This document shows positions 1-64,000 of a stretch of 64,000 nt of DNA, one piece after another. Numbering within the stretch: the first letter of the stretch is position 1; every line of letters begins with the position of its first letter. This DNA comes from Pristiophorus japonicus (Eukaryota), in NCBI RefSeq assembly GCF_044704955.1, contig NC_091979.1:79112001-79176000 (forward strand), in the 5' to 3' direction. The notes under the pieces are model-generated. The model saw nothing but the letters and a program-made list of their open reading frames with translations. It was not told where the DNA came from and ran no database searches. Position numbers and translations under genes: made by a program.

Positions 1-643
1 TGCAAGAGGGAGGGATTTAAATTCCTGGGACATTGGAACCAGTTCTGGGGGAGGTGGGACCAATACAAACCGGACGGTCTGTACTTGGGCAGGACTGGAA
101 CCAATATCCTAGGGGGAGTGTTTGCTAGTGCTGTTGGGGAGGGGTTAAACTAATATGGCAGGGGGGTGGGAACCTATGCAGGGAGACAGAGGGAAATAAA
201 ATGGGGGCAGAAGCAAAAGATAGCAAGGAGAATAGTAAAAGTGGAGGACAGAGAAACCCAAGGCAAAAATCAAAAAGAGCCACATTACAGCAAAATTCTA
301 AAGGGACAAAGAGTGTTAAAAAGACAAGCCTGAAGGCTCTGTGCCTCAATGCGAGGAGTATTCATAATAAGGTGGATGAATTAACTGCGCAGGCAGCTAT
401 TAACGATTATGATATAATTGGGATTACGGAGACATGGCTCCAGGGTGACCAAGGCTGGGAACTCAACATCCAGGAGTATTCAACATTCAGGAAGGATAGA
501 CAGAAAGGAAAAGAAGTTGGGGTAGCGTTGCTGGTTAAAGAGGAAATTAACGCAATAGTAAGAAAGGACATTAGCTTGGATGATGTGGACTCTGTATGGG
601 TAGAGATGCGGAATACTAAAGGGCAGAAAACGCTAGTGGGAGT
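1..643 (+). mobile_element. CR1 LINE copy 1, 5' part (end of ORF1 esterase, start of ORF2 APE endonuclease); interrupted by Gypsy 1
   Basis: ORF 201-707 contains LKALCLNARSIHNK, IIGITETWL and GVALLVK. The frame (LVGVV) resumes as VVYRPP after 5394. Confidence 0.93.
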
Positions 644-898
644 TGTGTTCCTGCACCGTACTACAAACTCACACGAGGCATGTACTGTAGACACAGTCAC
701 TACATGATATTAACCTTTATTCCCAGGACCAAGGAGTGGTGGCTCTGGATGGGACCTCCCCTTTTATACCTGGAAACCCAGGTGAGGAGTGTCTCCCACA
801 AGTTCACCCCCTGTGGTCAAGGTGTGCATTTCTAGGGTATTAGTACAGTGTACAGGAGTTGCATGAACGTTACAGTTACATGAAGATTACCATTGCAT
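644..898 (-). repeat. Gypsy 1 3' LTR (inner end and PPT deleted)
   Basis: Direct repeat of 5118-5375; similarity stops at ...CATTGCAT 898. Confidence 0.9.
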
Positions 899-1059
899 CT
901 TTTTGTGTCAAAGGTTAAGTCTGTCAGGTGGTCGACGCTCTCTCGTGGAACGCCAAAGTTGTGGCTCTGGTGGCTGAGCCTCGGCATGCGTCTCTGTCAC
1001 CTGAGGTGATTCCGGCCTGTAGGGCTAGCCGCAGAGACTGTGCATGCTGTGGATTTTCC

Positions 1060-4000
1060 TCATTGCTCATCCACTGGCAGTGGTGTGGGTGACATCTCAT
1101 GCTCTTCTTCAGATTCCTCCGTGTCTATGCTGAACCTTTTCTTTACTTGGTCCAAGTGTTTGTGGCATATCTGCCCATTGTTTAGTCTGATCACTATGAC
1201 CCTATTCCCTTCTTTGCCAATTACTGTGCCCTCAAGCCACTTGGGTCCCAAAGCGTGGTTAAGAACAAATACCGGGTCATCCATTTCTATACACCTCCCC
1301 TTTGAATTTCGATCATGGAACTCGGTTTGGGACTGGCGCTTGCCCTCAACAATGTCTGCCAGGGCTGGGTGAATGAGGAGCAGCCGTGCTTTAAGCGTGC
1401 ATTTCATGAGGAGTTCCGCTGGCGGGACTCCCGTGAGCGAGTGCGGGCGGGACCTGTAGGCCAGCAAGAGGCGCGATAGGCGGTACTGAAGGGAGGTCCT
1501 TGGATGCGTAGCATGCCCTGTTTTATGACTTGGACTGCACGTTCCACCTGGCCATTGGAAGCTGGCTTGAACGGTGCTGTCCGGACGTGTTTGATACCAT
1601 TGCCCGACATAAACTCCTGAAATTCATGGCTGGTGAAGCACAGGCCATTGTCGCTGACCAGGATGTCCGGTAAGCCGTGGGTCACGAAAACCGTACACAG
1701 ACTCTCCACGGTAATAGATGTCGTGCACGAGTTTAATATGATGCACTGGATCCATTTCGAATGTGCTTCAACAACGATCAGGAACATTTTCCCCATGAAC
1801 GGGCCCTCATAGTCTACGTGAATATGTGACCATGGTCTGGTGAGCCAGGGCCACGGGCTGAGTGGGACCTCCCTGGGGGCATTGCCCAGCTGGGCACACG
1901 TCGTGCACCTGCGAACCCAGTGTTCCAGGTCTGAATCAATCCCCGGTCACCATACATGTGACCGGGCAATGGCCTTCATTAACACAATGCCAGGGTGCTC
2001 ACTGTGGAGTTCCCGGATGAATGCTTCCATGCCTTTCTGGGGCATGACTACCCGGCTGCCCCTAGCAGGCAGTCGGCTTGGATGGAGAGCTCATCCATCC
2101 GTATCTGAAACGGTCTGACCTCCTCGGGGCACGCCCTGTGTGCGGGCGCCCAATCTCCAGTCAGGACACATATCTTTATCATGGATAGGAGGGGGCCTCT
2201 GTTGGTCCAGATTTTAATCTGGCGGGCTGTGATGGGGGAGCCTGCGGTGTCAAAAGCCTCAACGGCCATGACCATCTCAGTGCTTTGCTCCGCTGCCCCT
2301 CGGTGGTGGCCAGTGAGAGCTTGCTGAGTGCATCAGCGCAATTTTCGGTGCCTGGCCGGTGCCGTATGGTGTAGTCATACGCAGCCAGCGTGAAAGCCCA
2401 TCACTGTATGCGAGCTGACGCATTGGCATTGACAGCCTTGCTGTTGGACAACAGGGATGTTAACGGCTTGTAGTCCATCTCTAGCTCGAACCATCTACCA
2501 AAAAGGTACTGGTGCATATTTTTCACACTGTAAACACAAGCGAGTGCTTCCTTTTCAACCATGCCGTATCCACGCTCTGCCTGGGAGAGTGATCTGGAGG
2601 CATAAGCCATCAGTTGGAGTCGGCCGTCGTCATTACCCTGCTGCAATACACACCCAATCCCGTAGGACGACGCATCGCACGTTAAAACCAGTTTTTTACA
2701 GGGGTCATGCAAAGTCAACAGTTTGTTAGAACAAGCAGGTTCCTCACCTTATTGAAAGCCCGTTCTTGACAGTCCCCCCAAAGCCATTCACAACCTTTAC
2801 ACAGGAGCATGTGTAACGGCTCCAACAATGTGCTTAAGTTCGGCAGAAAGTTTCCGAAATAGTTCAAAAGTCCCAGGAATGATCGCAACTCCAACGTGTT
2901 GCCGGGCCTGGGCGCCCGGCAGATCACCTCCGTTTTTGATTCAGTGGGTCGGATCCCGTCTGCGGCAACCCTCCTGCCCAAAAACTCGACCTCTGGGGCC
3001 AAAAACACACACTTGGCCTTTTTTAGCCGCAAGCCTACCCGGTCCAGTCGGCGTAGCACCTCCTCCAGATTGTGGAGGTGTTCCTTGGTGTCTCGACCCG
3101 TTATAAGGATGTCGTCTTGGAATACGATTGTTCCAGGAATGGATTTGAGCAAGCTTTCCATGTTCCGCTGAAAGATAGCTGCTGCCGAACGAATGCCAAA
3201 CGGACACCTGTTGTAGATAAATAATCCCTTGTGCGTCGTGATGGTGGTCAGAAGCTTGGATTCTTCAGCCAGTTCCTGAGACATGTAGGCCGAAGTGAAG
3301 TCCAGCTTTGTGAACAGCTTGCCACCTGCCAGCGTGGCAAAAAGGTCCTCCGCTCTCGGGAGCGGGTATTGGTCTTGCAGCGGCACTCGGTTGATGGTGG
3401 CTTTGTAGTCGCCACAAATCCTAACCGAGCCATCTGCTTTGATGATAGGAACGATGGGACTTGCCCAGTCACTGAATTCAATGGCCGAAATTATGCCCTC
3501 GCTGAGCAGCCTGTCCAATTCACTTTCAATTTTCTCATGCATCACATACGGCACCGCTCTGGCTTTGTGGTGCACTGGTCTGGCGTCCGGAGTGATGCGT
3601 ATCACTACTTTAGTGCCCTTGAACGTTCCGACACTGGTTTGAGACAGTGACCCGAATTTTTGTAGGACCTGTGAGCATGAACTTCGCTCCACAGATGAAA
3701 TGGCGTGCACATCTCCCCATTTCCAATTCATCTCGGCTAGCCAACTCCTCCCCAAGAGCGTGGGGCCATTTCGCGGGACGATCCAGACTGGCAGCCAGTT
3801 CTGTGAGCCATTATGTGTTGCCACCAAGTTTGCATTGCCTAGCACTGGGATGATCTCTTTGGTGTACGGTCGTAGCTGCATGTCAATGCGTTCCAGTTTG
3901 GGTCTGCTAGATCTGTGTGGCCATAGTCTCTCAAATTGTTGGGCGCTCATAAGTGACTGGCTAATTCCCGCATCCAGCTCCATGCCATTCAATAAAACTT

Positions 4001-4535
4001 TCATCATCATGGGTGGCGTTTTAGTGTATGAGCTGTGGACGTCAGCCACATGAACCCGCTGAACTTCAGCATCCATGCCTTTTCCCCAGGCATCATTCTG
4101 CATTGCAGACCCCTCGTCTGGTTCCACTGTATCACAGATTAGCCTCGCCACAGCCTTTTTGCACATCCTGGCCAAGTGTCCACTGACGTTACAAATCCTA
4201 CAGGTATATTGCTGGAACCTGCAGCTTTTCACAGTATGTCTATCCCCGCATCTCCAGCATGAGCTGAGATTGTTGTTAACAAATGGACTGTTACCAGGCA
4301 TTCCTCTCTGATTGCCCATTTGGTTGTTTCTAAGCACTCTGATGGTGGGTGTTAATGGTCCCATCGCGGGACGCATTGTTCCTCGTGATGGCATGAATTG
4401 CCGATCCCCTTTCCATTGTCCCTGTTGCGGGCCCACCCTAGAGTCTGTTGCTGCCTGGGCAGTTTCGAAATGCCCTTGCCTGCCTGCGGGGTCCCTAGCC
4501 GCGTTCACAATGTTAACTCCCTGGTCCATCGCCAC
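1060..4535 (-). pseudogene. Gypsy 1 gag-end/pol (CCHC knuckles, protease, RT, RNase H, integrase), frameshifted
   Basis: CWRCGDRH and CRICNVSGHLARMC; ELDAG protease; ICGDYK and FQDDIL RT; LTCDASSYG RNase H; LVSDNG and PASNGQVER integrase. Confidence 0.93.
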
Positions 4536-5116
4536 ATTGGGATGCGCGCGTAAATTAGCTTGGTCTCCTCTTCCCCTGCCATGAAGGTCTGAGCTATCAA
4601 CGCCGCCCCTTCTAAAGTCAAGTCCTTGGCCTCTATGAGCTTCCTGAAAATCCCGGCATGATTAATGCCCTTAATAAAAAAGTCCCTTAACATCTCCCCC
4701 CTGCAGGCATCTGTGAACTTACAGAGACTGGCCAAGCAGCGCAGGTCCACAACAAAGTCCGAGATGTATTGTCCCTCCCGACGCCGGTGTGTGTAGAACC
4801 AGTGCCGGGCCATGTGTACGCTACTCACCGGCTTGAGATGCTCACTGATCAGCTGGCTGAGCCCTTCAAAGGACTTGTCCACTGGCTTTTGGGGTGCGAG
4901 CAGGTCTTTCATCAGCGCATACGACTGTGGTCCGCAGCTGGTCAGTAGATGTGCCCTCCGCTTGTCAGCCGCTGTCGCTCCCAGCCAGTCCTTTGTGACA
5001 AAGCTCTGCTGGAGTCGTTCCACGAAGTCGTCCCAGTCCTCACCCACACAGTAACGTTCCCCTGTGCTACCGGTGGCCATCCTTGTGGTTCGGTGATTCC
5101 CGTTCCTCGTCGCCAA
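4505..5116 (-). pseudogene. Gypsy 1 gag N-terminal region
   Basis: 203-aa ORF with EDWDDFVERL, LLTSCG and MLRDFF, matching the other two Gypsy gags in the window. Confidence 0.85.
5104..5115 (-). promoter_or_regulatory. Primer binding site, tRNA-Ser(GCU)-like
   Basis: TGGCGACGAGGA 2 nt inside the 5' LTR; complementary to the 3' end of tRNA-Ser(GCU). Confidence 0.85.
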
Positions 5117-5117
5117 A

Positions 5118-5394
5118 TGTGGTGTCCCTGCACCGTACTACAAACTCACACGAGGCATGTACTGCAGACACAGTCACTACGTGACCTTAACCTTTATTCC
5201 CAGGACCAAGGAGTGCTGGCCCTGGGTGGGACCTCCCCTTTTATACCTGGAAACCCAGGTGAGGAGTGTCTCCCACAAGTTCACCCCCTGTGGTCATGGT
5301 GTGCATTTCTAGGGTATACGTACAGTGTACAGGAGTTGCATGAAGGTTACAGTTACATGAAGATTACCGTTGCATGATGGTTACATACATGACA
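5118..5394 (-). repeat. Gypsy 1 5' LTR
   Basis: TG...CA termini, adjacent to the PBS and the TSD. Confidence 0.93.
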
Positions 5395-7978
5395 GGAGTT
5401 GTGTACAGACCACCAAACAGTAGTAGTGAGGTTGGGGATGGCATCAAACAAGAAATTAGGGATAAGTGCAATAAAGGTACAGCAGTTATCATGGGCGACT
5501 TTAATCTACATATATATTGGGCTAACCAAGCTGGTAGCAATGTGGTGGAGGATTTCCTGGAGTGTATTAGGGATGGCTTTCTGGACCAATATATCGAGGA
5601 ACCAACTAGAGAGCTGGCCATCCTAGACTGGGTGTTGTGTAATGAGAGAGGACTAATTAGCAATCTTGTTGTGCGAGGCCCCCTGGGGAAGAGTGACCAT
5701 AATATGGTAGAATTCTTTATTAAGATGGAGAGTGACAGTGTTAATTCAGAGACTGGGGTCCTGAACTTAAGGAAAGGTAACTTTGATGGTATGAGACGTG
5801 AATTGGCTAGGATAGACTGGCAAAAGATACTTAAAGGGTTGACAGTGGATAGGCAATAGTAGACATTTATAGATCACATGGATGAACTTCAACAATTGTA
5901 TATCCCTGTCTGGAGTAAAAATAAAACGGGGAAAGTGGCTCAACCGTGGCTAACAAGGGAAATTAGGGATAGTGTTAATCCAAGGAAGAGGCATATAAAT
6001 TGGCCAGAAAAAGCAGCAAACCTGAGGACTGGGAGAAATTTAAAATTCAGCGGAGGAGGACAAAGGGTCTAATTAGGAGGGGGGAAATAGAGTATGAGAG
6101 GAAGCTTGCCGGGAACATAAAATCTGACTGCAAAAGCTTCTATAGATATGTGAAGAGAAAAAGATTAGTGAAGACCAACGCAAGCCCTTTGCAGTCAGAA
6201 TCAGGTGAATTTATAATGGGGAACAAAGAAATGGCAGACCAATTGAACAAATTTGGATCTGTCTTCACTAAGGAAGACACAAATAACCTTCCGGAAATAC
6301 TAGGGGTTCGAGGGTCGAGCAAAAAAGGAGGAACTGAAGGAAATCCTTATTAGTCAGGAAATTGTGTTAGGGAAATTGATGGGATTGAAGGCCGATAAAT
6401 CTCCAGAGCCTGATAGGCTGCATCCCAGAGTAGTTAAGGAAGTGGCCCTAGAAATAGTGGATGCATTGGTGATCATTTGCCAACATTCTATTGACTCTGG
6501 ACCAGTTCCTATAGACTGGAGAGTAGCTAATGTAACACCACTTTTTAAAAAAGGAGGGAGAGAGAAAACAGGGAATTATAGGCCGGTTATCCTGACATCG
6601 GTGGTGGGGAAAATGTTGGAATCAATGATTAAAGGTGAAATAGCAGCATATTTGGAAAGCAGTGACAGGATCAGTCCAAGTCAGCATGGATTTATGAAAG
6701 GAAAATCATGCTTGACAAACCTTCTAGAATGTTTTGAGGATGTAACTAGTAGAGTGGACAAGCGAGAACCAGTGAATGTGGTATATTTGGACTTTCAAAA
6801 GGCTTTTGACAAGGTCCCACACAAGAGATAAATATGCAAAATTAAAGCTCATGGTATTGGGGGTAATGTATAGACGTGGATAGAGAACTGGTTGGCAGAC
6901 AGGAAGCACAGAGTCGGAATAAACGGGTCCTTTTCAGAATGGCAGGCAGTGACCAGTGGCGTGCCTCAGGGTTCAGTGCTGGGACCCCAGCTATTTACAA
7001 TATACATCAATGATTTAGATGAAGGAATTGAATGTAATATCTCCAAGTTTGCAGATGACATTAAGCTGGGTGGCGGTGTGAGCTTTGAGGAGGATGCTTA
7101 GAGGTTGCAGGGCGACTTAGACACGTTAGGTGAGTGGGCAAATGCATGGCAGATGCAGTATAATGTGGATAAATGTGTGGTTATCCACTTTGAGGGCAAA
7201 AACAAGAAGACAGAATATTATCTGAATGGTGACAGATTAGGAAAAGGGGAGGTGCAACGGGACCTGGGTGTCATGGTACATCAGTCATTGAAGTTTGGCA
7301 TGCAGGTACAGCAGGCTGTGAAGGCAGCAAATGGCATGTTGGCCTTCATAGCTAGGGGATTTGAGTATAGGAGCAGGGAGGTCTTACTGCAGTTATACAG
7401 GGCCTTGGTGAGGCCTCACCTGGAATATTGTGTTCAGTTTTGTTCTCCTAATCTGAGGAAGGACATTCTTGCTATTGAGGGAGTACACCGATGGTTCACC
7501 AGATTGATTCCCGGAATGGCACGACTGACATATGAGGAGAGACTGGATCAACTGGGCTTGTATCCACTGGAGTTTAGAAGAATGAGAGGATATCTCATAT
7601 AGAAACATATAAAATTCTGATGGGATTGGACAGGTTAGAGGCAGGAAGAATGTTCCCGTTGCTGGGGAGATCCAGAACCAGGGGTCACAGTCTAAGAATG
7701 AGGGGTAAGCCAGTTAGGACCGAGATGAGGAGAAACATCTTCACTCAGAGTGGTTAACCTGTGGAATTCTCTACCGCAGAAAGTTGTTGAGGCCAGTTCT
7801 TTAGATATATTCAAAAAGGAGTTAGATGTGGCCCTTATGGCCAAAGGGATCAAGGGGTATGGAGAGAAAGCAGGAGTGGGGTACTGAGGTTGAATGATCA
7901 GCCACGATCTTATTGAATGGCGGTGCAGGCTCGAGGGGCCGAATGGCATGCTCCTGCACCTAATTTCTATGTTTCTAT
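5395..7978 (+). mobile_element. CR1 LINE copy 1, 3' part (EN, RT, 3' tail), decayed
   Basis: [40 protein letters not shown]; tail TTTCTATGTTTCTAT. Confidence 0.95.
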
Positions 7979-8014
7979 GCACCTCTTAAAAGAGGTCACT
8001 GAAGGTTTTTCACA

Positions 8015-8200
8015 ATGGGAGGCAAAATAAGCTGCAACGGGCCCCTCAGCTCTCGGACACTGCTTTGGAGGCATTGGTGGAGGTGGTAGCAGGAGGAGCA
8101 CGTCCCCTTCCCATCAGACGGCACAAAGGTTTCCAGACAAGCTACTTGGCAGCAGTGGGGGAAGATGGTGGAACGGGTTCACGAGCTAGGTGTCGAGTGG
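8015..8200 (+). pseudogene. Harbinger Myb/SANT-like ORF fragment
   Basis: RAPQLSDTALEALVEVV resembles RVRRFSDTALAALVMAVE at 53593-54030. Confidence 0.55.
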
Positions 8201-8618
8201 ATACCCTTTATTCCCAAGGAGCTAGCCTGACACCCACTGGATGGAAGACAGGCAAATGAGTATGGACGCATCGTGACTCGTGCCAGGACATTGGGCACCA
8301 ACCTGCATTATCCGCTTCCTGTGATCACACACCAGTTAGCTGTTTCTGTTTGATTGTTGAAATTCAGCCCAATAAGGGTTCGTATGAATCACAGAAATGC
8401 ATGTATTAACACAAGTCATATTTTTACAGAAGCAATTTTTTTTTTTAATTCATTCCTGAAAGAAAATTTGCTCCATTCAAATCCTATCTCATGTTTCACT
8501 CTGAAGAATAAATTCTAGCTATTCAATGCTGATGGCTCAGTTAATAAATGCACAACCAGGTCTGGTACTGAGCCAGAGATACCAGGACTGGACTGTGTGT
8601 TGTGATACTGAGCCATAT

Positions 8619-8842
8619 TCTCTACCACAGAATTCTCTACCAGAGAAAGTTGTTGAGGCCAGTTCATTATATATATTCAAAAGGGAGTTAGATATGGCCC
8701 TTACAGCTAAAGTGATCAAGGGGTAAGGAGAGAAAGCAGGAATGGGGTACTGAAGTTGCATGATCAGCCATGATCATATTGAATGGTGGTGCAGGCTCGA
8801 AGGGCCGAATGGCCTACTCCTGCACCTATTTTCTATGTTTCT
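8619..8842 (+). mobile_element. CR1 3'-end fragment inserted in the minisatellite
   Basis: Matches 7760-7978; flanked by ATAT on both sides. Confidence 0.88.
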
Positions 8843-9437
8843 ATATAGACCAGGACTGCTCTGCGTGGTGTGGTACTGAGCGATATAGACCAGGACTGCA
8901 CTACGTTGTGTGGTACTGAGCGATATAGACTAGGACTGCTCTGCGTGGTGTGGTACTGAGCGATATAGACCAGGACTGCACTACGTGGTGTGGTACTGAG
9001 CGATATAGACCAGGACTGCACTACGTGGTGTGGTACTGAGCGATATAGACCAGGACTGCACTACGTGGTGTGGTACTGAGCGATATAGACCAGGACTGCT
9101 CTGCGTGGTGTGGTACTGAGCGATATAGACCAGGACTGCTCTGCGTGGTGTGGTACTGAGCGATATAGACCAGGACTGCACTACGTGGTGTGGTACTGAG
9201 CGATATAGACCAGGACTGCACTACGTGGTGTGGTACTGAGCGATATAGACCAGGACTGCACTACGTGGTGTGGTACTGAGTGATATAGACCAGGACTGCA
9301 CTACGTGGTGTGGTACTGAGCGATATAGACCAGGACTGCTCTGCGTGGTGGGGTACTGAGCCAGAGAGACCAGGACTGCACTGTGTGGTGTAGTATTGAG
9401 CAATATAGACCAGGACTGCTCTGTGTAGTGTGGTACT
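8843..9437. repeat. 40-bp minisatellite, about 15 units
   Basis: Unit ATATAGACCAGGACTGCACTACGTGGTGTGGTACTGAGCG in two variants; degenerate units also at 8563-8618. Confidence 0.97.
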
Positions 9438-10173
9438 GGCCTCTCCGACCTGCGAGAGAACACCTCCGCAGGTAAGGAAATATAAGAGCTAGAGCGGCAT
9501 ACTACTACAACTTCCAGTGCGAGCTGCTCCAAGTGTGCAATGGCTTCAAGGTGGACGATTGGGTGATATCATCATGACCCAGGTTGCTGTTTGGAGCGTA
9601 GGCAGGAGCCTCAGCGGAGCCCTTGTAAAGCAGAGCAGCAGAGGTGTGGCGAATGATCGAGACAGAGGAGCGATGAGGGATTGTGGCTGAGATTTGGTGG
9701 ATGATCGTGGCAGAGGTCTGGCGAATGTTTGGTGTGGAGGTGCGGCGAGTGTTTTGTGGCGGAGGAGCAATGAGGGATCGTGGCGGAGGTGCGGCGAATG
9801 TTTGTGGCGGAGGAGCAGCGAGAGATTGTGGCGGAGATGCGGCAAATGAGAGTATAGGGCCCAGAAGAGCCAAGGGCCATGGGGCAGCAGGTGCCAGCCC
9901 ACACTGCATATGTGTGTGCACTAGGTCCGTGCAGCATAGCAGGTCTCCAGTCGTCCAGGTTAACCCTTGCCACTGGATAAAGGCCTAGCTCTGTCAAGCC
10001 CATGTGGTGGCTGATATGCAACGGTCACCACACATTAAAAAAAATCCACGTACAAGCATCTTCCACCCCTTCAATTGGAGTTCAGGACTGGAACATCGGG
10101 TCCTTCATTGAAACATCTGTGAACTCTTGTGAAAGCAAGTCATCCTCGTTCAAGGGACCGCCTATGATCATGA
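9438..10173 (+). mobile_element. Non-autonomous bipartite RTE-derived element A
   Basis: 9945-10113 is homologous to 60415-60585 (RTE 5'UTR plus first codons) and is joined directly to an RTE 3' end (AAGCAAGTC...GCCTATGAT). Internal GGCGGAGG repeats. 5' boundary uncertain. Confidence 0.65.
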
Positions 10174-10197
10174 CATGTTCAGGGAGAGAAACCTCTT

Positions 10198-10731
10198 TTA
10201 GTTATAAAACATGGCTGGTTCTTGAAGGAAAGAGTGCAGAGCAACATGTGTGAAGTTAATTATGCCCTGCACCTGGCGAAATCCAGCAATGTGGGCAAAT
10301 CTGAATGCACTTTTTCCTGATCGGCAGCCTCTTTGGAGAAGGTATTGCACTCTCCTTGCAAAATGGCATCTGTGATCTGCCTGATGACTGTATGGGCAGC
10401 AAATTACTAATGTTAATGATGCAAGCTGCTGCAGCCTGGAATGGGTGTAACAGTTACTTTTACAGCCATAGGCAATGCAGTGTGTGCTCTGGTGTTTGGC
10501 TCCAATTTCTGCTGCAACAGTGATTGCCTGCCTGCTGAAGCGGAGCCTCCTCATACACTGCTCCTCTGTCATCTTCAGGAATTACATTCTGTTCCAGAAG
10601 ACCCATATCCTGTATGGCCTCTAGTGCCCTTCCCTCCTTCGCCGTCTTCTTTGACCCTCTGCAGGTCTGTGGTTCTGCTGCTGGTCCCCCTGATGTATTA
10701 GCCTCAATGGCAATCCCAGCAACATCCCCAT
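10198..10731 (-). pseudogene. Harbinger (HARBI1-like) transposase N-terminal fragment
   Basis: MTEEQCMRRLRFSRQAIT and FAHIAGFRQVQGIINFTHVAL. Confidence 0.8.
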
Positions 10732-10994
10732 AAGGGAATGTAGTTGTGGTAGGGGCAGTACAGTCGAAGGGATAGATACTGTTTTCTGCAGCCGCAACCG
10801 GGAGTTTCGAAGGTTGTGTTGCCTGCCCAGTGCCAGGGTTAAAGACATCTCCTCAAGGCTGGAGAAGAACTTGGAGTGGGAAAGGGAGGATCCGGTTGTC
10901 GTGGTCCACGTAGGAACCAACGACATAGCAGAATTAGGAATGAGGATTTTGAGAAGTTGGGGTCCAAATTAAAAAGCAGAACCTCAAAGGTCAT
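10732..10994 (+). mobile_element. CR1 ORF1 (SGNH esterase) fragment
   Basis: CCLPSARVKDISSRLEKNLEW...VVVHVGTND; cut by the Gypsy 2 LTR. Confidence 0.85.
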
Positions 10995-13900
10995 TATAAT
11001 GTATACTAGGGGCACTACCGTCAGAGGTCCTGGGGTCATAGGTACACTCATACTGGGCCCGGTATATAAGCTGAACTTCGCCTTTGTATCTTCACTTCTG
11101 GAAGCCATTAAAGACTGACCAGGTTACACCTGGTCACTGGCTCACAGTACGGAGTTCATTGTATCATTTCATACACTACAACTGGTGATGAGGCAAATAC
11201 GAACCCACACAAAAGTATGGCAAGCACAGCACGATCAAGTGCTGTTGGAATTCTCGAGAGATTCAATGACGGAGAGGGTTGGGGAGATTTCATGGATTGT
11301 CTTGACGAGTATTTCATGGCAAATAGCCTAAACAAAGACAAGGAAGCAGAGAAGTGCAGGGCAGTTCTTCTCACCGTTTGTGGCCCCACGATCTATGCAC
11401 TCATCAAGAATCTGCTTCACCCACTCTTCCTATAGAAAAGGATTACAAAGAACTAGTTCGGGAACACCTTAAACCCATGGAAGGAATCCTCATATCCAGA
11501 TATTGCTTCTATATGCACGTTCATCCAGAAGGCCAGGACGTAATGCCATTTGTTGCTGACTTGAGACGTCTTGCAGGGCCTTGCAAATTTGGGCCTGCGT
11601 TGGAAGACATGCTGCATGACTTTTTCATGATCGGGGTCAACCACGAGGCGATTTTAAGTAAGCTGCTGGCTGCAGATACGCCGGACCTCAGCAAGGTCAT
11701 CACCATCGCTCAGGCTTGCATGTCCACGCAGAAAAGCACAAAGGAGATATCGCGACAAAACAGGAACTCCACGGCAAGTACTGTGTACAAAATTGTATCG
11801 ACGGCCGGCAGAGCTGTACATGGCAGGGCCTACTCGACTGCATCTACAAGACCGGGAGCCGCTCAAAGTTCGCCATCGAGGACCTAGTCGACAGCGTATG
11901 CGAGAACGGGAGCCGCTTAAATCCCGCCATCGGGTGCAAATCCGAGCTCAACGTGTTGGCGTTGTGGGGGCAATCACCGACCCCATCAGTGCCGCTTCAA
12001 GCAGTATGTATGCAGAGGATGTGCGGAGACGGGGCATCTTTAGTGGACGTGTCCACCACGTGGATGATGATCAATTCAGCGTGGATCTGGCGATGCGGCC
12101 CGAGGCATTTGAGAGCTCTGAGAAGGAAGTGTATAGCGTACATGCATTCCTAACAAAGAGCCAACCGATAATGATGGAGGTAAAATTACTAACAAAAAGC
12201 CAACCGATAATGATGGAGGTAAAATTAAAAGGCGTTCTGGTATCCATGGAATTAGACACGGGTGCGAGTCAATCGATAATGAGCCAGAGGACTTTCGAAA
12301 AGCTGTGGGAGACCAAGGGAGAGAGACCCAAGCTGAGTCCGATAAATTCGAAGTTGCGTACCTGTACCAAAGAGATCATACCAGTGATCAGTAGTGCAGC
12401 AGTAAGAGTGTCGTATGAGGGAGCAGATCATGATCTATCATTATGGATTATCCTGGGCAACGGTCCATCGTTATTTGGCAGGAGTTGACTCAAGAAAATA
12501 AAATGGAAATGGTACAATATCAAAGCTTTGTCATCAGCAGATGATGATTTGTGTGTTGAGGTGCTGAGCAAATTTCCCTCACTGTTTGAACCGGGAATTG
12601 GCAGCTTCAAGGGAGCCAAGGTGCAGATTCACCTCGGCCCAGATGCAAGGCCCATCCATCACAAAGCCAGGGCGGTCCCACACATGATGAGAGAAAAGGT
12701 CGAGCTCGAATTGGACAGGCTACAACGTGAGGGGGTCATCTCACTGGTCGAATTTAATGAATGGGCCAGTCCCATTGTTCCGGTGTTAAAGAGCGACGGC
12801 ATGGTCAGGATTTGTGGAGACTACAAGGTGACGATCAACTGAGTTTCAAGCAAGATCAGTACCTGCTATCAAAAGCTGATGATCTGTTTGCAATGCTAGC
12901 CGGGGGAAAATCATTCACCAAATTAGATCTAACATCGGCTTACATGACACAGGAACTGGTTGAATCATCAAAGAAACTTACGTGCATCAACACGCACAAA
13001 GGACTGTTTATTTACAAGTGCCCTTTAGGCATTCGTTCGTCGGCAGCCATATGTCAGAGAAACATGGAGGGTCTATTGAAAGCCGTCCCCAGGACCGTGA
13101 TATTCCAAGACGACATCCTAGTCACAGGTCGTGACACCACCGAGCACCTGTGCAATCTGGAAGAGGTTCTGCGTCGTCTGGACAAAGTGGGACTCAGGCT
13201 GAAACGTTCGAAGTGCGTTTTCATGGTACCAGAGGTCGAATTCCTTGGACGAAAGATTGCTGCAGATGGAATCAGGCCTACAGACGCAAAAACAGAGGCC
13301 ATCAAAAATGCGCCCAGGCCCCAGAATGTGACGGAGCTGCGTTCGTTCCTGGGTCTTCTCAACTACTTCAGTAACTTCTTACCCAAATTGAGCACAGTAT
13401 TAGAGCCTTTGCACAAGCTGCTCAGGAAAGGAGACGACTGGGTGTGGGGTGAACTTCAAGACAGAGCCTTTGATAAGGCTAGAAATCTGTCGTGTTCCCA
13501 CAAGCTACTGGTACTATATGACCTATGTGTCTAGTTTTGACCTGTGATGCATCGTTCTATGGGGTCGGCTGAGTACTCCAGCAAGCCAATGAGTCAGGCA
13601 AACTACAACCAGTTGCATATGCGTCTCAAAGCTAATCCAAGGTGGAAAGAGCCTATGGCATGTTAGAGAAAGAGGCTTTAGCATGTGTTTATGGGGTTTA
13701 AAAAAATGCACCAGTACCTGCTTGGGCTTCGCTTCGAGCTGGAAACCGATCACAAGCCGCTTATATCGTTGTACTCGGAACATAAAGATATCAATACCAA
13801 CACGTCGTCCCATCCAGAGATGGGCGCTGACATTATCTGCCTATGATTATGCCATAGACCAGGCACTGACAATTGCGCTAATGCATTGAGCCAGTTACCG

Positions 13901-14890
13901 TTGCCCACACCGGAGGTGGAAACACCAAGGCCCACAGAACTACTCATGGTCATGGATGCCTTTGAGAGTGAAGGGTTGCCTGTCACTGCTCAACAAGTTA
14001 AGACCTGGATCAGCCAGGATCCGACCCTATTCTGTTCTTAACGGGGACTGGTCGATCATCCCCAAGGAAATGGGTGAAGAAACCAAACCGTACAGCCGTC
14101 GCAAAGATGAGCTTTCCATCCAGTCTGACTGTTTACTATGGGGTAATCATGGGGTACTGTAATGCCCAAGAAAGGCAGGGCGAGGTTTGTATGGGAGTTA
14201 TATAGTACACATCCTGGTATTGTCATGATGAAGGCCATCGCCAGGGCGCATGTTTGGGACCTGGCATTGACTCACACTTAGAGTCATGCATGCATGCAGT
14301 TAAGCAATGCCCCAAAGGAAGCTCCGCTCAGTCTGGGGTCATGGCCATCAAAACCATGGTCTAGAATCCACATCGACTTTGCGGGCCCCCTCCTTGGTAA
14401 AATGTTTTTTGTGGTGGTGGATGCATACTCCAAATGGATAGAATGTGTGATCATGTCATCCAGCATTTCCACTGCCACCATTGAGAACCTGAGAGCCATG
14501 TTTGCCACACATGGTCTGCCAGATATCGTTGTCAGCGACAACGGACCGTGTTTCACAAGCCTGGAGTTTCAAGAGTTCATGAAACGCAATGGCATAAAAC
14601 ACATGAGGTCTGCCCCGTTCAAACCCGCGTCCAATGGTCAAGCGGAGCGGGCAGTCCAAACCATCGAGCAAAGCCTGAAACGCATTCCTTGCAGACATGC
14701 CTGTCACACATACAGCTCAGTTACAGGACAAGGCAACACACGCTCACCGGGATCCCGACTCCGGAACTATTGATGAGGAGAGGCCTCAAAATCAAGCTCT
14801 GTCTAGTCCATCCTGACCTTAACAATCATGTCAAAACCCGCGTCAACGCCAGCAGTAGTATTACAACCGCGCTGCAGTGTCACACGACAT
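10995..14890 (+). mobile_element. Gypsy LTR retrotransposon 2, decayed, 3' LTR missing
   Basis: LTR-like 10995-11180 (TATAA, ends CA), then PBS TGGTGATGAGG at 11183-11193, gag, MELDTGAS protease, FQDDIL RT and VVSDNG integrase. Confidence 0.9.
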
Positions 14891-17800
14891 GAGGATGTGA
14901 CTGCAACTCAGGCAGGTAAGGGGACCCCAGGTTCAGTGCTGGAGGAGCCTTGGCATTTGTCCTTATCCAACAGGTATGAGGTTCTTGCTGCTGTGTGGAT
15001 GAGGGAAAAACCTGCAGGATGGATGAGCAAGCTGACCCTGGCACCATGGTGCAGGATGCAATTCAAGTAAGGGGAATGAAAGGGAATACAGTGGTAGAGG
15101 ACAATGTAAGCAGAGGGATAGATACTGTTCTCTGCAGCCGCGACTGGTAGTTCCGAAGGTTGTGTTGCCTGCCCGGTGCCAGGGTTAATGACATCTACTC
15201 GCGGCTGGAGAAGAACTTGGAGTGGGATGGGGAGGATCCAGTTGTCGTGGTCCATGTAAGAACCGACAACTTAGATAGAACTAGCAATGAGGTTCTGCTG
15301 AGAGAGTTTGAGAAGTTGGGGTCCAAATTAAAAAGCAAAACCTCAAGGGTAAGAATCTCTGGATTGTTACCTGAGCCATGCGCCAATTGGCATAGAGATA
15401 AGCAGATTAGAAGGTGAAATGCGTGGCTCAAAGAGTGGTGTGGGAGGCAGGGGTTTTGCTTCATGGGGCACTGGCACCAGTACTGGGGAAAAAGGGAGCT
15501 GTTCTGTTGGGACGGGCTCCACTTAAACCGGCCTGAAACCAGTGTCCTGACAAATCGAATAACTAGGGATTTAAACTAATGAAGGCAGTGTGGGGTGGGA
15601 GGATTTAGGAGAGAATAAATTTAAAAGCAGCAAAAGAAATATCAAGGCTCTAGAGCAGAGCAGAGTTTTGGATAAAAATAAACAGAGTGGGCCAGGAAGG
15701 GGCAGAGAGAGTAACAAAGGTAATAGCACATTACTGACTCAGGTGACATTAGGGAAAAATAGAAAAAAGTCAAAGCTAAAGGCACTATATCTGAATGCAC
15801 AAAACATTCACCACAAAATAGATGAATTAATAGCGCAGATAAAAATTAATTGATTTGATCTCATAGCCATTACGGAGACGTGGTTGCAAAGTGACCACGG
15901 TTGGGAACTAAATATTTCAGGATACTTAACTTTTAGAAGAAATAGGCAAAATGGAAAAGGAGGAGGGGTAGCCCTGATAATAAAGGATGGGATAAAGACA
16001 GTAGAGAGAAAGGATCTTAGCTCGGAAATTCAAGAAGTAGAATCAGTTTGGGTGGAGCTGAGAAACAGCAAGAGGCAGAAAACATTAGTGGGAGTAGTTT
16101 ATAGGCCGCCAAACGGTAGTGATAATGTAGGGCGCAGTATAAATCAGGATATTAGAGGTGCATGTAACAAAGATAATACAATAATCATGGGGGACTTTAA
16201 TCTACATATAGACTGGGCAAACCAAATTTGCAGTAATAGTGTAGAAGACGAATTAATGGAATGTATACAAGATGGTTTTCTAGATCAGTGTGTTGAGGAA
16301 ACAACTAGAGAACAGGCTATTTTAAATCTAGTAGTAAAGAGGCCCTTAGGGAAGAGTGACCATAATATGATAGAATTTTATATTAAGTTTGAAAATGATT
16401 TAGTTAAATCCAAAACTAGGATCTTAAATATAAACAAAGGAAACTACGTATGTATGAGGGGAGAGTTGACTAAGGTAGATTGGGAAACTACATTAAAAGG
16501 TATGACGGTAGACAAGCAATGGCTAGCATTTAAAGAATTAATACATAATTTACATCAAACATACATTCCTTTAAGGCACAAAAGCCCCACAGGAAAATTG
16601 GTCCAACCGTGTCTACCAAGAGAAGTTAAAGATAATAATAGATCAAAAAAGAGGCTATAATGTTACCAAGTAAGCCTGAGGATTGGGAGGATTTTAGAAT
16701 TCAGCAACGGAGAGCCAAGAACTTGATCAAGAAAGAGAAAATAGATATATAAAAACAGACTGTAAAAGCTGCTATAGGTATGTAAAAAGGAAAAGATTAG
16801 CAAAAGTAAATGTGGGTCCCCTACAGACTGAGACAGGAGAAATTATAATGGGGCATAAGGAAATGGAACAGAAATTAAACAAATACTTTGTGTCTGTCTT
16901 CACAGAACAAAACATGAAAAAACTCCCAGAAATAGTGGTGTACCAAGGATCTAGCGAGAATGAGGGACTGAAAGAAATTAGTATAAGTAATAAAAAATAG
17001 TACTGCAGAAATTAATAGGACTGAAAGCCAATAAATCCCCTGGACCTAATGGCCTACATTATAGGGTTTTGAAAGAGGTTGCTATAGAGATAGTGAATGC
17101 ATTGGTTGTCATCTTCCAAAATTCCATAGATTCTAGAACGGTTCCTGCAGATTGGAAGGTAGCTAATGTAACCGTGCTATTTAAGAAAGGAGGGGGAGAA
17201 AAAACGGGAACTATAGACCAGTTAGCCTGACACCAGTAGCAGGGAAAATGCTAGAATCTAATATTAAGGTCGTGGTAACAGGGCACTTAGAAAATAATAA
17301 TAGGATTGGGCAGAGTCAAAATGGATTTTTGAAAGGGAAATCATATTTGACAAATTTGTTAGAGTTTTTTGAGGTTGTAACTAGTAGAATAGATAAGGAG
17401 GGACAGTGGATGTGGTGTATTTGGAGTTTCAGAAGGCATTCAATAAGGTGCCACACAAGAGGTTATTAAACAAAATTAGGGCTCACTGGATTGGGGGTAA
17501 TATACTACCATGGATTGAGAATTGGTTAAAGTACAGAAAACAGAGAATAGGAATAAACGAGTCATTTTTGGGTACACAGGCTGTAACTAGTGGGTGCCGC
17601 ATGGATCAGTGCTTGGGCCCCAGACATTCACAATCTATATCAATGATTTGGATGAGGGGACCAAATGTAATATATCCAAGTTTGCTGATGATACAAAGCT
17701 AGGTAGGAATGTAAGTTGTGAGGAGGATGCAAAGAGACTTCAGGGAGATATAGACAGGTTAAGTGAGTGGGCAAGAACATGGCAAATGGAATATAATGTA

Positions 17801-18589
17801 AAGAAATGTGAAGTTATCCACTTTTGTAGGAAAAATAGAAAAGCAGAGAAATTGGGAAATGTTGGTGTTCAGAGGGACCTGGGTGTCCTTGTACATAAAA
17901 CATTGGAAGTTAATATGCAGGTACAGCAAGCAATTAATAAAGCAAATGGTATGTTGGCCTTTATTACAAAAGGATTTCAGTACAAGAGTAAAGACATATT
18001 ACTGCAATAATATAGTGCCCTGGTGAGACCGCACCTCGAATATTGTGTACAGTTTTGGCCTCCTTACCTAAGGAAAGATATACTTGCCATTGAGGGAGTG
18101 CAACGAAGGTTCACCAGTCTGATTCCTGGAATGGGCAGATTTTCCTATGTGGGGAGATTGTGTAGACTTGGCCAATATTCTCTAGAGTTTAGAAGAATGA
18201 GAGGTGATCTCATTGAAACATATAAAATTCTTACAGAGCTTGACAGGGTAGATGCAGGGAGGATGTTTCCTCTGGCTGAGGAGTCTAGAACCAAGGGTCA
18301 CAGTCTCAGAATAAGTAGTCGGCCATTTAGGACTGAGATGAGGAGAATCATCTTCACTCAGAGGGTGGTAAATCTTTGGAATTCTCTACCGCAGAGGTCT
18401 GTGGAGGCTCAGTCTTTGAGTAAATTCAAAATAGAGATTGATAGATTTTGGGATATTAAGGGAATCAAGGGATATGGGGATAGTGTAGGAAAGTGGAGTT
18501 GAGGTAGAACATCAGCCATGATTTCACTGAATGGTGGAGCAGGCTCGAGGAGCCGAATGGCCTACTCCTACTCCTAATTCTTATGTTCT
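14891..18589 (+). mobile_element. CR1 LINE copy 2, ORF1 plus ORF2, decayed
   Basis: LSLSNRYEVL and esterase ORF1 remnants; ORF2 EN/RT motifs at 15750-18502; tail TTCTTATGTTCT. Confidence 0.95.
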
Positions 18590-19162
18590 AGGTGGCAATG
18601 GTACGTCTGGCAGAGAAATGGGAAATCTGCTGGGACTCCTAAGTGCCGCCCCCACCAACCCCCCACCCAACAGCCAAGATGTCCCGGCAAAGTTTGTGGG
18701 CAGGGAAATCCCGATCCGACAGTGAGGCAGCGATAGGCCTGACTGCCTGAATTTTCTTATATTCTTTGCCTTTATCCCAACCGATTTCAGACAGGACAAT
18801 GGAAAAGAAACCGCCCCAAGGTATCTGAAAGAATAGAGAAAGTAAACTGAAAACAGTACTTTTAAATAAGGTAGGGCAGCAGGGCACCTTCAGGGTTGTA
18901 AAGAGCAAATTTAAGGCAGACAACAGTAAGTATTCATCAACAGAGGATGATCACCAGCACAAATTCGTTTCCAGGAGGGATGGCTGAGGCTAGGACACTA
19001 GATGCTAAATAGAAAGGCAATAAAGTTAGTATTCTAGAAGGATAAGATCAAAAGGGCCGACGGGTTTTCTTCGTCTAAACTTATCTTGTGATCTTTGTTT
19101 TGTTCAATAAGATGATTAATTTAACAATTTCAAAGTACTCCTGAAAAAACAACTGCATTTAC

Positions 19163-19309
19163 CTTCACAATGGTGAGACCTGCATCTGTAAAATCATTGA
19201 TTAGTTTTTGAAATTCCAATCTGGTCATATCCATTGGTATTTTCCAAAAAACGGAACTATGAATTGGACCCCAGTTAGTTGGTAAACTCTTCAAGTAATC
19301 TTCTTTCCC
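19163..19309 (-). CDS. Host gene coding exon (147 nt, phase 0-0), unidentified gene
   Basis: Non-repeat sequence; acceptor TTCTTAGTTCAG and donor AAG|GTAAAT; open frame GKEDYLKSLPTNWGPIHSSVFWKIPMDMTRLEFQKLINDFTDAGLTIVK. Confidence 0.7.
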
Positions 19310-19607
19310 CTGAACTAAGAAACGATTTTTAAAAAAAGTTATCACAATGTTAGCATCATGTAGCCACAGCTGTTTGGTCTACATATATTTGATGAAAATA
19401 TTAATGCAAGTGATTGTATATTTTCTTTCTTACAATTACTTCACTTTCAAAGAAATTATTGTGCAATTGGTTGCAATCAATATACACAGAATCCTCTTAT
19501 GGGTCAAGAGACAGAGCACATACGGGACAGAGTATAAATTGTTGTGGCTTTATAATATAAATTAAACTGACAACTACAATAACCACTGAGTACAGATCAA
19601 TAAATAA

Positions 19608-20054
19608 AAAGACTTGGATTTATATAGCACCTTTCACGACCACCGGACGTCACAAAGTACTTTGAAGCCAATGAAGTACTTTTGGAATGTAGTCACTATT
19701 GTAATGTAGGAAACGCGGCAGCCAATTTGCACACAAGCAAACTCCCACAAACAGCACTGTGATAAGGACCAGATAATCTGTTTTTTTTTGTTATGTTGAT
19801 TGAAGGATAAATATTGGCCAGGACACCGGGGATAACTTCAAAGTAGTGCCATGGGATCTTTTACGTCCACTTGAGAGAGTAGACGGATTTAATGTCTCAT
19901 CCGAAAGACGGCACATCTGACAGTGTAGCAGTCCCTCAGCACTGCACTGGTGTGTCAGCCTAGATTTTTTGTGCTCAAGTCTCTGGAGTGGGACTTGAAC
20001 CCACACCTTCTGACTCAGAGGCGAGAGTGCTACCAATTGAGTCACAGCTGACAC
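19608..20054 (-). mobile_element. tRNA-headed Deu-domain SINE (SacSINE1-like)
   Basis: A box (TGACTCAATTGG) and B box (GGTTCAAGTCC); Deu-like core GGACGTAAAAGATCCCATGGCACTA; L2-like tail GGTGCTATATAAAT. Confidence 0.8.
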
Positions 20055-20174
20055 TACATGAAAGTATAAAGTCAGTTGTCTGAAGAACCTTAAAGCATGC
20101 TTACTTATTTAATGTCTACCAAACTGCTTATTCCATTACTTACTTACCTACTTACAACCTACTTACACCTACTT

Positions 20175-21306
20175 ACTCACAGTCAACAAGCTCCCGACTA
20201 GAGTGGAACTAAACTACAGAACCAGTGGGAACCTGTTCAACCTGCGCCGTCTCCAGGCCAGATCCAAGACCACCCCAACCTCTGTCGTCGAGCTACAGTA
20301 TGCGGACGACGCCTGCATCTGCACACATACAGAGGCCATACTCCAGGACATAGTCAACGTATTTACTGAGGCGTACGAAAGCATGGGCCTTACGCTAAAC
20401 ATCCGTAAGACAAAGGTCCTCCACCAGCCTGTCCTCACCGCACAGCACTGTCCCCCAGTCATCAAGATCCATGGCGCGGCCTTGGACACTGTGGACCACT
20501 TCCCATATCTCAGGAGCCTCCTATCAACAAAAGCAGGTATCGTCGACGAGATCCAACACTGCCTCCAGTGCACCAGTGCAGCCTTCAGTCGCCTGAGGAA
20601 AAGAGTGTTTGAAGACCAGGCCCTCCAAACTGCCACCAAGCTCATGGTCTACAGAGTTGTAGTAATACCTGCCCTCCTGTATGGCTCAGAGACATGGACC
20701 ATGTACAATAGACACCTCAAGTTGCTGGAGAAATATCACCAAAGATGTCTCCGCAAGATCCTACAAATTCCCTGGGAGGACAGGTGCACCAACATCAGCG
20801 TCCTCAATCAGGCTAACATCCCCAGCATTGAAGCACTGACCACGCTCGATCAGCTCCGCTGGGCAGGCCACATAGTCCGCATGCCAGACACGAGACTCCC
20901 AAAGCAAGTGCTCTACTTGGAGCTCTTTCATGGCAAATGAGCCAAAGGTGAGCAGCGGAAACGCTACAAGGACACCCTCAAAGCCTCCCTGATAAAGTGC
21001 AACATCCCCACTTACACCTGGGAGTCCCTGGCCAAAGACCGCCCTAAGTGGAGGAAGTGCATCCGAGAGGGCGCTGAGCACCTCGAGTCTCAACGCCGAG
21101 AGCATGCAGAAATCAAGCGCAGGCAGCGGAAAGAACATGCGGCAAACCAGTCCCACCCACCCCTTCCCTCAACGATTATCTGTCCCACCTGTGATAGAGT
21201 CTGTGGCTCTTGTATTGAACTGTTCAGCCACCAAAGAACTCACGTCAGGAGTTGAAGAAAGTCTTCCTCGATTCCGAGGGGCTGCCTATGATGATGATGA
21301 TGATGA
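20175..21306 (+). mobile_element. RTE LINE, 5'-truncated
   Basis: ELQYADD RT, C-terminal CPTC...H...H finger, (GAT)n tail. Confidence 0.93.
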
Positions 21307-21361
21307 CTTGTTCCATTGGATGATAAAGGTAAACCAAGTGACCGTTAGAGAAACATTAATA

Positions 21362-22030
21362 CAAAAGCAAATTACTGCAGATGCTGGAATCTGGAATAAA
21401 AACAGAAAATGCTGGAAATCTTAGCAGGTCAGGCAGCATCTGTGGAGAGGAAGCAGAGTTAATGTTTCGGGTTGATGACCCTTCATCAGAACTGGAGAGT
21501 GTTCGGAAAGAACAGATTATTAACAAGCACTGAAAGGGGGAGGAGAAGAAAGAACAAAAGGGAAGGTCTGTGATAGGTTGGAAGACAAGAGAGATTAGAG
21601 AGACAAAAGGGATAATGGCCCAAATTCAAATGGTAATGCTAGGATTTAGAAAAACATTAGTCAAGATAGGGTGTGAATGGCGGGATAATGACCAATTGCC
21701 ATTAGAGACAAGGAGAAGAAATGAATGAAATAAATAGGCTCAGTGGGGGTGGTGGGGGGGTGGCTGGAAAGGGAGCCACAGATTGGCAGCTGTTACGTTC
21801 TGAAATTATTGAACTCGACGATGAGTCCAGAAGGCTATAAAGTGCCTAAACAAAAGATGAGGTGCTGTTCCTCGAGTTTGCATTGAGCTTCGTTGGAACA
21901 GTGTAGGAGGCCGAGGACAGAGAGGTTAGAGTGGGAATGGAGTGGAGAATTAAAGTGACAGATGACCGGAAGCTCAGGGTCACACTTGTGGACTGAAAAG
22001 CGGTCACTCAATCTACGCTTGGTCTCTCCA
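21362..22030 (-). mobile_element. Penelope-like element 3' fragment with pseudo-LTR
   Basis: Homologous to 29064-29715; contains a hammerhead motif. Confidence 0.88.
21453..21495 (-). ncRNA. Minimal type I hammerhead ribozyme motif in Penelope pLTR
   Basis: Minus strand reads AGTT-CTGATGA-AGGGTCATCAACCC-GAAAC-ATT-AACT. Confidence 0.7.
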
Positions 22031-22099
22031 ATATTATATTAGAAAAACGTTCTCTAGATACAATTACATTTATAATAAAACAAATACACAAATCAGGAT

Positions 22100-23240
22100 T
22101 CTACTGTATATTATGAGTTTGGATAGAATAAATAACAGGAATGGATTTTCAGAGAGAATTTACTAAAATGTCTTACAAGAGGTTTGTAAAATTCAGGCTT
22201 ATGGTATGAGGAAATCTAGCAGCATGGATAGAAAGTTGATTTCTAGCAGTATGAATAACAAATTTGGTTTTTAACAGACAGATAATAAAGTTAAAATAAA
22301 TGAATGTTGTTAGGATTGAAGAAGGGTTGGAAGTGCTGTATTTTGCTGTACTAGTGCTGATCCACTTTTGTTCTCAGTATATACAGATGATTTGGGCACT
22401 CTCAAAATTTGCTGGCAGCACAAAAGTAGTGAGTTTGACAAGTAGTGAGAAGAACTTGAAAAGACTTCAGGAAGACATAGGTTTGCAAAATGGGCAAACA
22501 GGGGGCAGATGCACTTTAGTGTGTATAGGTGTGATGTAAAACAGTTTGGAATGAAAATCAATGAATGGGAGTATATACGCAATGGAAAGATGCTGAAAGT
22601 ATGAGCAGAGAGACCTACAGGTTGAAACACATAATTCCTTAAAAGTACAAGTACTGGTAGACAAAGCCATAAAATGGCAACAGCATTTGGGGTTTTATAA
22701 ATAGGGGCATAGTGTACAAAAGTAAAAAAATTCATAATGAATTTGTACAAAACATTGGTTAGACCACGATTACAGTACTATAGAATTTTGTGCAACCCAT
22801 TACAGAAACAATATTAAACCCATAGAACATGTACAATGTAGATTCATCAGGATGATAGCAAGGATGGGAAACTTTGGTTGTGATATTTCCATGGATGCAA
22901 ATATGATTAAGAGGAGATTTAGTAAATGAAGGGTTTTGATCGAGTGACTGCAGAAAGACTACATTTGGTTGCAGAGTCAACAACAGGAGCCCATCAATTT
23001 AAAATTAGGAGAGTGAAATGAGTAGTTAGTTGGAATCTCTTTACACAGACAGTTCTTGGCGCATGGAATGCTTTGCCATAGAGGACTGCTGATCAGAGAA
23101 ATAGTTTTAAGAGAAAATTGGATAAATATTTGAAACAGAGAAAGATAAAGGGCTATGAGGCAGTGAGATTAGTTTGGGATTTCAAAAAGCTACACGATGG
23201 TCCAAGTGGCTTCCTTCTGTGCTGTAAACGTCTATGGTTC
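22100..23240 (+). mobile_element. Old, highly degenerate CR1 (RT and 3' end)
   Basis: Remnants of SKFA(DD)TK, LVRP.L.Y and AWNAL. Confidence 0.75.
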
Positions 23241-23270
23241 ACAATGTTTTTCTAACTTTGCGGGTTTAAT

Positions 23271-23680
23271 ATGCCGGTTTGGCTCAATTGATGGTCTCCA
23301 AGTCAAAGGTTTGTGGGCTTCAGTCCCTATTCCAAGACGTACAATCTACTGACAATTCAATACAGTACTGTCACACTATCTTTCACTTGAGAAGTTAAAC
23401 TCAAATCCCGTCTGCCAGTTCACATATATGTAAAATATCCCATGATACTATTTGAAGAACAGCTGAGGAGTTCACCAACAGCTATCCCTCAACCAACACC
23501 ACCAGAACAGATTTACTGGTCATCATCACACTCGCTGTTTGTGCGACCTTATTGTGCACACATTGGCTGCTGTAATTACCTATATAACAGTGACTGCAGT
23601 TCAAAAGTAATCCATTGGCTGTGAAACACTTTGGTACATACTGGGGACACAAACGTTTCTATATAAATTAAAGCTCTTTC
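23271..23680 (+). mobile_element. Degenerate Deu-type SINE
   Basis: Diverged homolog of 19608-20054 (TGGCTCAATTG head, GTAAAATATCCCATG core, TGGCTGTGAAACACTTTGG tail). Confidence 0.7.
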
Positions 23681-24012
23681 TCCTTTAAATATAATTAAGG
23701 ATAGTTCAATGTGAATCCATGTTGGGCCTAGTTCCAGCATGATACACAAGTTACTGTAGAAATAATTGATGAGGGCACTGGGATTTGTCTAGCTCCTAAG
23801 GATGCAGTGAGCGCTTCAATGTGCACCTAGAATATGACTATTAAAAATGAGACCTCATAACGGCAGCCTTTCGGATATATTTGAGGAGGTCTTAGATTAA
23901 GCTATTCAAATAATCTTCACCAACCACAATTATCATCTTTAGAGAATGTGCAGCTGGAGATGGACATTAAAGGAACTGGAGATAACATGCAATTTATAGT
24001 TGAAAAGTCTAT

Positions 24013-27000
24013 GGGCCCGAATTTGATCAAACCTAAGTTCTGCCCGTTTTTCGGCGGTCCCTGGGCGGTGTGTGATTTTTTACTGCCCGCTACCATTGGG
24101 GCCGATTGGCGCGATTCATCCTGGTTTTGTCGGTGGGAGCGGGAGCGGGAGCGGCAGGCAGCGGGAGGCATCGGTCGGTAGCAGGAGTCGGCGGTAGGTG
24201 CAGGCCTCTCAACTTGGGAAAGATCAGAGGCTGTGTACTGCACTTGCGTGAGATTTGAAATTTATTTTTAGTAGTTTTTTTGGTCTGATGACCTCACTTT
24301 TCCCGCGATTGGGGCTGAGGGGTCAGCTGTACATGCTCATAAAATCCTGTGAGTGACTTGCACCTGACAGCTACAGAGGGAAGTCATTGAGAGAGGGAAG
24401 AGAATCATCAGACACCCACCTTGAAAACCCATCATGAGTGGTAGAAAAGCTGCCAGGAAGTCGAATGCAGGGAGGCTCAGAGCTCCCTGGTTTACAGATG
24501 ATGAGCTGGAGCCACTTGTCTCTGAAGTAGAGCCCGTTACAGAGAGCTCACCAGGGATGGTCGTGGCAAGCCAGCCCTGTCCCAATATAAACACATTTGG
24601 CGGGAGATTAGGGAGGCCGTGTCCGCAGTGGGCATCATGGTTTGTGATGGAGACCAGTGCAGGAAGAGTTGGAACAATGTGGTAGCGGCAGCAAGAGCAA
24701 GCAAAGATCTTATTGTTGCATTCCCGTACTACTGAAAAAATATATGTAGCCGTTGTGTGTGTGTGTGTGTGTGTTGCATCTGCAAACCGGTTAAAGATTG
24801 CAACTTTTATTTCTGCCAAAGCAGTGTGGCACGGGAGGGGGCCCAACAGAGGTAAGATAATGGGACTAAAGGCAGATAAATCCCCTGGACCTGATGGCTT
24901 GCATTCTAGGGTCTTAAGAGAAGTCGCGGCAGGGATTTTGGATGCATTGGTTGTAATTTACCAAAATTCCCTGGATTCTGGGGAGATCCCAGCAGATTGG
25001 AAAATTGCAAATGTGATGCCCCTATTTAAAAAAAGATGCAGACAAAAAGCAGGAAACTATAGACCAGTTAGCCTAACATCTGGGATTGGGAAAATGTTGG
25101 AGTCCATTATTAAAGAAGCAGTAACAGGACATTTGGAAAAGCAAAATTCAGTTAGGCAAAGTCAGCATGGATTTATGAAGGGGAAGTCATGTTTGACAAA
25201 TTTGTTGGAATTCTTTGAGGATGTAACAAACAGGGTGGATAAGGGGAAACTAGTGGATGGGTGTATTTGGACTTCCAGAAGGCATTTGACAAGGTGCCAC
25301 ATAAAAGGTTACTGCACAAGATAAAAGTTCATGGGGTTGAGGTAATATATTAGCATGGATAGAGGATTGGCTAACAGAAAACAGAGAGTCAGGATAAATG
25401 GGTCATTTTCAGGTTGGCAACCAGGAACTAGTGGGGTGCCACAGGGATCAGTGCTGAGGCTCCAACTATTTACAATCTATATTAACGACTTGGAAGAAGG
25501 GACTGAGTGTAACGTAGCCAAGTTTCCTGACGATACAAAGATGGGAGGAAAAGCAATGTGTGAGGAGGACACAAAAAAATCTGCAAAAGGACATAGACAG
25601 GCTAAGTGAGTGGGCAAAAATTTGGCAGATGGAGTATAACGTTGGAAAGTGTGAGATCATGCACTTTGGCAGAAAAAAATCAAAAAGCATGTTATTATTT
25701 AAATGGAGAAAGATTGCAAAGTGCCGCAGTACAGTGGGACCTGGGGGTACTTGTACATGAAACAGAAAAGGATAGTATGCAGGTACAGCAAGTGATCAGG
25801 AAGGCCAATGGAATCTTGGTCTTTATTGCAAAGGGGATCGAATATAAAAGCAGGGAAGTCTTGCTACAGCTATACAGGGTATTGCTGAGGCCACACCTGG
25901 AATACTGCGTGCAGTTTTGGTTTCCATATTTACAAAAGGATATACTTGCTTTGGAGGCAGTTCAGAGAAGGTTCACTAGGTTGATTCCGAAGATGAGGGG
26001 GTTGACTTATGAGAAAAGGTTGAGTAGGTTGGGCCTCTACTCATTGGAATTCAGAAGAATGAGAGGTGATCTTATCGAAACGTATAAGATTATGAGGGGG
26101 CTTGACAAGGTGGATGCAGAGAGAATGTTTCCACTGATGGGGGAGACTAGAACTAGAGGGCATGATCTTAGAATAAGGGGCCACCCATTTAAAACTATGA
26201 GGAGAAATTTCTTCTCTCAGAGGGTTGTAAATCTGTGGAATTCGCTGCCTCGGAGAGCTGTAGAAGCTGGTACAATGAATAAATTTAAGGCAGAAATAGG
26301 CAGTTTATTAAACGATAAGGTAATAAAGGGTTATGGCGTGCGGGCAGGGAGGTGGAGCTGAGTCCATGATCAGATCAGCCATGATCTTATTGAATGGCAG
26401 GGCAGGCTCGAGGGGCTGTATGGCCCACTCCTGTTCCTATTTCTTATGTTCTTTTGTTCTTATGAAGTGACTGACATCAAGGAGCGAGCCTTGGCGTTGG
26501 TGGGTGACCACCCCTGTACCACCACATGTGATGGTGCCGATCCCGTGCTACAAAATGATAAGTTTATCCGAATCTCCGGTCTGTGTTACACACATGTCAT
26601 GCATGGTCATGTAATGTGATGTCAAATGCATTTTAATGTACTGTCTGTCGGCATTTAGGGTGTGGTGATGTAGCCATGATAGTCCCTGAAACCGGTACTC
26701 CTGTCAGCAGTAACAACCGCTCCCCCTCACCAAACCCCCACCCCCCCCCCTCCGCCCCCCCGCTGCTAAACGCAGAAATGTTGTATTGTACTTACAGATG
26801 ATGAATCGGAGAGCACCGACTTAGGCACCCCATCCGCCCCTGGCACACAAAGGCCGTGTGCAACGTCAACACCATCCACCGCGACCTCATCAGGAGCCCA
26901 CCCCAGCCACTCCTTCTGCCCCCCCACCATCCCCCACCCCCCCATTCAACATCCCCTATAGCCCCCGCATCCACCCCCGCAACCCACAGAGATGAAGACC

Positions 27001-27850
27001 AGGAGGAAGAGCAGGGGGAAGGCCCAGTGTTTGTCCCACTTGAGCTCGAGGAGGTGGAAGAGGAGGACTCCATCCTCTTGACATGTGCCACCTGTGCGCC
27101 CAACATCAGTATCGGGGTCTGAGTTTTTGGGCTTCGACTCGGAGGAAGTGGGACCAAGCATTGTGAAGTGCTGCACCCGTACCATTAAAGCCACCAAGCC
27201 ACATCCACCCAGGTTGATGCAGCAAGGAGATGATGATGCAAGACGGGTGGAAGCAATGCAGGAAATGGTTTAGCTGTCAAGGACGAGCATCGACCTAGGT
27301 CGAGACCTCCTCCAAGCCATGGCTGGGATAGCTGCCAACATCGTCTCGTTTGCAGAGCAGCATATCAACAGTATGTCGCTGCTGATCACCGCGGTGCAGC
27401 GAACTGTCGACTCTGTCAATGCCATGCGGCAATCGATGGTCTTGGGATATGGCATGGAACCCCCCCAATGCCATACCAGCCAGGTTGACAGAACCAGAGG
27501 GTCCGGAGATACCAGCGTCTTCCATCTCACCATCTCCATTCTCTCCCCGATGAACATGACAGCAGCGCTCTGGGTGGACTGCTGCACCACGTGCTGGTAC
27601 CGATGCGGTGAGGAGCAGGGGTATGGGTCGGCATGGGGATGGGCAACCCATCAAGAGGAGAATGGGGCTCACTTGGAGGGGGGGGGAAGAGAGATGTGGG
27701 AGTGGGTAGAGGATTGGGTGTTGGTGTTGGTGATGTTTGTATATATTGTTTATGTTGTTGATGTTGGTGTTTAAAATGTTTCCTTTTGATGCTAAATGTA
27801 CTGTTTTTGAAATACTGTCAAATATTTTGCTTGACATGTTTGATTGTTCT
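24013..27850 (+). mobile_element. Harbinger-derived element with Myb/SANT-like ORF, interrupted by CR1
   Basis: GGGCCCGAATTTG terminus-like start; RAPWFTDDELEPLVSEVE at 24434; later low-complexity and coiled-coil remnants at 26800-27600. Right end approximate. Confidence 0.6.
24850..26463 (+). mobile_element. CR1 LINE copy 3, 5'-truncated
   Basis: KSPGPDGLH through RT motifs to tail TTCTTATGTTCT. Confidence 0.93.
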
Positions 27851-28049
27851 GCCACTTTTGAATGTTGTACAATTCAATACAGATTTTTTTTTACCACTTT
27901 TGGTCAGTGTCTAACTTTTAGATCGTGAGGGGTATGTGCTGAGAAATATACAAATGTCCTTAAAATGTAATGCAATGTGATAAAAACTTCGCCTTGCAGT
28001 TATGATGTGACTTTTTAATAGGTCCTGATATTACCTCATTTCGCTAAGC

Positions 28050-28267
28050 CTCTCTCAGCATAACCAATTTGTCCTACCTATGTCGTTGGTACCTACGTGG
28101 ACTAGAGCAACTGGGTCTTCCCATTCCCACTCCAAGTTCCTCTCCAGCCCAGAGGAGATGTCCTTAATCTTGGCACCGGGCAGACAACACAACCTTCGGG
28201 ACTCAAGCTCTCAGCTGCAGAGAACATTATCGATCCCCCTAATGAAACTGTCCCCTACCACTACAAC
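28050..28267 (-). repeat. Inverted duplicate of CR1 ORF1 segment 28570-28787
   Basis: 218-bp reverse complement, roughly 93% identical by eye. Confidence 0.88.
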
Positions 28268-29063
28268 TTTTAGGTAAGGGTCACCAATCCAGGACAGGTG
28301 GATTTCAATGACAGATAGTTCCAGAACTTGGAGGCCAGACATTATGGTTGGCATTTAAGTGTACAGTTTTTGAGCTGACAGATCGCCGAACCCCACCCCT
28401 AACATTACATGTTATTCAATCAATGGAATATATATTTGCAACTTCTATATTTGAGCAAATGTTCTTGTCAAGATCTCATCCTGGCACTTCAGAGAAACTT
28501 ACAGGATTTTACTATTGGCTATATACTTTCACATGAGCTCATAACGGGCCCAAACGGGTAAAAAGAAATGTTGTAGTGGTAGGGGACAGTATCATTAGGG
28601 GGATAGATAATGTTCTCTGCAGCCGAGAGCTCGAGTCCCGAAGGTTGTGTTGCCTGCCCGGTGCCAGGATTAAGGACATTTCCTCTGGGCTGAAGAGGAA
28701 CTTGGAGTGGGAATGGGAAGACCCAGTTGTCATGGTCCACGTAGGTACCAACAACATAGGTAGGACAAAGTGGTTATGCTGTGAGAGTATGAGCAGCTTG
28801 GGGCTAGATTAAAAAGCAGAACCATAAAGGTAATAATCTCTGGATTACTACCCGAACCACGAGCAAATTTGCATAGGGTAAATAAGATCAGAGAGACGAA
28901 CATGTGGCTCAAAGACTGATGTGGGAAAAATGGATTTCGATTCATGGGCACTGGCACCAGTACTTTGGGACGGGCTTCACTTGAACCATGTTGGGACCAG
29001 TGTCCTGGTGAAACGAATAAATCGGGCTGTAGAGAGGGCTTTAAACTAAATAGTGGCGGGGAG

Positions 29064-30605
29064 ATAAAAACAGAAAATGCTGGAAATCCCAGCGGGTCAA
29101 GCAGCATCTGTGGAGAGAAAGCAGAGTTAACATTTCGGGTCGATGACCCTTTGTCAGAACTGGAGAGTGTTCGGAAAGAACAGATTATTAACAAGCACTG
29201 AAAGAAGAAGGGGAAGAAGGAACAAAAGGGAAGGTCTGTGATAGGTTGGAAGACAGGAGAGATTAGAGAGACAAAAGGGATGATGGCCCAAATTCAAATG
29301 GTAATGACAGGAGATAGAAAAACATTAGTCAAGATAGGATGTGAATGGCGGGATAATGACCAACTGCCATTAGAGACAAGGAGAAGAAAATAAATAAATA
29401 AATAGGCTCTCGGGGGGTGTTGGGGGGAGGGGTGCGTGGGGGGGGTGGGGGAATGGAGCCAAAGATTGGCAGCGATTACGCTCTGAAATTATTGAACTCG
29501 ATGTTGAGTCCAGAAGGCTGTAAAGTGCCTAAACGAAAGATGAGGTGCTGTTCCTCGAGCTTGCGTTGAGTTTCGTTGGAACAGTGTAGGAGACCGAGGA
29601 TGGAGAGGTCAGAGATTGGAGTGGAGAATTAAAGTGACCGGAAACTCAGGGTCACACTTGCGGACTGAACGGAGGTGCTCCGCAAAGCGGTCACTCAATC
29701 TACGCTTGGTCTCCTCAATGTAGAGGAGACCACATCGTGTCTACAGTATACTAAATTGAAAGTACAAGTAAATCGCTGTTTCGCCTGGAAGGAGTATTTG
29801 AGGCCCTGGATAGTGGGAAGGGAGGAGGTAAAAGGGCAGGTGTTGCATCTCCTGCACTTGCACGGAAAGGTGCCATGGGAAGTGGAGGGCCTGCTGGGGG
29901 TGACTGTGGAATGGACCAGGGTGTCGCGGAGGGGGCGGTCCTTTCGGAATGCTGAGATGGGATGGGAGGGGAAGATGTGATTGGTGGTGGGATCATGCTA
30001 GAGGTGGCAGAAATGGCGGAGGATAATCCGTTGAACGTGGAGGCTGCTGGGGTGAAAGGTGAAGACAAGGGGAACCCTGCCATGGTTCTGACAGGGTAGG
30101 GGAAGGGCTGAGAGCAGAGGTGCGGGAAATAGAACAGACACGGTCGACGGCCATGTTAACCACGGCAGAGAGGAATCCTCTGTTGAGGAAAAAGGAAGAC
30201 AGGTCAGAGGCATTAGTGTGAAAGGTGGCATCATCAGACTAGATGCGATGGAGACGGAGAAACTCGGATAATGGAATGGAGTCCTTACAGGATGCACCCA
30301 ATCTTGACTAATGTTTTTCTAACTCCTGGCATTACCATTTGAATTTGGGCCATAATCCATTTTGTCTCTCTAATCTCTCCTCTCTTCCACCTTATCCAGA
30401 CCTTCCCTTTTGTTCTTTCTCCGCCTCCCCCTTTCAGTGCTTGTTAAGAATTTGTTCTTTCCGAACACTCTCCAGTTCTGACGAAGGGTCATCGACCCAA
30501 AACGTTAACTCTGCTTTCTCTCCACAGGTGCTGCCTGACCCGCTGAAATTTCCAGCATTTTCTATTTTTATTCCAGATTCCAGCATCTGCAGTACTTTGC
30601 TTTTG
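29064..30605 (-). mobile_element. Penelope-like element with GIY-YIG endonuclease and inverted pLTRs
   Basis: Minus strand gives LVYC..RCGLLYIEETKRRLSDRFAEHLRSV; 29064-29341 and 30295-30571 are inverted copies. Confidence 0.9.
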
Positions 30606-31224
30606 TTGTGGGGCGGAGGGAGGGTGGGGGGGTGAAGAGTTCAGGTAAGGAGAAATTTTAAAAGTCAAAGAGCAAGGAGAAAGCAATAGAGCAGTGTTGC
30701 GGTGGGAGAAATGATAACCAGAGTGTGAGAGGAAGGGACAGAATGTATAAAATTAGAAGTGTATCAGAAAGTGGGATCAAAGCAGGGAAAAATCATAAAA
30801 AGGCAAAATTAAAAGCTGAATGCACGCAGCATTTGTAACAAGATAGATGAGTTGACAGCACAAATAGATACAAATGGGTATGATCTGATAGCCATTACAG
30901 ACACGTGGTTGCAAGGTGACCAAGGCTGGGAACTGAACATTCAGGGGTATTTGACAATTCGGAGGGATAGACAGAAAGGAAAAGGAGGTGGGGTAGCTCT
31001 GTTAATAGAGGATGAGATCAGTGCAGTAGTGAGAAATGATATTGGCTCAGAAGATCAAGATGTAGAATCAGTATGGGTGGAGATAAGAAATAATATGGGG
31101 AAGAAGTCACTGGTGGGAGTGGTCAATAGGCCCCCTAACAGTTGCTACACTGTGGGATGGAGAATAAATCAAGAAATAATGGAGGCTTGTAAGAATAATC
31201 ATGGGCTATTTTAATCTTCATATT

Positions 31225-31587
31225 ACATAGAAACATAGAAAATTGGTGCAGGAGTAGGCCATTCGGCCCTTCGAGCCTGCACCGCCATTCAATGAGTTCA
31301 TGGCTGAACATGCAACCTCAGTACCCCATTCCTGCTTTCTCGCCATACCCCTTGATCCCCCTAGTAGTAAGGACTACATCTAACTCCTTTTTGAATATAA
31401 TTAGTGAATTGGCCTCAACAATTTTCTGTGGTAGAGAATTCCATAGGTTCACCACTCTCTGGGTGAAGAAGTTTCTCCTCATCTCGGTCCTAAATGGCTT
31501 ACCCCTTATCCTTAGACTGTGACCCCTGGTTCTGGACTTCCCCAACATTGGGAACATTCTTCCTGCATCTAACCTGTCTAAACCCGT
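31225..31587 (-). mobile_element. Young CR1 3' fragment nested antisense in CR1 copy 4
   Basis: Tail seen as ACATAGAAACATAGAAA on the plus strand; TATT flanking duplication. Confidence 0.92.
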
Positions 31588-32975
31588 TATTGATTGGGAC
31601 AAGCCAAATTGGCCAAGGTAGCCTTGAGGAAGAATTCATAGAGTGTATCTGGGATGGTTTCCTTGAACAGTACATTGCAAACCAATCAGGAAGCAGGCTA
31701 TCCTGGATCTGATACTGTGTAAATGATCTCGTAGTAAAGGATCCTCTAGGAAAGAGTGATCATAGTATAGTTAAATTTCAAATTCAGTTGGCGGGTGAGA
31801 AAGTTGGATCTCAAACCAGTGTCCTGATCTTAAATAAAGGCGATTACAAAGGTGTGAAGGCAGAGTTGGCTAAAGTGGACTGGGAAAATAGATTAAAATG
31901 TAAGACGGTTGATAAGCATTGGCAGACATTTAAGGAGATATTGCATAACTCTCAACAAAAATATATTCCAATGAGAATGACAGACTTTAAGAAAGGGAGA
32001 ACTATCCGTGGTTAACCAAGGAAGTAAAGGATGGTATCAAATTAAAAACAAAAGCATACAAAGTGGTCAAGATTAGTGGGAGGCCAGAGGATTGTGAAAT
32101 TTTTAAAAAGCAACAAAGGACGACTAAAATAATAATAAAGAGAAGGAAGATAGAGTATGAGAGTAAACTAGCAAGAAATATAAAAACAGATAAGTAAGAG
32201 CTTGTACATGTATATAAAAAGGAATAGAGTAGCTAAAGTAAACATTGGTCCCTCAGAAGATGAAACTGGGGAATTAATAATGGAGAACAGGGAAATGGCA
32301 GAGACATTGAACAAATATTTTGTATCGGTCTTCACGGTAGAAGACACTAAAAATATCAAAATAATGGATAATCAAGGGGCTATAGGGAGGGAGGAACTTA
32401 AAACAATCACTATCACTGGCAGATGGAGCATAATATGGGCAAGTATGAGGTTATCCACTTTAGCAGAAAAAATAAAAAAGCAAATTATTATTTAAATGGA
32501 GAGAAATTACAAAATGTTGCAGTTCAGAGGGGCCTGGGTGTCCTTGTGGATGAAACACAAAAAGTTAGTATGCAGGTACAGCAAGTAATCAGGAAGGCAA
32601 ATGGAATCTTGGCCTTTATTGCAAGGAGGGTGGAGTATAAAAGCAGAGAAGTCCTGCTGCAACTGTACAGGGTACTGGTGAGGCCACACCTGGAGTACTG
32701 CGTACAGTTTTGATCTCCGTATTTAAGGAAGGATATACTTGCATTGGAGGCTGTTCAGAGAAGGTTCATTAGGTTGATTTCAGAGATGAGGGGGTTGACT
32801 TATGAGGATAGGTTGAGTAGGTTGGGCCTATACACATTGGAGTTTAGAAGAACAAGAGGTGATCTTACTGAAACGTATAAAATTCTGAGGGAGCTCATCA
32901 AGGTAGTTGCAGAGAGGATGTTTCCCCTCGTGAGGAAATCTAGAACTAGGGGGCATAGTTTCAGCATAAAGGGTC

Positions 32976-34078
32976 ATAGAAACATCGAAAATAGGTGCAG
33001 GAGTAGGCCATTCGGCCCTTCGAGCCTGCACCGCCATTCAATTAGTTCATGGCTGAACATGCAACTTTAGTACCCCATTCCTGCTTTCTCGCCATACCCA
33101 TTGATCCCCCTAGTAGTAAGGACTACATCTAACTCCTTTTTGAATATATTTAGTGAATTGGCCTCAACAACTTTCTGTGGTAGAGAATTCCATAGGTTCA
33201 CCACTCTCTGGGTGAAGAAGTTTCTCCTCATCTCGGTCCTAAATGGCTTACCCCTTACCCTTAGACTGTGACCCCTGGTTCTGGACATCCCCAACATTGG
33301 GAACATTCTTCCTGCATCTAACCTGTCTAAACCCGTTAGAATTTTAAACGTTTCTATGAGATCCTCTCTCATTCTTCTGAACTCCAGTGAATACAAGCCC
33401 AGTTGATCCAGTCTTTCTTGATATGTCAGTCCCGCCATCCCGGGAATCAGTCTGGTGAACCTTCGCTGCACTCCCTCAATAGCAAGAATGTCCTTCCTCA
33501 AGTTAGGAGACCAAAACTGTACACAATACTCCAGGTGTGGCCTCACTAAGGCCCTGTACAACTAGAGCAACACCTCCCTGCCCCTGTACTCAAATCCCCT
33601 CGCTATGAAGGTCAACATGCCATTTGCTTTCTTAACCGCCTGCTGTACCTGCATGCCAACCTTCAATGACTGATGTACCATGACACCCAGGTCTCGTTGC
33701 ACCTCCCCTTTTCCTAATCTGTCACCATTCAGATAATAGTCTCTCTCTCTGTTTTTACCACCAAAGTGGATAACCTCACATTTATCCACATTATACTTCA
33801 TCTGCCATGCATTTGCCCACTCACCTAACCTATCCAAGTCACTCTGCAGCCTCATAGCATCCTCCTCGTAGTTCACACTGCCACCCAACTTAGTGTCATC
33901 CGCAAATTTGGAGATACTACATTTAATCCCCTCATCTAAATCATTAATGTACAATGTAAACAGCTGGGGCCCCAGCACAGAACCTTGCGGTACCCCACTA
34001 GTCACCGCCTGCCATTCTGAAAAGTACCCATTTACTCCTACTTTTTGCTTCCTGTCTGACAACCAGTTCTCAATCCAT
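32976..34078 (-). mobile_element. Young CR1 3' fragment (RT to tail) nested antisense in CR1 copy 4
   Basis: ORFs 33562-34062 and 33067-33561 are in frame with a single stop; GTC flanking duplication. Confidence 0.93.
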
Positions 34079-34639
34079 GTCGCCCATTTAGAACTGAGAT
34101 GAGGAGGAATTTCTTCTCTCAGAGGGTTGTAAATCTGTGGAATTCTCTGCCCCAGAAAGTTGTGGAGGCTGGGTCATTGAATATATTTAAGGTGGAGATA
34201 AGACAGATTCTTGAGCGATAAGGGAGTGAGACGGGTTATGGGGAGCGGGCAGGTAAGTGGAGCTGAGCCCAAGCTCAGATCAGCCATGATCTTATTAAAT
34301 GGTGGAGCAGTCTCTAGGGGCCAAATGGCCTACTCCTGCTCCTATTTCTTATGTTCTTATGTACTCCACACAAGACTCAGGGCAACAGGAATAGAAGTGG
34401 ACTAAAGAGTTAGCAGAAACATTTTGAAAATCAATAAATCAAAGATAACCTATACAGATTAACATCAAACTCTGTTAATTAAAGGATTAATTCAAAATTG
34501 TTGCAATATAATTATGAAACGGGGAGCAGAAACAAATTTAAAATGTGAAATTTCATTACAGCTGATGCAAATCCAGTTTCCTGCTGGGGCTACTGATAAA
34601 TAATTTACGTTGAGATGTCACAACATTTAACACAAATCT

Positions 34640-35303
34640 TTGAACAAGTTGAGAAAGCTGCTTTAAAAGCATATGGGATCCTTGGCTTTATTAACAGAGG
34701 AATAGAGTAGAAAAGCAAGGAAGTTATGCTAAACCTTCATAAAACACTGGCTAGGCCTCAGCTGGAGTATGGTGTTCCATTCTGGCACCACACTTTAGGA
34801 AGGATGTCAAAGTCTTAGATAGATACAGAAGAGATTTACCAGTATGGTACCAGGGATGAGGGACTTCAGTTATGTGGAGAGACTGGAGAAACTGGGGTTG
34901 TTCTCCTTAGAGCAGAGAAGGTCAAGAGGCGATTTGATAGCAGTATTCAAAATCATGAATAGTTTTGATAGAGTAAATAAGGAGAAACTATTTCTAGTGG
35001 AAGGATCAGTAACCAGAGGACAAATATTTAACGTAATTGGCAAAAGAACCAGAGGTGACATGAGGCAACTTTTTTTTGTACACACAGCGCGCTGTTGTGA
35101 TATGGAATGCACTGTCTGAAAGAATGGTGGAAGCAGATGCTATGGCAACATTAAAAAGAGAATTGGACAAATACTTGAAGGGAAAAAAATACAGGGCTAT
35201 GGGGAAAGAGCAGGGGAGTGGGATTAACTGGATAACTCTACCAAAGAGCCGGCACAGGCATGATGGGACGAATGACTTCCTTCTGTGCTGTATCATTCTA
35301 TGA
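34640..35303 (+). mobile_element. CR1 3' fragment, ATTCTATG-tailed family
   Basis: MVPGMRDFSYVERLEKLGLFSLEQRR; same family as 61790-63398. Confidence 0.88.
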
Positions 35304-35454
35304 TTTTGCCAGAAAGCAATGTACAATTAGTTCATAAGAAACTAATGCAAGCTAAGAAATTGGAGTTCTGGTGGTGAAATAATTAAATGTATTAAACTAA
35401 GTTGCAGAACAAATCTGTTAACTTTGTACTAAATCAAGGACCGAGTTTACTCAC

Positions 35455-36018
35455 CGACTCTTTCAATTTTAAATTCATCCCTTTGATTAGTCAATGCTAT
35501 TAATCTTTGTAAATATATTGTCTGCTTCGTATCATTCATATCAATGCTCACAAACACTTTCTTGTCCAGGAAGGCCTTTTCTAAAATGAAGTTGTCAGGG
35601 GCAACATATTCATTTATCTGCTCCTCTTTTGTATAGACCCACTGTACGAGGGACTGTAGAAGTTCACATTCTATCACCCGTGCCATTTCTTCCTGCAGTT
35701 CACAAAGTAAATGTTCTATATGAAGTGCTACATCCAACATCTCAAAGTGAGGTCCACTTAGTTCAATGAAGGTCCCCATAATATTCACTGTTTCTTCCAT
35801 GGATATCTGTTTCATTTCGCGATGGGCTGCTAAGACTTCATGTTCAGCTGTTGTAAAGTAGCTGATGTTTTTATTTTCTATGATGAGGTGCTCTTGAGGT
35901 AGTAGTATGGTATTATTGATCCAAAACTGAGCACGTTCCAGAAAGGGATAATCTTTACCACAAAGCTTAATGAGTAGTTCAGTTCCTTGCTCCCGTTCAC
36001 GTTTTAAACATGTTGAAT
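35455..36018 (-). CDS. Host gene coding exon (564 nt, phase 1-1), unidentified gene
   Basis: 187-codon open frame in non-repeat DNA; acceptor TTCTGTTGTTTATACAG, donor G|GTGAGT. Confidence 0.85.
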
Positions 36019-36263
36019 CTGTATAAACAACAGAAGACAGCATAAAAAAGCACTATCTTTTTTGTCGAGTTGTAATTGCAGAGCACCTCGATTTTGAGGC
36101 TTTCTATTTTATATATTATTTGTGTATGCATAACATACAATATATTATCTTTAGTTGAATAGACTTTCAAAATACATATAATATAAATGGAAGGGGAAAT
36201 AATTGCTAACTCTTCTGCTAAACTATTCCTGGGCTGGTCAGCAGTTTATTACTCAATGGTCTA

Positions 36264-36744
36264 TGAAGAGGTAAATTACAAATCTTTAAAATAATAAAAC
36301 ATTGTGCCATTTTGAAACTGAGCTAATATATTTTAAAATTGAACCTACAGACTGGGAAACATTCCACGAGAAACAAAACTTTCCAGTTCGCAGACCAAAG
36401 ACCTTGGGAGGCAAAAGTACAGACATATAACATAGAAACTGAACTGAATAACAAGATAAGGGTAGAATAGATGACAGTAATTGTATCTGGAATTACCATT
36501 TAAGGCATGTGGAAGCCAGACTGGAGGAAGCGCTGTACCAATCAATCATGTATTAATCAATCATGTATTAATTGTAACTTATGTAATTATGTAATGACTT
36601 AATCTGAAATTGTATAGAGGACAACGTCGCCAGCCATTTCGCTGAGCGTTCCTTACGGAATAGCTCCCCTGCTAGCTTGTAATAAAACTGCATTTTCTTT
36701 AAGGCTAATAAACTTCGAGTGGTGGTTTGAAGTTAACCCTTACA
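36264..36744 (+). repeat. ERV 5' LTR (481 bp)
   Basis: TGAAGAGG...CCCTTACA; AATAAA; roughly 95% identical to the 3' LTR by eye. Confidence 0.95.
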
Positions 36745-36746
36745 AA

Positions 36747-36765
36747 TGGGCGTTGCGAGCAGGGT
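36747..36765 (+). promoter_or_regulatory. ERV primer binding site, tRNA-Ser(UGA/CGA)-like
   Basis: TGGGCGTTGCGAGCAGGGT versus the tRNA-Ser(UGA) complement TGGCGCAGCGAGCAGGGT. Confidence 0.7.
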
Positions 36766-37066
36766 CTCAACTCAAAACCCGAACCAACTTAAAACCGAGT
36801 CAGTAGAGAATTACCTTGAGAAATTCTCCTCCCAAGAGGCCCGGCCAGAGATCCAACGAATCTGAAGCAGAGTCCGTGTAGCCGGTAAATCTAGTTGAGG
36901 GGCACGTCAGGGCACTGTAAGTAAATACGTGTGTCGGGAGAATAACTAATGTTCCAAGATATCGGGGTATCCCCGGTGAGGGCGGACTAGCTATCCAGCC
37001 AGAAACGAGGTTCCGCATAAGTAAAGGCGGAAAAAGGTTCCACGTAAGTAAGGGCTTAAACGTTAT

Positions 37067-38880
37067 ATGATGTGGATGTCCCAACGAAAAGTAACCCAGG
37101 GAAACTATACATGCTCCACGGGAATTGAATGTTGTGTTTTTAATATAACGTTTGACTGTAGACAGTGGACCTATTCGGCACCAGTCTTTGGGAATTTTGT
37201 ACTGATCCTCCATAAAAACGAGAATGTAACGTTCAACTTTACCTGGGAGACCGACGGTCCCGGGATGATGTGTAAGCAAGGTTGCGACAATAATTCCCAG
37301 AATATAACCAAAATACGGAAATAAGCCTGGAATACTAACAAAATGGAGTATAGCAATAGTACAGAATGGAAACAGGCAACCTTGGGAGACGGGAACTGGG
37401 TGATGTGTACAAATAATTCACAGTTTGGCGGGAGGGGTACATGGCTGGCCATGATAAGTGTAAAATAGCCCCGTCCGAACCAGGAACGGATGCCACACAT
37501 ACAAAGGCTGCACGATACATGTCTGAGCACACTGATAGTCCCTTCAATAATAAATTTAACAATAATATACAGTATGTCCGAAAGATGGTACCCAGGTATT
37601 GTAAGAACCCAGATCTTGCCCTAAAGATAACAAAAGCTCATAATTGGCAAAACATACGAGATACAGTGTGAGGAGGGTTATGAATGGGACTAGGAGCATT
37701 AAACTCAAACTGCAGAACAAAATACAGAAAGCGGGACAATTGACTAAAGATGCCATAACGCTGTCAGATCTGTGGCAGAAACCCTTACAGGCCAATAGCT
37801 AGCGGGGATGGCTGTCAGACAAAATGATATGGTAGTGGACAAACAAAACTGGCTGGGATCAGCAACAGGTATTGGCCAATTTAACGCGGGAAGCCAATAA
37901 GACTCACTACCTTATAATGGGCCTGATTAAGGAAGGACAACGGGCTGAATTAGAAAGGATAGCATTCTCTGGGAATGCCCCACAATGGGCCAAACTGTTT
38001 CAGTTTGACCAACGAAATCTAACACTCAGGCCGGAGATGAAGCATATGCGATGTGATGAAGAGGGATGTAACATGACTATGTTGTTGGCTAATGTTAATA
38101 ACAGTCAGATATGGTGTGAGTTTGTAACCCTACCACAGCTATTCGGTAAAAACTTATGGAAGCCACGGTTTTACAGAAAATGGATAGACCCGAAGAATAA
38201 AACGCACGAAGGGATGGACTGTGTAAAGTGGCCATTCGGGCAAGTATGCCCGCTACATACACCAGTGGTTGAACCATGCAGTATGGAAGGCACAGCAGGG
38301 GCTTGTGAATGGCAGCTGCAACCCTTAAATGATACCATAATACATGAAACCGGACAAACTACATATGTGTAACTAGTAACCACACGGTATACTTGAACGC
38401 GGATCGATTGGAACCTCCGGTAAATGAGTGTCAGAAGGAAATATGTGTCATCTTCGACGTTAAACCGAACAAGTCCTATCAAATAGGACAATGGAAGAAT
38501 ATTGCGCAACATAGAAGCACCAGAGGTCTATCAGTACTCCCCCAATAGTGGACTAGAGAAAGTTAAAGGCCTTTTTGAAAAAACATATTCAGGTGACCAA
38601 GTACCTGGGAGAAGAAAGGGAACGGTTACTCAGACAAAAGGTCGTAATGAGTTACACAAAACAAGAACTTATTCAAGTGACGGCGGTACTAAGTGACCTC
38701 ATGGTTCACCATTGGTGCGACATTTTTAAGGGTTGGTCACCCAAGGCCTATGCAGTCCTCAAATTAATGTGGCACCCAATCGTGATAATAATGGTAGTGG
38801 TGGGGATATGTATTGTGATTCAATTATATTTGATGTGTGAGATCCGAGGGATGTACAACCGCGTGGTTCTAGTCGAATAG
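37067..38880 (+). pseudogene. env: Envelope / class I fusion glycoprotein pseudogene
   Basis: Many N-X-S/T sites; fusion-peptide-like DTV*GGL*MGLGALNS at 37660-37707; heptad KLQNKIQKAGQL; Cys cluster at 38220-38306; HHWCDIFKGWSP then TM helix IVIIMVVVGICIVIQLYL; several stops and frameshifts. Confidence 0.85.
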
Positions 38881-39153
38881 CAAACAGCCTTGTTAACTAT
38901 GTAATGTAAGTGTAATAGGGAGGCGAATTACTTTGTAACGCGTTAGGGAAACAACTAAGACTCCTGAGCTTATGCTCACTATGTACAAAAACAAATATAA
39001 GTAGCTTGCAAATAATCCCAGGGAAATGATCAGGGGTAGCATGTAAAGACTCCGTTAAAAGACGGAACTACGAGCAATCCAAAGGAGATGGATTTGATCA
39101 CCATTCCCGGTAGATGGCTCAGAACATATATGTGGTAGGCTGATTATGTCACC

Positions 39154-39165
39154 AACAGGAGGGAC
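39154..39165 (+). promoter_or_regulatory. Polypurine tract
   Basis: AACAGGAGGGAC immediately before the 3' LTR TG. Confidence 0.75.
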
Positions 39166-39674
39166 TGAAGAGGTAAATTACAAATCTTTAAAATAATAAA
39201 ACATTGTGCCATTTTGAAACTGAGCTAATATATTTTAAAATGGAACCTACAGACTGTGAGAAACAGTCCACGAGAAAACAAAACTTTCCAGTTCACAGAC
39301 CAAAGACTTTGGGAGGCAAAAGTACAGACAGATAACATAGAAACTGAACTGAATAACAAGATAAGGGTAGAATAGAATGGATGACAGTAATTGTATCCGG
39401 AACTACCATTTAAGGCATGTGGAAACCAGACTGGAGGAAGCGCTGTACCAATCAATCATGTATTAATCAATCATGTATTAATTAATCATGTATTTATTGT
39501 AACTTACGTAATTACGTAATGACTTAATCTGAAATTGTATAAAGGACAACGTCTCCAGTCATTTAGCTGAGCGTTCCTTATGGAAAGCTCCCTGCTAGCT
39601 TGTATTAATTAATAAAACTGCATTTACTTTAAGGCTAACGGACTTCGAGTGGTGGTTTGAAGTTAACCCTCACA
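39166..39674 (+). repeat. ERV 3' LTR (509 bp)
   Basis: Direct repeat of the 5' LTR; TATAAA and AATAAA; ends CCCTCACA. Confidence 0.95.
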
Positions 39675-39963
39675 GTCTATTTATACAACGTGTTCTCCTG
39701 TAATCAGAACAACATTACCAAGGCTGGAGATCACTGGGTATGTTTTTAGGTCTTTTCTGCTCTTCTGATGCCAAATATTTTAGCTTCCTAATTTTAGGTT
39801 ACTGTCATAGGTGTGTTTTAAATCCTCATAGCCTCATTTCCCTATTGCCATTTATCTTGGTATGTTTTGGTAAAATGCCCAGGATAACAAATAGAAATCT
39901 TTACTTTAAAATTTCCTTTGGCTACTAAATATATCTCACACCTCCATAGGAACTTTTGCATAC

Positions 39964-39992
39964 CCTCAAAAAGCACCAGACCTTGTTTCAGA
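39964..39992 (-). CDS. Candidate 29-nt host micro-exon (phase 2-1)
   Basis: Acceptor TTTTATATTTAG, donor G|GTATGC; encodes (S)LKQGLVLFE(D) and phase-links exon 60742-60895 to exon 35455-36018. Confidence 0.4.
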
Positions 39993-40539
39993 CTAAATAT
40001 AAAATTAATTGTTGATCTACTGTGGTATTGCACTTGGCAAGTCAAGTATTCAGGTCAAGAATATTAGAAAGCATCAGGATAATGGGACCTAGATGAGGGA
40101 GGGAGATAGAAGGGGAAAGGGGAGAGGAGAAACAGAGTGACAGGGAGAGGAGAAGGTGATGGAGTCAGTGGATGGGGATGGGGACAAGGAAAGGGAGAGA
40201 GGATGAGGTGGAGGAGAGAGAACAACAGAAGACAATAAAGGGGCACATGGCACTGTGACAGGGCCCATTTGGGGGTTTGTAAAATGAGGACACAAAGGGG
40301 AAGGATTGGGAGGTGGAAGATAAGAATAGGGGAGGGAAAAGAAAGAGAAGGATAATTCTAAGATCATTTTTCTTCTCTGGTGGCAGGGGATTGCAGGTAT
40401 TTGGCTCAGAGTGGGCTGATGTTGAGTTGTTTTTGAGTGAGCGGTTGGATGCAGCCAGAGTTGTTCCTGATTTCAGATCCATGAGAGGGGGTTGTGCCAT
40501 GCTATTTTCATATATGGGGGCTAATTGTGCTCATACCAT

Positions 40540-43500
40540 GGGAACGGTAGCATAGTGGTCACATCACTGGACGAGTAATCCAGAGGCCTGGACTAATGAT
40601 CCAGAGACATGAGTTCAAATCCCACCACAGCAGCTGGGGAATTTAAATTCAGTTAATTAAATAAATCTGTAATAAAAAGCTAGGATCAGTAATGGTGCCC
40701 ATGAAACTCCCGGATTGTCGTAAAAACCCATCTGGTTCACTAATGTCCTTTATGGAAGAAAATCTGCCGTCCTTATCCAGTCTGGCCTATATGTGACTCC
40801 AGACCCACAATAATTTGGTTGACTCTTAATTGCCCTCTGAAATGGCCCAGCAAGCCACTCAGTTGTACACAACCGCTGCGGAAAACAATGAATAAAACCG
40901 GGCGGACTACCCGGCATCGAACTTGGCATTGGCTACAGACACGACAACGGCACATCCAGCCCAGTCGACCCTGCAAGGTCCTTCTCACCAACATTTGGGG
41001 ACTTGTGCCAAAATTGGAAGAGCTGTCCCGCAGACTAAACAAGCAAAAGCCTGACATAGTCATACTCACAGAATCATTCCGCCAATGTCCCAAACTCCTC
41101 CATCACCTTCCCACCGGCAGGACAGACCCACCAGGGATGGCGACACAGTGGTATACAGTCATGAGGGAGTGGCTTTGGGAGTCCTCAACATTAACTCTGG
41201 ACCTCATGAAATCTCATGACTTCAGGTCAAGCATGGACGAAGAAATCTCCTACTAATTACCACCTACCGTCCTCCCTCAGCTGATGAATCAGTCCTCCTC
41301 CATGTTGAACACCACTTGGAAGAAGCACTGAGAGTAGCAAGGGCACAGAATGTACTTTGGGTAGGGGAATTCAATATCCATCATCAAGAGTGGCTCGGTA
41401 GCACCACTACTGACTGAACTGGCCGAGTCCTGAAGGACATAACTGCAAGACTGGGCCTGCAGCAGGTGATGAGAGAACCAACATGAGAGAAAAACCTACT
41501 TGACCTCATCCTCACCAATCTACTTATCGCCGATGCATCTATCCATGACATCATTGGTAGCAGCGACCATCACACAGTCATTGTGGAGATGAAGTCCCAT
41601 CTTCACATGGAGGACACCATCCATCGTGTTGTGTGACACTATCATCTTGCTAAATGGATAGATTCAGAACAGATCTAGCAGCTCAAAACTGGGCATCCAT
41701 GAGGTGCTGTGGGCCTTCAGCAGCAGCAGAATTGTATTCTACCACAATCTGTAACCTCATGGCCCGGCATATCCCTCACTCTACCATTACCATTAAGCCA
41801 GGGGACGAACACTTATACAATAAGTGGGTGCAGAAGAGCATGCCAGGAGCAGCACCAGACCTAAATATGAGGTGCCAACCTGGGGAAGCTGCAACACAGG
41901 ACTACATGCATGCTAAAAGCAGAAGGTGTGGTGGTCGCTGCTACCAATGATGTCATGGATAGATGCATCTGCGATAGGTAGATTGGCTAAGGCTAAGCGA
42001 TCCCACAACCAACGGATCAGATTAAAGCTCTGTAGTCCTGCCACATCCAGTTGTGAATGATAGTGGACCATTAAACAACTAACAGGAGGAGGAGGCTCCA
42101 TGAATATCCCCATCCTCAATGATGGCGGAGCCCAGCACGTGAGTGCAAAAGACAAGATTGAAGTGTTTACAACCATCTTCAGCCAGAAGTGGCAAGTGGA
42201 TGATCCATATCGGCCTCTTCCTGAAGTCCCCACCATCACAGAAGCCAGTCTTCAGCCAATTTGATTCACTCCATGTGATATCAAAAATCGGCTGAGTGCA
42301 CTGCATACAGCAAAGACTATATGCGTCCTAACAATATCCCGGCTGTTGTGCTAAAGACTTGTGCTCCAGAGCTAGCTGCGCCTCTGGCCAAACTGTTCCA
42401 GTATAGCTACAACACTGGCATCTGCCTGACAATGCAGAAAACTGCCCAGGTATGTCCTGTCTACAAAAAGCAGGACAAATCCAATCTGGCCAATTACCGC
42501 CACATCAGTGTTATGTCTCAAATAAAGCAATGTGACTGAGTACTGTAGACTTGAGTAAGTGTGAACTTAGTTTTTTTAATCTGACTCCAGAGTGCTGGCA
42601 CAGCATGGGAGGCCTGCTTATATACAGTGCTGGGATCCCTTGGGACTCCAACAGATGCACCCTCTGGTGGCAGTAGAATGCTGGTTACAAGGTGTTGCAT
42701 ACATAACATCACTCCCACCCCCAAATTCAATAGTTACACTTATTTACAGGGTGAGACGATCTGGGGCTTTCCGCTCCCTGGTCGATCATCTCGGTACAAA
42801 CACAGGTGCAGGTGAGTTAGTTGGGCCTTCGCTGGACTGCTGCGCAGCTGGCTTTGCTAGGCTGCTGGGGATGATGAGTTCAGCTTCGTGGTTAACCATA
42901 ATGTCGGTTGCCACTTGTGTGTGTCGAAGTTGGTGGTGTCCTCTTCAGGTTGCTCGTGGCTGTCTGTGAATTGCAGTTTGGTCCAAATGCTTTCTGCAAG
43001 TTAGTCCATTTGTAAGTTTGACCTCAAACACCCTACTCCCTTCTTTGGCTACGACACTGCCAGTAAGCCATTTGGGACCATGTCCATAGTTGAGTACAAA
43101 TACAGGGTCATTGACTTCAATATTGCGTGACAAATTTGCGCGATCATGGTACATGCTTTGTTGATGCCGACTGCCCTCGACACGATCATGGAGATCAGGG
43201 TGGACTAGAGAGAGTTTTGAGTGCCCTTTTCAAGAGCAGTTTGGCAGGGGGGGACCCCGGTGAGTGAGTGGGGTCTTGTGCGGTCGCTGAGCAGGACTCG
43301 GGACAGGCGGGTTTGCAGGGAGCCTTCCGACGTGCGTTTCAAGCTTTGCTTGATGGTTTGGACTGCCTGTTCTGCCTGGCCGTTGGATGCGGGCTTCAAC
43401 GGGGCAGATGTGACGTGCTTGATCCCATTGTGGGTCATGAATTCCTTGAATTCAGCGCTGGTGAAGCATGGCCCATTGTCGCTGACAAGGACATCAGGCA

Positions 43501-46500
43501 GGCCGTACTTGGCAAACATGGCTCGTAGGCTTTCGATGGTGGCAGTGGACATGCTTACAGACATTATTACACATTCAATCCATTTTGAATAAGCATCCAC
43601 AACAACCAAAAACATTTTGCCTAGAAACGGGCCAGCGAAATCAACGTGGATCCTAGACCACGGTTTGGAGGGCCATGACCACAAACTTAACGGTGCCTCC
43701 CTGGGTGAGAGTTGAGAGCAAATGTTGCATTGGCGCACGCAAGACTCCAAATCTGAGTCGATGCTGGGCCACCACACATAGGATCTGGCTATAGCTTTCA
43801 TCATTACTATGCCTGCATGGGTACTGTGTAGGTCAAAACCACGCGATTACCCCACAAAAGACAGTCCGCCTGTATGACCATTTCGTCTTTGCGCCGCTGC
43901 AGCAGCTTGATCTCTTCATGCATCCAAGGATCCTGGCTGGCCCAGGTCCTGATCTGGCAGGCCGTAACAGGTGACTTTTTGTTTTCAAATGCATCCATCA
44001 CCAAGAGCAAGTGTGCAGGCTGTGCCATTTCCACCTCGGTGGTGGGCAATGGTAGCCAACTGAGAGCATCAGTGCAGTTCTCTGTGCCTGACCCATGGCG
44101 AGTTATATCATTATATGCAGACAGCATGAATGCCCATCTTTGGATGCGAGCAGAGGCATTGGTATTAATACCTTTGCTCTCTGAGAATAGCGATATGAGT
44201 GGCTTATGATCAGTTTCTAGCCCAAACAGATACTGGTGCATTTTTTTCACCTTGTAAACACATGCCAGAGCTTCTTTTTCAATCATGCTGTAAGCCCTTT
44301 CTGCCTTGGACAAACTCCTGGATGCATAAATGACCGGTTGCAATGTTCCCCATTCGTTTGATTGTTGTAACACACACCCGACCTCATAGGAAGACGCATT
44401 GCAAGCTAGCACTAAACGTTTACATGGGTCATACAGAACCAGCAGTTTGTTGGAACATAACAGATTTCTGGCTTTCTCAAAAGCAGTCTCTTGTGATTTC
44501 CCCCATACCCAGTCATCTTCCTTGCGTAGCAACAGATGTAGACATTCTAGCAAGGTGCTTAACCTGGGTAAGAAATTACCGAAATAGTTAAGGAGTCTCG
44601 GGAACGACCGCAGCTCCGTCACGTTCTGTGGTCTCGGCGCATTCTTAAAGGCCTCCGTCTTGGTGTCAATGGGTCTGATGCCGTCTGCTGTGATTCTTCT
44701 CCCTAAGAACTCAACCTCTGGAGCCAGGAAAACACACTTCGAGCATTTCAACCTGAGCCCCACACGATCTAGCCAACTTAAAACCTCTTCCTGGTTCTGC
44801 AAGTGTTCGATGGTGTCCCGACCTGTGATCAATATGTCGTCCTGGAAAACCACGGTGCACGGAACCGACTTTAGCAGACTTTCCATGTTCCTTTGAAAAA
44901 TAGCCGTGGCTGATCGAATCCCAAACGGACATTTATTGTAGATGAACAGACCTTTGTGCGTGTTGATGCAGGTGAGGCCTTTCGAAGATTCCGCCAGCTC
45001 TTGCGTCATGTAGGCTGAGGTCAGGTCCAACTTAGTGAACATCTTCCCTCCTGCCAGCGCCACAAATAGGTTGTCTGCCTTGGGTAGTGGGTACTGGTCC
45101 TGCAGCGAAAAACGATTAATCGTTACTTTATAGTCCCCACAAATTCTGACCGTGTCATCGCCCTTGAGAACCGGAATAATCGGACTGGTCCACTCATTGA
45201 ACTCAACCGGTGCGATGATGCCCTCTCGTTGCAGCCTGTCCAGCTCGATCTCCACTTTCTCTCACATCATGTATGGCACCGCACATGGGTCGTGTACCGG
45301 GAACCAAGTGGATCTGCACCTTCACCCCAGAGAAATTTCCAATCCCTAGCTCAAACAACGACGGGACCTTGCTCAAAACCTGGGCACATGAGACGTCGTC
45401 GACGGACGAAAGCGCTCGGATGTCGTCCCAGTTCCAGCGGATTTTTCCCAGCCAGCTTCTGCCAAACAGGGTGGGGCCATCTCCTGGTACAATCCATAGT
45501 GGTAGTTTGTGCACCGTTCCATCATAGGAGACTTTTACTGCTGCACTGTCAATTACAGGGATCAGCTCTTTAGTATAAGTTCTCAGCTTGGTATGAATAG
45601 GGCTCAGCTTGGGCCTTTGTACCTTGTTGCACCACAGCCTCTTGAAGGCCTTTTTGCTCAAGAGAGACTGACTCGCACCCGTGTCCAATTCCATGGATAC
45701 TGGAATTCCGTTCAGTTCAACTTTTAACATGATCGGTGGACATTTAGTGGTGAAGGTGTGTATCCCATACACTTCTGCCTCCTCGGTTTGAGTCTCTAGT
45801 TCAGTTTGATCCGCCATGGATCGGTCTTCCTCTGCAGCGTGGTGGTTTGCAGGGTTTACAGCTTGTCTGCACATTTACTGGAGGTATCCTATTGTTTCAC
45901 AGCCTTTGCATGCATAGTGTTTGAAGCGGCATTGATGGGCTCAATGATCACCTCTGCAGCATCAACAAGATGTTAATCGCCTCCCATTCACACTTGATGG
46001 TGGACTCTGAGTCATCTGAGGTCGTGCAGCTGCAGGCGTTTACGTTCTGCCCTATGCAGTCCTGCCTGAAAACGACGTTACTTTGTGTACAGTACTTGCC
46101 GAAGCATCTTTATGCTGCAAAATTTGTTTGGTATTATCGCTGGTGGACATAAATGCCTGGGCTTTCGTGAGGGCTTTGCTCAGGTTCGGTGTTTCAACAG
46201 TCAATAGTTTGCGAAGGATAACATCATGGCCAATGCCAAGCACAAAAATGTCTCTTAGCATTTGCTCCAGGAATCCAACAAATTCGCAATGTCCTGCAAG
46301 GGGCCTTAGTTTGGCGATGTAGCTCACCACTTCCTGGCCTTCAGACCATTGACATGTATAAAATCGATACCTTGCCATCAGAACGCTCTCCTTCAGAATT
46401 AGGTGCTCCCGGATCAGCATACACAGTTCTTCATATGACTTAGTTGTTGGTTTCACCGGAACAAGAAGATTCTTCATGAGACCATAGGTTTCGCCCCGCA

Positions 46501-48252
46501 GACGATGAGGAGGATCGCCCTTCGTTTGGCAGCATTCGCATTCCCTTACAGCTCATTGGTCACAAAGTATTGGTCAAGTCGCTCCACGAAGGCTTCCCAA
46601 TCGTCACCTTCTGAGAATTTCTCCTGGATACCAACAGTTCTCTGCATTTTTGCGTGATGGTTCGTGATCTATTACTCCTCGCCAGTTTTTATGTCTCAAA
46701 TAAAGCAATGTGACTGAGTACTCTAGGCTTGAGTAAGTGTGACCTTAGTCTCTTTATTCTGACTCCAATGTGCTGGCACAGCATAGGAGGCCTGCTTATA
46801 GTGCTCCCAAGGGATGCTGGGATCCCTTGGGACTCCAACAGACGCATCCCTTGGTGGCAGTAGAATGCTGGTTTCAAGGTGTTGCATACATAACAATCAG
46901 TCTACTCTCAATCATCAGCAAAGTGATGGAAGTAGGCATCAACAGTACTGTTAAGCGGCACTTACTCACCAATAACCTGCTCACCGATGCCCAGTTTTTG
47001 TTCTGCCAGGACCACTCGGCTTCAGTCCTCATTACAGCCGTGGTCCAATCATGGACAAAAGAGCTGAATTCCAGAGGTGAGGTGAGGGTGACTGCCCTTG
47101 ACATCAAGGCAGCATTTGAATGAGTGTGGCATCAAGGAACCCTAGTAAAACTGAAGTCAATGGGAATCGGGGGAAAACTCTCCATTGGCTGGTGTCATAC
47201 CTAACGCAAAGGAAGATGGTTGTGGTGGGGTTTTAAGTCAATCATCACAACCCCAGGACATTGCTGCAGGAGTTCCCCAGGGCAGTGTCCTCAGCCCAAC
47301 CATCTTCAGCTGCTTCATCAATAACGTTTCGTCCATCATAAGGTCAGAAGTGGGGATGTTCGCTGATGACTGCACAGTGTTCAGTGCCATTCGCAACCCC
47401 TCAGATAATGAAGCAATCCATGCCCGCATGCAGCAAGACTTGGATGACATTCAGGCTTGGGCTGATAAGTGGCAAGTACCATTTGCACCACACAAGTGCC
47501 AGGCAATGACTATCTACAAAAAGTGAGAGTTTAACCACTGCCCCTTGGCAATCAATAGCATTACCATTGTCGAATCCCCACCATCAACATCCTGGGGGAT
47601 GACCATTGACCAGAAACTTAACTGGACCAGCCACATAAATACTGTGGCAACAAGAGCAGGGCAGAAGCTGGGTATTCTGTGGCGAGTGTCTCACCTCTCG
47701 ACTCCCCAAAGCCTTTCCACCATCTACAAAGCACAAGTCAGGAGTATGATGGAATACTCTCCCCTTGCCTGGCCGAATGCTGCTTCAACAGCACTCAAGA
47801 AGCTTGTCACAATCCAGCCTGCTTGATTGGCACCTTATCCACCACCTTAAACATTCACTCCCTCTATCATTGATATTCCGTGGCTGCAGTGTGTACCATC
47901 TACAAGATGCACTATAGCAACTCACCAAGGCTTCTTTGGCAACACCTCACAAACCCGCGACCTCTACCATCTAGAAGGACAAGGGCAGCAGACATATGGG
48001 AACACCACCACCTCCACATTCCCCTCCAAGTCACACACCATCCTGACTTAGAAGTATATCACCATTCTTTCATCATCGCTGGGTCAAAAAACTGGAACTC
48101 CCTCCCTAACGGCACTGTGGGAGTACCTTCACCACACGGACTGCAGTGGTTTAAGAAGATTGCTCACCACCATCATCTCAAGGGCAATTAGGGATCGTCA
48201 ATAAATGCTGGTTTCGCCAGCGACGTCCATATCCCATGAACAACTTTTTTTA
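40540..48252 (+). mobile_element. CR1-group LINE with a tRNA-derived SINE-like 5' end and no ORF1, interrupted by Gypsy 3
   Basis: A box 40548-40558, B box 40613-40623; APE (TNIWGL, PDIVILTES); RT resumes at 46896 ([21 protein letters not shown]); 3' end CAAGGGCAATTAGGGAT...AATAAATGCTGG. Confidence 0.82.
42509..46895 (-). mobile_element. Gypsy LTR retrotransposon 3, full-length, decayed
   Basis: LTRs 42509-42708 and 46687-46895; TSD ATCAG at 42504-42508 and 46896-46900; PBS TGGCGAGGAG at 46675-46684; PPT; gag, PR, RT/RH (43807-45255) and IN (43205-43804). Confidence 0.96.
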
Positions 48253-49124
48253 AAATTGGGGTTCAATATCTGCTGAGTTGCGGAAAGCTGTTCATGAGGG
48301 GACACATTAATGACTGCATGGTGTGGAGAGAGGCTTCTGCTCAGTGTTAGACTAATCTTTTTTCAAAGTAGGGTTGCGAATCCGAGCTCTATTTTGGAAG
48401 AGAGGGTTGGGGCTTACAGGAATCAGTGCTCAGGAGGGGGATGGTGGAAATTATCCCTGCTAAGTGGGTGCAGCAAGTGAAGGAGTTGGATGTTTGGCTC
48501 ACTCATTATGGCAGTGGAGCATTCCATGTTGTATGATGAGAGTTGGATCTCTACATTAGAAAGTGGATGCGATTTACATTTGTGTTGGTGTGGTCACTTT
48601 TAGATTGTTTTCCCATTTGCCACTACCACTTGCTTTTCATTGTTATGGATCAGGAGGGCTGCTAACCTACTTTGGATGGCATTGCTTTTTCCTTCGACCA
48701 TTCCCACTTCCCTTTCCTTCAGGCTTCCATTCTTATTTGGTGTCAATGTGAGTAAAAGCTTCCAAAGCTTCCTTTTCCTTCAGACTCCGTTTATTATTTG
48801 GTGCCATTGTGAGTAAAAGCTTTTCCTAGTGCAATTATACTATTTCAACAATTGTTACATCTTCTCATTCATTTCAGTTTCCTGGCAGACATACTTTGAA
48901 CTGCCAAAATAAGCTTCCCAGAGCTTTGATTCAGTGATTTGCATTGATAACTTTCCTATTTTAAAACTTGACAGCTTTTCCTTATACATAACATGGGCGC
49001 ATGGGAACATAATCTATTTTCCTGAGGCAGCAAATTATCAATTTGATTGGTTAGTAAGGATCTCCACATAACGATAGATGTTGCTCATTCTCCTTCATTA
49101 GTTACATAATATTACACTCACAGA

Positions 49125-50530
49125 ATCTTTCTCTAGTTTTCATCCGAACTCCCCTCATGCCCTCTCTGTGCTCAGCTTGTCATGAAACCCAGCTCCTGCT
49201 CCCTCAACCCTATTCCCACCAAACTGCTGACCACCTGACTTCCCTTCCTGGCTCTCATGTTAGCTGATATTGTTAATGGTTACCTCTCCTCTGGTTCTGT
49301 CCCCCTCCCCTTTCAAATCTGCCATCATCACCCCTCTCCTCAAAATGTTTCCTCTGCCCACTTGGGGCTTGCTTGCCGTGTAGGAGTTCCGAGTAGAACG
49401 CTTGCTTTGGGAGTCTTGTGTCAGGCTTGCGAACAATGTGGCCCGCCCAGCGGAGCTGGTCGAGTGTGGTCAGTGCTTCGATGCTGGGGATGTTGGCCTG
49501 ATCAAGGATGCTAACGTTGGTGCATCTACCTTCCGAGGGGATTTGCAGGATCTTGCGGAGACATCGTTGGTGGTATTTCTCCAGCGATTTGAGGTGTCTA
49601 CTGTATATGGTCCCGTCTTTGAGCCATACAGGAGGGCGGATGTTACTACAGCCCTGTAGACCATGAGCTTGGTGGCAGAGTTGAGGGCCTGATCTTCGAA
49701 CACTCTTTTCCTCAAGCGGCCAAAGGCTGCGTTGGCGCACTGGAGGCAGTGTTGAACCTCGTCGTCGATGTCTGCCCTTGCTGATAATAGGCTCCCGAGG
49801 TATGGAAAGTGGTCCATGTTGTCCAGGGCCGCGCCGTGGATGACTGGGGGACAGTGCTGTGTGACGGGGTCAGGTTGGTGGAAGACCTTTGTATTGCGGA
49901 TGTTTAATGTAAAAGTGCAACATCCCCACCGACACCTGGGAGTCTCTGGCCAAAGATCGCCTTAGGTGGAGGAGGTGCATCCGGGAGAGCGCTGAGCACC
50001 TCGAGTCTCATCGCCGAGAGCATGCAGAAAACAGGCGCAGGCAGCGGAAGGAGTATGCGGCAAACCAGTCCCACCCATCCTTTCCTTCAATGACTGTCTG
50101 TCCCACCTGTGACAAAGACTGTAGTTCCCGTATTGGACTGTTCAGTCACCTAAGAACTCACTTTCAGAGTGGAAGCAAGTCTTCCTCAGTTTCGAGAGAC
50201 TGCCTATGATGATGGTGCTCAAAAAATCCACCCTTGAACCCTCTGTCAAAACTATTATCCCATCTCCAACCTCCCTTTCCTCTCCAAAGTCCTCAAACAG
50301 GTTGTTGCCATCCCAAATCCGTGTCTACCTTTCCCGGAACTCCATGTTTGAATCCCTGCAATTTGGTTTCCGCCCTTGCCACAGGACAAAAACAGCCCTA
50401 AAAGTCACAAATTTTACATCCTATATGACTGTGACCATAGTAAACTATCCATTCTTATCCTTCTTGACTTGTCTGCAGTCATTTGACCCCACTATCCTAC
50501 TCCAACGCCTCTCCTCTGTCGTCCAGCAAT
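49125..50530 (+). mobile_element. L2 LINE ORF2 fragment interrupted by RTE
   Basis: SCSLNPIPTKLL...ITPLLKK continues after the insert; MFESLQFGFRPCH. Confidence 0.8.
49346..50217 (+). mobile_element. RTE LINE with 5' inversion
   Basis: 49346-49911 is antisense RTE, 49912-50217 is the sense 3' end with GAT tail; TSD CTCAAAA at 49339-49345 and 50218-50224. Confidence 0.9.
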
Positions 50531-50833
50531 GCTCACTTGACAACCGATCTGCCATTTCACATTCGCTGCTCCACTTACCGGCTTGTGGTACTGGCCAGCT
50601 GATCAAGCATTGACAAGTAGGAAGGAGCATCCAGCAGCCTTATTTAAAGGGATAATCATCAACAACTTGCAGCTGACAGTTTCTCAGTTTGACTTGCTCT
50701 GTACAAGTTTCTGCAACTCTTGCAGCTTTCTAAACTTGTTTCAAGTTCCTGAGGTGACAGGGAGTGTTGGTGCAAGTGGAAAATGCCTTTATTCTCATTT
50801 AAAGGTTTCTACTCACACCACATGCTCACAGTC

Positions 50834-51957
50834 ATGGGGGCTCAATTTGCAATCCCCTCGTGCTTGAGTATCTTCGGGAGATGGAACGGAATCAGCGAAG
50901 AAGAGGAGAAGACGTATGCCGAGGGAAGAGAAAGAGGGCCAGGATGGCTATCAACAAGAGGCCTTACCCAACTAGGTTCTTCTGAGGGCACTTCTCTTAT
51001 CTGTTACTTAATCGAGGAGCAGTGTAGTAGGAGGTTCTGCTTTACCAAGGCGGTGGTCGCAGAACTCTGCCACTTCCTACAACCAGACCTGCAGCCTCAG
51101 AGCACGATGCCCATGGCTCTCCCAGTAGCCCTCAACATCACTGTGATCCTCAATTCCTTCGCCAGCGGATACTTCTAGTCTGCAACAGAAGACATAACTA
51201 ATATCTCTTGATATGCCATCCATCGCTGCATCCGGAAGTCACAGAGACTCGCTACACCAGAAGGGACTACTTTGTCTTTTCTCTGAACAGAGAGAAGTGG
51301 GAGGAGCACCCATGTGGCTTTGCCAGGATAGCAGGCTTCCCCATGGTACAGGGCAGCATCGACTGCACTCACACGGCTTTGCGGGCACCGTATACCAATC
51401 CTGAGATGTTCTGTCACGGCAAAGGCTACCACTCACTTAACGTGCAGTTGTTGTGCGACCACGCCCTTCATCCTGTGCCAATCCAGCTGCCAGCAATCTT
51501 CCAGCCACTACATCAAACTCGAGGGTGGCTGCTCGGAAATAAGGGCTATTCGCTCTGCACCTGACTGATGACTCCCCTCCGCAACCCCACCACTTGTGCC
51601 CAGCACTCGTATAATGAAAGCCACGCTGCCACCAGAAACATCATTGAGCAGACTATTGGGCGGCTGAAGCAACAGTTCTGCTGCCTCGTGAGGAGGCGTC
51701 CAGTACTCTCTGGATCGGGTGTCCCATTTTGTACTGGTCTGCTGCATGCATCACAATTGGCCATCATGAGGGCACAGCCCTTGCCTGCAGGGATTGCAGG
51801 ACCACTTCAGGAAGAGGAGGATGATGGAGAGGAGGAGGAAGAGGAGCAAGAGGAAGAGAAAGTGGAGGAGGACGAGGAGGGAGAAGGCAGGCAGCAAATC
51901 CCCCTTCCAGACAGGCTGTCCATGAGTGCCTCATCAGACTCAGATTCCAATGAATGA
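50834..51957 (+). pseudogene. Harbinger DDE transposase (HARBI1-like), decayed
   Basis: FARIAGFPMVQGSIDCTH, WLLGNKGY, YNESHAATRNIIEQTIGRLK, acidic tail. Confidence 0.9.
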
Positions 51958-52177
51958 AACCCCAGATCTCCATTGCTCACCACATCCCCATCACACCATC
52001 CCTCTGTCACGGAGCATCACATCATCCTCCTGGGCACAAAGCTGAAATGAGAGCTACCACAAAACACACATTCCAAATAAGATTTATAAATTATCAGTAC
52101 TCAATTAACATTACAATATGAACTAATCACCCTTGTGCCTTCCCTCAGTGTCTGTCTTTCATATTTGTTTGCCTATT

Positions 52178-54030
52178 CTAATGTTCCGACACAGTGACTG
52201 CAGCATGGCTAGTGGAAGACTGTTGAGTTTCATTATGGGAGACTTCAGCTTGCCTTGCAGGATGACCTCGAGCAGCTCTGGACCTAGAAGGCCCAGCTGT
52301 AAACTGCCCCACCTTAGCAGGAGTGGCAGCAGACTGGGCTGACTGGCAGCGGCAAGGGCAATGACAGAGTGGTGCGAGTAGGAATGCTGTCATCCTGAGA
52401 GAGGGCAGCAGGTTCCTGCTCTGCTGACCCACTGCCACTCCCCCAGGGCAACACCTCAGCATCCCTCGCAATCTGTTGCAGGGCAGATGCTGACCTGCTG
52501 CGACATCGTGCAAGCCCCTTTCGACACTCGTAAACCCAGCAATGATGGCCGCAGTTTGAACTTGGGTGGCAGGAAGTTGAGACTGCATGAGAGCAGACTG
52601 ATCGTGCATGGCAGCAGTCTGAGCTTCCACTGCAGCACTGAGACTCATGGTCGCTTCCGCCCGTGCTGCAATGGAAGCTGCAACACACTCATCACACACA
52701 GCAATGTCTCGGGTTGGGTTGGCAAGATCTCTCTTGTAATTGTTCATCATTTCCAGTCTGGAAATCCTGGGCTCCAAGCTCTGCGCAAAGCTCCATCCAA
52801 TATTGGAGCCGAATTCCTCCATGCTCCTTGGCTTTGCCAGGAGGCTCTCTGGCAGGCTTCCCATCACACCTAGTATTTCGGTGTGCATCCCATCACCCTT
52901 CTTCTGAAGGCCGCCCCATCGAGATCATCATCTGAGTCGTGTGCAGCAGAATTCGTGCATGACCTCGCCCTCCGGGGAGCTGGCCCTCAAGCTACTCTTT
53001 CCCCCTGGCCCTGCTGCAGCCCATTCATGCCCAGTGCCTCACCATGTGTAGATCCCACATCTATAATACCCTCTACCTTCCGTACAGAGAGTTTCTGAGC
53101 TGGTGTCTGTAAGTGTCAGATGCAGTGACGGTGCGTCTTTTTCTTCTCCATTCTCCTCCATTACTTTGGGGACAGGCTGGTCTGCAGGCAGTTCTTGGTC
53201 ATCTGAAAGCAGAAAGGCACAAGGGTCGGCTTGTAATGAGCGGAGGGGGGTGGAAAGCAAGATACTTATGCATACAGCATCAGCGGCTTGTGAGAGGAGA
53301 TTGGGAGATGGGGGGAAAGTGGGATGTAAGAAGGATTAGGAATAATCACACCATCATTGTCAGCAAGGGTTTCAACTTTGCCCGTTGCCACGGCCTCGGT
53401 TACTTCCCCTCTAATGGTGCCGAACATGGACCCCTCCTGTTGGCTCAAGGTCTGTAAAGCGGCTTGGCTGCCTCCTATCTGCTGCTACTCCTGATGGTTG
53501 AAAGCCACCTTGGCCTGCAAGAGAAAGGGAAGTCTGTCAGTGAGTGTAGTGCAATGTATTTGGGTGATGTGCCTGCCATAGTTGAATAGCTGTCAGTGTG
53601 TGCAAAGGAGGAGATGTGGGTGTAAGTGTTGCAGCAGTGATAAGATTGTGAGGGTGAAGTGATGCCATGATTGGGAGGAGTGAGCTGTGATACGTTGAGA
53701 TTGTTGGTAGGTGTGTGATGGAGGTGTGGTGCATTGAGCAGTGTGTGAGAGTTGTGATGCAGATGGTAGGATGTGGCATTTGCTTAAGCCTTCACTCAAC
53801 TTGACCTGCCGTGTGATCCTTGGAATCGCACTGTTGGCCGTCACGCAGCTAGTTATCTCTTGCCAGAGCCGTCTCCAAGTGGCCTTGGATGGCTTCCTGC
53901 CATTGTGCAGGAACAGGACACCCTGCCTACTCTCCACTGCCATGACCAAGGCCGCGAGAGCAGTGTCGGAAAACCTTCTGACTCTTTCTCTGTGTTGTAG
54001 CTGTGCCATGGCTACAGTCTGCAACGACAA
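52178..54030 (-). pseudogene. Harbinger Myb/SANT-like partner gene, convergent with the transposase, decayed and probably multi-exon
   Basis: RERVRRFSDTALAALVMAVESRQGVLF...LWQEIT; coiled-coil-like ORF 52178-52888. Confidence 0.75.
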
Positions 54031-54829
54031 TGAGGTGCTGCTGCATCAAAGCACCTCCCTTTTAAGTAGTGCAGAGAGCCTAGGCCAAACATTATTGGCT
54101 GATAGACTGTACCCGATATTGCACACCCCGTTTACCACCACCCCTCGCGCCCCCCCCACCCCGCCCGCCCACCCCCATTGAGCACTAAGCCAATCAGAAG
54201 CCTGTATAGCACTGAGATCTGCAGTGCAATCATTATTATGAGCCGGCAGCACAAATTTTGTGGCTGTTAATGCTGTTTTCTGGAAAAAAGGCAAGCGCCT
54301 CGCTTTCAGCGTGGCACATGGCAGCTGCTATTTTGGTAAGGGTCATAGTACTGCAGTTGACAGCGCTGGTGTCTAAAATGTGAATTAGCAAATTGTGATG
54401 TCAATCAGCGGCAATACCTAACTTGACTCCACAACTCCTAACTCGGACATTTTCGCTCATCATTACACTGGCTCCTAACTACGCACAGAAAAGCGTGCAT
54501 GAAGCAGCCCTGCAGGAATGCTGTCAGGGCTTCTTAAAGGGGCACACAGATCTTTCAGATAAGTTTGGACTTTTAAAAATATTTTATTGAAGTAGAGGCT
54601 TGGAGCAATAGATGTTAAAACTTTTTAAAGTGGACAGGGAATACTGCTGGACGCTTGCAAGGCTTAGGATGGTAAAGAAAGGCCTCTGAGAAGACAGAAA
54701 ATGCTGGAAATACTCAGCAGGTCAGGCAACATCCGCGGAGAGAAAAACAGAGTTAACATGTCAGGTCGAGATTCTGCCTCACCTGCTGAGTACTTCCAGT
54801 ATTTTCTGCATTTATTTCAGACTTCCAGC

Positions 54830-56484
54830 ATCCACTTGCAGAGGGACGAGGAAGACAAGGAAGAGGAAAAAGCAGAAGTGGAGGAAGCGGAAGGATGCAT
54901 CCCAGATAGCCCCTTTCTGACCGGGATATCTGGGATGAAATCATCCGCCTGCGGTATCAGAGACCACAATCCCAATTCCCCTTTCAACATTTGTCCCACA
55001 CCTTACCTTCCCTCTGTTACTAACCATCACAGCGTCCTCTTGGCCTCAATGCTGAAATAAAAGCCACCACAAAGCAAAATTTCCATTCCAATCTTATACA
55101 TATCCATTAAATATGACATCAAGAAGTCAACTAATCACCCTTATGTATATTTCCTTAGTGACTATCTTGTGTGTGTCTTGTGTGTGCCTTTGCCTAGCCT
55201 ACTGATGTTATACATTGCTATCCCAGTGGCTGCAGCATGGCTGATGGAAGGCTGCTGACTTTCAGTGGGGGACACTGCAAATGGCCTTGCTGGACGACCG
55301 AGGAGCTGGTGGCTGGGAGTGTGAAATTGAGTGACGGTGTTTCTTCTTCTTCACACTCTTCTCCCTCTTCTTAGTCACCCACTGGCTGGGCAGGCTGCAT
55401 TTCGTGGGTGTCTGAAATGAAGAAGGCATAAGGGTGGAGTTGTGGTGAGGCGAAGGCGGGAAAGCAAGGGCTGCATGCATACACCATGCACAGCTTGTAC
55501 ATCAGAAGATATTGGGTGTTGATGGGTAAGTGGGATGTGAGAAGGAGGATAACATATGATGATGCCAGCATCTTGTATCCATTCAGTCCACTGCTGGGAA
55601 AGGGCTCAGCCATGCCCTTGCCAAAAATGGCCAGCACCATCTCCTCCAATGGCATGAGGTGAAGCTAGGAATGTGAGGTGTGCCTTGTGTTTGGTACAGA
55701 TTGTTGGTATGTGAGTGATGGGGTCCAGGGAGAGGAGGGGGGGGGGGGCGCGGTGGTTGTTGTGCAATGAGCAGTGCATGAGGCTAGTGGTGCAGTTGGT
55801 AGGAGATGGCTTTTGAAGATGCATTCACTGACTTTGGTCACTGGACTGAGTTCACAAAACTTCTTTGGGCACTGGAGGCAGGTGATGGGGGTGACACTGC
55901 GGGCAGTGACGGCCTCGGTGGTCTGGTCCCACATCATTCTTTCTGGAGGGCCTCCTGACCCCCTGTGGGTAGAGGATCTCTCTTTCAGTGTTGACTCTCT
56001 GCACAGAGCTGGAGTGCTACATACGAGAACCTGGGTGTCCCTTCCCTGGCTTACTGAGCCATGTGTGTTAGTGCTGAAGCACTTTCACTATTTTTTTACG
56101 TGCGGAAGGCAATTCAGCTTTTGAAGACTGCCATTTCGATATTATTTTAATTATTTTTTTCAGAAGGCAGTTGAGCTCGAAGGGCTAAAAACTGCCTATT
56201 TTTAAATGATTACTTTTTTCATTTTAGAAAGCAGTTCCCCTTTAAGGGATCGACACTGCCCTCTAAAATAACAGGCTAGCTTTAAGAGAACTCTATGGCC
56301 ACCTGCTGAGACTACTGCCCGAAACAGCGCGTTACTGCAAAACTGTAGGTTTTGCGCAGCGCGAATGTAAATCAGCAGGCAGCACCAAAATATCGGTGCC
56401 ACTTGTGCTCTTTTTGCAGGCAGCTGTTAACTTCGGTACGCAGTGGCACAGGCAGGTTTCTGGCCTACTCAATTTCCTAGGCCT
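54830..56484. mobile_element. Second deleted Harbinger remnant (transposase acidic tail on plus, Myb start on minus)
   Basis: 54830-55260 parallels 51810-52230; Myb-like remnant near 55860-56060. Boundaries approximate. Confidence 0.55.
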
Positions 56485-56613
56485 GCGTTTCCAGCCAAGA
56501 TAAGAGAATGAGGCCACCACTTAGTCAGCTAATGTAGAGCTAGAATGATGAGATAATTTCTGACTATAAGATAAGAACAGGAGATGAGTACGTGTAGCCT
56601 AAGGTAGCCTATC

Positions 56614-56940
56614 TCTGTAGCCTCCTCTAGCCCCACAATCCCCCGCCCCCCAAGATCTCTGCGCTCCTCCAAATCTGGCCTTAAGCATTCTTGATTTTAA
56701 ACCGCTCCACCATTGGCGAGCGTGTCTTCAGCTCCCTACACCTAAGTGCTGGAATTCCCTCCCTAAACCTGCTTGCCTTTCATTCCACATTTACGATGCT
56801 TTTTGACCAAGATTTTTGGTCACCTGTCCTAATATTTCCTTATGTGGCTCAGTATTAAATTTTGTTGGATAATGCTCCTGTGAAGCACCTTGGGACATTT
56901 TACTACATTAAAAGGCATTATATAAATGCAAATTGTTGTT
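56614..56940 (+). mobile_element. L2 3'-end fragment
   Basis: TGGAATTCCCTCCC and tail TGTGAAGCACCTTGGGAC...TATATAAATGCAAATTGTTGTT. Confidence 0.75.
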
Positions 56941-57254
56941 TACTCTGTTTTTACCGTATAATTAGGTACATGACCAAGCAAATATGCTGCAATGTGCTAT
57001 GTAACGTTACAGACAATGTCCTCAAAAGGAATATAATGTTCACGATATCTATGCTAAACTATTATTTTATTGTTAATCTTTATATATTTTTCTTCTTATA
57101 GTCTGGCCTATTTATTGAACATTCCAAACTGACAATGAGTCGAGCTGTCCAATTGATTTAAAAAGCTCTGAAACATTTGAGTTGATAGCCTATGGTTTTA
57201 GAGATAACCCAAGAAAGCTTACTTGAGATAGCGTGGGACGAAAGCAATCAAAAA

Positions 57255-57840
57255 ATCTCAAGGGAGCTGATTACAAAGGGGAGGAAGTTATGCTTCAGTT
57301 GTACAGAGCCTTGGTTAGACCCCATCTGGAGTTCAATTTTGGGCATGACATCTCGGAAAGGATATATTGGCCTTGATGGGGGAGCAGTGCAGATCCACCA
57401 GAATGATTCCGGGGCTTCTAAGGTTAAATTATGAGCACAGGTTGCATAAACTTGATTTGTATTTCCTTGAGTATAGAAGATTAAGGAGTGATTTAATCGA
57501 GGTGTTTAAAATGCTAAAAAGATTCAATAGGGTAGATACAGAGAATCTATTTCCTTCTGATGGGGGAATCAAGGTCGAGGGGACATAATCTTAAAATTAG
57601 AGCTAAGTCATTTAGTCGGGCAATCAGGATGCGCTTTTTCACACAAAGGGTAGTAGACATCTGGAATTCTCTGCCCCTAAAACTTGTGGGTACTTGGACA
57701 ATTGGAGCTTTCAAGACCAAGATCGATAGATTTTTGTTATATTAGGGTATCAAGTAATATGGAGCTAAGATGGGTAAATGGAGTCAAGTTACAGATCAGC
57801 CATCTGAATGGAGGGGCTGAATGGCCTCTCCGATGTTCCT
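57255..57840 (+). mobile_element. CR1 3' fragment
   Basis: LEYRRLRSDLIEVFKML and FFTQRVVDIWNSLP. Confidence 0.88.
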
Positions 57841-58669
57841 AAATTAAAAGAACCTCTGTCAAGCTAAAGCAAGACAAAATACTCCACTTCATTTTGGCAA
57901 CATCACATCCTGATCAGGAAAGGAGAATAACTGAGGCAGTGCATGAATTCAGGAGGGAATGATGCCAGTTGACATAAAGCCAAAGATGTGATCTTACGAT
58001 ATGGGCTCAATTTCACTGCTTGGTTTTGTAGGCAAATGTATTAGAATAAACTTTGAAAGCTGTGAAGAGAATACTGGATAACAATTCTTAGCAACTGTAT
58101 GTAGTCTAATTATTGAATAAAAATGCAGTTACATGTATGCATCGGAATAATGCAGCCGCTTAATTTCTGAATTGGGATCCCCGAGTGGCTCAATACAACC
58201 CCATATGTGGCACTGAGCCAGATCAAGGTGGTCCCAAGTTTATGATACTGGTCTATGATGAAAAAGCTAATCTCAGCTAGATGATTGATACTTCAGCATT
58301 TTTGGACTAGAATGGAGAAAGAAGGCAAGCTGTGCTTGTCACTATCCATTGACCCCTGCTGGACAGTCCATGTGGATATGGGTGAGGATGAGATTGGGCT
58401 CAGTTAGGACTATTCAGACGGCTGATTTGTATCTCGACTTCATTTACCCATCATAGCTCCATATCACTTGCTTACACATGAAGATAGGCTATTTGGCTGG
58501 GTACCTAAGAGCAGCTGACACCTGTGGGTTCATGCCACCTGTGAACTCCCATATTTAAGGAAAAATAAAGAAATTTCTTATGAGGGACAAGAAATGCTGA
58601 ATGTTATCTAAAAGATTAATTTATATTCAATGTAAATATGATGGGTTGGTTTATACAGGAGAGTTCTAG

Positions 58670-59551
58670 GAAATAGATGGGAAAGCAAGTTGTGAGGAGG
58701 CTGCAAAGAATCTCTGAAGGGATATAGACAGACTAAGTGAGTGGGCAAAAATTTGGCAGATGGAGTATAATGTGGGAAAATGTGAGGTTATCCATTTTGG
58801 TAGGAAAAATAAAAAAGCAAATTATTATTTAAATGGGGAGAGATTACAAAATGCTGTGGTACAGAGCGATCCTTGTACATGAAAAACAAAAGGTTAGCAT
58901 GCAGGTACAGCAAGTAATTAGGAAGGCAAATGGAATGTTGGCCTTTATTGCAAGGGGGCTGGAGTATAAAAGTAGGGAAGTCCTACTAGAACTGTACAAG
59001 GTGTTGCTGAGACCACACCTGGAGTACTGCATACAGTTTTGGTCTCCTTATTTAAGGAGGGATATACTTGCATTGGAGGCAGTTCAGAGAAGGTTCACTA
59101 GGTTGATTCCTGAGATGAAGGGGTTGTCTTATGAAGAAAGGTTGAGCAGGTTGGGCCTTTACTCATTGGAGTTCAGAAGAATGAGAGGTGATCTTATAAG
59201 ATTCTGAGGGGGCTTGACAGGGCAGATGCAGAGAGGATGTTTCCCCCTGTGGGGGAATCTAGAACTGGGGGCAGAGGTTCAGAATAAGGGGTCATCCATT
59301 TAAAACGGAAATGAGGAGGAATTTCTTCTCTCAGGGTGTCATGAATCTTTGGAATTCTCTACCCCAGAGAGCTGTGGAGGCTGGGTCATTGAACATATTT
59401 AAGGTGGAGATAGATTGATTTTTGAACAAAAAGGAAGTCAATTGTTATGGGGAATGGGTGGGAAAGTGGAGTTGAGGCCAGTATCATATCAACCATGATC
59501 TTATTGAAAGGCGGAGCAGGCTCGAGGGGCCCTACTCCTGCTTCTTATGTA
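58670..59551 (+). mobile_element. CR1 3' fragment
   Basis: ORF 58833-59207 is the CR1 ORF2 C-terminus; 3' UTR present. Confidence 0.92.
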
Positions 59552-59758
59552 CATGAAGAAATGGCATACAACAAAATTAATAGAATTTTGTGTTTTTTTT
59601 TGATCAGGGCAGTTTCCAAAAAAACCTCATTTATTCTATTGCTTTACCATTAGCAACATGGAAGTAAGTGACAAGGCAGTATTTATGCAGGAGATCATGC
59701 GCACCAACAAAAGAGATGCAGCTGGCTTGATCTCTGGCAGCGGTGTTGCTTGTACTTA

Positions 59759-60687
59759 AACACTTAATCCCTTACAGTTGCTTAAACACTTAAACCCTTA
59801 CTCTAAACCCAACTCTGCGAATCCCACAAGTTCGGGTCTACCTTAAGCTTCCCACCACACCACTCATCGGCAACGACGGCCGGGCCTCCTGTGGCGGCAA
59901 CCTGGACTATAAGGATCATAAAGCAGAGTGGAGGAACAGCTTGGACCTAATCGGAGGCACCAGCAGTGGCAGATGAAGCAGAAACACCCCTTCACCCCTC
60001 CGGTGACGGTCCTTTCACCCCTCCAGAGGCAATCGGAACACCTCCAGTGGCGGCAGATGGGCCTTTCCTCTTCGACGATGGCTAGACCTCTTCTTCTCCA
60101 CAAGAAACCTCCTCCTCAACGGCGACCAGGTCTCCTCTTCTATGATGGCGGTTGGCCCCCTCTCCTCCTTCAGTGATGACTGGAGCTCTCCTTCCCCACC
60201 GGCGACCTGGCCTCTTCTCCTCCTCCAGCACTTGGTGAGTACCATGGCTGTGACCCCACTGACCTCCCACTCTGAACCCCAGTGGACCACTGACACTCCC
60301 AATGCCTGCCCCCAACCAGGCCTCGGACCACCTACCATCAAGCACGCCACTCAGTGCCGAACCTGCGGCCAACATCTCGCTGTGGGCAACTAGGCCCATA
60401 TAGCAGTGCCTGGTCTCCAGTCATTTTGGACCCCCTTGCCACTGGATCAAGACCTTGCTCAGCGAAGCCCGTGTGGTAGCCGGTGTGCAACGACCACCCC
60501 ACTTTAAAAGAACTCACGCACAGACATCTTCCACTCCTCTAACATGAAGTTCAGGACCTGGAACGTCAGGACCCTCATGGACAACTATAGGGACTGTGCC
60601 TCTCGTATTGGACTGTTCCGCCACCTAAGGATTCATTTTAAGAGTGGAAGCAAGTCTTCCTCGATTCCGAGGGACTGCCTATGATGA
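59759..60687 (+). mobile_element. Non-autonomous bipartite RTE-derived element B
   Basis: 12-bp TSD TGCTTGTACTTA at 59747-59758 and 60688-60699; RTE 5'UTR plus MKFRTWNVRTLMDN fused to the RTE 3' end and GAT tail. Confidence 0.88.
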
Positions 60688-60741
60688 TGCTTGTACTTAT
60701 TAGAGGCACATGTTTTGTCTGAGAACCAGAAGTGTTCATAC

Positions 60742-60895
60742 CTGTTCCATACAGACCAGCAAAGCTCTTTCACAACTGTTGACCTAAATGAAAACAACTG
60801 CAGGTGAACAATTGTTTTAAGGATGTGGGTCCATTGCTTTAAAACTATATCAGGACATAAACTAGGTGAGGATTGCAGAGCTATTTCCTGAAGTT
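60742..60895 (-). CDS. Host gene coding exon (154 nt, phase 1-2), unidentified gene
   Basis: Acceptor TTATTTATACTGCAG, donor AG|GTATGA; frame LQEIALQSSPSLCPDIVLKQWTHILKTIVHLQLFSFRSTVVKELCWSVWN. Confidence 0.7.
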
Positions 60896-61789
60896 CTGCA
60901 GTATAAATAATGGTAATGGATATTTGAAACATTTAGCATCCCTGTAGTCAAAGTCTAATCAATTCCTACCATCTACAGTTTTCTTATTGTGCTAACTTAC
61001 CAGTTATTGTTATGAGCTTTTCTTTTTGTTGAGGTATTTGTTTTAGTATAAATAATTCATGCAGAAATGCCTAAACATAAACATGGAGATAGTTGTCACT
61101 GTTAATAAACTGTTTTGTAGCCCATTAAATTAGTCCAACATGACAATTTTATTTTTAACAGGAGTTTTTGATACACTGAGAATGTTGAAAAAGATTCAAA
61201 TTACATGTATTTTAACTGATTTAAAAACATGACATTTTTTAAACTAAGAAATTGTGAACACAAAGTGATTCAGAAAAATAGAAATTCAAATTACAAATTA
61301 TGAAAAGCAGAATGATGAGACACTAAGGAATGACTCAAATTTTTTGTAGCATTTAACTATTGAATTTGTAGCATTTGACTATTGAATTTGTAGCATTTGT
61401 TTAAAGAGATGAGTATATTGCTTAAGGTTTAAGTTAGAAATTATAGTATTACAACCTTTAGAGTTCAATCATCTCGTTTTTCTTTTCTGTAAATACTCAC
61501 TTAATTTGGGAAACGTGGGAAGGGCCACCTAGCTAACTATTAAGTTTGCAGTTTCAGGCAATACGACAGATAACAAGACAGAATATTTGTCATTTTACAA
61601 TTTTTTGTGAACATAGGAACAGGAGTAGGCCATTCACCCTATGGAGCCTGTCCTGCCATTCAATTAGATCATGGGTTATCTGTTCCTCAACTACATTTAA
61701 CAGACTTTGTTTCATATCACTTGATTTGCTTATCTAATATAAATCTAGTCTCTCCCCTTTAAGAAAATATTCCATTTGTCTTTCTTGGC

Positions 61790-63398
61790 ACATAAATAGT
61801 AAATGGGTAGCAAGAGGAGGGGTGGGGCCGATTAGGGATCAAAATGGAAACCTACGAATGGAGGCAGAGGGCATGGCTGAGGTACTAAATGAGTACTTTG
61901 CATTTGCCTTTACCAAGAAGATGCTGCCAAAGTCGTAGTGAAAGAGGAGGTTGTTGAGATACTGTATGGACTAAAAATTGATAAATCAGAGGTACTAGAA
62001 AGGCTGGCTGTACTTGAAGTAGATAAGTCACCGGGATGGATGCATCCTCAGATGCTGAGGGAAATAAAGGTCAAAATTGCGGAAGTACTGGCCATCATTT
62101 TCCAATCCTCCTTAGACACAGGAGTGGTGCCAGAGGACTGGAGAATTACAAATGTTATACCCAGCAACTATAGGCCAGTCAGTTTAACCTCGGTGGTGAG
62201 GAAGCTTTTAGAAATGATAATCCGGGACAAAATTAACAATCACTTGGACAAGTGTGGATTAAGGAAAGCCAGCACGGATTTGTTAAAGGCAAATCATGTT
62301 TAATTAATTTGATCGAGTTTTTTTGATGAGGTAACAGAGAGGGTTGATGAGAGCAATGCGGTTGATGTGGGGTACATGGACTTCCAAAAGGCATTTGATA
62401 AAGTGCCACATAGTAGGCTTTCCAGCAAAGTTGAAGCCCATGGAAAAAAAGGGACAGTTGCAGCATGGATACAAAATTGGCAAAGTGACAGGAAACAGAG
62501 GGTAGTGGTGAGCGGTTGTTTATTGACTGGAGGAATATAGGAGTCGGTACTAGGACCACTGTTTTTTTATATATATATTAATGACTTGGTCTTGGGTGTA
62601 CAGGACACAATTTCAAAATTTGCAGATGACACAACTTGGAAGTATAGTAAATAGTGAGGAGGATAGTGCTAGCCTTTAAGCGGACATAGACAGATTGGTG
62701 GAATGGGCGGACACGTGGCAGATGAAATTTAATGCAGAAAAGTTTAAGAAAGTGATTTAAAAAGCATACGGGATCCTGGGCTTCATAAATAGAGGCATAG
62801 AGTACAAAAGCAAGGAAGTTAGGATGAACCTTTATAAAACACTGGTTCGGCCTCAACTGGAGTATTGCGTCCAATTCTGGGCACTGCAGTTTAGGAAGGA
62901 TGTGAAGGCCTTGGAGAGGGTGCAGAAAAGATTACAAGAATGGTTCCAAGGATGAAGGACTTCAGTTATGTGGAGAGACTGGAGAAGATGGAGTTGTTCT
63001 CCTTAGAGCAGAGAAGGTTAAGAGGCAATTTGATAAAGGTGTTAAAAATCAGAAATGGTTTTGCTAGAGTAAATAAAGAGAAACTGTTCCCATTGGCAGA
63101 AGGGTCGAGAACCAGAGGACACAGATTTAAGGTGATTGGCAGAAGAACCAAAGGTGACATGAGGAAAAACTTTTTTACGTAGCGAGTGGTTAGGATCTGG
63201 AATGCACTGCCTGAAAGGGTGGTGGAGACAGACTCAATTGTTGCTTTGAAAAGGAAATTGGATAAGTGTCTGAAGGAAAAAACTTTGCAGGGCTACAGGG
63301 TAAGGGCGGGGAGTGGGACTAGCTGGCATGGGCTCGACAGGCTGAATGACCTCCTTCTGTGCAGTAACCATTCTATGATTTTATGATTCTATGATTCT
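61790..63398 (+). mobile_element. CR1 LINE, 5'-truncated and internally deleted
   Basis: RT motifs (MDFQKAFDKVPH, KFADD); (ATTCTATG)n tail. Confidence 0.9.
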
Positions 63399-63409
63399 AA
63401 AATGAATGA

Positions 63410-64000
63410 CATCACACATTCCCACATTGAACTCCAACTGCCATAATTTTGTTCACTCACTTAAGTCTGCCCATGTTCCTTTGTAACTTCCTGCTTCCTT
63501 CTACACAACATACTGTGCCTTCTAGCTAAGTATCATCTGCAAACTTGAATATACAATTATGCATTCCTTCATCCAAGACATTGATATATATGATGAAAAG
63601 CTGAGGCCACAGTACAGATCCCTGGGGAACATCACTTGTCACATCCCACCAGTCAGGGAACATTCCCTTTATTCCTAGCTCCCAACCAATTACCAACTCA
63701 TGTGACAAGGTTACATCCAATTCTGTGTTATTTCATTTTGATCATCTTTTGTGTAGAACCTTATCTGTGTAAATCCTTCTGAAAATCAATATAGAATATA
63801 TCCATAGATACTTACCTATCCACCATGCTAGTGACCAAAAAATTCAACTAGATTAGCCAGACATGACCTACCTTTCACATATCCATGCTGACTCTCTTTG
63901 ATCAGCTCATCCTTGTCCAAGTGCTCAATTACTCTGTCTCTAATGCAGCTGCAATTTCCTCACTTATTCCTTGTAATACTCTGGGAAATATCCAGGTCCT
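63410..64000 (-). mobile_element. Old CR1 RT fragment
   Basis: VPQGSVLWP and FKFADDT on the minus strand. Confidence 0.85.

Follow-up and report, generated by a model that had tools for sequence, protein, structure and literature searches.

A dead env gene from an internally deleted endogenous retrovirus of Pristiophorus japonicus belongs by sequence to an Ovex1-ORF3-type family with a predicted paramyxovirus-F-like fold

In a stretch of 64,000 nucleotides from Pristiophorus japonicus (contig NC_091979.1, positions 79,112,001 to 79,176,000; hereafter the window), broken reading frames between 37067 and 38880 resemble a viral envelope gene, which raises the question of what virus left them and what kind of fusion protein they once encoded. 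A first-pass annotation proposed an architecture like that of paramyxovirus or pneumovirus F. The reading favoured here, with good confidence, is that they are a dead env gene inside an endogenous retrovirus (ERV) shortened by an internal deletion; the parental pol of this ERV is likely like that of snakehead retrovirus (SnRV; class III), and its Ovex1-ORF3-type envelope protein (Env) is predicted to be paramyxovirus-F-like (class Ib). As a dead provirus the locus is unremarkable; the interest lies with the Env family.

Aligned to a relative from the same genome (L030), env falls into five frame segments on the forward strand (37052-37564, 37564-37707, 37710-~38360, 38357-38542, and 38539-38901), with at least seven in-frame internal stops (37322, 37466, 37669, 37681, 37800, 37833, and 38554) and a premature terminal stop at 38878; this copy is non-coding at present. 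All the peptides quoted in the first-pass annotation are present across the three forward frames. The remnant of the surface subunit (37052..37650, +) holds an N-terminal beta domain, which is putatively receptor-binding, and a short F2-like segment, and the nine N-glycan sequons in the first frame segment agree with its description as glycan-rich. The decayed cleavage site formerly read as QNIR is real, but that reading lies three residues off, since the basic motif of the relatives maps to 37639-37650 (+) and the last three residues of QNIR belong to the start of the fusion peptide. Downstream, all on the forward strand, follow a Gly-rich fusion peptide remnant with two stops and a frameshift at its end (37651..37710), a predicted N-terminal heptad with long, HRA-like helices (37710..37990; helices 223-251 and 263-317 in the L030 model), a beta region rich in Cys, whose predicted counterparts are domains I/II of F and foamy Env (37998..38545; domain model pLDDT 84.5), and a C-terminal heptad with the membrane-proximal motif HHW..IF.GWSP..HP, a transmembrane (TM) helix, and a short tail (38546..38880). 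The post-cleavage subunit, previously put at about 400 residues, has 410 codons in the window versus 422–429 residues in four relatives. The earlier statement that it is no canonical gamma-type TM subunit also holds, as neither CX6CC nor an ISD-like motif occurs in any of the three window frames or in the 25 rows of alignment A2.

This env is not a chance reading, because the 5.9-Gb genome of the same species yields 150 scored matches among 1134 candidates (with identities of about 85%, 73%, and 52%) and databases hold a further 106 homologs. The latter were collected at E<=0.001 among 1.84 billion proteins with a profile built from 17 natural rows. Of the 30 that were looked up, five are unnamed; the named ones, whose representatives are without exception "uncharacterized" or hypothetical, belong to sharks, bichir, pipefish, lungfish, caecilian, frogs, turtles, birds, echidna, koala, and marmoset, the closest of them being from horn shark and sawshark. 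Among the profile matches is the chicken protein LOC422926 (873 residues; hmmsearch E 3e-12 for membership of the family), taken as Ovex1 ORF3 on the basis of its length and of the neighbouring locus number in the available text of PMC2717909. With HHalign, the window env family and Ovex1 ORF3 score 98.8% along 386 columns that run from the cleavage site as far as the TM helix. A pattern of HHW/WW..GWSP..HP marks this family and was found in 28 of the 106 homologs, a set with many fragments, and the strict pattern of a basic site followed by a Gly-rich peptide occurs in 17; the ISD pattern occurs in none and CX6CC, anywhere in the protein, in four. Judged by sequence comparison, env belongs to a vertebrate-wide Ovex1-ORF3-type family, with homology that takes in the fusion peptide, the Cys pattern, and WW..GWSP..HP. 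One homolog labelled as coming from a Bacteroidales assembly (P0186) falls into a 90% cluster with env-like proteins of koala and is likely host contamination.

General sequence resources recognize little of this family. Neither PF00523, the F profile named in the first-pass annotation, nor PF03408 matched any of 7 window pieces, 9 env pieces of relatives (26 proteins scanned), or 43 scanned homologs of the 106, and no fusion-protein family of Pfam passed for any of these sets; the weak matches (GP41, E 0.012 and 0.061; Baculo_F, E 0.026 and 0.03) touch the membrane-proximal end only. A word-indexed homolog search with a 178-residue piece found none among 152 candidates, and the ESM Atlas showed low recognition, with weak leads of mixed kind. 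Sequence searches of the PDB returned chance matches or none, and the PDB profile search had no match at E<=10; the Cys spacing earlier read as an F1 likeness is therefore not borne out at this level, the link appearing only in predicted structure.

The fold was modelled on L030 rather than on the window copy, and all class Ib statements are predictions. The top matches of this model among PDB structures are paramyxovirus F proteins, at identities of 7–15%, so that the proposed F-like architecture is upheld as a predicted fold. The model retains the nested F2/F1 order, with beta-rich domains I–III between the two heptads, and its F-matching range begins at residue 144, preceded by an extra N-terminal domain. 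The first-pass annotation had set baculovirus F against paramyxovirus F; the two rank level against the L030 model and, as both are placed in one fold class in the published work available, that opposition is ill-posed. No TLV_coat/gp41-type structure stands among the fold matches listed, an absence that is not exclusionary. It is unlikely that the protein is a class I fusogen in which generic long helices and beta sandwiches, rather than shared ancestry, account for the resemblance to F. Besides the nested order, a helix-free domain of 171 residues argues against this: compared alone, by Foldseek, its first 27 listed rows are all F or foamy Env (probabilities 0.69–1.0, TMq <=0.52), whereas the first unrelated row has a probability of 0.10. 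Taken together, a paramyxovirus-F-like (class Ib) fold is predicted for the Ovex1-ORF3-type Env. By analogy with F and foamy Env, as described in the available text of PMC11468914, the ancestral precursor would have been cleaved at the basic site, its N-terminal beta domain may have bound the receptor in place of a separate attachment protein, and the fusion peptide and the two heptads would have refolded around the beta-rich core to drive membrane fusion. The BFVD matches Q9WHI8, A4GTG3, and A0A2P1GML9 are Envs of walleye epsilonretroviruses and the glycoprotein of a fish filovirus, a hint that these proteins may also be F-like.

The parental pol can be read from the relatives. Forty stretches of 10 kb were fetched, and several are full proviruses of about 8.5–8.8 kb with reverse transcriptase (RT), RNase H, and integrase. 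Homologous env genes are carried by two pol types, families A and B, which are about 30% identical in RT. Family A, to which the parents of the window copy belong, has the RT motifs LPQGFHNSP.IFHQA and LQYVDD, which by eye are SnRV-like in a published alignment and unlike those of loki and WDSV; the RT motifs of family B resemble HERV-L/MuERV-L. A quick RT tree of 52 rows, built without named references, sets A apart both from gamma/epsilon-like rows and from B. Pairwise env dN/dS values of 0.26–0.88 in family A (36 pairs) and 0.52–1.12 in family B (28 pairs) would, biases noted, fit selection on env during the spread of family A.

Several further observations concern these relatives. The second ERV family, represented by the loci L041–L060, combines an ERV-L-like pol with an env about 40–50% identical to that of the window's family. 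At L042:1228-3282 (-), beside a deleted family-B copy, there is yet another retroviral RT lineage, the third, whose motifs are SnRV-like. Positions 289-5942 of L031 (G000:C3:328707200-328717199) are taken up by a family-B provirus that has LTRs and a 5-bp target-site duplication (TSD) of its own and sits inside a family-A integrase region; a recent env swap there is ruled out by this nesting. The subfamily of about 73% identity (L033, L034, L037–L040, and many matches on C27, C30, and small contigs) is concentrated on C27 and small contigs, next to satellite-like tandem repeats; it includes a 2.76-kb tandem duplication (L037) and may have spread by segmental duplication.

The first-pass annotation matched the membrane-proximal motif to loki-type Env, and a rival reading is a lokiretrovirus env, which would carry the loki range into cartilaginous fish. 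According to the accessible portions of PMC7947760, loki Env is indeed F-like, with a similar layout of furin site, fusion peptide, coiled coil, and TM helix, and the loki integrase is CGIN1-like (the smc gene being optional); some RT search matches of the parents are named NYNRIN-like. However, loki RT carries CPFG..NSPAEFN and an IYVDD-type motif, unlike the parents, and PF00523 matches loki Env and not the window family. GWSP, HHW, and WWD have no occurrence in the part of the loki supplement text searched, which mentions "Env protein" 23 times and in which line ends could split motifs. By eye, eight loki Env entries from that material have a short N-terminal subunit and no Gly-Thr-Gly-Leu-Gly fusion peptide, and one loki integrase passage looks unlike the integrase of the parents. 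The row concerned in PMC7947760 records loki in none of three Chondrichthyes genomes. The lokiretrovirus reading is thus largely refuted and highly improbable; the window element is likely not a lokiretrovirus.

The preferred reading, a deleted and likely SnRV-like provirus, gains its setting from features that lie outside the coordinates of the first-pass annotation, which gave no LTRs, TSD, primer-binding site (PBS), or deletion junction. The short provirus is complete in layout. Between GTCTA duplications (36259..36263 and 39675..39679) stand a 5' LTR of 481 bp (36264..36744, +) and a 3' LTR of 509 bp (39166..39674, +), both TG...CA. The 5' LTR is followed by a PBS complementary to tRNA-Ser(TGA) with one mismatch and one extra base (36747..36765, +) and by a 5' leader (36766..37049, +) aligning with the post-LTR region of the parent proviruses L026, L027, L028, and L032, and a polypurine tract (39157..39165, +), identical to that ahead of the 3' LTRs of L024 and L029, precedes the 3' LTR. 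TSDs of 5 bp also occur at L024 and L029. The tRNA-Ser(TGA) PBS pattern occurs at 71 genomic places, and an actual tRNA-Ser(TGA) at four of six loci checked; it is dense on contigs that also harbour the 73% subfamily. Several PBS variants sited after the 5' LTR and resembling tRNA-Ser isotypes were seen in families A and B (L024, L028, L029, L032, L042, L055, L056, L059, and L060), their isotype check covering the TGA type only, and the primer sites of the parent proviruses presumably correspond to other tRNA-Ser-type isotypes.

The two LTRs of the window copy diverge by 0.045 (K2P, 479 sites), against 0.023–0.074 in 13 relatives. Substitution rates are slower in cartilaginous fish, which would make the provirus older than a mammalian rate suggests. 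Under the rate for mammals that Wang and Han apply (available text of PMC7947760), the insertion would be roughly 10 million years old. Immediately left of the provirus, a stop-free frame of 201 codons (35447-36052, -) resembles a host exon, without a match in the Pfam scan; a decayed gypsy-like pol with matches to RT, RNase H, and integrase lies at 43205-45261 (-), and what we take to be CR1-like LINE pieces occupy much of 24000-35200.

Comparison with the parent proviruses shows the leader joined straight to env at 37049/37050; the loss comprises about 5 kb of gag-pol together with the signal peptide of env, and about 6 nt of imperfect microhomology mark the junction (37050..37055, +). Full-length relatives carry a Met and a hydrophobic stretch immediately upstream of the breakpoint position, confirming the earlier suggestion that the 5' end of env, with its signal peptide, was deleted. 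The LTR-leader-env-LTR layout, with a GTAAGT hexamer immediately ahead of the junction, might also suggest a retro-copied spliced env mRNA or an amplified non-autonomous family, which we consider slightly less probable even than the loki reading: no register of the junction shows GT...AG in the parents, GTAAGT is still present in the window, the loss of the signal peptide leaves no intact env start, and, of the 40 matches scored from 205 candidates, the window alone crosses the junction. A deletion by template switching or end-joining at the short microhomology, detected at this locus only, is the likely route. Env-retaining internal deletion is recurrent and ordinary, since L025, L042, and L056 carry other internal deletions. 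Integration of a paramyxovirus F gene, or capture of a cellular membrane protein, for which the top PDB matches of the L030 model might speak, has a negligible probability and is refuted by context, namely the env position in pol-bearing proviruses, the homologs in vertebrate genomes, and the identity to F of only 7–15%.

The occurrence of an F-like Env with both SnRV-like and ERV-L-like pol in a single genome, and of homologs in hosts ranging from sharks to mammals, makes questions of Env origin testable by structure-guided phylogeny. In the accessible text, Wang and Han (2021, PMC7947760) leave four scenarios for this origin, and Vargiu (2016, PMC4724089) reports that class III envelopes seen so far cluster with class I and that the original HERV-L env is unidentified. 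It is tentatively proposed, as a possibility we rate below even, that this family is the native class III (ERV-L, SnRV-like) envelope that has long been missing and that, together with foamy, loki, and walleye epsilon Env, it would represent an ancestral F-like fold later replaced by gamma- and beta-type envelopes. If true, an overlooked class of F-like envelopes, retained and possibly co-opted, would be represented by Ovex1 ORF3 and by some long open frames, themselves unnamed, of koala, echidna, marmoset, turtles, and frogs. Env screens using gamma/beta profiles or Pfam are suggested to miss the whole class. An F-fold assignment of the Ovex1-ORF3-type family was not found in a literature search that had subscription journals and Repbase outside its range, nor in the available text, supplements excluded, of PMC12583693, PMC13709493, PMC12129022, PMC10152393, PMC11521997, and two bioRxiv preprints.

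Among known systems, the Ovex1 ORF3/TERV/GGLTR11-type envelope is homologous to the window family across the whole post-cleavage subunit. Ovex1 ORF3 is linked to the family by sequence, the fold being modelled on L030 only; it is an open, conserved frame of 873 residues with a longer N-terminal subunit and no signal peptide, whereas the window copy is dead and about 17% identical to it. The parts of Carre-Eusebe (2009, PMC2717909) available describe it without CKS-17 or CX6CC, leave its identity as an envelope uncertain, and place Ovex1 pol near SnRV and class III. Gamma-type Env, defined by a short TM subunit in which an ISD precedes CX6CC (PMC9967133, in part), differs from the window env, in which neither motif is present.

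F-like Envs are known from loki by sequence and from foamy viruses by structure, as well as from gypsy errantiviruses (PMC7947760, PMC11468914, and PMC13524379, each in part). In foamy Env, the receptor-binding domain is inserted inside the scaffold and an N-terminal membrane anchor is present (Fernandez 2024, PMC11468914, in part). In the window family, by contrast, the predicted place of the extra domain is between the signal peptide and the F2-like segment, with neither such an insertion nor an anchor nor similarity to PF03408, and the pol is not foamy-type by motif. Paramyxovirus and pneumovirus F are the best structural matches, to which the window family adds an N-terminal domain of 140 residues and a retroviral context. 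The walleye Envs of WEHV1 and WDSV match at the level of predicted structure (E 8.6e-7 and 3.7e-4); they are about twice as long, accompany a class I pol, and also lack gamma-type hallmarks according to the available text of PMC9967133. Crocodilian ERVs outside classes I and II are likewise known, from partially available work, to carry env. Finally, SnRV and clade Huo/ERV3-ERV4, as far as PMC6001957 and PMC4299795 could be consulted, have RT motifs, as compared by eye, and the 5-bp TSD in common with the window's parents (a table in PMC4299795 gives 5-bp TSDs for class III/clade Huo ERVs), and these parents also hold the coiled-coil gag N-terminus and zinc-knuckle-like motif described for SnRV.
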